Assembly: GCA_965112155.1 (NCBI GenBank)
Contig: OZ218101.1
Reading direction: 5' to 3' (one strand)
Source of the DNA: Podarcis liolepis
Lineage: Eukaryota
Length of the DNA stretch: 64,000 bases
The notes under the pieces are model-generated. The model saw only the letters and a program-made list of their open reading frames with translations, made no database searches and was not told where the DNA came from. The translations under genes and the position numbers were made by a program. Every line of letters starts with the position of its first letter. The stretch's first letter is position 1. Below, one piece after another: positions 1 to 64,000 of the stretch.

Positions 1-590
1 TGGCCATTCCTAGACAGAGACGGCTTAGCAACAACGATTCATACACTGGTAATCTCAAGATTGGATTATTGCAATGAGATCAATGTGGAGCTGGCCTCAG
101 GTTTGCTTGAACACTGCAGTTAGCACAAAATGTCGCAGCTAAGTGGGACACCACATCACATGCACATATTACCAATGCTTAAAGAATTGTACTGGCTGCC
201 AAGCCAAGTTTAGGTAACGAAGTTTGAGATAAGGGTATCTGAAGGAATGGCTCTCTCTGTGTAGAACTACCTATCCTCTACAGTTATCAGAAGAAGTCTT
301 CTGGGTCATGCCATGCCCTATGGAAATTCAGCTTATGACTACTCAGAGAGAGGCTGCCTTTGTAACAGCATCCATCTCAGGGAATGATTTCTACCTGGAT
401 TTCAAACAGGTACAACAGTATAGATACTTCATTGGCTAGTAAAATATGCCTGTTCACTCTGGTATTGAGGACCTTGGATACATTTTTATTGTTCCTTAGA
501 TATGTCAGATGTAACATTTTATTCTCTAATGGTGTTTAATGTGTTTAGTGGATTGACTTAAGTTATTTTATTGTACACTGCCTTGGTAAC
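1..590 (+). mobile_element. Decayed L2-clade LINE, 3' end of ORF2
   Basis: Translates in patches to HTLVISRLDYCN...LQLAQNVAA...HILPMLKELYWLP, matching the L2 C-terminal motifs LDYCN / LQLVQNAAAR / HITP.L..LHWLP. Confidence 0.7.
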
Positions 591-3500
591 TTGTGAACAA
601 AAGATAACATATACACAGTTGTCATGCTTGTAACAAACAAATTGCCTTTCTGCCTCCTGCTCAACTATCAGTCAGCACATTCTGTGGACCATTTTTCAGT
701 TATTATTAGGTGCCCCCACCCTGCCCTAAAGATCTTTCAAACTTCTCTATAAAACCCTGGTATTTCCCTGACTACTGTGCAGGGATGCCCTTTTGAATCC
801 GTGAAGATCCATAGTCAAGAGAATGAATTCACTCTAAGATTATGGGATCTTGTCACAAAATATGCCCATTATTCAAAAATTCACTTCAAAATATGCAAAA
901 CAAGTTTGACAAACTTTTCTCATTTGAAAGCTTCTATGATGAACATTGACAAAATGATTACACCAGAAAATATAATCCTAACCTTTTTACTCATACAAGT
1001 CCCCTGAGTAAAATGCAGACATATAAAACTAGGAAAAAAATCAAAGACCTTGTTAAACTGAGGCATAGAACTTGGAATAAATGGAACCTGGATGAGAGTA
1101 CTGGAAGCTCCCAGACAGAATCACAGTATGAACATCCAAGAAAACAAAAATATAATTTTAAAAACATTGCACTAGTTATATCTGTGAATACAAGTGGTGA
1201 TGGTGGGACTGGGGGTATGACACTGCCTGTTACTGGTGGAAGCATAAATATAGCCTTCCAGGTTTCCTCCAGATAGTACAGATAGTCTCTATCCAAGGTC
1301 AGTTTAAGAATTCATGCTGGCAAAGTACCTTTACTGCTTATAGGTACTATCATGTTGATTTCCTGTTCTTGTAGCACAACAGGTACAAGAACTATTTGTG
1401 AATTTATTACTGTATTAGCTTAAAAAGGGGGGAAAGCAATAGTTATTGAAAATAACCCGGCTAATAATTTCCTTCTGACACTTGAGTTTAAAAGGTTAAA
1501 TTACTATCTGAGGAAAGGTAATCTGGCTGCCTCTCACAGCAGCCTGCAAACTCGGCAATCTGCATAGAGAGGAGTATTTGTCATCATTAGCTGAACTGTG
1601 GCAGCTGGTACCCAGGGTGTCCCAGATTCAAGAAGTGGCAAAGGCACTCTCTTCTTTTAACTTGCCATTAGGTGTAGCATGTTTCATAAGCAACAAGATA
1701 TTTTGCAATACAGCATGAGACAACAGCCCTGAATACATCTGCATTTTATATGGCATAAAAACACCCTGATGCTGCATAAATAGTATTATTTGCCTTAAGG
1801 CTACTAGCTCCAAGCCAAACAACCAATACTTTCCGCAGGAAAAAACAAATGGCTTGTATGAAGAACACTTTGGTCATGATTTTTCTTTAAACTATTAAAT
1901 TCCAGTTTTTAAATGCAGTTTGAACCCAATAATGATCACATATTAGAGGACATGTAATAAGCTGTGAAGCAGGAAACTCAAATTTATTTTCATGATCCTA
2001 CTAAATGATAATGCAGCAACTGAAAGCTTTTAAATAAAAGCTACAGATAACATCACATCAGTGGTGTTATTAGAAACTTAAAATGTGTTCTTAATGTGTA
2101 CTTTGCAAACAATGAACTGACTTGCAGTCTTCTATTCAAACTTGGAAATAAACTTCAAAACAGATCAAATTTAGCATACATTTTTTCCAAATGGGTTTAA
2201 ATGTGTTGGGGGGGGGGAGAATGCCCAATAGATTCCAAAAAAGGCTTTCCCTAGGAAAATCTGGAGTCAGTTGACTAAAAATCTTTCAAAGACTTTTTCT
2301 TTTTTTAAAGAGGCATAAAAATAAAGGTTTGTGGGGCTTGAATTTTTTTTTGTGTGTGTGTGTATCTCAAACCCTTGACAAGATTTTATTATGCACAGGC
2401 TTCTACAGTTTCTTCCCCTAGGTTAATAAACATAATTCATACTACACTTTGCATTATTATGTAAACTACTTTTCACAAATAAACTAATTTTTCTGTTAAT
2501 GTAAAATCTATGCAAATACATGCAGTCATTTATCAGGAAAGCTGACAAGCATTCCATATTGGAAAAGGAAAATGAAACTGCCTAAAGAATAGAGGCAATT
2601 AATTATTTCTGTATTTTCTCTCCGTCTGACTTAAGGCACAAAAGTTATCCATCCAGTTAAAACAGCAAATGAAATAAAGAGTTTCTTTTTTATTATTTAA
2701 ACACATATGGCTTTTGCCTGCAATACTGATCACCGCAAGGTCTGCAGATGCCCATGGCTAAATTGTACACTGGCAGATGGACACAGGGGAAAACTGTGCT
2801 AATGCGGCATGGTGAGCAAAACAAATGAAGAACTGAATTTGGTGGTGGGAGGGAGTCTTTCCCCCCATTGAGATATGCCATTTGCTTATAAAGTGCAAAT
2901 TAGGTCAATAATAAATTTTGTACAATAAATATTCTACTGCTTATTCCATCAGGAGAAATTTAAGAAATCTTGTGCAACAAAAATTCAAAAGGCAGAGACA
3001 GAGATACCAGCGGCAGTGGAGATGGAAGTGTGTTGGCAAAGTAAATTTCCTACACAGTTTTATTCTGACTGCTAAATGCTAATAGCACAAATAATGAACA
3101 TGTTTAATGAGTACAATGAGGCAACTGTGTCCTACGCGTGTGCTGTTATTTTACCTTGGTAAGAGGCAATCTCTCAAGGTGCAGATGAAAATTGCAAACA
3201 TTAAGGCACAACCTAGCAAATGTGATATTACTTACATATACTTCCTACTGCCAATGAGAAGTCTTTATTTATTAACTGTTTCGTTTTACAGGGTTATTAA
3301 AAAAACATGTAGGGTCTAAGTTAGCCTTTGATATACTTGAGAAATGATTTATAGGAGGGAGAGAGAGAATGTGAGTATGGCAGAATATTTACTGGAAATT
3401 GTTCAGTATTATTTTTCTAGCAATAACTTTTCTTCTAATAGGCCTGTAAACATGCACAAAGTTGACTTGAAATTACTCTTTCAATTATAACCGAACGTCT

Positions 3501-4984
3501 AAAATAAATCACATATCCAGTTTACTGTTTTGTACTGTGCTGAATTTTTAAATGAATTTCTAGAGCACATTACACAAGCAAGATTGCTTCAAAATAATTT
3601 AGTGACACCATGCAATATTCTTAAAATACCAGAGTATTTCTGCTCTAACTTTATAAACTACATCTGGAAAAGAAATATACAACCATTCCAACCAACGGCA
3701 AAAAGCATTACTCAGAACATTATGATTCTGTTAAAAAAACGTTTGCCATTGGTTGAAACGGGTATTCATTTCTTTATAGAGGTGACCATGAATAAGCTGT
3801 TTCCAGAGTTAAATTGGAAGCACTATCATACATTTTACAGGGAAGAACAAACAAAGGGGATGAAAAATGGTTAAGAAATGAGCAAAGATATCCATTCGGA
3901 AGAAGGACTTTTTAATGGAATCTATCACTTGATTGTATCACATTGTCTGAATCAGATTTCACTTTTATAGCTACAGAGTTTGTAACACTGTTCAAACACA
4001 TTCATGTTACTCATAAAAAATGTAAATGGCTTGTTTTATATTTCAAACATCAAACCCTTTTGAAAATCGCATTCCTCTTTTCAATGTACTGAATGCAACC
4101 ATGAGCCCCATGTACACAGTGCTTTCTAACTCGGGATGTGGAAAAGTGCCCTCTGAAAATTTGATGGTTTTATCAGAACACGTATGGCTTCCCTTGAGAT
4201 TCATCTGATGTTCTGCCATAGAAATGACTCCTAAACTCACTTCAAATTTTGCTTTAGGACTCCTTTTCTTTTCAATGGAAGGAATATTATCTACACTCAC
4301 ACAAGCTTTTCGTCTTGCATGTGCTGAGAATTTCTCTCTTGTTGAAAACAAGAGATTGCTACTAGGCAGACTGGAAATGTATTCAAGAGGAGTGTAGCGA
4401 TATAATACTTAAAATGAAGTTTGATTCCTGAATTTGAAACATATTTATCTTGTTTCTTGTTTTAATATGCAGTATGAATTTACTTCCAGATGAGATACAG
4501 CATCAAAGATTCCTGTCTTTGTAGAGCTGGTTCTCCTTTTTCTACTCCCTCTTTGTTCACAAATTAATCTTCTGTGTATGTAAACAATAATACAACTCTC
4601 CAAACGTTACAGCGTATGTGGACAATAAAACAATTTCCCAAACAATATAGGATGAAATCTCCATTTTGTACTTTTTCAAACACCAATGGGAGATTATGCA
4701 TGGATGGCAGGTTATTGTCTCATTCCCCCCCCCTTCCTTTCAGAGAAATATCAATACTCTAAATCCTGTTTAAATTTTGTTACATGTTCCTGTGCCTCTC
4801 AATACAACAGAGAAGGCTGTAACTCTAAAGAATGTGGTCCAAAACTGAGTAATTCCATGCAAAGAGGGGAGGAGTTGTGAGCTGGAGAAAGACACTCCCT
4901 GTCATCAAGGCTATTTGGGCCCCAAATGATAGCATTAACTCAGGAAGCACCTTCAGACTATAAATTTACTCTATTCAGGAGGAG

Positions 4985-5545
4985 TACAGTTCCATTCAAG
5001 ACAGGTCACCTATTCAATTAGTCGACTTTAGAACTACCTACAATCTATGCCCAAATCTTGTCAAGAGTCTTTCTTAACCCTTATCCAACCACCAGTCCAG
5101 CACGTGAACAGTCTCTCCCGATTCAGATGGAACGGAGACACAGAGTGGTGTCATCCACACACTGATGATAACACACCACAAATTCCCAGATAACCTTCAT
5201 CAGGGACTGAATGGAATCTTGTGGGGCCCACAACCTAACTGTCAGAGAGCCAAGCAGAAATCACCCAATGCTACTTTGTGGTATTGATCCTGCATTTAGG
5301 AACAAAACCACTGTAACATTGGCCTCAAATGTCAATCCCTAGCACTGATACAGAAGACTGCCACAGCCAATGGCATCAAAATCTGCTGTGAGAGCAATAC
5401 AAGTAATCTATGCGGGTGACCAAGGCTCTGTCAATGCCAAAACATGGCCTGAAACCATATGGAAATAAGCCTCAAAACAATTTCCTCCAGGGACACCTGA
5501 AGTGGACTGGAAATGACCTATCCAAAAAAGAGGGCCTTTCTGACC
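4985..5545 (-). mobile_element. Decayed L2-like LINE reverse-transcriptase fragment
   Basis: Minus-strand remnants FPYGFRP.FG...AL (cf. FQSGFRPGHGTETAL) and YHQCVDDT (cf. HQYADDT). Confidence 0.6.
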
Positions 5546-5551
5546 AGGTGG

Positions 5552-5554
<3 letters not shown>

Positions 5555-5593
<39 letters not shown>

Positions 5594-5655
5594 TTATTTG
5601 TACCCCGCCCATCTGGCTGGGTTTCCCCAGCCACTCTGGGCAGCTTCCACAAAGA
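5555..5655 (-). mobile_element. Short 5'-truncated L2 3' terminus with (TTA)n tail
   Basis: Minus strand gaagctgcccagagtggctggggaaacccagccagatgggcggggtacaaataaa followed by ~13 ATT units (AAT run 5555-5593 on plus). Confidence 0.65.
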
Positions 5656-7599
5656 CAAAAAATACACTAAGTTGTATTCGTTGTCTAAGTACAGTGATAT
5701 CCTCTTAAAGATACACACACATGTACAAATATTCCTCAATCACATTCCCTTCAGTTGCATTTTTATATAAAACCTAAAAAAGGTAAAATTTTAGCATTTT
5801 TCAAGTGGTTTCTTCAGCATTTTCAGCATCTCAGCTTTATACTTTTAAAACTAGAGGATAAACAAGCACTATAATCAATCGGGGGGCTTTGGCAAAAGCC
5901 TATTTGACAACCCAAGAATATCACGTCTACTGGATGTTTTCTGTGTAAATGAGCAGCTACTCTTACCCCTAAAAGAAAAAGAAAAGAATCCCTTTTAAGG
6001 TTATGTGTCTGCACCAAATTGTTTATTTCTGGGACAAGGAGGGTCTCTCACATATGTCTCTCTTTGCCCTGATAAAGTCCTGTGCTATTAGTTTTCATGG
6101 CACAGCATAAAGAAACTGCATGTGTTTCTTACCAACAGATGATGCATGGAGACGCATGTGAAGATGGACTTCACCCCTGTGTCTATAGAGAAGAACAGTG
6201 GGGGAGAACTGCATTAAGTAGAAAATCTGGAAAACCTTTCGCTGCTGCTAGTGTGTGTGCGTGGTTGTGTGTACATGTACTCCAGCCTGCTGTTTGACAG
6301 GCATCCTGAGACAACATACAGATAAAATGAGTGCTTCCTTTAAAAAGTACCCACTAACCCCCTCCCTCCAAAATCAATCCTAATTAAGGCAAGTACAGTG
6401 ATGAGGTACAGACTGCACAAGCTGTTTTCAGTACATCTCTCAAGAAAAGCAGCTGGTGTAGAAGAACTTAAAACGTTAGTGAGACAAACCTCCCTTTGTA
6501 ACAAGCCACATTGACCGTTCCTCAACAAGGTTGGTTATATGTACCATTCTAGCTTTCATAATGCATTCTGTGCTTGCCTGGAAAAGGGGTTAGGCGGATA
6601 TGTCAGTAGTTTTCTTGTTTTTAAAATAAAATAAAATAAAAATATTATATTGACCACTTTCAAGTCTTTTAACAAGAAGCCAAATATTTGCATGCACATG
6701 TAAGTTCAGGTATTTCGCATCCAAGTTTTTTCGAGAATGTTTGGGTAAATGTTATTCAGCTTTTAATTTTGTTAGTTAGCTTTAAGTGCAATCCTTGGCA
6801 ACCTCAATTTGACGTGATTCTTCTGATGTACTACTAGAATAAAAGATGCAGCAAGGGGTTTCCCTTTGACATCTTCCGTAGTAAATTTTTAAGATTTATC
6901 TACAATTAAATATTTGGAGAGAAAGAAAAAGGCACAAAGAAGAACTATAAGGAAGATCATGAAATAAGCTGCATGTGATTGAAAATGAAAAGTGAAAGCG
7001 GGCGGTGAGGCCTATGAAAATGTATCCCACAATAAACCTGTTAGTCTTCAAGGCGCCTGGGGACACTCTGTTGTTTTGCTGCAATAGGGCAACACAGCTA
7101 CTGCTGGAAGTTACAGACCACAGAGACACTGAGAGTGAGTTTTACCAGCACAAAGCAAGCAGCAGAAAGCAGCAAAGAAAGAACTGCAAATGGAGACAGG
7201 ATGCATGGCTGTCCACCAGTTATATAGCAATGACATTTAGGAATGGATACCATATTTTATAGACCGTTGAAGAGCACGGCTCAAAAAGGAAGAAGCAGCA
7301 AATCCTAGGTGCTAGCTTCAGCTTTTTGCAAGCCAACAGCAGTTATTTACCTTCTACCCTAAGCCAATATTTCAGATTTTTGTTTTATGATGCCCAGGTA
7401 AGCAGTTGCCTCCAGTCTTCTTGACACACTGAAGTACAATGTGGACAGCTGCTTCATCCAGTCAGTAAAAGAAAGGCAGGAAAATGACATTCCATCAGGA
7501 CTGAGCCTACCACTAGGCAGAAAAGTGTGGCTGCCATGGAGGGGGTTGGGGACAGATGTAGCAAAGTGTTGGCTGACAGAGCTTTGCCTGTCCTGCAAC

Positions 7600-8040
7600 T
7601 CCTAAGCAGATTTTCCTCAAATTTCATGTTGTTTTGATTTTATTAGTTGTTGGTCTTAATACTGCATTGCTTTTAGACTTTTGAATAAAGGTGTGGTTCA
7701 GACATTTTCTGAACTGCCCTGGGATGCAGTGGAGGACATTGGCAGATGGACAATGTTGAGGTTAAGATTCAGTTGCCAGTGCAGCTGCAAATTGTGGAAC
7801 AGAGGTTGGGGGAGCACCATCTTGTGCTTTGTCTCAGGCAGCTCAGTGACTTGGGCCACCCTGAATTCCACATTTTTAATCACAGCTTGATCTGCTTTAA
7901 AGTGTAGTTTGGGGAAAAACTTGCATGAGTGTTGACTTTTTGGATAATCTGTCATGGCTTCATCCGGAATTAGAATATTTAAAGAATGTGTTCCAGAGGA
8001 GATGCATTTCATATCACTCATCAAAATAATTTCTCCAGCA
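7600..8040 (-). mobile_element. Highly decayed L2-like fragment
   Basis: Minus ORF remnant DY...QAVIKNVEFRV...HKMVLPQPLFHNLQLHWQL resembles the L2 C-terminus. Confidence 0.4.
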
Positions 8041-8419
8041 ATCATTAATGGGGACATTTAGAGACATTCCTCACACGGGCAGAGGAAGCATTACTGAAAG
8101 CACTGCTGCCCTGTATATTTTAAGGTTGCTATTGTATACTCACTTATCTGGGAGTATGTCTCACTGAACTCGTGAGGATTACTTCTGAGTAAATGCATGT
8201 AAAATTATATCACAGCTAGACAGTTATAACCATTGAAGCTCAGCAAGACTCATTTCCAAGTAAAGGAAATTTACTCTTCTGGAGAATCAATTTCTCTTCT
8301 GGAGAATCATAGGACAGTAGAAATTCTGCTTTAAGTCGTCCCCCCCCCCAAGAGTAGATAGTCCAATACTGAGACTTTGCATATTAGAGAGAGAGAGAGA
8401 GAGCTTTACTATGGGGCTG

Positions 8420-9150
8420 CAGTTTATATTGTTGCTGTTGGCATCCATCTGTCTCGAGAGTCAATGGAGTGCACCTCCAGGAGTGAAGTCAAACTGCTGT
8501 GTTAGCAGCACCAAAGTGACCTTCCTGGGGAGCAAACCTGGGCAGTGTGCACGGAGGTCCTGGGCTGCCCAGACAACAAAACACCCCTCTGGGCCTTGCT
8601 GATGTGGTCCAAAGGAAAGCAGAGCAATACCTTTTGCACTAGCTTAGCTGCAGGAGTTGCTGGCACACAAAGCACCATCTAACTGTCTTAGGTAAAGTAC
8701 CCCACTCTAGATTTGTGTAGGGTTTACTCCTTAGCCCTTTCTTCTCCTGAATATATACCCCAAAGCAGTACAGGTTTAGAACTAGAGTTTTCCTTCCCTT
8801 AGATGGGCTATCTTCCAAGGTGGACAAGCCCTATCTGGACCTCACTTCCCTCAACAGAATGTGCATAAACTGCCTTATTGGACCCACTATTGGTCTCATC
8901 TGTTCAATCTGCTGGAGCCCGTCTTCACATACAGGGAAAGTCACAAACTCACCGAGGGTTTGAGACCCCTCGGCTACCCTCAACCAGCCAGTTGGAAGTC
9001 ACTCCTGGGGTTTGGCTGCTGTCACATGCTGAGAGCTTCTAGGAGCCATAGGTGAGAGCTGAGTGCAGCATGGTGACCAAAGATGGTCAAACTATGCTAG
9101 AAGGATCACCAAGGGTACTACCCCTCCCCTAACACCTCACAAACCCCAGT
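8420..9150 (-). mobile_element. Probable RTE-clade-derived non-autonomous retroelement
   Basis: Terminus gttggcatccatctgtctcgagag and internal ttttccttcccttagatgggctatcttccaaggtggacaagccc resemble RTE LINE UTR sequences as I recall them; GC-richer than the flanks; no ORF. Family and strand are tentative. Confidence 0.45.
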
Positions 9151-12100
9151 TAAGACTGGTGCTTGCTATTTATTTTAACTGGAGTTTTTTGTTCAGATCT
9201 GCCATTGTTGGTTTCTATATTGTGTTACTTTAATATTATTCTAAGCTACTTCAAGTGGTCTATAACTCAAAAGCTGTGACACAAGTGATTTTAAATCTGA
9301 AAAATTGATTTGCAAAATAGTTTCCAAATTTCAACTAAAGAATTATTAGATCATGGTATATAGAAGTCACTAAAATAAAGCTGCTGTGTTACTATTGTTA
9401 TTGGCCTTTTTTGGCATAAGAGTGTGTTACTATTCATTCCTGCTAACTCTATGGTGCCAGCATGCAGTATGGTCCATACACAGCTGTGTTGCCATGACAT
9501 TTCCCTTTACTAATGCCAGTTCAACCAAAACCTCTCCATCTACAAACGCATCAAATACCATAATGTCCATAAGTCATACAATGGCCTGTGCTGTTGCAAC
9601 TACTGAGAAAAGATGCAACAATGCCCAATTTGAAAAAAACTAGTGCCACAGGCTAACAATGGCTGAGCATATGTGGTTGATACATCTCCATCAGTTGCAG
9701 CAGTAACAAGGATTTTCTACCAGCCTCTGGACCTTGGCTTAATTGAATCCAGATATTTCTTTGGTTTCTCAGGATAAGTGGCTTCTTGTTAATGGCTATA
9801 AGGAGTAGCAGTATAGTATGGAGGTGACTAGTGGTGGAATGCTTTTGAATTTGCCTTGAACTATCCACTAAATTTGTGACACTTCTAAAAATCAGGTGTA
9901 CAGCAATTTGTTGCCTTGCAGATTCTCAGTACCTAGGAATTTCACAGCTTAAATCAATATATTTTTTAAAGTTCAAAATCACAGCATAAAAGTTTGAAAA
10001 TACTGTGTTGCAAAATCCGGTTCTAACTCCAGAAACACAGATGCTGTGTGACTCTAGGCACTACTTCCAGAAACACTGGTTTCAGCCCAGTGTAATGCAT
10101 TCCTAACAGTGGCCTATTAAAACTCATGCTCAGCTTCATACCTACAATGATTCATTTACAACTTCTGCCTCTGAATACTTGTGGCAGATTCCATGTGACT
10201 AAAAGAAAAGCTATGTATTTTTCTCACACTGGTTTCTACCTAGTATCATGCATAATGGTGGCCTTAGATGTGAAAAATAGATCTCAAAACAGCCCTTACT
10301 TGGGAGGCGAATTAAACTAAAATCAGTAGGACGCTTCTGAGTAAATGTGCTTAAAGTGAGGTAAAAATTCATTTAAGCACGAGTACTTCACAATAATTAA
10401 GGCAGCTTCTGTGCATCATGCTAACCATCCGAATAACATCTGATAGTATATGAATGTGTTTTAATCTTTTGTGCATTTTTACTTATGTCTGCTTCTAGAA
10501 ATTCAGTTCCCTCTTACAAACGATGCCTTTCTGGTCATCCTGTTCACTCTGTTAAACAATACATTTTGGAAATCTTGTTTATAGGAAAGATTACTTTAAG
10601 CTTTCAAAGCTGTTTATCCAACACATGCTGCTTCATTTTCAAGGTCAGTATTGAATATTTTAGTCACTTAATCACATACAACATGAAACAGTAATGAAAG
10701 TTCTGTTGGATGACCCACTGCAGATGCAGTAGATTAAAGGGAGCTAATCCCCCCTGATTCCATGGACCATTCTGGGTTCAGGAAAAAAGAGCATTCCCAA
10801 AGTAGGATTCTTAAAACGTCACTGTTGGACTGCTTTAACTGAAATCTGGCATGCTGAGAATGTCTGCTTTTGATGCAGTTGATAAATAAATAAACCATAT
10901 TATCCTGCCTGCTATTTACTTGCCAACACTATACAACCTGTTGTTGCAAAGAGGAAAGTGTGTTTGTCTTAAACATTCTTCTAACAACACTGAATGGTTT
11001 ATTTAAAACATAACAGAGAGATCTTAGTGGTTGTTCTCAAGTGTCCAGAAGAACAGAATGTAGTATAAATACTATTTTGGAAATTTACAGAGATACTTTG
11101 GCTTATTTTTGGCACAGCGCCATAACTAATCTGTGAGAAACATTATTTGGATATTACCCACTATGCCTGAGCTCTGTGAGTGACATAAGACTCTGTGTGA
11201 TACACAGTACTCACATGCGATTTTTGCTTGTACTGTTTTAATTCTTGCTTCCCAATAATCATAGCACTAAATTATATATCTGGGGAAAGCAGTTAGGATA
11301 GTGCTTTGGCAGAGGAGGGGGAATGAAAAAACTGCATTTCAAAGAGACAGGAGAAGAGGCTTGAGCAGCCCATGGCAGCTATCAAAACACAGATTATAAA
11401 ATTCCCTCCTCAGACATGCTGTGATGGATTATCTGGGACATGGGAAACAGGACAACAGACAACAACCATCCCTAAACATCATTACAATACTGGGTTTGGG
11501 GTCCAGTGAGTGGGGGCACTTCTCAGTCAGAATGCAAAGGAGGCAGGCAGAGAATTGGAAAACTGTATCAACTTAACCGCAAACGGAGTCACTGTGGAAA
11601 TAACCCTGTTCACCTTTTTTTTCCAAAAGCCGAATGACACTGCTGAAATATTTGTAATAGATTTGCAATGTTTTGGAGAAAGGAAGTAACAAGGGGAGGG
11701 AAAAGAGCAGAGAACATAATTCTCTCTAGACCAGCCATGGAACACTCCCATCAGCCTCAGCCAACATGGCCAATGGAATGATGGGAGCTGTAGTTCAGCA
11801 AAATCTGGAACAGAGAATGTATGTGTAAAAAAAGCTCTGGGACTGTAACTGTGTCAAGTACTAATGGTATGGCCGCAGTCTTAATTTTTGCATGAGTCGT
11901 ACCCTGTGAAATTTCTCTCTAAGCAACTGTAAATAAATAAACTTACGCACAAGTCCTTTGTAATATAATAATGCATTCTATCTGCAAATAAAGTATTTAA
12001 AAATTATAAACATGAAAAAAGCATTATGGACATTACTCTGATTACCCTTTTAATAGTATGTTTCCCCCCCTTTATTCACTCTTAGTTTGAAAAAGTCATA

Positions 12101-14199
12101 ACAAAAGAAATACAAAAACTCAAAGTCACCATAAATTAAACTGGAAGAAAATACACCTTTATTTTTTTCCCAATGACAATAAAAGTGAATCTGCTACAAA
12201 GATGTATGCTTCATTTCTCTAGTGCAAAAAAGAAATTTATTTTGGCTTGCAGGATGATGTGTAATGAAATGGGTGGGGGTGGAGAACTGTTAGAATATCA
12301 GATACATTAAATGAGCCTTCAAACCCACTCCAACAACAGGGATAAATAATTCAATAAAACCCACTTCATATTCTGTCTCCCTAGTGCAATACACAGATAT
12401 TAAAAAACAAGACTTTAAACTTATGAACAGTGGTGTGAAGAATCACAACTACACAAAGAGAATTCAATGTGGCATAAATAGAAGAGCTTGTGAATTCAAA
12501 GCAACCAACACTTTTTCTCTAGCTGGAAAGCCAATATTCGTAAAATTACAAATGAAGTTGCTAATTAATAAATTATGTTTGCTGAACATAAAATCAGTCT
12601 AGGCACACTTCTTTTCCAACTGAGATAGGCTTTTTGAATAATACTGCAACAATATTGCACAAATTATTTTATGTGAAAGTATAGGAGCGGGAGTTCCCAG
12701 CAGAGTCTGTAAAAGTGAGCAAGACTGTGCAACAGGAACAACAACAGCAGAATTTGAAGAAAGTCACTCCTCAGACTTTCCTACACCTTTAATTCCTTAC
12801 ACAATTAGCAGTCCTAATTTCCACTGGGTTATTTTCATCTTGCTATGCTGATAGAAGTCCTTATCGCTAAGACCAAACTTGATTCAGTTGATAGGTGGAT
12901 GTAATGAAAACAGAAAACTGACTATTTTAAATATAGGAGCATATGTAAAGTGTGCTAACCACCTTCAAACAAGCGTCTTAATTTATATTTTTTCATCTAA
13001 TGTGAGACTTCCATATGACTATGAAGTCTAAAAGTCTTTGTTAACATTCAGTCCAATTCATCACAAAGAGAAGCACAAGGATTCATTCAATTTAGTTGCA
13101 TTTGGATTCAGTGCAATTAAAACTGGCATAAATCCTGGCAGGACTAAAATTTAAAAATAAAATTAAAGTTCACATTGAATTTTGTATCTAGACTAGTTTT
13201 AAACACCCTTACTACAAGTGGATGTGAAAAACTTCCAAACACCTTTAAAAAAATGCCTTACAAAATGTTTGAAAATTGGAATTAATTTTAATCTAGTATG
13301 CTAAATTCTATAACATCATTGTTATGTTACACAGCTTTTCTCAGTGCCTACATGTTATTGTATGCAACAACAAATTCAATATTTTAATATAATAATAATA
13401 ATAATATAATATTCCCTAAATGTTAGCCTTCTATATTTATTAGATTAAGTTTACAGTTCAAATAAATCAAAATATCTGGACCAACTGCATCAGTTACTGA
13501 ATTAATTTTAAAGAATCAAAACTTTTAACACTATGTGAAAAGCAGCTTGATCTATAAATTTATAAAGGAATATTTATTCTAGTGAAACTGGAGTTCAATC
13601 ATTGCCTACAACAGAACCTACTCTCCCAAGTACACAAGCTTGCAGTTTTAGTCTCCAATTCCATACATAGTTACCAAGTAGTAAGTTCCACTGAATTAAT
13701 TATATTTTACATACAAAGTAGACATGCACAGATCACAATATGAGGTGTAGCAACATTTTGCTAATGAAGGCTTATAAATTTCTGTAATTATTTTATATTT
13801 AATGACAATATTCTGCAAGAAACATTAACAACTTTGTGGCGTAACAGATAATTCAACCCATTTATAGCTCAATCTAACCAATGTAAGGAATTTTAAAGGG
13901 AGTTAATTCTAACCTTCACCTTATCATTATGGAAACAAGCAAAATATAAGTCTAAAGACTTCGCTGTATGTGTCATCTCAGCAGCTAGAAGAGCATAGAG
14001 GAACCACTTCAGGAGAGTGCTTTGTTGTGAAGATTTTCAATTATCACAGAGGAGTTTTGTTGCACCTCCACTGAGAACCGAATTTCAATTTATTACTGTG
14101 TGTTTTCCCCTTTACTAAGCGATTCAGTAGTTCACTGCACAGTTCCAGCTAAATTTCTGTATTTGGGCAACACAGCCTGCTCGCTACTAATACAGTACT

Positions 14200-15100
14200 G
14201 TTAAAAAGAAGTGCAGGGGCTGTGCTCCGGGGCCGGGCTCCCGGTTCAGAGGAGCAAAGTCGAGATGCTTGGCAGACTCTCCTTGCGCAGGAGCCTGGTC
14301 CCTTCTCCCACCGACCCCCAAACACCCTCGGGATGAAGGAGATAAAATGTGAGAGCGCCACGCTAGTGCCTTTCCCCTTCGCAGGCTCAAGTCTTAGCCT
14401 CTTAGAGGCGAGAGGGCGAAGGGAAATAGCAGGACGGGATGCAGACGGGTCTCTTCTCTGCGGGAAAGAGATTTGCTTGCGCAGCGTCTCTCCTGGCGCC
14501 CCTCCACCTGTTGTTCGGCTGCTCGACCCCAACCTATCTGCTCGCCCACGATCCTTCCCTGCCCCACGCACATTTCTGAAGCTAAGTTCAGGCAAGGCCA
14601 CGCTGGTGAGCTGCTGTCTGGAAGCGTCTCGACGCCGTTTGCAATCCCTGCCCAGACAGAAAACGGCCGCGCAGAAAATGCGCGCCCCGCCACATCCTCA
14701 TCCGCAAAGCCCTGCGTCCACAGGAGGATGCGCTACCGTTGCCTCCCCGCGCCCTGGGCGGCGGCTCCAGTTTCTCCTCCTCTCGCCTCTATCTAATTCA
14801 ACGACCTAACACGCCAGGAGAAGCGCGCAGTGAAGGCAACCCAAACAGATCGCTAGACGCAAAGGTGATCTGAAGGGCCAAGCAGCCACAAAAGGATCCT
14901 AAAGGGACTGGGCTGCTGCAATGCCCAACAAGCGACTTGTCGATGGACTTGCTTGGAAGCAAATGCCTTTAGGGCCGGGCGATAAGGAAGTTCACCATTA
15001 TCTGGAAGCAGGTCTAATCAATGCAACGAAATAATAATAATAATTGACACCCGAGCTCCGAACGAATTCTGCAAGAGCGCAGGAGGATAAGGTTGCAATC
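14200..15100. promoter_or_regulatory. CpG island upstream of MAB21L1
   Basis: Abrupt rise in GC and CpG density against AT-rich flanks; boundaries estimated by eye. Confidence 0.7.
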
Positions 15101-15360
15101 CTATTCCGCTCCTTGGCAGTAAACCCGATTGAACTCAGTTGGCCTTACTTCTAAGTAGACATGCATCAGATTTAAGGGAGCAACTGATAAACAAAGGGGC
15201 TTAAATTCAGGGCAAATCAAGCGCGCCTGATTTCTACTGAAATCAATGGGGTTTAGGCACCAGCTTAAGGCTCTAAAATTCTATATTCAATTACTTGAGA
15301 GTATGTCCCATTGAACTCAGTGGGACTTAATTACGAGTAGACGTATATAGGCTTGAGCAG
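15091..15360. repeat. Copies of a short (~85 bp) imperfect-palindromic interspersed repeat
   Basis: Consensus-like ggttgcaatccta...gagtaagccccattgaactcagtgggacttacttctgagtagacatgcataggattg. Similar copies at ~8125, ~10285, ~13580-13720, ~30325, ~32335, ~41580, ~42040 and ~58665. Confidence 0.6.
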
Positions 15361-16609
15361 CAAATATTTTTTAAACACCCATCAGTCTAGTTTTACGCTT
15401 ATTAATTGATTTTAATGGATATTTCTGAGCAACATCTTTAGGATGCAGGCTTAAATCCCATTGATTTCGAATTAACTAAAGCGCGCTTAACTTTCCCTAG
15501 ACAGCACCCAATTAATTTTAACATTAAGATGCTCATAGATGCTTTTGGAAGCCGTTCAAGGGAGAGGGGAAGGTGGAGCTGCTCCAGGGCTCCCCTCCCA
15601 GTTCCGAACTGTGTTGCTTCTTGGAACAAGAGAGCAGGCGGCAAACCAGAAGGTTTGGCCGGCTATGCGCAACCAACAGCCCTGCTTGGAGGAACTGGAG
15701 GGGATAGTGGCTCATAACTAGAGCTACCCTAAACCTGGACTGTCCAAATGGGACAGAAAAGCTGCCTGCCCGCTTGACCGCGATTTCTCCCGCTCCTCCT
15801 CTGTCGCGTTCCCATTACAATCCACCCAGACTGCAAATACAGTCCACACGGGGGTGAGGTGGGGTGCAGAAACCTGCCCACTTCAGACCATTAAGAGTTG
15901 CCATTTACTTTGCCACAATGTTGCTGCTAATGACAGCGCAGGCGGCTGGGCACCTTTGCGACACGTGCGGTACACAAAGACGGCAACAAGGCGACTAACT
16001 CATTGCTCGCCAGGGCTGCGCGTCTTCGGAAACTCAATCCGGAAAACTGTCAAGCCCGCCAGCGACTGGTCGCTTCCTTCAGCTGCTACCAATCTAAAGA
16101 GCCAGGTAAAAAACGCGCCTCCATTTGCATCCAATCGATTGAGACCCGTCAGCTCTCCTTTTGTGCTATTTAATTGGGGAGGAAGAAGAAAGAGGAGGAG
16201 GCTGCTGCTCCTGGTACATATTTCCCCTCTATCGTACAACCGGTGACTTTCTAACACTAGGCTAGCCCGGTTGACAAGCGGAGAACTTCCCAGCTGTTTC
16301 CAACGTCTATCAGGCAGCGCCAGTTGAAGCCAAGTTTTCGCATGTGATGTCTCCGCTTCCTTTTCCCCGGAGCGAAGCGCCTCTCCAGTTCGCCGGGAGA
16401 AGGGTGCCGGGTTCCTGGCACCTGCGGTCCCCTTTGCGCCACGAGCAGGCTCCGGAGGACGCCTGGCGAGAAGAGTGGCAAGCAGTCCTTTCCCCAACAG
16501 CCGTAGCCGCCTTCCGCCTCCTCGCCTGCCCAATGGGTCGCTGGCCTGGCTGGTCCCTTTCTGCCACCAGCCCCCTACCTTGAGTTTGTGCGTTTCTCTG
16601 TCTCCCCGA

Positions 16610-16760
16610 GAGGGATTAATTAACCAGGCTGGAGCTGGAAGAGGCTGCCGTGACGAGCCCAGTGGCGATTGGCCGCCCGCCTGCCTGGCCCTGCCTTTAT
16701 AATTTCCACGCGAGTGCATCTGGGCTCTTATACAAACCAACAGCCAGCTTCTCCTGACAT
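16610..16760. promoter_or_regulatory. Probable MAB21L1 core promoter, possibly bidirectional
   Basis: GGATTAATTAA homeodomain site ~16613-16623; TGACG 16651-16655; ATTGG (CCAAT) 16668-16672; minus-strand TATAAAG 16695-16701; plus-strand TATACAAA 16729-16736; all within a CpG island ~600 bp upstream of the ATG. The TSS (~16755-16765) is inferred, not observed. Confidence 0.6.
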
Positions 16761-16917
16761 ATACACACACTCAGAGACAGGGAGACACACAGAGAGAGAG
16801 AGGGGGGGAGAGAGAGAAAGAGAAACACCCAGAAATCCGCCCCCCCCATCTGACTACCAACATTGCGCGCAGACACACACACACTCACACCCCGTGGTGA
16901 CTCCAGGAGAAAAATAA

Positions 16918-16998
16918 ATGCCTGCTCCGATGTGTTATTATTTTGACTGGTGGGAGCCTGGCTGCAACTGGGCGCAAACTTTGCTTCCCTTTTTTTAA
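16918..16998 (+). other. uORF in putative MAB21L1 5' leader (MPAPMCYYFDWWEPGCNWAQTLLPFF*)
   Basis: ATG 16918 to TAA 16998, read directly; weak context (taaATGc). Only a uORF if the TSS is upstream. Confidence 0.45.
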
Positions 16999-17011
16999 CT
17001 GCAGCTCTTCC

Positions 17012-17032
17012 ATGCTTTCCTCTGCTCCCTGA
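17012..17032 (+). other. Short uORF (MLSSAP*) in frame with the MAB21L1 CDS
   Basis: ATG 17012, TGA 17030-17032; 351 nt (117 codons) upstream of the main ATG. Confidence 0.45.
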
Positions 17033-17362
17033 AGGATCCTTTCCAACAAAAAACCCAGGGGTTTGTGTGCCTGTGCGTGTTTGGGAAAGACTCCGAGATC
17101 TATCCGGGGCAGAAGTGTCCACCTCCAGCCTGCAAGGAGAGAGAAAGACAGCCTGCGAGCGAGCCTCGGAGCTGAGGAGGAGCCGAGCAGCAGAAAGAGC
17201 AGCGGCGGCGGCGAGAGCAGCGCCTTTGGGCGGCCTGGGGCTCCGCTTCCCCGCGCCGGGCGTCCGGATTCCCGTCTGAAGTTGGCTCCCGCCTTAGCAG
17301 CCGCATTGGATCCCAGCGCGTACTGCGAGACTCCGGTCTACAACCCGGATCTCTGTCCCAAC

Positions 17363-18442
17363 ATGATCGCGGCGCAGGCCAAGCTGGTGTACCACCTCAA
17401 CAAATACTACAACGAGAAGTGCCAGGCGCGCAAGGCGGCCATCGCCAAGACCATCCGCGAGGTGTGCAAGGTGGTGTCGGACGTGCTGAAGGAGGTGGAG
17501 GTGCAGGAGCCGCGCTTCATCAGCTCCCTCAACGAGATGGACAACCGCTACGAGGGCCTGGAGGTCATCTCGCCCACCGAGTTCGAGGTGGTGCTCTACC
17601 TCAACCAGATGGGCGTCTTCAACTTCGTCGACGACGGCTCGCTGCCCGGCTGCGCCGTGCTCAAGCTGAGCGACGGGCGCAAGCGGAGCATGTCGCTCTG
17701 GGTGGAGTTCATCACGGCCTCGGGCTACCTGTCGGCGCGCAAGATCCGCTCGCGCTTCCAGACGCTGGTGGCGCAGGCCGTGGACAAGTGCAGCTACCGC
17801 GACGTGGTGAAGATGGTGGCGGACACCAGCGAGGTCAAGCTGCGCATCCGCGACCGCTACGTGGTGCAGATCACGCCCGCCTTCAAATGCACGGGCATCT
17901 GGCCGCGCAGCGCGGCGCACTGGCCGCTGCCGCACATCCCCTGGCCGGGGCCCAACCGCGTGGCCGAGGTGAAGGCCGAGGGCTTCAACCTGCTCTCCAA
18001 GGAGTGCCACTCGCTGGCCGGCAAGCAGAGCTCGGCCGAGAGCGACGCCTGGGTGCTGCAGTTCGCCGAGGCCGAGAACCGGCTGCAGATGGGCGGCTGC
18101 CGCAAGAAGTGCCTCTCCATCCTCAAGACGCTGAGGGATCGCCACCTGGAGCTGCCCGGCCAGCCGCTCAACAACTACCACATGAAGACTCTGGTGTCCT
18201 ACGAGTGCGAGAAGCATCCCCGCGAGTCGGACTGGGACGAGTCGTGCCTGGGCGACCGGCTCAACGGCATCTTGCTGCAGCTTATCTCGTGCCTGCAGTG
18301 CAGGCGCTGCCCGCACTACTTCTTGCCCAACTTAGACCTCTTCCAGGGCAAGCCGCACTCGGCTCTCGAAAACGCGGCCAAACAAACGTGGCGGCTGGCC
18401 AGGGAGATCCTCACCAACCCCAAAAGTTTGGAGAAACTTTAG
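17363..18442 (+). CDS. MAB21L1: Mab-21-like protein 1 (cGAS/Mab-21 nucleotidyltransferase-fold developmental regulator), single coding exon, 359 aa
   Basis: ATG at 17363 (ccaacATGa) to TAG at 18442 = 360 codons. Protein MIAAQAKLVYHLNKYYNEKCQARK...LAREILTNPKSLEKL matches the vertebrate MAB21L1 sequence as I recall it, with L1-type residues YHLNKYYNEK and NEMDNRYEG. Nesting in NBEA (rather than LRBA) also indicates L1. Confidence 0.98.
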   Translation: MIAAQAKLVYHLNKYYNEKCQARKAAIAKTIREVCKVVSDVLKEVEVQEPRFISSLNEMDNRYEGLEVISPTEFEVVLYLNQMGVFNFVDDGSLPGCAVLKLSDGRKRSMSLWVEFITASGYLSARKIRSRFQTLVAQAVDKCSYRDVVKMVADTSEVKLRIRDRYVVQITPAFKCTGIWPRSAAHWPLPHIPWPGPNRVAEVKAEGFNLLSKECHSLAGKQSSAESDAWVLQFAEAENRLQMGGCRKKCLSILKTLRDRHLELPGQPLNNYHMKTLVSYECEKHPRESDWDESCLGDRLNGILLQLISCLQCRRCPHYFLPNLDLFQGKPHSALENAAKQTWRLAREILTNPKSLEKL

Positions 18443-19360
18443 AGGGCCAGCCAGCGGCGGCCTGACACTATTCTTCTCTCTCCCGCGAAAACAAAAGAAA
18501 AAACTGCCTTTCTCTTCGGAGGATTCTGCTGGGTTTTACGGGGCAAACGTCGCCCTGCGTTCGTGGAAGAGGCTGCCCGCCTGCGCGCACACGCACACCA
18601 AGCCAACTGCAAGTATTATGACTCTTGCCGGTATCCCGGTTTTAAAAGCCTGCCCGGAAAACAAAACGAAACGAAACCGTGTATGATTATCACCAGGGGA
18701 AATGCAATATTGGCTGCCGTTTTTAGCCTGATTGTGACCACTCCGCCTAGAAACCAGACCAATGGATTATAACGAGGCCGGGATTTTTGTGCGAGTAAGA
18801 GAGAATCTGAAGATGCCACCCAAATAACCACAACCGTTAGATAGGAAAAGAAACAAAACAAACCACAACTGTCCCAACTCTTCCCCTGTACATTTTTTTA
18901 AAAAAATTGTATGGAATATTGTGATCTCACATTGTCTTTGAAATTGTGGGTGTTAGTGTTTTGTGATTTGGTGAAAAGAAGTTAAATTGCCATTTTGGAT
19001 ACTTCAGGACATTTTCTGCTCAAGAAGATACCGCTTAAAAAAAAGGTAGATTTTATCATGGTACTTTTGTTACTTGTCTTTTGAAGTGTCTAAGCTAAAA
19101 AGAAGTTTACATTTTTTTGTTTCAAATATATTGCTTGTTCTATTTCTACCATTCCATAAATATACTTGAAATGTTATTTAAATATATTCAGAAGAAATTT
19201 GGATTTTGCTTATATAATTGTGAATATTGGAATTATATATTGGAAAAATGCACTTGAAATACACTGGATAATTACTTTTTGTGATTTAAATTTCTGTTGC
19301 TGATTTTATTTAATTACAAGCTAATAAATAAAAGTAAAATAAATATGCTTAAGAGTTTCA
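18443..19360 (+). other. MAB21L1: MAB21L1 3' UTR with AU-rich distal half
   Basis: Follows the stop codon; U-rich and free of recognisable TEs; ends in clustered poly(A) signals. Confidence 0.7.
19323..19343 (+). terminator. Polyadenylation signal cluster for MAB21L1
   Basis: AATAAA at 19323-19328, 19327-19332 and 19338-19343, after a long U-rich stretch. Confidence 0.75.
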
Positions 19361-19699
19361 GTGCTGGATTCCATGAAAGCCCTCAGTCTGCTACATTCTC
19401 TCTTTTTGGGGGGCGGGGAGGGGCGGTGTAAAGCGGGTCTGAAGCCCTTGACGGCCTGTTAAAAGTAGCATAATTTAAAACGAAGATAAAAATCGGTGTA
19501 GCCTACCCTAAAAAAATGGGGTCCTGAAGGCCATCGACATCGGTCACACTCCGGTGTGTGGCAATTAAGCGAGTAACATTTTTACAACCGTCAGGAAATA
19601 AATCTACTACTCAAAAGATTTAGTGGGCCAGGCTAACGTGGCTGTCCGGTTTTGAACCAAGCTGAAGGCACGCATTACCCAAGCGAGCCTAGTTTGTAA

Positions 19700-21300
19700 C
19701 AAAATTAACAGCACTTGGAGAGAAGGGAGGGGGAAGCTGCAACGTTCAGAGATTTGCGGGGGTCAAGCCAACAGTCGGCAGGTAAAGAATGTTGCTACCT
19801 TTGCCCTAAACATCACCAGCCTGGCCATAAAGCCGCCGCCAGTTGTGTTTGGAAAAAGCGAGCGCCGGCCTCTCCGGAGGCCCCGCCGGAGCAAAGGAGC
19901 CGCCTCCGCCAGAAGCCCCGTCCTGCCCTTGCAGAGAGCGCAGCAGGCAGTTCCTTCCGGATGCAAACCGCGATTCAGCCAAAGGGCAAATATCCCGGCA
20001 AGCATTGAGGGGGTGCAACAATGTGCTCAAGATCTGCCCAGGTGATGCTGTTTCAAACTTCAGCTGCGCTCTGCCCGCGCTTGGATGCGCTGCAGCAAAA
20101 CCGTTAGACTCGCCATGTTACCCAACTCCATGTTTTGTTTTGTTTTGTTTTGCTTTGCTTGCGTGTGTGTTTTAAAATCCGGAAGACACTTTTAATTCTT
20201 CCTGTCAAGGTTGGCAGGCGGGCAACAGACGGATGGCCTCGACATTGAGGCCACAATAGTGTGTATTTACACAAGGCTACGAAAGTGAAATTAAAGTAAC
20301 AATATCACTATAGATCTGGAGAGAAGGAAAACGACATGGACGTGAACTTTTGAATTCTGTAACAAGGCAAATCTCCGCTCTATCTCCTTGCTCCAGGGGT
20401 CTTCGGGAGAGATTCTGTCTTTGCGCACCCCAAGCTTGCTAGTTCCTACAGGCCCAGGCTGTGCAATAGCTGCTCCGCGCGCCCCTGCACCGCGCACCCG
20501 CGCAGAAGCGGAAGCTCCAGTCCCTGGGGACTGCATCGAAGGCAGACGGAGAGGGAGCGCGTCTCCTTGTCTGCCGCGGGTGCCCGAGGAAAGAGGCTGG
20601 AGTGCGGGCCCGCCATTACCTCGAGGGATTTCCGAGCAATTGGCTTAACTGCTAAATCTGCCCACGTTCATACAAAGGCCTTCGGGGGGAAGTGCGGGGG
20701 GGGAAGAGATTTGTTAAAAAGCGAGCGCGGGAGTAAGAGCAGATTTTACATCATTAACGCGCCGCGCTCTTAAATAAAACAGCCACGGAGTCAGACGGAG
20801 GGGGGCAAAGAGAGGGGCGCTTCCAGGCACTTGGGAGCATTCCTCAATTCATGGTTATGGGAAACCTCCCCCTCCTCTTCCCACCCCCCCCCTTGGATCC
20901 TGTACTCACTTTAGGGTCGATCTTCTTGAAGGCCGGGTCCTCCTCGTCTACCTCGAAGTAGATCTCGGTGGTGGTGATGGAGAGGGTGCCCTTGGCCACC
21001 ACCACCGGCGCGATGAGCTGGGCCGGCGTGCTGAGGACCACGGGGCCTGCAAGACAAGACGGAGCGGCGTGAGGAGGCTGCGAAAGAGAGGCTGCGAAAG
21101 AGAGGCCGCTTTGCCCGACGACGGCAGAGCGGAGCGAGGAAGCCGTCCGACTCAGGCGAGGGATGCCTACGGAGCGCTGCTGGGACACCTAGGAAGAGGC
21201 TTCGGGAAGCGGGGCGCTGTGTATGCCTGAACCTCAAAGGATGATCGACGGACCATCGGAACAGCAGGCCACTTTATATAGGTCTTTCAAACAAAACAAC
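19700..21300. promoter_or_regulatory. CpG island covering the NBEA PH-domain exon
   Basis: CpG-rich sequence surrounding exon 20910-21046. Confidence 0.75.
20910..21046 (-). CDS. NBEA: Neurobeachin coding exon, start of the BEACH-associated PH domain: (G)[45 protein letters not shown]
   Basis: Acceptor tcttgtcttgcag|G and donor AAA|gtgagt; 137 nt, phase 1-0. The next exon (VLAYTEGLHGKW...) was not found in 1-20909, so that intron runs out of the window and contains MAB21L1. Confidence 0.96.
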
Positions 21301-22649
21301 ACCCAAGAACTAGGGTGTGTGTAGGTCTCGCCACCTAAAGACAGGAAGATTTGAGAATACTAGCGGGGTGCGGGTGGGGAGATCACAGCCCGCTGATGAA
21401 AATAGCCCCTCTCTTCCTAATCTCGAAGCCCGATCACATAAAGGTCGAGTGCAGGTCCCACTCAATTCAGTAAATTTACCGGTTTGCACGTGTGTATGAA
21501 GAGCAGCCTAAGACGGGCAGCGAGTACTGTATTTAGAAAAGCAGTGTCACGGAATAAAAATCAGAGGGGTTTCCAATAGAATATATTTAGATTTACGCTT
21601 CCTGTATCTAGTCATAAAATTACAATACAAATTATGCACCACACATATCGAATATGTTTTACTTCTTTTTTATTATTCTGGACGTTAGGCAATGCAGTGT
21701 TTTCTACATCATAAAACTATCTGCGAGACATCAGATGCCAGACTAGGGCTCTCTCTGTGCAGAAAATGTGTATGTGTGTGTAAAACAAAGTGCAGCCTTT
21801 ATTGTGAAACAAACAATTGTTATAAAGAAAACAATTTGTCTCCGCAGAGACGCCAGAAACAATCTCTCTCCCTCTTTAATTTATTGAAATGTTAATGCTG
21901 AGAGCATAATTACTCCAAAACAAAAAGATTCAGAGTTATTCTAACTTGCTTACACGCAAGTATATTCTACAGAATTCATCGGGGTTTACTCCCAAGTAAA
22001 TGTGCACAGAATCGTAGCTCAAACCTGCAAGAAAACCCCGAAATTATTTGGGCATTTCTAGTACTGTGCAACGCAATCCTCTGCAGGTTTCCTCGGGAGG
22101 CAAATCCGGCTGTATTAGGCGGGTCAGGCTGCCTAGTTAGAGTCCTGGCGACGGCAACCTTAAAGCCAAGCGCCGTGGGGCTCCTCAGAGCAGGAGGACC
22201 AGTAATAGGAACCAGGCATCTTATGGCCTGACAAGCGTATGCCATAATAAATGTGTTAACATTTAAGGTGCCATAAGGCTGTTTGCGGACCGTTATTACA
22301 TTGACTCTAAGGAGACTTCCCATCCGGATCCTAAACTAACTTATTGGAAATTCCATCTCGAGATCTATGCAGATCGCATAAAAATAAATGCATGGGATAA
22401 TGGGATATTGAGCCAAGACAGTCCTACGGATAAATAAACCGAAACATCTATTCGAATAACACGAAATGCAATACACTGATGCCACATTTTAGAAACTGGG
22501 AAGTAATAAGGCATAGTATTATCTGGCTGCTGGTACTGTTGTTTTTTCTTTTAGGTGCTGAGACTGTTAATTCCGTGTGTGTGTGTGTGTGTGAAATGAT
22601 GTGCTCGGTCGGATTTGGTTTCTGGTGTCTCTCCAACAGCCTTTCCCCG

Positions 22650-24000
22650 GCTTCTTTTCTGTGGGGAAGGCAGCTGAGGTAGGGGCTGACTGGCTGGCGC
22701 TCGGTCCGACCACCATTTGCGCTGCCAAGCTCTGCCCTTCTCCAGAGCCCCGTCTCCTGCCTCTACGGATCCCGCTGGAAGTTCCCCATCCTACCCGCCA
22801 CTTAGCCCGAGCTCAGCCCGTCTCTCGGCCTGACGGAGAGCGTGGCAGGCCTCATTTCAGCGCTAACTTCCCTCCCTTCCAAGCATCGCCTCCTTCCCTC
22901 CTCTCCACCCAGCCCTAGGCAACGCTCGGCTTCCCGCCTCTGACAGCTCTCAAGCCAGCCCACCAGGGGCTGGATAATATGGAGACAAACTCTATTTTCG
23001 TTCATTTTCTTGTTTTCCCCGCGCCTAATAGGCCAGCCTGGCCTCTTCACCCCGGTCAGCTGATGCGGACCATACGCGCGGGGCTTGGGCATCGCCCTTG
23101 CTCCGTCCTCCCTGCCGCCTCCCCCTCCGGCCGGACAGCGCCAGTGGCGCTCGGCGAGCGAGGAAGCAAGCAGGCCGGCAAGCGGGCCGCCCTCCTGGCC
23201 GGCGGGGCTCCTGCTTAGGGCAGCGGATCGATCCGAAACGGCGCTTTAAAGGCTCATCAATCTTAATCTCGGTCGCTCGAGTAATTACGCGCGATTCTCT
23301 CGTGCGATTACAAGTGGATTTGGGTTTCGATTCCCCAGGCCCCTCGCCTTTGTGCGTAATGGCAGGCCGAGCTCTCCAGGCAGCAGCAGCAGCAGCTCCT
23401 GGGCCCTGCTGCTGCTGCTTCTCTCCTCCCCTCTGCGATCGCCACCCCGGCCCCTCTCCTCTCCCCGCCCCCGTCTGCCTTTAACCCTTCCGAGCGCCGG
23501 GGCTTTACAGGCCTCGGCGAGAAAATAAAAAAAGTCCCTTAAAGATGATGCAGTTGGGGAGCCGCGTGATAGTCGATCATGATAAGAAGGCGTTTAGTGG
23601 GCCTTGCGCGCTCCCAGAAGGAAGATCAGGTAGTTAACCCAATTACCTCCCGGCTCCCCGCTTGTTATATGGGCAAAATAAAAAGGAAGTGGCTGGTAGT
23701 TCGCGGTCAGGAGGCCAGAGACTATAGCAAGAAATCTTTTTCTTCAGAGAGAGAGAGAGAGAGAATGCCTAAATCTTTTGTGTGCGGGGCGTGGGTGCAC
23801 AAGGGAGAATGACAGTGGCGAGCCGGGTTTAATTTTCAGAATGGCTGCTGGAAATAAGTGCATCGCGGAGATTTCAGAGCAAAAGGCCTGCGAGGAACCC
23901 CTCACACTTCCAAGCGCTCTGAACAAACGACCTTGTGAATCCTATACGAGCCTGAACTAGGCAAAAACAGCTACCACTCAAACCAGCGGCGTTTCGAAGG
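22650..24000. promoter_or_regulatory. Intronic CpG island with homeodomain-motif-rich blocks (candidate enhancer)
   Basis: High CpG content; embedded ATCAATCTTAATCT, GTAATTAC and CAATTAC motifs at ~23255-23320 and ~23630-23650. Confidence 0.65.
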
Positions 24001-24015
24001 ATCACAAGATGTTTC

Positions 24016-24394
24016 CATAGGCGCCGACTCCATGGGGCTTGAGGGGGCTCGAGCCCCCTCAAAAAAATTTTTTGGGGGGCTCAGCCCCCCCAATAATCTC
24101 GGGCGGGCGCCCTTCCAGCAGAGCGCCGCCGCCGTCCCCCGCCTCCTCCTCACCTGCTCCTTCGCCAGCCAGCCAGCCGCGCGCCCTAATCGGAGGCACT
24201 GCCGGAAATCCCGCGAGAACAGGGGAATCCCGACTGGCCACACCTCCCAGCCAGCCAATCGGCTGGCTGGGGGGGCGTGGCTTGCCCTATTTAGGGCCGG
24301 AGCCACTTTATTTGCATATTCATGAGCTTATTTATTATTCATGAGCTTTCCCGGCCCCCCCCCCCCCAATATTTTTTCTAAGTCCGCGTCCCTG
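24016..24394. mobile_element. Non-autonomous hAT-type DNA transposon (MITE), 379 bp
   Basis: Perfect 8-bp TSD GATGTTTC at 24008-24015 and 24395-24402; imperfect TIRs cataggcgccgactc / aagtccgcgtccctg. Confidence 0.85.
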
Positions 24395-24997
24395 GATGTT
24401 TCTATTAACTTTTTTTTTCGCTAAAGGGAAGAAAGCGGTGGGGGGGGGGTTACTTAGCAGCATGAATATTCCTGATTATTTCATTATCAAAACCCATGTA
24501 AGTAAGCAAGCCTTGATACTATCCCAGCGAGGAAGTATCAGAGATGGAAAGCAGAGTCAGCATTCTGGGCCTGGGGGTGGTCTGTTAAGTGCCGGTCCTT
24601 TTACCCAGCCACCACCCCTTGCTTTGGGGCTTCGCCAGCCCATTGCTTCTGCCCCCCCCCCCAAAGCAGAAGGCAGCTGCTTCCTGCTCCCCAACAAAAA
24701 GTGGGTGACTGAGTGGTGACTACAAGGAGCTGCTTCCTCACTTTGATCACTGACAATCTCTTATCTGGCCCAGTGGGGGCACTTGAAGAAAGTGCAATGA
24801 AAGATGGTGGGTGCCCTTCGCAAGAACATCTGTACCTCTCTCAACTCATCCCCCCCCCCGGGTCTGCTGGAGAGTGGGGACTGGGCCCTGAAGAGCCACC
24901 CAGGGAGAGGTGGCAAGAGCAACCACCATTCCACTTGCTTGCTTGGCCCTCTCTTGCTGGGTGGGGTGGTGGGGAAGAGTCCAGTAAGGGAAATCCA

Positions 24998-25136
24998 CAT
25001 AGAATCATGGAATTGTAAAGTTGGAAGGGACCACGGAGTCGTCTAGCCCAGTCCCCTGGGATGCAGGAATATTTTGCCCAACATGGGACTCAAACCCACA
25101 ACCCTGAGATTAAGAGTCTCATGCTCTACCGACTGA
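24998..25136 (-). mobile_element. tRNA-Lys(CTT)-derived SINE with CR1-type 3' tail
   Basis: Minus strand TCAGTCGGTAGAGCATGAGACTCTTAATCTCAGGGTTGTGGGTTTGAGTCCCATGTTGGGC is tRNA-Lys-CTT with mostly CpG decay and missing ~11 5' nt. It is followed by ...ggtcccttccaactttacaattccatgattctatg, a CR1-like end with ATTCTATG units. Confidence 0.85.
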
Positions 25137-25689
25137 TACTTTCCTTACTGTTGGTTTATGGTCCCTTTCCTATGGTACATGGTGGAATGCCCAAACCGGG
25201 AAGCTGAGTTAGAGGTAATATTTTAGAATGGAAACCTGTCAGATATTATGTATTAACCCCTTCACAACCAGAACCCATCTGTAAGAGAGGAATGGCCAGG
25301 GCACAACAACTTCAGAGCTAACTAGATCTGTCACATTCACAAGTCACATATATAATATAAACCACAAAAATATTCCACAGAACTACCTGCTCTGGGTCAT
25401 AAACAGAGTAAATGCTCTGGAATGCTAACTTCTGAGCTCGCCTAATCATCCAAATCCACCAGTCACACATAGCTAGATGGGTTTCATGCATTAAGCCACA
25501 AAACCTGCTCAGAAAACAAGTTCCAATACCTCTTCAGGGCTGTAAATGATATTCTGGAAAAATGACACGGAACACCAACTTCTCAGTTAGTCAAACTATC
25601 CCAATTTACAGATGGGATTCATTCCACAATACACAAAACGACTAGGGAAACCATGCTCTGAACTCCTGTAATTTGTGGCTAACTAGGAA

Positions 25690-26820
25690 TTCTTACCAGC
25701 CCCCTGGCTGCTGCATTTTGCAACTGCTGTAGCTTTGGAACAGTCTTCAAGGGTTCATGTATAATGCAGGCTTCATGTATAATGCAGTACTGTAGTCCAG
25801 CCCTGCGGTTACCAGAGCACTATAGCCAGACCACCTCTGTCCAAAAATAAGTATTCCTAGTTACTAAAGCCAGCTTCCACTGGCAGCGTTTGGTCTAGGA
25901 GCATTTTAAAGCTTCAAACCTGTTATTTCTAGGGCAGTGCCACTCCAAACTGAACAGGTTGTTTACTCACTTTCCACAGGTGAGAGCCTGCAACACACTA
26001 CATCTCCATTTTGTCTGGAATCAAATTTCAATTTATTGGTCCACATCAAGCACCTGAACTGCATTTTCTGATTCAGGTGGTAAAGTGACATAGAGTTCAA
26101 GGTCATCATCTGATACCTCACTCCAACTCCCCTGATGACATCCTCCAACAGCTTCGCATATGTTGAATAACATGAGGGCCGAGAGTGATCCCTGTGGGTC
26201 ACCAAACTCCTATGATGTCAAGTTATAGTTCAACATTGATAAGTCTCTGGAAGCATGAAGGTAGGAGTGAAACAACAGCAGTTTAGTGCAGATGGGGCTC
26301 CATTTCCAATTCATGAAACTGCTCCAAGCTATGGTGTGCAGTATCAAATGCCTACAAGGTAGCACTAGGACAACCATGGCAGCTTTGGTGCCATAACGGG
26401 GCCTGAACCCAGACTAATCCACTTCTTCCAAGCACACCTGTAAGTTGAACTGACACAAAAATCTTGAGCATCATGCCTAAAAGGGATTGTTAGCAATTGG
26501 GCAATAGTTATTCAACAGTTCTAAGTCCAGGAAGGTCCTCTGAAGGAGAGGACACAACACTATATCTTTAAAAGCCAATGGTACCCCATCCTTCTGCAAC
26601 ATGGCATTCACCACTCCCTGGACCTATGCTGTTAAACCCTTCAGGTTAACTCTCATACATCACAAGGGGCAAGAGTTGAAAGGACAAGTAATCAGCCAGA
26701 CCCTCTTCCAAGAGGTCTGTCAACATCAGGCTGCAACAATTTAAACTCATCCAAGTAAACAGGAGCAGATGGTGCTCTAGACACCTCTGGACTAGTCCAG
26801 ATAGTGGCATCTAATAGTGA
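25690..26820 (-). mobile_element. Decayed L2 LINE ORF2 fragment (~1.1 kb)
   Basis: Minus remnants LLEDVIRGVGVRYQ (RT, YADD region) and LDYSTA...PLKTVPKLQQLQNAAAR. Confidence 0.7.
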
Positions 26821-27639
26821 GCCCACAAAACAATACAATTAAACAATAAAAAAAATCAGGCTTTTAATTCAGTGCTTGAAAAAAGTACAATGATGAACAA
26901 TATACTCAGCAGTAAGAGCAAATGAACATTTGCTTATCACTTAGAGGTAAGTTCAAGATATGGTTAGACTACAGCTCCCATGATTCCTGGCCACTGGACT
27001 TGTGGCTGGGGCTGATGGGAGTTGAAGTGCAGCAACATCTGAATGTTACCAGGTTGGCCACCCTAGATTTATAACCAATGTTTTCTACAAACCTGCACAC
27101 TTTTAAGAACCCCGTATCTATTTGGCTGGAATAACTATAAGGCATATCAAGAGATTTCTCAGATTATGTCCTTCCAAGATTTCTTAAATCCACAATCTGC
27201 ATCCTTCTTGATTTTCACCTTTCTAGGGTATTCCCAGTACTGATAGCCTATCCTCTCAAACAATACTGTACCTGATTATGTGAATCTCATCTCTGGAGCC
27301 AAGACTGTGAAAATTGCAACCTTTGCCTTATGTGCAGAGGTGCACTGGTCTCTTTATTCCTATAGGAGAACTCAACCCCCTCTCCTGAAACGAAAGGGTT
27401 AATGGCATAGTCAATAGATATCCAAGAAGACTTCACTTTTCTCAGGGTGAGCAAGGAGAGAGGATGCAAATGACATGGCTAAACTAGATTGCACTAGACT
27501 GATTAGCCAGAAACTGTTTTGTTGTCTTCATCACACCAACTGATGACCTCCCTCTTAATTTGCTTTTATAACTGTCTTGAATAAACTTTACGTAATTGGA
27601 CTGCTTCATTGGAGTGTATTTTAAAAAGCACTCCCTGGT

Positions 27640-29460
27640 CGAATTTCGCCTCGCCGCCACCACTTGAGTTAGCCTGCTGGGTTTAGCACACAGGAAGAGG
27701 AGAAGTCAGGCTTAGGCTTAGCTAGGAATTTCCGCTACTGCTTCGCAAATATGTCCTACCCGTGGTGTAGCGCACTCTCTCCCAACTTAGGCAGTCTGTA
27801 ATAAGGCAGAGGGCGTGTTGCCAGGGTCCAGCATGTAGGATTGGCATTGGAACGGTGGCTGCTTCTCCAGCCCCTTCAAAAAGGGGCTCCTCGCCCAGGG
27901 CCTGCAGGAGGAGATCATAGGATCCGGGAACGCGTCCAGTGCACAAGCTGCCAGGCAAAGGGATGGGCGACTGCTCAAAGGTCAAGCAGCCTCTACCTGC
28001 GCGCTCTCCGAGCAGGGGAGGACAATCTCTGCTGGACATGCGGAGGGACAGCGCAAGTGAGGAGGGGGCAGATGCCCCCTTCCCAGTTGCCCCTTGGCAT
28101 TATAGCGGGATGGACTGGGCCTTCTGGGTGAGGTTAGCAAAAGGACAGGGATCCAAAGGCACTTGGCGCCCCTCCCCCACATCATAACCTGAGTGTAACA
28201 TTTCACATATTTCACTCGGAGCCTCTGAAGCGCCCCCCTCCCGCCCGCCCGCTGAAAAGGCACCGAATGAAACGCTCCTTCTTAATAGTGTGTCATTTTT
28301 ACACTTGTCCTTTGGAAATCTCCAATTACAAGTCCCAATACCACGGCACATTTAAGGAGCGCGGAGTCTTTTTGTTCGAGCCTTCAGGGAGCAAACCCGC
28401 CACTGAGAGAATACGAAATTAATCCACTCCAGCTATAGAGCGAGAGGATTATGTTCTAATCCCCTTTGGGAGAGGCTCTGGATTTTAAGGATCCGACATT
28501 AAAATGTTTACACCAGGCGTAATCAAAATAGTGCAGCTTCTCCCTATGGCCCCGAGATAGCAGCGCGGCATTGGCTCCGCTTCCCAAACGGCTCCCCAAA
28601 ACAATAACGCGGCGCACCGGGCATGGACTGGATGGAGAGCGCGCCAGGCGCTGCCGATCCAACCAATTCCACCCCTTTGGGAGGGGGGAAGCGCCACACT
28701 CCCAAGTCCAAAACAGCAGGGGAAAGAAGTGAGATCCCGCCACCCCCACTCACTTATCGGCACAAGCTTGAGCGCTGCCCCTGCGGAGCCAGGAGCCTCT
28801 TTCCATGTCCACCGGGACCGTGCCAAATCGCGCCGCGGAGCTGCAGATGCTCCCACCTGCGCCCGCTCGGCCCCGGCGGCCGTGACTGGTCCAGGGAGGC
28901 CCGTCCGCTTTGTTGTCCCTCGGCGGACGGAAGAACAAAGGGCGGCGAGCCGCCGAGTCGGGGCTTGGACGGAGGATCCCCGCTTGGGCGTCCCCAGCAG
29001 CCCAGCCGAAGAAGCGGCAGGCCGAGCGGCGGAGAGGCGCCAGGGCGCACAGAGTCCGCTGCGCGCAGCCAAAGGGCCCCGGGGCGAGTGACGCCTGGGG
29101 AACACGCACGCCGTGTCTCCAGAAAGAAACGGCGAGATTGACCTTTAGACATCTTTTAAGCAAAACACACGCAAGAGTCACAGAGAAGAAAGAGTCTGGT
29201 ATAGATTCAGGAGGCAACACCTTCTGAATTTCGTTTGGCTTGTTGGAAGACTTCTAATGAAGGTCGGTCGATGCAAACTAAATTGTACAAGCTCACACAG
29301 CTTAAAGAGCAGAAGCCACGAGGGAGTTCTTCGACATGAGCCCCACTGAATTCCTGGTGTGCATTGCCAGGTATGGATTGTAGCCTAAGGCAGCAGTTCG
29401 GGGCACAAGACCCACCGAACTCATTGGGAATTACTTCCGGGAAAACAAAGACAGGATTTG
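27640..29460. promoter_or_regulatory. Orphan intronic CpG island (candidate enhancer/Polycomb island)
   Basis: GC/CpG-rich block ~9-11 kb from MAB21L1 with no credible coding ORF; TAATCC/GGATTA cluster at 28420-28462. Confidence 0.7.
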
Positions 29461-32400
29461 TTCTGCTAAAGACGGGAGCACTTTCTCTACAGTGCTCAAC
29501 AGGATGTGCATTGGGAGTGCTACTGCTCAAGTCCTGCTGCGAATAAATGGAAACGCAGGTTGCACAGAAGTAATGCTTACTGGATCACTCCCTTTTCCTG
29601 TTAATCATTAGCCCCAATTTTATGTAGCTGCCAGAACAGTGTTTCTAATTTCAGTGAAGGCATTTAAAGCATAAAATAGCTAATAAAGCAACTAAATAGT
29701 ACCGGACCTCTTGGTGCTATTGCAATTAAATTCTGCAGATGGCTTTACACATATTAATCCACCAGTATGGTTTTGTACGGTTTTGCTTTTTTTAACAAGC
29801 TGCTATGTTCCAGTGCAGTATCAAATCATTTAATAAATAGGTAATAAGGATTTTTTTTATAAAGTTAAAATAATTTAGGCACTTTAGAATCTAATGCTTC
29901 TTTTAACTAAAACAAAAGAACAAAAATAAGTTGGCCCTGAAAAGGAATGTTTTCAGAAGAACAATAAATTTCCAAAGTATTAATGAACTTAGGATGCAAG
30001 ATCAAATTTTGTCTCTAAAAAATAGTCAACCTGAAATAGTCAATTTCCCCAGATTACTATAATTGGCATTTAAAAATTGTTCAAGACTAAAAAGAAGACA
30101 GCTGAAGAACAAAATAATTTTCAGAAACAACCCAGATGTGAAGACGTTTGCCCCAAAATGACAAGGTATAGAACTTATGGTCCATTTTCAGATGGGATAC
30201 CTACTGGTGGACCACCAAACCACATCAAGCACTGTTGTTAACTAGAAGCAATAGGATTTGCTTCTAAATCAGTAACTTTAAGATCAAGGTGCTATTTAGT
30301 TTAGAATAAACTTTTTATGGCTCCAGTTGTAATCACACTTAACTGGGAGTAAGCCCCACTGAATAAGATTTCACTCCTGTGCAGGGCATAGTTTAGGATT
30401 ACGCTGTAAGTCATTTTGAAAATCTATATATACAACCAGCAAGGTTCTAGGCTTACTAAATTGTAAAATGGCAAGAATTAGAAGGGTGGGAGAATGTAAA
30501 GACAGTTTCAATGTACTTGTATAAAAGCCTAACAGCATATTCTTCTACAAGATGTAGACACACAGGGAACAATCTGTCCACTGCACATGTAGTGTTCACA
30601 TAGAGAAGACTGCCATAGGCTCCGAGCTGTATACAGAAATACAGGTGTGAACACAAATGCACAAATGGGATAGTAAGGGGAATCAAAGGAGCATGTCTGC
30701 CTCCTATATCCCCATCTGGCACTTTGTTTTCTGTCAATGTTACTCAGCATGAGAAACATGTATCGGGGCAAAAGGAATGGTTGGATGGGATAAGGGAGGT
30801 GTGCACAGACCATTAATTCCATATTTGCATTGTCCCAGTATGTGAGGGAGAGAGTGAGAATGGAGAGACAGGACTCTACTGAGCCTTTGGGAATACTCTG
30901 TGTGTGAAGACGCTATGTCCATGGTCTCGATCCTGCACTTTGTTTTTATTTTTGCTACTGTTATGTACCTATTTGGGAGAATTTCTTGGAACTATGTTTT
31001 ATCAAATGCATCAAATGAAATTAATTGTTCCTCAGTATAGTTTGTAAAGCTATGGATAGTTTACAAAACAAAGTAAAAATGCAGAACATAAGCCAGTTAG
31101 ATGCTGGAGAATTCCCTTGCTGTGTGAACAGTATTATTTAAAGAAAAATAGTCAACAAATAAAATAAGTAATATTCACTAACATGTAGTCTGTAAAGTAA
31201 CGGTTATAGAAAACAATGAACTCTAAGCTCATGCAGAAATTCTAAGAATATGTAACACACCACAGTTTTACTATTTTTGTTCTTTAATATAAAGATCAAG
31301 TGGAATTTGACTTTTGGCTGCATAACTGGTGAAATTTAAGTTTTCAAGAACGTATTTCCACCCATCTGTATCAAAAGCAAAAACTAAAGAATTCCAGCAA
31401 CTCTGTTCCTGAAAAACTGGCCAACAAACAGCTTCAAAAATGAATTTATCAGTGATGTACACAATAAAATTAACTGTGCAAAAGTGCAAAAAAAGACTAT
31501 TTAGCATTAAAGGGGGAAATCTACCACATGGTGTATGCATAGTCTAGATTTCAAGGGTAACTTGCATATAAATTTAGGAGCCTGTTATTTCTTCACACTT
31601 ACACATATTGCGTATGTTTACAGAGAAAGTATTTCCTCTCAATATTGCTGCAGACATTGGGACATACTTTTGCTATATATACTTGAAGGCATCTACTGAG
31701 TTGTGCTTATTTTAGTAAACTCTGGGTATTTTTCTCCCCTACAGCAAGCTCATATAGTTATTTGCTCATTAAAACAACTTAAATCGTACTGCAGAGCCAA
31801 CATACACTATAGTTTTGCCCCATGACACTCTGAAAAATGTTGGTTCTTCCTTTCTAGTGCAGATAAAGTTGAAACAATGCTTTTGAACTGTGCTAAAAAC
31901 TAACAGTTCACATGGATTTAACATGGTTGTGGACAAAGTTAAAAGCCCCTCTCATCTGATGCCAGGTGATCATGTATCAGCAATGGCCAAGAACTACTTT
32001 TAATCATCTGCATCTGGCACAGAAACTGTGACCATTTTGGATAAAGAGTTTCCTATAAGAGTCTAGATTTGTTCTTTTCTTCTCTCAACGTTTTACAGGA
32101 ACATGAGTGAAAAATATCCTTATTACGTTTTTGGTAAGTGATGATAGATGAGCTAAGGCTGGGCCAGAAAAAATGCAGCTTGCCTGCCAATCAAATTTCT
32201 GTATTCTGCTTTAGAACTTACACTCATGGCTGCCTACGGGGTTGCAGATGATAAAGGTACTACTGTCACTTGAAGCAGCCCTAAATGAAGCGGTGCATTT
32301 GAAAGGTAATTTCACATCTGCTGTATGGTACTAAGGCTGCGATCTTGTGGGGATAAACCCCAGTGAACTCTGTGAGACTTACTTCTGTGTAGAAATGCAT

Positions 32401-32639
32401 AGGATTGTACTCTTAAGTAAAGACCCCTTACCTCCAATCAGAATATCATATCTGAAAGGGACAGAAATTTTAGCTTTTACCATTAAAGTGATGGTGGTGA
32501 ATTAGTTAGCCACCATCTTCTAAATCATGAACACTTCTAAATTTTAAAACGAATATACCAATTCATACATTTGAACTATTGTTAGTTCAGTCTTAGTCAC
32601 ATAAAATAGTGACTGAATAAACATGATGAAAACATAGTA

Positions 32640-32641
<2 letters not shown>

Positions 32642-32684
<43 letters not shown>
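32642..32684. repeat. (TG)n microsatellite
   Basis: About 21 perfect TG units. Confidence 0.95.
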
Positions 32685-32686
<2 letters not shown>

Positions 32687-33414
32687 TCTCATTATAAAAC
32701 ATCCTGAAATAGAACAAAAGCACCTGTCTTTCTATTCTTTATACTATATTTTCACAGAACCTCTTCGTAAGTTTGCCTTTATTATTTAATTTCTGCCATT
32801 TTTGCCTCTAAGGAACATTTCAATATATTTTAATGCGGATGTTAGTATCAGAGTACAAAATAGATGCATCATTACACATAAGAAGGGCTCATGGGTGTAC
32901 AAGTTGTAGGGATGTCCATTGGCTCTGTGTGTACCCCAAATAACGAGACAAATTGAAGTGATTCTGCACTAGCCTCCACCTGATTCAGTCACTGTCCATA
33001 AGCAGCCAAGACTTCACTCTTGCATCCTATGCTATGCTTCCACCCAGTCAACACAAAGTCACGTATAAAAGTATTTTCAGTGGTTGCCGCAACTGAACAG
33101 TTCTGCCAGCATAAAGACTTTTAGTGGCCCGACCGAACTTCCTCACCCTCTCTTCTCCCCGTGCACACCCTAAATCTGCTCTGGAGGTGAGTGATGCCTC
33201 AGAACAGGGAACTAAATGTCAATGAGCTAGTGAAACTGTTTAGTTGAATACTGCCCTCGGTTTGGGGAAAATGGCGAACTTCCAGATGTTTTTCATTTGG
33301 GCTCATTTTCAACGAATGGAGTTGTGTTGGTAGGGGGAAGGAGAGGCTGGAATGATAGCTTAGTTGATGTTTTCTGAGTTGTTTCAAACAGAACATTTTC
33401 AAATAGCCCTACAC

Positions 33415-33678
33415 CAGGGGTCAGCAAACTAAGGCCCATAGGCCGGAAGTGGCCCGCGGAGGCCGTTTGACCAGCCCACATCCCGAACCAAGCTGCCTGC
33501 TCGTGCGCTGCATTAAACCAGTGCAGTGTGGAGTGGGGACTTGCTTCCGCAGTGCTGAAAATATAATCTGCGCATGCGCTGAAAATTGTGGGTGCTCACA
33601 CATGCGCACAATCCAGCCCACGGAGGGATCTCCATTGGACCGATCCGGCCTAGGCAAGATAAACCTTGCTGTTCCCTG
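33415..33678. mobile_element. hAT-type MITE, 264 bp
   Basis: TIRs caggggtcagcaa / ttgctgttccctg; near-perfect 8-bp TSD ccctacac / ccctaccc; CpG-rich interior. Confidence 0.8.
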
Positions 33679-36224
33679 CCCTACCCTGAACTAGAGGGCT
33701 CTCCAGTCTTCAGGATCGACTTTTAAGAAGTGCAAGGGCTGAAGCAGGAAAGTGCCAGGAAAGCCCTAGTGGGCACATGGGCCACATCTCTACATCTAAA
33801 TCTGTGTTGCTAAAAATTGCTGAAGCTTGTCCAGAGGGAAATTTAAAAATCCACAAATCTTCAAACAAAAAAACCAAACAAATATTTCAATCATGTAAAT
33901 ATGCATAGCCATTTAAGTAATTATCCAAGGAGGAATCACCTATTTCTTGCTCTGCTTGCCTCCCCCAATTCCTCCATCTGCCTTCAGGATGGACAGTCCC
34001 CACAGCAGTGTGCTAAGCCAGCTGTTCCTGCAGTTCTGTCCTGCCTTCAAGCTGGAAGCCAGAAAGACAGGAGGGAGCTGGAATCAGATAGAGATGGATA
34101 ACATCCATCCCTCACTCCTCTCTCTCTGCTAAGAAACGAGACAGAAACCTCAGATATAACCTGGCACACCACACTACTGTCCCACTTTCTCTTTGGCTGC
34201 GCAGCAGTGAGCTATAGTTTCTCTAAAACAGGAGCTCTGTTGAGGCTAGAGGTAAGAGCTAGACACGGATGCAGAAGACACAGAGCTCTGCTTTACTTGC
34301 CACCTCTCAAAACTGTCAGCCACCTGGATAGCAGGCAACAGAGTGGGAAAGATGAGCCCTCTGAAAAAATGCCACCCAGCACCCAAAGAGGAGGATAGGA
34401 GAAGCTAAGTGAATGACTAATGAGACACTTACCTTTTGTGGTGGCAATACCTAGGTGCACACAAGGGGCAAGGGAGCTAATAGGTGTCAGACACCTGTGA
34501 TGAGCCTGGGGTGGAATAGACAAAGGCAGGGATGCAATGCCACTGCAAGATGGGAGGTGTTTGTGCCACATCTTAATGAGTGCTACAAACAAGCTTGGAA
34601 AAGGGCCAACATGCCAAGGTACCAGAGAACCAAGAAAGCAATTTGCATAGGATAATTACAATGTTGCAGCTTTCTACAGCAAGTATCATACACCTGAATA
34701 GTTACTAAATGTTTTTCTTTCTTTATTACGGTATTTCCCAGTAAATCAACCATTAGACTTTTCCCTAGCCGAAGAAGAGTTCACAGTCAATTTATGGATT
34801 TAAAAAAACAAAATAATATTACAGAACCCAGAATCACTGGGTGCACTTAGTGCAAGTGCAGAGTTTCTTATTCAGTCTGCATAGCACACAGTCACCTACC
34901 ATTTTGGAAAAGAGGGGGGAATCCTTAAAATATCTAAGCACATGTGTGCAACTGACATAATTTTAAACTTAGGGTTTTGCTTTTAAAGCTCAGAGTGGGT
35001 GTACCCTCTGGCACTAGTATGCCAACACAGCGGTATAAAATGAATATACTCTCTGCTGGCTCCTATAAATTAGTCCAAAGTATTTCATGGGCACTTGTGC
35101 TGTGGCACTGGGAAGGGGGATGAGTGAAAAGGGCAGGTTTGCTACCTGGGCAGTGGTGCAGACTTGCTTATTGGACAGCAGCTGACCATTTTAAAATTTC
35201 ACACCTTCATTCTCCTATCTGGAGGAGAAAACAGAATTGTTACGACAGGAGAAGACTGATGGGAAGAGATCCTCCTGCCAACTTATTCTGAACAGAACAA
35301 GAAAAAATGGAGACCAGGAAAAAAGACTTGGGGAGACAGAGCTTATGGTTCGGAAAAATGGGAAGTTTTCTTTGGGGGGATGGGCAGCAGAGGAAAGCGT
35401 TAACTGGGGGCATCTGGGGGCATGAATTATTGGAGACACTTGGGAAGTACATGGGCCAGCCAGATTTCCCTGGAAACTCAAAGATGATAGCTTTCCCCCA
35501 TTTTCCTCTAGCACCTGATAGTCAGAGGTACACTGCCCCTGAACACGAACTTTCCATTTAGCTGTCACAGACAATAGTTGTTCATAACTAATCTTCCACA
35601 AATTGATCTTATCATTTTTAAAAGCCTTCTAAGCTAGCAGTCATAACATCTGCAGCAGCATATTCTAAAAAGGAAAAAGAAATCTTTCCAGGGAAGAAAT
35701 AATGTGTGCAATACTGCTGTGTGAGGCTGCCTGAATTTGTTTTTCCCTCTGGCCTTTTTTAAACATGAGAAGTTGGATCAGGGGGAGCAATTCAGAGCAT
35801 GGCATTCAATGGCATTGCAGCAAATCAGTCAAGAGGAGTCGTTTTTAGAAGGGGAAATAATTTGGAGAGGGGATGTTTGGGGCTCAGACCTCACCTCTGA
35901 TTTGTATTTGGTGTGTGGTCTTGAGAATTGTTTGTCTCCATCTTTTGTCCAGCACTCTCTTTCCAACAGTGGCCAGTCAGATGTCCCCTGGGAATCTTAC
36001 AAAAAAGGAACAAGCCAACAGTATTCCCCTGTGGCTTGTCTCCAGAATCAGGAATACTGCCTCAGAACATGTAGGCTTGCTCACATATCATAGTTGATAG
36101 GAGATACTTTCATGAGAGAGCTGGGTTGGGAGCCACAGATGGAACCAAGAGGAAAAGTAGTAGGCCTGGCTCAGCAGAGTGGGACTTGTAACGCTCCCGC
36201 TTTTTAAGAAATACCAGGAACTCC

Positions 36225-36410
36225 TGTGTAGAGCCTATGCTCTGCATGCAGAAGGTCCCAGCTTCAATCCCTACTGCTTCCACTGAAAAGGATTTCAGGT
36301 GGCAGAAGAACCACCCCTGCCTGGGACTTGGAAGAAGCAGAACCCATTTGCATAGTGGTGAGCTAAAAAGGCCAGTGGTCTAATACAGTGTAAGACAGCT
36401 TCATAGATCC
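36225..36410 (+). mobile_element. Old tRNA-derived SINE
   Basis: gtagagc...tgcatgcagaaggtcccagcttcaatccc (tRNA head with decayed B box) and tail ccagtggtctaatacagtgtaagacagcttcatag. Confidence 0.55.
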
Positions 36411-39290
36411 CTGTAAATTTAGTGGATGGCCTTGTTTACTATTTCTGAATCACCATCAAGGGTTGGAGTCCAGATCTCTGGTGTTCAGAAATAAAGCAGT
36501 GCTTTACAGATCACACTTGTTATAGAAGTTACTGATTATTCAATATTCAGCCCCACGTTCAAACCAACTCTTATTATCTTTACACTATCTGTCAGTAAAT
36601 GAACACAGAATGCTAGGAGCATACTTCTAAACTACAAGTTAGTAGAATTGTTATTCAGAAAATTAATGAAAATCATGTTTTAAACATTTATGACATAGAA
36701 AAATAAACGGATCAGATAGACAAGTTAATAATAATCAATTCGCTACAATTGTGCAAACTGAGATGCTGCTGATTCATAGTTTTAGACACCAAAAAGTACT
36801 ACTAGTTATTGATTTTTATCAAGTGATTTATCAATAAGCAACTTGCCTCTTGAAATGAACAGTCTGGGAAGAAATTTAGGAGCTAAAATTGAAACAGAAA
36901 ATTATGAAATATTTATTATTATGAAATAAGGCGATGAAATACAAAGTTTTTTATATAAAGTTGACTGCAGTTCATTAGGTGGCTACATTATTGTTGTTCT
37001 TAAAACCTTAAGAACATTTATCAGATGTTAAACACTATTTAACCGTAATAAGATTTCAGCCACACATGATTCTAACACTAAAGAAAATTAAAGCATTCCT
37101 ATGTACTTTAGTTTTACACAAAAAGTAGTCAAGCTGTGAAACTTGAAAATGACCAGAAATCTCAGTGTACATGTGCTGTAGAGGTATGGCCCTTCTCTTT
37201 TCCTGTGTCAAATGCAGAGTAGCAACATGGGAGCCTGTGAGTTAGGCAACTACAGCACAAACTGTAAGGCTTCACCATAGGTATGGGTAAAAGGTATATA
37301 CACATGATCAGTAATTGTTGGGCAGGAAGGAAAAAAAGGTAGCTGCAATAGCTGTGCAGGGAGAAAGGACAGTAGGAAGGGCTGCAAAAATAGTAGGTAG
37401 GAATGAGAAGACAGATGAGAAATTGATTAGAAGTACCGGCTGGGTGTTTTGTGGCATTTACCCAAATGAAGGTTTTGGGGAACTCTGGCTCTCTCTTTTA
37501 CATAACGCTATAAATTATGCTACTGCTGTATTCACTGAAACAGGACCGAGACTTCAGTTAAATTAAATGTAACCAATGTATGTAGATTTTGCATTAGTTA
37601 GGAATGCTATTTTGTGTAGTCTTCTATCACATTGGTTTTCTTCAGAACAAGTGGGCATTTCTTAACAAATATCATGTTGAATAACCCCAATCCCTCACTA
37701 CAATTTCAAAAGTGACAAAACGTAATTTTACATAGTATTTTCTGGAATAATGAAATTTGGCATGAACAACTGCGCATCATTTGTTTGTTTTTGGTCAGAT
37801 TTTGAAAGTGTATCTTCATAAAGTGGTAAATCTAGTAGTCTGATACTTAAGGTATCATGCCTATATTTATACAAATTAATTATGGAATAAATACTTAGCA
37901 GTTCAGTTATCTAATATTGTTCCATCTGTGCTACAATAAGCTACTTTGTTATTCCATATCATATTAAACTGTCAGAACAACCCTGAAAATGTGAAGTCAT
38001 TTTTCACAGAATGTGCATAGTTCCCCCCTTGCCCCTGCAGCACACCCACCAGAATTCACAAGACTAAAACCTGTCTGCTGTAAAACATAGGTACAAAGGT
38101 TTTCCCTTTGAATCCGAAGCCTAGCTGAAAGTTTCCTTTTGATCTCTAACAACTGCCAAGCACCTTCTGCTTCCTTCAGCCTATTGAACTTTAGGAGAAA
38201 ATGTGAGTTAACCTAAAACTTGTCTAGATTAACTGGTATGGGGAAATGGGAAGGAGTAATTACACTGAATGCAAGACAGGTGACAGAGAAGTATGGGGTA
38301 TCTGTTAAACCATACTTTTCTCCAGGAAGAGATTCACCACCACTTCTCATTTCAAGTGTTGAAGCTACCATTAATGCCCCAGAATTAACTGCTTTTATGT
38401 TAAGAGGATCTTAATGACATTTATTGTTTCAGCAATCATTTTATTTATGTTAGGACCAATTGCTGTGCTGGAGCTGGACTCTGATTACAACTGCATTTGT
38501 GAACAAATGATACTTATTATTTACCAAAACATGCTTAGTCTGAAGCCCTGGAAAATGTTGTCTGATCTATATATACAGCAGATTGCTATAAGCCTGTAAC
38601 TCTCTTCACTGGCAGGGACCTGGTCTGCATCTCACATTAAACCATAGTTAAAATAAAGTATGATTTAAGGCAAACAAGCAGTGTGATAGTGCACGCCAGT
38701 GAAATCATAGGCGTTATATGCTTGTCCTGGTCCTGCTCTGCTGTCAGGAAACAAGCCATGATCTGGCTTGTCTTGTCATTCAAACCCAGGCATGGGGTTT
38801 GTTTTCTAATCTTGTAATCCAAATGGGTAAAGTTTTGAAAATCACCCCCCACTGCCTGAATAAAATGTTCACAAGGGTGGGAATACTTCTAAACATAACT
38901 GGTCAGGCTGATACATCTTATTTTCCCTTTTGTTACATTTTCACAATAAAAATCCTTTAATACATCTAATTTACTGCACTCAAAATATACTTTCTAAAAC
39001 ACAGTTCAATCTTTTTTTATCAGTGTATTATGACAGACGGCATGATTGATTTGGACATGAGTCACCCAAGTTCATCAGATCTTTGACTAACCAGTATTTT
39101 ATAAAGTTGTGAGGATAAATTAGATGAAAACAGTGGGGAACTTCTGCAATCTGTACCAAGTGCTTCCAAAACAACAAGGCTCACTATTTCACACAGATGC
39201 CAATACAGGACACAGTTGGCAAAGTTTAGAAAACCAGTTCAATTTTATATCATTTATTTACATCAAACTTTTTTTAAAAAAGATTTTTAC

Positions 39291-39434
39291 CTGCAAGATT
39301 GTCAATCTCCTTCTCTTGGAGTAAGCTGACAGCATCATCATCTCCTTCCAGCATGAGCTCAGTTTCAGCATTCTGATTGACAACAGCTTGGCTTCGGAAG
39401 GTTTTCTTTGACTTCACGACATCTTCCTCAGTGC
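39291..39434 (-). CDS. NBEA: Neurobeachin coding exon: (G)TEEDVVKSKKTFRSQAVVNQNAETELMLEGDDDAVSLLQEKEIDNLA(G)
   Basis: Acceptor tttttatag|G and donor CAG|gtaaaa; 144 nt, phase 1-1. Joins in frame with the exons at 55119-55243 and 20910-21046; NBEA-type linker peptide. Confidence 0.95.
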
Positions 39435-39519
39435 CTATAAAAAAAGGTTGCAAACATTTTAGAATTCTGTTAGGTCTTTAGATCAGTCTCAACAACCTGT
39501 TTTCCAATACAAAGCAAAT

Positions 39520-39690
39520 TAGGCTTGCCATATGTCAGGAAAATTCCTGACATGCCCTGGTTTTCGGATGCGATCGAAAAAGCAGTGAAAACAGCTCCAA
39601 AAAGCTCAACAATTTTGGGGTCTTCCTAAAAAAAGCTAAACAACAACTTCGAGTGTCAGGAATTTTACTTTTTGAAATATGGCAACCCTA
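39520..39690. mobile_element. hAT-like MITE just upstream of an NBEA acceptor
   Basis: TIRs taggcttgccatat / atatggcaacccta; TSD degenerate. Confidence 0.6.
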
Positions 39691-42600
39691 AACAGATGGA
39701 ATCTGTCCACTGATGCAAATATCAATGATCAAAAATACACTTCAAAACAGCCTTTCCAGAACTTTTAATGCATGGGGATGTGTGCTCTTAGAGAACAAAG
39801 GCATGGTAGTAAACTTCAAAACAGAAGGCTGGGCTCCAACTTGTTTTTAACTAGCTTGTCATTGCTGGCAGTAATCCTCTCACATCAATCTGACAATGCA
39901 TTGTAGCAGAAAGGTACTGTACTAGACACGCAGGTGAATGTGGCAAATGTGCTGATTAATGATGTAGACAAATCTTTCTGAAATCAGTTTTGTTTTACAA
40001 TATTAAACATACATTTATCTGAAGGACATATAAAACTAGCCTGCTTTGGTTTGATAGAAGCTTGTTGGCTTGGCTGTTCTTTAAATTTATCACTCAGTTG
40101 AGTATACCTCAGTTTGCCACAATATACCAGGCATTTATCTAAATGAAAGTGTAGGAGACCGAAAGTTGCCCTTCAATCACTGTATCCTTTATGAATTAGA
40201 GTTCCATTTATCAAAATTACAGAAAGAAGAGGTAATGTCTCAGAAGGCTGTCTCATTACAAGGCTTATAAACACTGCCCTTACAAAGAAGTGGTTTAACA
40301 CCTAACAAATCAAAAATTGATTGGGAATAGAATTTATTTGAGATAATCTATCTTCGGAAGACATGCCGTACTGAGTGCACTTCTTGGCCTCAGTACCCAT
40401 TCATCAAGAAATTAACAAGCAAGTTCCACAGACCACCAGACTTCCTTGGATTCTGAAGTACGAAATATGTTAAAAACAGATCTGTCACAGATGTTCTAAT
40501 TGCATACTCCTGAAGGTTTTTTGTTTCCTTAAAGGATCTCAAAAGAAAAGATACAAGCTGATTATTTCTAATTTCTCTATAGAAGTACACTGGCAAGATT
40601 GCAAATATGCATTTGGCACCAAATGTACTTCGTATTGTTAGCATTTCTAAAATATAATAAAAATAATTTTATTTATTCTAAAATAATACAAATACCAGGG
40701 AAACATCTAGACAGTGCAATCTATCAAGGACTGGGGAGCTGCAGAGTGGCAGATTCCAAAGCCCAGTCAGCTGCAGCCAGCCAAGGCAGAAGAGGTGTGT
40801 GAGTGAGAGAGGGAATCTTTCCTTTTTTGCTGCACCATCTGGGGTCCTCAGGAGATTTGTGGAGCTTTGGATCTCATACACACAAAGGCTCTGCCATTCC
40901 GCCCTGACATGCCACATTTGAGGTCTTCAGGAGTGGGGTCTTCTATCAGCAGTGGGAGAAGAAGTGTCAGTAGCTTTCTGTCTGCTACGGCACTGCTTGG
41001 TTCTTCTGCCATGGCAGAGTCCTGCCCTGCTAGTGAAGAGGGGCCTACGTACCATCCTAAACTCATTCTAAAGACAGTACCATCATGGGGTCAGGACAGC
41101 AACTTAAGTATGCTTATTTAACATGTTTCATTAGAGGTAAAAATATGAAAGCAATTTAAAAATCTCTTCCTTGTAGCTTTTACAAGCTGCCAGCTTCGAC
41201 AAAGATAGTATCTGAAGATTAGGAAGCTACGAGAAAAGACCCAGGAAAATGGCTAAAAATGTTTTTCTTGATTATCCTGGATTTTTTTGTCCTTTCACTA
41301 TGATTCGTAAGACAAGGTGATAATCCAGAATGCAACCCTGTTGATAGTATGAGAATCCAGTCTCTAGGTTATATTACAAAGTGCTTTTGCGAGTATCCTT
41401 TGTTTCAAAAGCTGCTATGAGAAACAGGAGTTATTGTTTGAGGGACACAAGCACTGAAGTCCCTTAGACCTGTAGAACCTGTTGTGTGGTTCTTTGGATC
41501 CAAACCATGGGCTACAAGCTCACGAGGTTTCTTTTGTACACATACGTGACAATGCACAAACTGGGGTGTCCCCCCCCCCGTTTCCTTACCTAAGGGTATG
41601 CCCCACTGAATGCAACAGGACTTACTCCTGAATTGGCATGGTTATATTTGCACTGCAAGGAATATGCAAAAGAGGAGAAAAGCAGGTCCCTCATACTGAT
41701 TTTTACTCTCTGTTTGGTTCACCTAAATGATTACAGATGCCAGGTTCCTTGCAGTTTATTCTAGCCTTAAAACTTTGACCTGTGTACCTGTATTTAGGAC
41801 CTTACGTAAGGACACTGGTTTCCTGTTTGAAACCTGAACTGGATAAAAATCTACAAATCACTTTCTCTAGTATATTGACAAGTAAGTATATGGGCCTAGT
41901 GCAGAATAAAGCAGCTCTGGCTTTGTTTTTTGGTTGTAAGTGCATAATTTAAATGGTTGAAATAATAAATGTTTTCCTAAGATGCTTACATCTGACAGAG
42001 CACTTGTGATGCTACCAAAACCACAATTAAAAATGAAGGATGGTATTCAGCTAAGTTTTACTCAAACTAGACCTATTGAAATTAATGAACATCACTAAGC
42101 TAGGTCTACTCTGAGTAGAATCTAGCTAAAAGTTCTATGGCATGATAAAGGAATTGGAATTTACTAGTCTCTTGTTTTACTAACATTTTATTTGTGGAAA
42201 ACCACTAAGTAAATAACCACAGAAGAAACAAATGTTGAAATCTTGAATAAAAGAAATAGAAGTAAAGGATGGGAAATATCATTCTACACTATAACTCAGA
42301 ATATAATGTCTGAGGAAATGAGAAAAATAAAGGACAAATATATGAGGAGTGGTGCAAACCATGTTAGTCTTAAACATACCATTTTTTCTAAGATATATTA
42401 AATAGGGTTCAGTATCATTAGTCTTCTGCAAAACATGAGTGAGATAATATTCCCCCCAAAAGGTTTTTATTAAATAGGTTGGCCACACTCTTGATCCGAG
42501 ACTAAATTTTACCTGTGACAAGTAGATCCCACAGTTCTTCATACCAGTTTCTAATTTGGGAGGTATTGATACATTTCTATGCCTGTGCTGTCTGAAATTT

Positions 42601-44172
42601 AGCTGCAGTAAGTAACTGGGTAACTGAGTCAATGAATTATCTCTGAAACAAAGACACTGAAGAGCCCTATCCATGGATCAAAAAGAATGGTATATCACTT
42701 TTGATATGAGCCAGAATCTCCCTTCAGAATTTTAATAGTTTGGGGCATTTTTGGACTATACTATGTATAGAGATACATTCAAACCTGACCACAGCTCTGT
42801 CAAGGCAAATTTGAACAGCTCTAATGTAAATGGCTCAGTCTGCTCGGTGGAAGATGCCATCTAGTAAATAACATATAGGTGGCCTCCTTTGTGTTTAGCA
42901 AGGGAAATGTGAGCACTACTCTTTTCTTTTTAAAGGGTGTATGAAATTGCAGTTAAGAGTTGAAAAGTTTAATCCTTTTCAATGAAACACAAATTCTACT
43001 CAAGGAATCACCTGAGACCAGTATATATTATGAGCAGATAGACCAAGATACAGACCTGCATTAATCCAGATTCCATCAAATCAAAGGGAATGGGGCCTCT
43101 GATTCAGTGGAATAAGGAGTGCACTCATTATAAAGAATATTTTCTCTCTTTAAAGTACAATGAAACAGCAAGAAGCATGAAATACAATGACAGAGAGCCT
43201 TTTGAAAACGGTATTTGGCATGTCAACATTTATTTTGATAACATCCATATTTTCCTCTCAAATTTCATTTAAACTTGTAAATTCTCATTTGGATTCTTCA
43301 GGTCACAGCTGGTACTAGGTATGCAAGCTAAGCTTCAAAGATAACCTGCTGTGTCCATGCTTACAAGAAGTCAGTTCAAGGCTACTTGAATAAATGTAGA
43401 CTCATAACGTGGCTGATTTCAGACATGGGTAGACTTTCTGAGAAGCAGAAGCAAAAAACAAAACAAAAAAACAACCCCAAAAAACCCCAAATACAAATAC
43501 AAAATTCAAACAAGCACATAACTCAGTTCAAACAAACCACTCAACATCATCACTCATTAACATCCATTCAACTTTTAAGGTCACTAATTTCATTTTAAAA
43601 ATAGAGTGGAAATAAAAGTAAAGTTTGCTTAGAGGCCATGATACAAGCCAAGGGAGAGTCCTGCGTCTTTCAGAGTTCATTCCACAGCTTACTTCAGTGA
43701 ATTATAGATAAGGCAATTTATGCAGAGAGTTCTCTTTCATCTTTGAAGAGGGCTGGCAGAATGGAAAGTTAACTCATTTTAGTGTTACCTAAATGTACTG
43801 ACAGGAAATTCTAATGTTTCCAAACATCTGGAAATCAGCTTCATGGGATGGTGATTTCTTTTCTTAAAGAATGCCTTTTCATATACCGTCTTTTACAGCT
43901 TTATGTGGCTCCTAAAAGAGTGTTTTGACATAACTAAAGTCTGTCTGCTTCACAATAAAATGCTGCATTTAATTTAAAAAATCTTTTACAGAATAAAGAT
44001 GTTTTTGTGAAGTTCTACTCTCTTGGACACTTATACGACGTTTCTTATTTCTTATTAAAGTATCTTAGCCTGTGTTGCTTTTTAGCATAACGTCCCTGTT
44101 TCAGTTTATAGTCAAGGGTACTAATGAATTGACTCTTAAGAGGTAACACATTTCATTACCTGAGGTATTTGC

Positions 44173-44203
44173 GGCTCTGTGGCGCAATGGGTAGCGCATT
44201 GGA
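44173..44203 (+). pseudogene. Tailless 5'-half tRNA-Arg(TCT) retrocopy
   Basis: GGCTCTGTGGCGCAATGGGTAGCGCATTGGA matches the first 31 nt of vertebrate tRNA-Arg-TCT (one mismatch to the remembered consensus). Flanked by direct repeats ttcattacctgag(g/a)tat at 44152-44168 and 44205-44221. Confidence 0.85.
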
Positions 44204-44535
44204 ATTCATTACCTGAGATATGAAATGAGAGCAAGAAAACGTACACATTTGGCATGTCTTCCTTGTTTAATATTGTAAAAGTAAAACTGTGTCAGGTGGT
44301 AAACCATTAAAAAGATGCAATCATGAGACTGCAAAGTCCCAGCAGGCACTAACTTGCAGATCTAGCAGCAGGGCTCAGGGCAATGTTTTGGAAGAATCAG
44401 GGCAGGTCACAAACCAAGAAACTGCTGGACTGGTTATTGCTGTATAGCACCTCCCTAATAATGGCCAGAATGTGTACTGCAGTGTGTAAGCCCAGTTGAG
44501 AATCCTGGTTTGGTTTGGCTTCCAGTCTGAGCAAC

Positions 44536-44816
44536 GAAGAAGAAGAAGAAGAAGAAGAAGAAGAAGAAGAAGAGTAGTTTGGATTTGATATTCCGCTTTA
44601 TCACTATCCTAAAGGAGTCTCTAAGCGGCTCACAATCTCCGTTCCCTTCCCTCCCCCACAACAAACACTCTGTGAGGTGAGTGAGGCTGAGAGACTTCAG
44701 AGAAGTGTGACTGGCCCAAGGTCACCCAGCAGCTGCATGTGGGGGAGCGGGGAAGCGAACCCGGTTCACCAGATTATGAGTCCACCGCTCTTAACCACTA
44801 CACCACACTGGCTCTC
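44536..44816 (-). mobile_element. Full-length tRNA-derived squamate SINE (Squam3-like) with (CTT)n tail
   Basis: Minus head gagagccagtgtggtgtagtggttaagagc (A box) and ggttcgcttcc (B box); L2-like 3' end gagccgcttagagactcc...gcggaatatcaaa; 12 GAA units on plus from 44536. Confidence 0.85.
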
Positions 44817-45099
44817 AGCTAGTGCAGTAGCTGTACAGCCTCCCCAAAACTAATGTTTTGTTGCTTGAATATCGGCTTTGCCTTGCCTCACCAGAGGCCT
44901 ACTTGAATCTTGCCTACCATTTTGTCTTGCTGAAAGTCTTACCTGAATGTTTACTGAACTACTGGAACAGGTTCATAGTCTCCTAGATCACTAACACTAG
45001 AGACTTCAGTGGGTAGTTCCTTTTACCAACTTTGGCTGGTAGGACAGCTACAGCCATTTTTGGGCTAGGATAGCCTGACAAATGCCATCCATTTGCTGG

Positions 45100-45245
45100 T
45101 AACCTCCAAATTAGATTACCATAATGTGCTCTGAGTGAGACTGCCCTTGAGGCTGACTCAGAAGCTGCAGTTGGTGCAAAACGTAGTGGTTCGAATATTC
45201 ACTGCAGTCGTATATTGCCGCCATTATCAGTTGCTAACTGCATTG
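45100..45245 (+). mobile_element. L2 LINE fragment
   Basis: SKLDYHNVL*VRLPLRLTQKLQLVQNVVVR motif. Confidence 0.65.
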
Positions 45246-47536
45246 GATTTGAAATTCAAATTATATATATATATATATAATTAATTGTTTTTATACAGGG
45301 TTTTTTTAATTGTTTGCATATATGTAACTGTTTTAAATATACTTTTAATTTATTGTGAAATTATGTCAAGATATTCATAGGAAGAAATAACAAAATAAAG
45401 TATAATAGTAGTAATAATAATTCATACAGGAATTATGCCCATAAGCATAAAATCCCTCAACAGAATCTCATCTCTTAATGAATTGTTAAGAGTTCCATAA
45501 TTTTCCAGAGTTGAAAAAGAATTCTTTAAAAAACAAACAAACAAAAAACCTAGGGAGAAAAGGATTAAGAGGAGAAATAGCAGGTAACGTATATTTGAAA
45601 TAAAAAGAATACAATTACTGGGCACTTAGATTTTCTAAGCTCTGTATAAAAAATAAACTACAGAAAGGATATACGCACAATCTAAAGTTAAAAACAAATA
45701 GATTTAGAGCACAATCAACAATTCTAATAGGAAATATTTGATTCTACTAATTAGGAGGAGAATTCATTTTTTGCCCTGGTTTCCAATAAACATGCCAGAC
45801 ACTGGTAGTTATTTTCATTTTGAGAGGTGTTGTACTTAAGAAAATTCAGTACTGTAATGGTGGAACAGAGCAATGACATCTGACCTTGTAAGCAGCATTT
45901 GTCAATGAAAATCTCATAAGGGATATGTCCAGATAATTTAACCCATATTTTACATACCTTTCATTAGTTAACATAATGTCTTAAGTTGCAGACATTCATT
46001 ATATAGCAAAGGCTAGCAAATAAGGAGGTGATTACTTGTGATTTAATGATCTTATATTACAAAATATTGAAAATGAGAAAATAATGACAAGTAGCAAAAA
46101 CTACATTAATAATAATTATGCTTGAATACAGTTTACAAAGAATAGTCATAACTGAGTTATTTTCCCAAATATAACAAATAGCTACTGCTCAGTAGCAAAG
46201 GACATCAAGGACACTTGCAAGAAAGAATTGGATCAATATTAACGTGATTTTCATTTCATGCTTCCCCAACTCCAGTAAGCTGACAATATACTCTGATTAT
46301 GTGAACTGCCTGTGAGTAACATAGAAAAGGTTATTAGAGCAAGAGGTGGAAATGGAATGCACTTTTTATATTGACAGATTTGCTAATAGAGTGTACTGAC
46401 TTTCAAAAGCCATGCAATGCGTTTTCACAATTTGCTTTTCAAAATACACCCTACCTACCTTCTAATACTAGTTCAAAAACATATTTTTAAAAGAAGATAT
46501 ATTTTATATTTATATAAAAGATAACTTTTATTGATAGGAAAGATATTTATAAAATAGACCAAGAGAAAAAATGCAATTAAAAAAGCCAAAATATGTTCTT
46601 GAATTTGCAATATGACTTGAACACTTGTAATGTGATTGTATACTATGGAAGTGCAAGATAATGTAAGAATACTCTTAAGAGAAGGTAGGTAATTATTTTG
46701 AAATAGAATATAATAAAACTTGCCTTAGAGGTTACACATAAATGATAAGTATAGAATCTTCTAGTAGGGTTTTTGATTAAAATCTAACAAGCAAAAGCTA
46801 AACAAAACTAAGGTTCCAAACCTGATAATTAAACTGCCCCCCATCAATGCTTCTTGCCACTTGAGAATTAAATACAACATGGGTTTCCTTCATTGAAAAC
46901 AATGAAATTGTAGAATGAATCTGAAGGGTTGCTGCTAAGTCCAGGGTAGTAACGGAATTCATTCACAGGATTGGAGACGAAACCCCTGAAAAGCTTCATG
47001 TATAAATTTTGATTCTGTATTTAAATTGGCAGTCGCAAGAGTATAAATGAGTATAAATGATTTTATCTTTAGAGGGGAAATTCTAAGAGTAGACAAAATA
47101 TTCTATACTTGACTCACAAGGTCATTCACCACATAACAAAGCAAAAGTCTCCAAAGCAATTTAAAAAATATATATCTCACAAAATGGTGGCAGAATGGGA
47201 CACTGTGGCGCACATAGCTATCTTGTCAAAAGAAAAACCCAACAGGTACCTATCACACCTGAACAGCAGCAGTCCACATAAAAATCATAGCAGTCAATTA
47301 ATGAACATTTTGGGGCATTTCCCCACATTCACAGGACTGTGCTTGTAAAGCGCAATATTCTCACAAGAGAACAGCAACCTCAAAACAAGACACACTGTGC
47401 ATGGGAAATTATTAACAAATGTGTACTGTACTAAAAAATATGAACATGCATCAATGCAATGAAATAAATTTTGGATAGCAAAGATGCAGGGTGAAAATGG
47501 AAAAGTTTGTTGATAAATGAACCAAAAGCAGCAAAA

Positions 47537-47568
47537 AAAGAAAGAAAGAAAGAAAGAAAGAAAGAAAA
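47537..47568. repeat. (AAAG)n microsatellite
   Basis: Direct reading. Confidence 0.9.
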
Positions 47569-49444
47569 AGGAAGAAAATCTGGGGAAGACAATGCTCTTT
47601 AAGTAAAACGGAATGGTTTACATGCCTGTCTTACATTGCTTCCTCTGAGATCATCACATTTAGACTGAAGAACAGAGAAGAGTTATTTGATGACATCTGG
47701 AAGCCCTTTACCACTGAATACACATTTTAAAAGAGCTCGTCACTGTAATATCTAGATTAGTATCTACATAATCTCTGTCCATGAAGTGGATGCCACTCCA
47801 TAAAAGTTCCAGAAATATATTCTCATCTTGTACTTATATAGAAGTAAAAGCTCAGCATAAAAATGAACAAAGAATGTTATGCTACGTGTTATGCTTTGTG
47901 CACCGTTACATTTGAAAATATTATTTTCAAAAGACACCGAAAATGAAAGTAGCTTTTTCCCCTGGTAGGGGGAAAAAATGCATGATTCACTAGTAAGAAA
48001 CTGTAGTACACATGCACAGATGGGAATGCTTAGCCATTTTAGAAGGAATGATTATCAAAGCAGTTATTTCCCCCCACTTTATCTTGTAGCATTCTTTTAT
48101 GAACATTCCTAATTCAAATTGTAAGTCACAAGACTAAAAAGGCATGAGCAAATGATAAGTTGAAATCAAAGAGAGATCGCGACATTCTGTTTGCAATGGA
48201 AATCCATGTGTGCACAACCAATTTCTCTTCACAAATAGGAACATATGCATAGGATGCTGGGTGGTATGGATTTATGCTCCTTTAAACTAGGCACTAAGTT
48301 CTATAGCTAAACAGCATGGATTCAGCTTGAAGCTGGTCATTCTTATCCCCCTACCCCAAACAGATCCATACAACAGATCAAGACAGTGCCATGCCCTATT
48401 CTTTGCTTCAAGCCTCCATATCAACCATCTTTAATTCCCAGTGACTATCTGCTTCCATACATACCATTTCCCCCACCCTTCTAGATCTTTGGAGAAAGCC
48501 CTGGTCTGTCACCACCTTTGGAAATTATGAGGAGTAGGACTTTTTCTGCTGTGACATCATATAATAAATGGTCATGCATATATTAGGGGCCACCTTTATT
48601 TTCATCACCACTGTTGAGACAACTCAATAGTGCTTTCTTGATTATAGACCATCCACATACCAAGTAAAGATATGTTCTTGGAAGCTGATCCACAGTTTAT
48701 GAAACTCCTGTGCCAAAGTACATACATGAGACCTTCATATATCCACAATTTACAACACAACCATCTGAGAGAATACACAGAATCACGAAAACTTATATCC
48801 ACGTGGCAAGTATAAATCAGTGAGCTTTCAAAAGGTCTTGTATGAACATGGAATTTTGCTGCCCCAAATGATACATGCTCAAGCAATTGTATTGAGCCAA
48901 TCTGAGGGCCATTGTCAGGAACCTCCTCACTTCCCAAAGGGGTATTTGTATTTAGTTCCTAAGGGGATTGATGTATGCATGTGTGTCGTGGAGCAAATCT
49001 GGGGTTGGAAACCAAAAGCTAGATGTCTGTGGATAGCCCCACTGAGGATCAAGGGAGTCAGGCCTCTCTCCCATTTTATACCTGCAGTGATTCTCCTCTC
49101 GCACACCATCTCAGTGCTAGGGGATGGAGCTGCTTCACAGTGAATTAGCTTGCATCGGAACGGAAGAAATTAATAAGGCAGGTTCCTTTGCTAAGTGCTA
49201 GTATCTGGAAGGCCCAGAAATGGAAGTTTATAGATTGGAAGGCTCAAATCCAGTTTGGACTCAGGTCCAAGCCAAGCTCAGCCGAACTCTCACATAATCC
49301 CTATTGGCAAGGAAATTATACAAGCAGCTTTCTGCACAGTTCACGGTCATTTTGACCTTGCTGGATTGCATAAACTGCTTAGAACACTAACAGTTGTACT
49401 GTTAACAAACCACTGTACTCTGGGGACTGTGTCATAATTTGCAA

Positions 49445-49447
<3 letters not shown>

Positions 49448-49485
<38 letters not shown>

Positions 49486-49528
49486 CCTCCCTCCCTCCCT
49501 CCCTCCCTCTCTCTCTCTCACACACACA
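49448..49528. repeat. Compound (CT)n(CCCT)n(CT)n(CA)n microsatellite
   Basis: Direct reading; long polypyrimidine mirror tract. Confidence 0.9.
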
Positions 49529-52109
49529 AGCACAAAATGAAAGGAAACAAAAGAAAATGAAATTTGATTTGGAAAAAAATATAATATATAATTTTACAGA
49601 AAAAAGTTCTCAATGATGAGCTGCTATCTTTGCATATAATTGTAAGAATTGTCATAAGAACTGCAGATGACTGCTTCAGGTAGGCAGACAGCCCAGGGAA
49701 TGGGTGTCCCAGGAAAGCAGCATGCGTGGTGGGTGTCCTAGGCAAGCCACAAAGGAACAGAAATCTGGGAAAGTTCCCCAGCAACCATGCTGCCGCTGTG
49801 TGCTTCACAACAAGGCCATTTTGGTTGCAGCAGCATTGGAGACCAAGGAGGAGGGAAATAGAAGAAGAGCAGGATGGTTCTTGGGGAGCTGCCCAGTCCA
49901 GTGGTGTGGCAGAGGCGTGGTTTGGCTGAGCTTTAAGGGGAGAGGGTGTGATCTGGCCTGGTGAGTGGGCAGGTCTTTGGGGCTGGCAGGTGGGTAGAGA
50001 GGAAGGAACTGGAAGCAGCTGGGGTGGAAAGGGGAAGGTCTAAGCTGCCCAATGCCAATCCTTTCAACCTCTGGCTTCCTTCTGTGGCTGTGCCTGCAGC
50101 AGTAGGAAGGGGCTACATATGACCCCCCCTCAAACTGAATATCAAGTTTTTCCCCCACAAAAGATTAATTGGATGCATTTTACAAAGAATCAAAGATTCT
50201 TATGTTTTTTTAGGAATATATAGAATATATAGAAACCCATCTAAGTAATCTTCACCACATTTTTGTGTGTTTCCGCTTTCTAGTTAACAGCTGACGTTCT
50301 CCCCCCGAACAGGTGCAAAAAGTCACAGACAATTTTTGCCATTCTCGAGACTTCCCTGTTCTTTGGTGACTGTGACTATCATATTGTTACTGTATCCAAG
50401 CATTCACTATCAATACCGATTTAAGTCGAGATTAGTTAGAGAGTGCTCTTTTATTCATCAAGGTCATATCTTGATGGCTGTGCAAGCTTAGATAAATCGG
50501 GTATTAAGCAGGCACATCTCCAAGGAACCTAGAAATTCTCTCATCTGCAGACCTCAGCATATCTTGTTATTTATTGCCAGAGAAATGACTGATTAATTTT
50601 GTCATCTTTGCTCTGTGTTTTTTGCTCGGCTGAAGCTGCCTGCCCTCGTCTGCAATGCCTGATCAGACCTATTTAAGCTGATGCCTTTGATCGTAGACAC
50701 AGAGGAGCTTGCTGACTTAGGCTTTGACTAAACATTCCTTTGCTGCAATATTTATGCACAACCCCCCTAAATGATAACTGACAGTCAATGTAGATAACGA
50801 AAAACTACTAAGATGTTTCCCACTATTATATGGATACTCAAAGCAGCATTCATGGTACTACATTTAGAGGCAAGATTTAACAAACAACAACCCCCCCCCA
50901 AAAAAAATGCGTTATGCGACTCATTACTCTGTCATTTTCCACTAAGAAGATATCCGAGGCGAGTAAACTACCTCCCTTTAAAACAAAAAAATGTTTTATT
51001 TGTCTAATGTGATTTTCATTCTTAAAACTAAGAGTAATTTTGCTACTATACCAGACAGCTATAAAAATTATCAAAATAACACTGATGAAAAATCCCTAAT
51101 GAAAGTTAAGCCCCATGGAAAAAAAAAATCTGTGCTTCTAGCGCTTTATTAATCACATTCCAGCACCAGAGGCTGAAAATACATCAAGCTGCACCAAATC
51201 CTTTTCACATGACAACCTCATAAATTATTCAACTCATTAGTATCACCAAGAGGCATAAAAATAACATCAGTGTTAAGGATGTTTTCTTATAGAGTAAGGT
51301 CAACTAAAAGTTTTAATATTAAAATCCATAAGCACAAGCCTCAAAAAGTCCATCAAGGTAAAATCTATGGGATTTAATCTCGCAGCAAGCTGTTTTAAAT
51401 TCCTCTAGAAGGCTGTTGTTAATTTTGATACTGAAAGCTTCAGAAACATTTCTGTTAGTACCGCGTAAGTGGCGACTTCCTTCTGTTGTGATCTGAAATA
51501 TAACCAATAGTGACACAGACAACATTTCTCCACATATGTGCCAGTTTTATTTTCTTCTTTATCTGAATACAATATTGGGAAAACAATATGAGGTTCTCTT
51601 AATTTTACTCGGCAAGGGCCTATTTTTTTTGGGGGGGGGGAGTTTTCTATACCTCTTAATCCCATTTCCTTGTATACTCACTTGCTGGGTGCTTGGCCCT
51701 AAACATGCTTGGCTGAAAATCTTGCTGTCCCTGCTCCACATGCACCCCTCAGTTTTAGATTGCTTGCTTCTAGGTACACGATTCAATCTGACACTACAGC
51801 TATGCCAATGTATATCTTATACAGCTCCACAGTTGTGATCAATAGTCTTCACCCTGTACAGATCAGGACCTAATTTTAGCCCAAATACATTACTGCTTCT
51901 TTTCATTCCTCCCTGCTTCTTTCACCCTCTTATTTGGTTTTGTCTCATTATGCCCACTATCTTTCCACTTTACTGTCTTTCCTCTTCTCTATAAAACACA
52001 AATAAAATAAAATGCCCAGTGTGACACAAGCCAGCTTTGAGAGAGGGCTATATGTTAGTATAGAACAAAAAGCTGTACAAACAGATGTTGCATTTAAAGC
52101 ACTACAGTA

Positions 52110-52350
52110 CAGTGGTACCTCTGGTTATGAACTTAATTCGTTCCGGAGGTCCGTTCTTAACCTGAAACTGTTCTTAACCTGAGGTACCACTTTAGCTAAT
52201 GGGGCCTCCTGCTGCCGCCATGCTGCCGTCACAAGATTTCTGTTCTCATCCTGAGGTAAATTCTTAACCCGAGGTACTACTTCCGGGTTAGCGGAGTCTG
52301 GAACCCGAGGTATTTGTAACCCGATGTGTTTGTAACCTGAGGTACCACTG
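52110..52350. mobile_element. Tc1/mariner-pogo (Tigger-like) MITE, 241 bp
   Basis: TIRs cagtggtacctc(t/a)ggtta at both ends; TA target duplication on each side. Confidence 0.9.
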
Positions 52351-52484
52351 TATTTGACAGTCACTGGAACGGTAGTTTGTCAAACTGTAGCTCTCTGAGG
52401 TCAGCACCCTTTAACAAGGAACAGTGCCCAGGATTCTCTGTGACGGTTTAAGTAGAATAGGGTCATGTTATGAATGTGACTTCC

Positions 52485-52752
52485 AATTGCAATCCCTGAT
52501 ACCTCGAGGTAGGAATGGAAGGACTGCCTGAAACCTCTGGAGAGTCACTGCAAGTCTTTGCAGACCAGTGCCCTCCAGATGTTGAGGACTACAACTCCCA
52601 TCAGCTCTCGTCAGCATGGACAATGGTTAGGGATAATGGGAGCTACACTTTGCATCTTCTGAAGGGTACCACATTAGTTGTCTCTGGTGTAGCCAATACC
52701 GACTCAGATGACCCTTGGTCTAAAGAAGTAGAAGGAAGCATCCTATATTCCA
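52485..52752 (+). mobile_element. Decayed tRNA-SINE interrupted by a palindromic hAT MITE (~52566-52686)
   Basis: SINE body (ctgcctgaaacctctggagagtcactgc) and tail (cagatgacccttggtct...gcatcctatattcc) are split by ccctccagatgttgaggactacaactcccatca...tgggagcta, the same family as 62119-62254. Confidence 0.55.
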
Positions 52753-52767
52753 GTAAGTAACTATATA

Positions 52768-53201
52768 CCATATTTTTCGCCCTATAGGACGCACTTCCCC
52801 CCCTGCAAAAATGAAGGGGAAATGTGTGTGCGTCCTATGGGGTGAACACAGGCTTTCGCTGAAGCCTGGAGAGCGAGAGGGGTTGGTGCGCAAAAGTCGC
52901 GCCGGTCTCCCAAGGCTTCCGGAGAGCTGCCTGCATCCTGAAGCCCGGGGTGCGCTGAGAAGCGCGCTCCAGGCTTCGGGCAGCTCTCCGCAAACCTGGG
53001 GAGACCGACGCGAATTCCCTCCGCGCTCCCTAGGCTTGCGGATAGCAGCCTGTTCTGGGGGCTGGGGTCGGGGGAAGCTCGGGCTTCCCCCACCCCAGCC
53101 CCGCACCTGGGGGGGAAAAAATAATTTTCCCCCTTTATTCCCCCCCCAAAAAAATAGGTGCGCCCTATGGGCCAGTGCGTCCTATGGGGCGGAAAATACG
53201 G
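52768..53201. mobile_element. Tc1/pogo-type MITE, 434 bp
   Basis: TIRs ccatatttttcgccctataggacgcac / gtgcgtcctatggggcggaaaatacgg; flanking TA; CpG-rich interior suggests a young insertion. Confidence 0.9.
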
Positions 53202-53214
53202 TAATACTTAAGAG

Positions 53215-53344
53215 CTGGGCTTTTTGTTTTCCAGCTGGAGCTCAGCTCCGGCACCTTTCAGATAGAAGCCTTTGTCATTCTAAGAGAACAAGGGAGAAGT
53301 TCATGGTGAGCTCTGACACTTATTTTTGTAGAAAAATAGCACTG
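53215..53344. mobile_element. hAT-type MITE, 130 bp
   Basis: Perfect 8-bp TSD CTTAAGAG at 53207-53214 and 53345-53352; imperfect TIRs ctgggcttttt / aaaaatagcactg. Confidence 0.75.
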
Positions 53345-53455
53345 CTTAAGAGTGTAGTATACAAAGTCCCCAAGATAGCATTATTTTACTAATTCAAACC
53401 AGGATTAAAAATAGTGATTCACAGGTTCTGTGTATACTTCATGAACATTAACGGG

Positions 53456-53456
<1 letters not shown>

Positions 53457-53487
<31 letters not shown>
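53457..53487. repeat. (AC)n microsatellite
   Basis: Direct reading. Confidence 0.95.
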
Positions 53488-53491
<4 letters not shown>

Positions 53492-53544
53492 TGTATCAAA
53501 GGGCTCTGAAATATCTACACAGAACAAATAATAGCATGGACCCG

Positions 53545-53809
53545 ATCTTGTGGAACACTCTGCCACAAGAGACTAGGGCCCTGCGGGACTTGACATCTTT
53601 CTGCAGGGCCTGCAAGACAGAGCTGTTCCACCAGGCCTTTGGTGAAGGCACAGTCTGACCCCCTCAAAGAACTCTAGCCCAATGGTTGCCATTAATTTGA
53701 TTTTGAACTGATTTTAAAATGAATTGATTTTAGAATGTTGTGTTACTTTTATTGTTGTTAGCCGCTCTGAGCCCGGCTTCGGCTGGGGGAGGATGGGATA
53801 TAAATAAAA

Positions 53810-53843
<34 letters not shown>
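53545..53843 (+). mobile_element. L2 LINE 3' end with (TTA)n tail
   Basis: WNTLPQETRALRDLTSFCRACKTELFHQAF (L2 terminal WN.LP...F...K..LF motif), then 3' UTR agccgctctgagcccggcttcggctgggg...atataaataaa and a TTA run. Confidence 0.8.
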
Positions 53844-53845
<2 letters not shown>

Positions 53846-55118
53846 GTGTGAAGTATAATTTTGAAGTGGAATACAGCAGTTTCAGCAAAACCTTTAGAAT
53901 CTTAGTACATCTTAAAAACAAAATAAACTCCCAAATCCAATATCTAATGTTTGTGGTTATAGAGAAGGGCAACCTAATGGTTTGGTAGAGATTTCTGTGG
54001 TCATGAGGCACATGTATAAAATGTTTCCTAAGGTCCTACTTCATATCACTGTTTGGTTGCTCACCTTGTGAGTTTTAAATATTTGTATATTATGGGGGAA
54101 AGCCCCTGGAAACTTTAATCAGAACTAATTACAGCGTGGAATCGCAAAACGTTTCTGAAAATGAACACTTTGCAAACTTGGAAATATTCAACCATAGCAA
54201 AGACTGATTAGAGTTCATTTCAATATCATTAAGCGTGTGTGTGGGGGGTGTACACATGAAGAACATTCATTTATTTATTTGAGGTAGATAACAGATCCCC
54301 ACAGACCAAACTTGGCCTATAGATAGCTCCTTCTTGGCTGACATAGCAACTAACTGGCTGGCTTACCTCTCTCTGCTACATTGTTCTTTCTAGACAATGG
54401 TCTGATTATTATTCAATTCATTTCTATACCGCTTTATATTTTTCAGAAAAAAACCCTCAAAGCGGTTTAGAGCACACTGAAGCATCAAATAAAGCAAGCC
54501 AGAATAAAAGGGTCAAACTGAGAAACAAAGACACACAACTTACAAAATTATTGTTTTTTACATCATCTTGCATCCTCATATCTGCTGCCCACTACTAGCC
54601 TGTGACACTGCTGTAGCTACGAGCAAATCCTTCACCAATGAGACATGCTAATAAATATCCTCCATTGGAACATACTGTTGACAATCTCCCCCCCCCCCTC
54701 GCACTCTACAATATGATGTCGTTCCACTTTCTCATGTATTTTCCCTTACTACTCCTGTCCAACAGGACAGCAACCTCAGATTGCTGTATCCAGTAAAGTG
54801 CTAGCAACCTTAACCATAACTGAGTAAAATCACTGCACCCAGAACCTCTCCTTTACCTGAACACAATAGGGGTTCATGTTTACAGCCATGTTCCTGTTTG
54901 AGTAACATGTCAGTTCCTTCCCAGGGATAAGATGGGCCTCGGAAGTAGGAGCTCTAAACACTAAGTACCCTACAAAGCTTGTAGCTATGTGTATCTTTCA
55001 TGCAAGGCCAAAAAGGTACTAAAAGGAAAAAGGGAGTAAAGTGGATGGTTCTCAGAAACATCTTACAAATAAAAATAAAGCTTTTTAAGAGAGTGGGTAT
55101 GTTACAATGAGTACTGAC

Positions 55119-55243
55119 CATATTCCACCGCAGCTTTGAGCAATGCATCAGAATGGGTGGAGCCAAAGGCATTGCGAACAAACCGCCTCCGTCGACGCAG
55201 GTCATCTTCCCAATAATCTAAGCGCCAGAAATCATGCAGTTGG
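55119..55243 (-). CDS. NBEA: Neurobeachin coding exon (DUF1088 C-terminal part): (S)QLHDFWRLDYWEDDLRRRRRFVRNAFGSTHSDALLKAAVEY(G)
   Basis: Acceptor ttcttag|C and donor G|gtcagt; 125 nt, phase 2 to phase 1. Peptide recognisable as NBEA/LRBA WRLDYWEDDLRRRRRFVRN. Confidence 0.95.
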
Positions 55244-58200
55244 CTAAGAAAATAATAACAAGAATAATAAAAAAAGATTAGTGTCTACTACACTGGGATA
55301 CAGAGAAGGAGCAGCAGCTCAATAAAACATTTCCTTAATTTTTTCAGTGAGTAGAAGGAAAATGTTACAACATATATTATTAAAGTGCAGTATTTGAGTA
55401 CTTCTTTACTTTCATTGAAGCATTTAAGGATTCAACTTTCTCAAACCCCTCTGCTTACTGCAAAAAAACATTAATCAGAGCAAGCCCATTAACAAATGCA
55501 GCATCAAATTACAAGTATTAATGACACAGCTTGCTTTCTTCTACAGTGTTTCTTTAAAAAAAAGATTGTAAATCATAGAATGGACCTAAGAGCAAATATT
55601 TTGCAATTTAATGATTATGGTCTCTTAGCAGACTAAACTTAAAAGTATAAAATATTGCCCACTTGAATTTTTGTGGAACTATGATTAAAATAATGTGCTG
55701 AAATATTCATTGAAATAATTCCCCATTGCCCCCAGCAACCTGAGAAAATTGCAATTTTATTCATTATTAATAACTCTGAATTAGAGCTGCAAAAAATTCC
55801 ACCATGTGGTAATTGTCTAGGTAAATTATTATTCCAACACCAACAGAGTCCTTGGATGATTTTATAGCTCCCAGCTAAAACAAGTCATTAACAACCATGG
55901 CCATCATCATTTTACACTGCCTGTTTTGCATTCAGAACCAATATTAAAGTTTCACAGAATGATTCAGAAACCATTGTTAACCCATATCCTACCAAACGTG
56001 CAAATACATGCATTCATTTATATTAAATTTAGTTACTAAATATGGGAACAGTCAAGAATCTCAAAATTTGCAATATGGCACTGACAAAATGCTAACTATT
56101 ATTATTTTATCTACAGGTTCCATGTCAATATGATGGGTGATCAGAACAAGATAGTGCTTAAACCTCTGTCTTACTACATCAGCAAACAAGGGGGGTGGGA
56201 AGGAAACAAAATTAGTATTTGGCATGTAAATTATAAATTTACTGATATAGTAGGGTATGAATGGCACTAGAATGTACCTTAATCTTGGCTCTTTTATGCC
56301 TTCACAAATGCAAGTCTTTACACAAAATAAATACAAAAATGTAAAAGAGAGGGGCAGGAAGACTGGAGAGTCACCATGATGGTTCATGCAGAATAAGTTT
56401 CAGTAGTTATCCATCTTTAAATCACACCTGCTTCTCTCAGAATTAGACTTTATAATGATAAAAAAAGTTGTGAAAGTGGGAATGTGGGATGGGGAGGCAG
56501 TTGCAAGGGATCGTTAGCATGGGAGTGGATGGGTGCTTAACCCCTCCTGTGCCCATAGATTTGAGAGAGAGTGAGACAGAAAGACAGACAGATACCCTAC
56601 AAGTAGGTTATACACTCAGTGGGCATAGAAGCCAGCCTCACATTCTCACACACCTTGCTCTCCCCACATATATAAACTTGAAAGTGAACTGGCACCCATG
56701 AACGCCACTGTAGGCTATGGGTAGGTTGGGATCACCTGATCTATCAACATCTATTTTTCCTACTGGACAGATTGCACAGGCAACTAGAAGTGGGGACATA
56801 AGTCCATGTTAAATGTGATATGTACAATGGAAGACAGCAAATTATTCCTATGGCTATTCCTGCCTAAACAGGCAGCAAAAGTCTTACATGTGTCCAACTG
56901 ACGTGCAACCATGCACAAGCACATTGCGGTGACCTGGAAGTGGCCAGAAAAGGAGACACAACAGGGGAGGGGGAATAACAGGCTGGAGTGGGCTTATGTG
57001 CGCTCCGCTGTCGTGGGTGGTGACCTGGAACACAACCCCCATGCAAATTGGGGATTGCCTTTATAGACAAGATCCAGATCCAGCTTAACAGCTTTGTTAT
57101 TAACACAGAGGATACCGGAGACACAACTCTTACTAAATTTTTAACTTTATACATATGCAATAAATTCCGAACCTCTCCATCCTTCCTCTGCAGCGCTGTG
57201 TTCACCTTCTTTCGTGCACTGGTATGCACACTTACAGAACTGCATTTTAAAAAAGTGATAACCAATATAATTTGACCCCCAGTAGGGATGAAAATATTAC
57301 TGCCATTGGCTGGTGCAAGTAAAGAATTAGCCAATGAAAGCTACAGTATCTATTTGCAAGAAGGTCACTTCAATATGAAAGACACTAAGAAATTGTTAAT
57401 GAAATGCAAAGAGCAAGTCAAAATCTTTTCACAACTCTGTATGATTTTTTTTTAACCTGAAACAAAGATCTAACAAGCCTAATAGTTTCCTTTTAAAGAG
57501 AACCAAATTAGTAATTTGAAACATGTCTTGGTCCTTCATTGCTTATTACATTAGTGTATATAGTTACCTGTAAGCAATCAGATCAAGAAACCTGTTGTTG
57601 GCAGAAACTTTACTGGTGTTGACATGCAAGTGGGAAAATGGGAAGTCCCACTAAGAAAACGCCTATTCCGATCATTTGCCTTGAGAAAATGAATTATGGC
57701 ATCTCATTTTTCAGAAACTAACATTGGAAAAAGCTAAATCTGTTGCCAATAAAGACGTATTTAGATAGATATATAGAAATGGTATCTCACAAAGGAACTC
57801 TACCCGAAAGCAAGTAAGACATTTAACTGGACAACTGGTTCAACTAAGTCAGTCTGAAAACAGGCAAAACACAGATGTTTTCAAGGAAGGTGCAAGAAAC
57901 TTTGTAGTTGACATTTATGGAATAAATGTCACGCCAGAGATAGGCTGCACTTAACCTCCATCAGTTAGCAGTTGTCTTATGCACTGAAGCATGAGGGTTT
58001 AATATTTTTTCAGAAAAAATATCCAGTCTTATCAAGGCAAATCTAATTGATACAAAACTTTAATTCTTACCATTCTCTTTGTTTCAATGATATGCTGAGA
58101 TAGACTCAACGGGTTAATTACGTATATTGAAATTTTTTAAATTTGATGCCTTCCTTTTATATTTATTTTCTTCATTCACACAAATCATTACATATGAGGA

Positions 58201-61200
58201 CAGTTATTTTATATGCGACAGTAGCTGGATAATCTCAGGGTGCAGATTCTATGGGTCTGTAATAATGTTTTGTTCCCACTTAGAAATTTCAGCTTGTGTG
58301 TACTTATTGTGTAAAACATGACCCAAACAGTACTGGTGAAAGAATACCAGTGAAGTCCACTCTTCAAACACTTTGCCCAACACTGTTTGCTTTCTCTTTA
58401 CTGTTGCACAGCAAGCAGAAATGTCCATTTAGCGGCCTATATCACTATATAGCTGGGAGCATACTAATCCTATAGATATATTGTTTGCATGGACATTTTC
58501 TATCATTTTTGTGCTTACAGTCGCCTATTGTCCAAGTGTCTACATCCAAAATGGTTGAAATGTTATATCGTATTTTGTAATACTTGTCAGAAAAGATAAC
58601 CAGCTACTTATTCTGTCACTTGATCAGATCCTTCTGAAGTCCTTTATATTAGTATGATACACGAATTGCAATCCTCTGCACAGGTATATTGAGCCCAATG
58701 GGAATTACATCCAGTTATACATGTATAGGATCACAGCATATAATCACTCCAAAGTGTGGTACTTATGTGTATCCAAGCACCATTGCTTATTTGCAAAAAT
58801 CTATTGTTAGACCACATTTGGCTAGCTATTCACCTGTAGTTGTTGGAGGAGAAGACCTTTATATTAGTTCTAGCTTCCTATAATGTAGTTTACCTCTACA
58901 GTTTAAAGAAGATAATGAAAAACGGCTGTACTTTAAAACATATTTCTTCTCTGATGTTATTACAACTAAAATTAATATCCATATACCTTTGGTAAAAATC
59001 TGATATCATGATGGATGATTGATCAACCTTTACTTCAGTTAACACTTGTAAGTATGATCACATGGATTAAGGCACAGCACTTTCAAGAAACTATCAAAAT
59101 CACACTGAAGTCAACAAAACACAGAGGTTAATTAGTTTCAGTAGAACTTGGATCAGGAAGCCATCAATTTTCTCCCATTCTGTTTGAACGTATTCCAGCT
59201 ATTTCAATCACTTTTCACACAAATCCATATTCCATAACACATGTGCACGTTTCTGTTATATTGTTCTCACTAAATAAAGGCACACTTTCAAGAAATAACT
59301 AAGGATTAGTCTCTCACACACATACAAAAACATACAGGGTAAAATATACTCTAAGATGAAGTGTTTGTTTAGGTTAGCTGGTTTAATTTTTTAGGAATAC
59401 TGTTGCTTTATAACACACTGTGAGGAAAAGTGATGAGAAAAAGCCACTTACTAATGATACAGGGGAGGAGAGATGGGGGGTTATGGGAATTTGAGGACTA
59501 AGTTTTTTCTAAAACACAGAAGTTTTATATTATAAAACGTTAAAATATTGTAGTGAAATTAGCATTCATTAAGTTAAATGCACACTCCTAGTGAGACAGA
59601 GAAGTATTTACTTTTCAGCAACTAAAGTATTGGTAAAAATAGCAAATGCCTTTGTGAGGTAATCTTTTTTAACAGTTTATCTTCAAAAGTAAAGTAACTA
59701 CTGAAAGCTGTTAAAGTTACCTGGAGTGTAAACATTACGGAAATTTAAAGAGGCAGGACTGCTCAAACTGCCACTGTTCAAAAGATGAACACTGAACTTT
59801 GCCACCAAAAGGAGACCTGAACACAGATAAATCTTCTCTTAAATTATGGGTGGGACATATTGGAAAGAAGAATATTACTAACAGATGTACAGAGAATTCA
59901 TGGTGTTAAAGATATTTTGGTTGGTTGAGGATAGCCTTTTATAAGTACTGGAGATGGGTGTAGGTTTTGATGGCCTGTACCTAAATACAATTCCACTGAA
60001 ACTTTACACATTTCTCCATCTCCAGAAACATCACAAGAAGAATCCTCTTCAGAATTGTAATTCTACAGCCCTCACTATGAAATTTATCAGCTTCACATAC
60101 TCCAGTGAAGATAGCAAAAGAGATGGCAGTGGAAGGAAACAAATGTTTTCTTTAATTGTTTCAAAATGTTAAAATGCATTTGGGTTTTATCCAACTGTGC
60201 TCCTTCACTGATGGAGGGCACTTTGACCCAGTAAAGGATTCTGCCAACAGAAGGCAAGATGTGATCTTTGCCAATTCCCCATGTCCTTCTCCCAATTAAC
60301 TCCAGCAAGTTGAGGTACCCTTTGGAGCAGAGTAGAAAGTGGTGTGGGGAAAACTGAATGGGTGGATTAAATAATCTTCTGTCAGATATGTGACAACATT
60401 GGATGCAACTATTTGTCCATTCTTTTTTCTAAATAGATGATACACTTAAAAGCTAATTAGGCTGCAAATGGAACTTCTTTAAAATTATAAAGTCAAAATA
60501 TGGGTGGGTAACTTTTGCACATTACTGGACAACAGACTAAAGTTGTAAAGTGTAAAAATATGACAACAAAATCATAAGAAGTGTATTAGCAGCATGCATA
60601 TATTGACCATATAGGCCAATTCAAAAAGCAAATACAATCTCTTTACATAAAATTAAGATCAAGGTATACAATTTGACTCATTATTACATACACCACTTAA
60701 CTTTTCATGTATTGGTTTTCAACCTAGCAATTCAACTTGTTGATCAAGTTCCTTAAACTCAGTGTGCTATTTAAGGTACATTATACTTATATGAAAATAT
60801 CTGCCACTGTATGCAACTTTTAATGCTCATTATTTATATGAAGATTTAAGAGAAACTCTGCTCAGGGTCAAATGGCTGCATTCTGAATCAAGAAACTTTG
60901 AACCTTTGATTTTTCTATTCATTTCCCTATGTCATCGGTAGAGATATAGAGAGCTCATTCTTTCGCATAGAGAGCAATGAAATTGATTAAGCTACTGCAC
61001 ACAGTACAAAATCCATTGCTGTGTTTTGCTGCACTGTCCTATAATAAAGAGATTCTCTATAATTTAGTTTGTACAAAACAACCCAATGTGACACAGCCAA
61101 TTTATAATTGCCACCCAATAGATTTTTTTAAGGGAAGCTTTCACCTACATTGAGCTCAAGATCCATTGTATTTGTAAACCTCCACAATGTTATTTGGTTT

Positions 61201-62118
61201 TGTTTTTTTAAATTTAAGAATAGATATTTGAGCTTCACCACTTGCTAAGACAATTTGTCCAGATTTGATACAGGATATTTCTTACTAATGGCCAGGATGA
61301 ATTGCTGGCTTCTAAGTCAACTGATTAAGATATCAAAAAGAAGTTTAACAAGAGAAAAATACAAGTAGAGTCTCACAATAAAATGTTGCATTTTAACCCT
61401 GGCCCCTAACTGATGTTGTGCAGCCTTAAGCTAGAAGCTTGTAGTGCTGTTTGAGGCTCACAGAGGAGCCCTTCCTTCTTCTCTACCATTCAACTGCTAT
61501 GCTATACAATGCAAATGTCTTAGGATTATACTGACCCTTTCAACCTTTAATGGTCCAACTGGCTTCATAGACTTAATTGTTAGATTCACACAGTCTGCCC
61601 AACTTCTTGTTCCTTTTTTGACCCTTTCCCCCAGACTAGAAATGAGAGCTGCTTATACTAAAATGAATAAATCCAGGATCTGAGGACTGTACTGTTATGT
61701 TTTGGCAACATTTTCCCCACCCCACCCCGCAAAAAGGTTGAAGGCAGCAAAAGGAAAATTTGAATTTATTTCAATTGATAAGTTTGTGTGTACATGCACG
61801 CACGCACGCACGGCGTGCGCGTGCTCACACACATTCCCAGATAAAAAGGCTCACTACTATGGGGAAACAATGCCTTGTTTTTTCTTAGCACTGTTCACTT
61901 GATAATTAGGGACCAAGTTTACTATTAGAGGGAATGATGCAAATTAAGTGATTTTCTTTCTTACAATTCTTACAAGAGATCCTGACTTTTAGGTTACAGG
62001 TCCTTCAGAGGCAGCTTAAAAGAAATACATTGCAAAACAACAGCAAAGAAACAATATCAACATATAAAAGTAATCAGGGCAGTTGATGGTAGATGAGCCC
62101 TGCAGGGATTGTCTAGCC

Positions 62119-62254
62119 CAGGCATAGGCAAACTCGGCCCTCCAGATGTTTTGGGACTACAACTCCCATCATCCCTAACCAATGGTTCTGTTAGCTAGGG
62201 TTGATGGGAGTTGTAGTCCCAAAACATCTGGAGGGCCGAGTTTGCCTATGCCTG
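62119..62254. mobile_element. Near-perfect palindromic hAT MITE, 136 bp
   Basis: Arms caggcataggcaaactcggccctccagatgttttgggactacaactcccatca and its reverse complement; perfect 8-bp TSD GTCTAGCC at 62111-62118 and 62255-62262. Decayed relatives at ~11730-11810 and ~26960-27065. Confidence 0.92.
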
Positions 62255-64000
62255 GTCTAGCCAGTGCAGACTCTGAAGTGCTGCTTGCTTCTCTTGGGAT
62301 CCTTCCCACAGGACAGTGGATGGCCGATCAACTGCTGTTATGTGCTTGTGTCTGGTTACCCTTGAAGATGATATGGAAACAGCAGGCAGTGGACCTGAAT
62401 GCTACAGCTTGCCTTCTTATTACGTCCGGAAGGCAGTAACACAACCAACCTGTACTAAATGAGACAATTTCATTGGCTGGTTTGGGGTTTCCAGGCCCAT
62501 TTCAAGGTGCTGTTTTTGATAGTCTGGGATGTAAGCATCTGGGAAAGCAACTCCTCCTGTGTGAACACTTTCCCTTCCTGCCTCTTGTCAAATTCAAATT
62601 TACAGGTAGAGATTGTGACTTAATATTTGTATGGCTATTGTTGCATTCATTGCATTTTAAGTGTCTTTTTTAAGCTATCACAAAGCATAGGAATTAGATT
62701 CAAGCTATCAGAAAGCATAGGAGAAAAAGGGATGGTGATTTAAATGAAAATAAATGTTAAAACGCTCATATGTGGAAATACAAATAATAATAAATATGCT
62801 GCCAGAAATTACACCTTATTAGTACTCTATACACTAGGTTGTTATTTGTGTCCCTTTAAAGCTACACTTAGCGTACTATCAGTATTTCAGTAGACATTTT
62901 GTATTACACCATTCACAATGGACTGGAAGTACGTTAATATGCTCTTTGAGTAACGGCTAGCTATTTAAAACACTAGCTATTTAAAAATATACCTGACAAT
63001 AGTTTTAGAACATTTTAGGACAACTGTGAAGGGTTTGAAGAAAGGTTAGTTTCACTGAATCTAAAACACTTTTAAATGGGAATTTGTTTTTCAAAATACT
63101 TTCGTAAATTTCCCTTCAACACATCTGGGAATACTAAGTTAAATGTACTTGTTTCTGCCTTGAAGTTGTATTTGACCCACTTTGTTTGTTTTTGCCTTAT
63201 AATTATGTTTACTTATTTTACTACAGTTCAAAGGTTTAATTCCTCAGAACTTAAATCCACTATTTTTGACAAGTCTGCGGATCCAGTGGATACATAATTT
63301 TCAAACGGTTGTAACATGAAGATCTTTTTTGCTAAGCTGTAATCGTTAAAAGTGTTGCATTTTCTCTGTTGTGACCCTAGTTCACTGCTTGCTCGCTCCT
63401 TTGGCCACAGCTGGCCTCTTGCTGTTCACAGCTGAAAAGTGAAATCAATGCTTGGTCTAACAAAATGCAGATGAAAGCCATTCTGATCACATATAGTCAT
63501 TTCCCGTAATCTTATCAGCCTTCAGTTACTTAAATGTCTCTGGAAATGATTGTTTGTTCATCTGAATACAATACCAGTTTTTGTGTTAAGGAAAACAATA
63601 CTTTCATAAAGCGCAACAGTGGTATGTGCAGCTCACTTTGATTGAGTTTTCTAATATCGCTCTTCTTTTCAAAGGAATCTTTACATTCTAACTAAATTAC
63701 AAAGGTTGCAATCTAAATTCCATAGATTTTATACCCAGTTAGATGCTAGTGTCCTTATCCATTTAATTCTTCCTACTTTGTAGAAAGGTTGAAAAGGAAA
63801 AACAAACAAACTATTAATATGTCAATCCACATTTTCATTGATCTCAACCACTTATTTTTATCTGAGCAAGCTAAGTTGAAAAAGCTATGTTGTATCTATA
63901 GGTAGTGTTATATTGTAGCTTAATGCTCCAAAGGTCAGAGAACAACAAAGTGTTTGATGGAAAACAGTCTTTCTTCCTATTTTAAATGGTTCCTGCTTTG

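Follow-up and report, generated by a model that had tools for sequence, protein, structure and literature searches.

Where translation of MAB21L1 begins is the question raised by this locus. Defects in MAB21L1 and MAB21L2 lead to eye and cerebellar malformations. The window analysed here is a stretch of 64,000 nucleotides of Podarcis liolepis DNA that includes MAB21L1 and its leader. A preliminary description of it had proposed that the MAB21L1 frame may be extended at its N-terminus by initiation at a non-AUG codon.

The MAB21L1 locus and its open frame

The locus includes the following two features:

17033..17281, plus strand: stop-free GC-rich leader outside the conserved element (probability by chance ~0.10, no codon-position bias, no Pfam match)
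17363..18442, plus strand: annotated single-exon MAB21L1 coding sequence, from ATG 17363 to TAG 18442, 359 amino acids, ATG context cccaacATGa

The 359-residue product matched PDB 5EOG (E 1e-248) and contains the Pfam domains Mab-21 and Mab-21_C (Mab-21/cGAS-like nucleotidyltransferase fold). It grouped with MAB21L1 and not with MAB21L2 in the tree (support 98/93).

The nearest in-frame stop upstream of the ATG is TGA 17030-17032. As described earlier, the frame between them is open for 110 codons (17033-17362) and its last 29 codons read as given then; no in-frame ATG occurs in these 110 codons. The length of the open frame means little, because at least 83 further open codons are expected in this leader with P ~0.10 under a first-order Markov null built on the local leader, because third-position GC beyond the conserved part is unbiased (45/68 versus 91/136, P=0.61), and because the corresponding open stretch in human MAB21L1 has only 36 codons. 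Nine of the 20 stop-to-stop frames of at least 150 codons in the window fall between 14.1 and 18.5 kb. The 110-codon frame was rejected as coding evidence and is regarded as incidental, a chance product of GC-rich sequence.

The MAB21L1 gene lies within a CpG-island-like stretch. Third-position GC reaches 96% in its coding sequence (17363-18442) and 99% in that of MAB21L2 (L002:1570-2649); most of the window lies at 34-45%. A stop-free frame of 345 codons runs antisense to the gene (17294-18331, minus strand), overlapping both the coding sequence and the extension; it probably follows from the extreme GC content of third positions.

A 19-codon block common to MAB21L1 and MAB21L2

Searching the animal's own genome (1.57 Gb, 290 contigs) with the extended N-terminus gave two matches, the window itself and MAB21L2, and the DNA-level tests rest on these two sequences of one genome. 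Their comparison delimited the following elements:

17306..17362, plus strand: 19-codon conserved N-terminal extension, (M)DPSAYCETPVYNPDLCPN, common to MAB21L1 and MAB21L2
17282..17305, plus strand: 8-codon segment LAPALAAA, MAB21L1 only, whose final Ala codons also form the start context of TTG 17306
17327..17353, plus strand: weak CCGG..CCGG hairpin, predicted 3' of TTG 17306 and also in one MAB21L2 fold

The block is stop-free and in frame with the annotated coding sequence in both paralogues. Base identity between them is 3-8 per 15 positions upstream of -60 (counted from the ATG) and 11-13 per 15 from -60 to the ATG. At the peptide level, 15 of the 19 residues are identical; the peptide includes DPSAYCETPVYNPDLCPNMIAAQAK. 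The synonymous-biased substitution by which the preliminary description proposed to recognise a coding leader was found in the paralogue DNA: nine of the 19 codons differ, five synonymously and four non-synonymously (A/T, T/S, N/S, L/V), against synonymous/non-synonymous counts of 0/8 and 1/8 in the other two frames. When the 12 base changes were placed at random, a mean of 11.1 residues stayed identical, at least 15/19 was reached in 0.3% of 20000 trials (P=0.003), and the observed BLOSUM sum was reached in none of the 20000. The uncorrected pN/pS was 0.27 for the block and 0.19 for the coding sequence.

Codon composition gave a similar picture for part of the leader. G or C occupies the third position in 15/19 codons of the MAB21L1 block (19/38 at positions 1 and 2, P=0.033) and in 18/19 codons of the MAB21L2 block (19/38, P=0.0006), the bias pooled over both genes giving P=8e-5, with none further upstream. 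The ten codons from -87 to -57 have GC fractions of 0.7/0.6/0.6 by codon position, without third-position bias. Many G- or C-ending codons, as in the coding sequence, had been noted earlier for the last 29 codons; the excess over chance was confirmed for the last 19. The 8-codon segment specific to MAB21L1 is weaker than the 19-codon block.

Conservation of this kind could also be due to an untranslated RNA or DNA element, such as a structure, a protein-binding site or an enhancer. Such an element would suit the very high degree of conservation, the locus being a developmental one with many conserved non-coding elements (Ceroni 2024), and likewise the small hairpin predicted in both paralogues and the published peptide count of 0. 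The substitutions speak against it: pS between the paralogues is 0.53 in the block and only 0.20 in the coding sequence, whereas an element acting at base level would predict the reverse. In addition, the changes track one reading frame, and insertions are whole codons. Folding energies were no better than those of shuffled sequences (z -1.44, +0.34, -0.76 and +0.52, the last two being those of the 60-nt block), and no Rfam family covers the block, the sole Rfam row (E 0.71) falling outside it. The preliminary description had offered a conserved RNA element controlling initiation as its alternative; with folding within the shuffle range in both genes and no Rfam match over the block, that alternative was not borne out, and we regard an untranslated element of any of these kinds as highly improbable.

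Candidate start codons and depth of conservation

Three in-frame codons have been considered as starts of a translated block, downstream of short AUG-started ORFs:

16918..17032, plus strand: upstream AUG ORFs, one of 26 amino acids (16918-16998, second ATG at 16930) and one of 6 amino acids (17012-17032)
17276..17278, plus strand: in-frame CTG of the preliminary description, rejected as a conserved start (context 2/7, pyrimidine at -3)
17282..17284, plus strand: TTG at -81, second candidate start, MAB21L1 only (context ctgaagTTGg, purine at -3, G at +4)
17306..17308, plus strand: TTG at -57, main candidate non-AUG start (context gccgcaTTGg), same codon and position in MAB21L2

All three codons are in frame with MAB21L1, as previously stated. 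It was also correctly noted that both TTGs (aagTTGg and gcaTTGg) have a purine at -3 and G at +4, and that the annotated ATG lacks G at +4; the ATG has A at -3. Contexts were scored as the number of positions matched out of seven in the Kozak consensus. TTG 17306 scored 6/7, the MAB21L2 TTG at -57 5/7, ATG 17363 4/7 and CTG 17276 2/7. Having A at -3, the annotated AUG is an adequate start and probably the main one.

TTG 17306 lies at the boundary where similarity between MAB21L1 and MAB21L2 begins. Both paralogues of this genome have TTG GAT at -57 directly after GCN GCN codons, and the MAB21L2 counterpart (L002:1513) equals the TTG predicted as the human MAB21L2 start (1052-1109). The human MAB21L2 frame is open for only 20 codons upstream, which leaves almost no alternative start. 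TTG 17282 equals the predicted human MAB21L1 TTG (991-1072) and is absent from MAB21L2; its residue is L, or M assigned by the gene caller, in 20/28 protein rows. The residue at CTG 17276 varies among L, P, S and T (L in 12/26 rows), and this codon was rejected as a start, given also its poor context and the pyrimidine at -3. The sequences thus support, and we take as mostly right, a pair of putative UUG starts, one giving a 19-residue extension common to MAB21L2 and the other a 27-residue extension in MAB21L1 only. The near-cognate-initiated extension of 19-29 residues proposed earlier is supported by the coding-type tests and by published PhyloCSF scores, with the UUGs as candidate starts (19 and 27 residues); the CUG is not supported.

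The extension itself is not new, being already listed in the supplement of Fedorova et al. 2022 (PMC9789052). MAB21L1 and MAB21L2 are listed in its Supplementary Data 1A; they stand in PhyloSET, and both also in a RiboSET_ext sheet, with PhyloCSF scores over 120 mammals of 228.3 for human MAB21L1 (TTG 991-1072) and 291.6 for human MAB21L2 (TTG 1052-1109). Extensions of 81 and 57 bases place these starts at window positions 17282 and 17306. Footprints in the same tables are weak (MAB21L1 rank 1950/10470, coverage 40.9%; MAB21L2 rank 4331/10470, 7.1%), and the proteomics counts are 0 for MAB21L1 and 0 for MAB21L2. The main text of the paper names neither gene. In the supplements searched, two start-site or N-terminomics studies (Na 2018 among them) contain neither MAB21L1 nor MAB21L2, and a third (Bogaert 2023) lacks the extension peptide; the cell lines of those studies may not express these genes. 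The present analysis adds the -57 start in MAB21L1, conservation as deep as shark, insertions that keep the frame, and the lack of the block at invertebrate loci.

To follow the peptide further, 206 proteins were fetched among the matches listed. Forty-three of these are vertebrate-type with at least 19 residues before Met1, a sample biased in that the peptide is visible only in models that read the block in frame. The block peptide is kept in 41 of these 43 proteins reaching this far, among the matches listed: 37 have it without gaps and four with whole-codon insertions; the other two are models entering it midway. The sources include catshark, teleosts, newt, Xenopus, gecko, rattlesnake, pigeon, sparrow, bat, sheep and rodents. 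Conservation upstream of mammalian MAB21L1/2, stated in the preliminary description, was therefore confirmed and is deeper than mammals, extending from shark to mammals in both paralogues. Likewise, the frame-preserving indels anticipated there were observed, since all four insertion-bearing proteins among the matches listed gain whole codons (+1 in three of them, +22 in P0013). The 11 substitution types in the gapless rows have a mean BLOSUM62 score of +0.18, compared with -0.99 for random single-base changes (P=0.013). For the longer extension, the pattern LAPxxxAA was seen in MAB21L1 models of shark, teleost, amphibian, bird and mammal. Ten proteins among the matches listed begin exactly at the first residue of the block and two at -27, which would fit TTG starts called by bacterial-style gene finders.

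Some single records deserve mention. P0013, a JGI protein placed on a long branch among the MAB21L1 sequences, has its first residue at the same Leu and carries its 22 extra codons, rich in His, Pro and Gln, inside the block. Two fish MAB21L2 models, P0204 and P0160, read into the block from an in-frame Met that precedes it by 3 and 16 codons, respectively; judging from these models, the extension may be AUG-started in their lineages. In P0201 and P0203 the annotated Met1 is replaced and the block is kept; being one contig each, they were left out of the evidence, and they may represent errors or decaying copies, or else genes that depend on the UUG alone.

Outside vertebrates the block was absent. 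The DNA alignment search returned 80 loci (L003-L082), none of which reads as vertebrate; 38 distinct invertebrate leaders could be anchored among them and 0/38 carry the block, 23 of the 38 having an in-frame Met at most 12 codons upstream. A pattern search anchored at the start of the coding sequence yielded 0 metagenome stretches. Since the invertebrate loci are without it, the block is probably a vertebrate addition, made after the split from invertebrates and before the MAB21L1/L2 duplication.

The protein models bear on a second explanation, namely that splicing joins an upstream AUG exon to a coding exon whose 5' end is the block. In several database gene models the block is indeed preceded by unrelated sequence joined to it, an in-phase AG is found immediately 5' of TTG 17282, and coding-type evolution alone is no proof of non-AUG initiation (Fedorova et al. 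2022, PMC9789052). At the shared -57 boundary, however, no AG is present in either paralogue, and the stretches before nearby AGs contain only 8-12 pyrimidines in 19. Moreover, the upstream parts of the joined gene models disagree among themselves, and the block is contiguous in the human principal transcripts. A spliced origin is hardly to be expected on this evidence.

Upstream AUG ORFs are a feature of both leaders. Those of the window both end well before the UUGs; the MAB21L2 leader (L002:944-1322) contains short ones, among them a start-stop ORF and one of 3 codons. In both genes they end 250-550 bases before the main start, and they could determine the number of ribosomes arriving at the UUGs.

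These ORFs suggest translational control, and the block might accordingly be translated for the sake of the act itself, a nascent-peptide stall or ribosome queue tuning use of the AUG, instead of for a longer protein. The non-AUG uORF of AZIN1 is a precedent for control of this type. The Pro-rich character of the peptide, together with low footprints and no peptide in the published human data, would be in agreement with it. Two observations count against it: the frame is fused to the coding sequence without a stop, and P0013 tolerates an insertion of 22 codons. We consider this explanation very unlikely.

Predicted protein forms and comparison with known systems

The explanation that fits best is a real, ancient, coding-type extension of MAB21L1 and MAB21L2, likely UUG-initiated, and we hold this to be very probable. 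The 57 bases before the annotated ATG would be a protein-coding block common to both genes. Some scanning ribosomes would start at UUG 17306 and, in MAB21L1 only, probably also at UUG 17282. The AUG, with A at -3, would take most of the initiation, and leaky scanning would produce minor forms of 378 and 386 residues beside the 359-residue protein. The predicted masses are 41.0 kDa (359 residues), 43.1 kDa (378) and 43.7 kDa (386).

The tail is acidic, with three Asp/Glu, two Cys, two Tyr and Ser/Thr-Pro sites; the two Cys and the two Tyr are almost invariant in the protein rows. In two AlphaFold2 models it had no confident fold (pLDDT <50 over residues 1-24 and 1-17), and the spine helix began 2-3 residues before Met1, the second model being poor (pTM 0.44). 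A flexible acidic tail would thus precede the long spine helix, and the N-terminus would be Met-Asp instead of Met-Ile. The last tail residues, Pro-Asn, would cap the helix, like Pro/Ser/Ala-Asp in the AUG-started arthropod and mollusc forms. Because AlphaFold2 gives the tail no confident fold, its functional role can only be inferred; most likely it affects how stable a fraction of the protein pool is, or how that fraction binds its partners. A stronger proposal, that the 378-residue UUG form is a separately needed vertebrate invention kept in both paralogues since their duplication, its acidic tail controlling the ligand- or RNA-binding surface by the spine helix, seems doubtful to us. Were it true, the solved structure and the tagged constructs would be without this form, and the patient variants classed as 5' UTR or start-loss (MAB21L1 c.-68T>C and MAB21L2 c.1A>C) would need re-reading.

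The crystallised chain (PDB 5EOG) covers the 359-residue form only. A functional study of MAB21L1 used an N-terminally FLAG-tagged clone of ~41 kDa, a design in which an upstream start could not show up. Should the longer forms exist, 57-81 bases that are at present screened as UTR would be coding. The MAB21L1 variant c.-68T>C, treated as non-coding in Seese 2021, falls on window position 17295, which is the second base of a Leu codon in the 27-residue extension (codon read in the Podarcis sequence). It would then alter the protein only in its 386-residue form, as a missense change at a naturally varying position, and may be tolerated because Ser and Pro occur there in amphibians. Similarly, MAB21L2 c.1A>C, cited as p.Met1? 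in Ceroni 2024, need not be null if the longer forms are real, because the UUG form would survive it with a single Met-to-Leu change. Mechanisms of this type are familiar, and both genes have been listed before, so that the value of the present analysis lies in a sharply defined target.

Invertebrate mab-21 leaders (MLVPxD in arthropods, MLLxGSSPD in molluscs) likewise place coding residues, mostly ending in Asp, before the vertebrate Met1 position. They differ in being AUG-started, only 6-9 residues long and unrelated to the vertebrate block. The residue before the vertebrate Met1 position is Asp in 21/38 distinct invertebrate leaders and Asn in vertebrates, and a Met at the Met1 position itself is not always kept in invertebrate mab-21. 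Asp and Asn are typical helix caps.

The rows of Fedorova 2022 (PMC9789052) agree with the present results in genes, frame, the two TTG positions (-81 in MAB21L1, -57 in MAB21L2) and positive PhyloCSF; they cover human and mammals only, unlike the present range to shark. The main texts of Ivanov et al. 2011 (PMC3105428) and of its 2025 follow-up do not mention MAB21. The extensions described by Ivanov et al. 2011, among them the UUG cases NTF3, ENOX2/tNOX and TEAD1, likewise combine a near-cognate codon in good context with an in-frame downstream AUG. In MAB21L1/2, by contrast with that set, no out-of-frame AUG lies between the UUG and the AUG, and two ancient paralogues both retain the extension.
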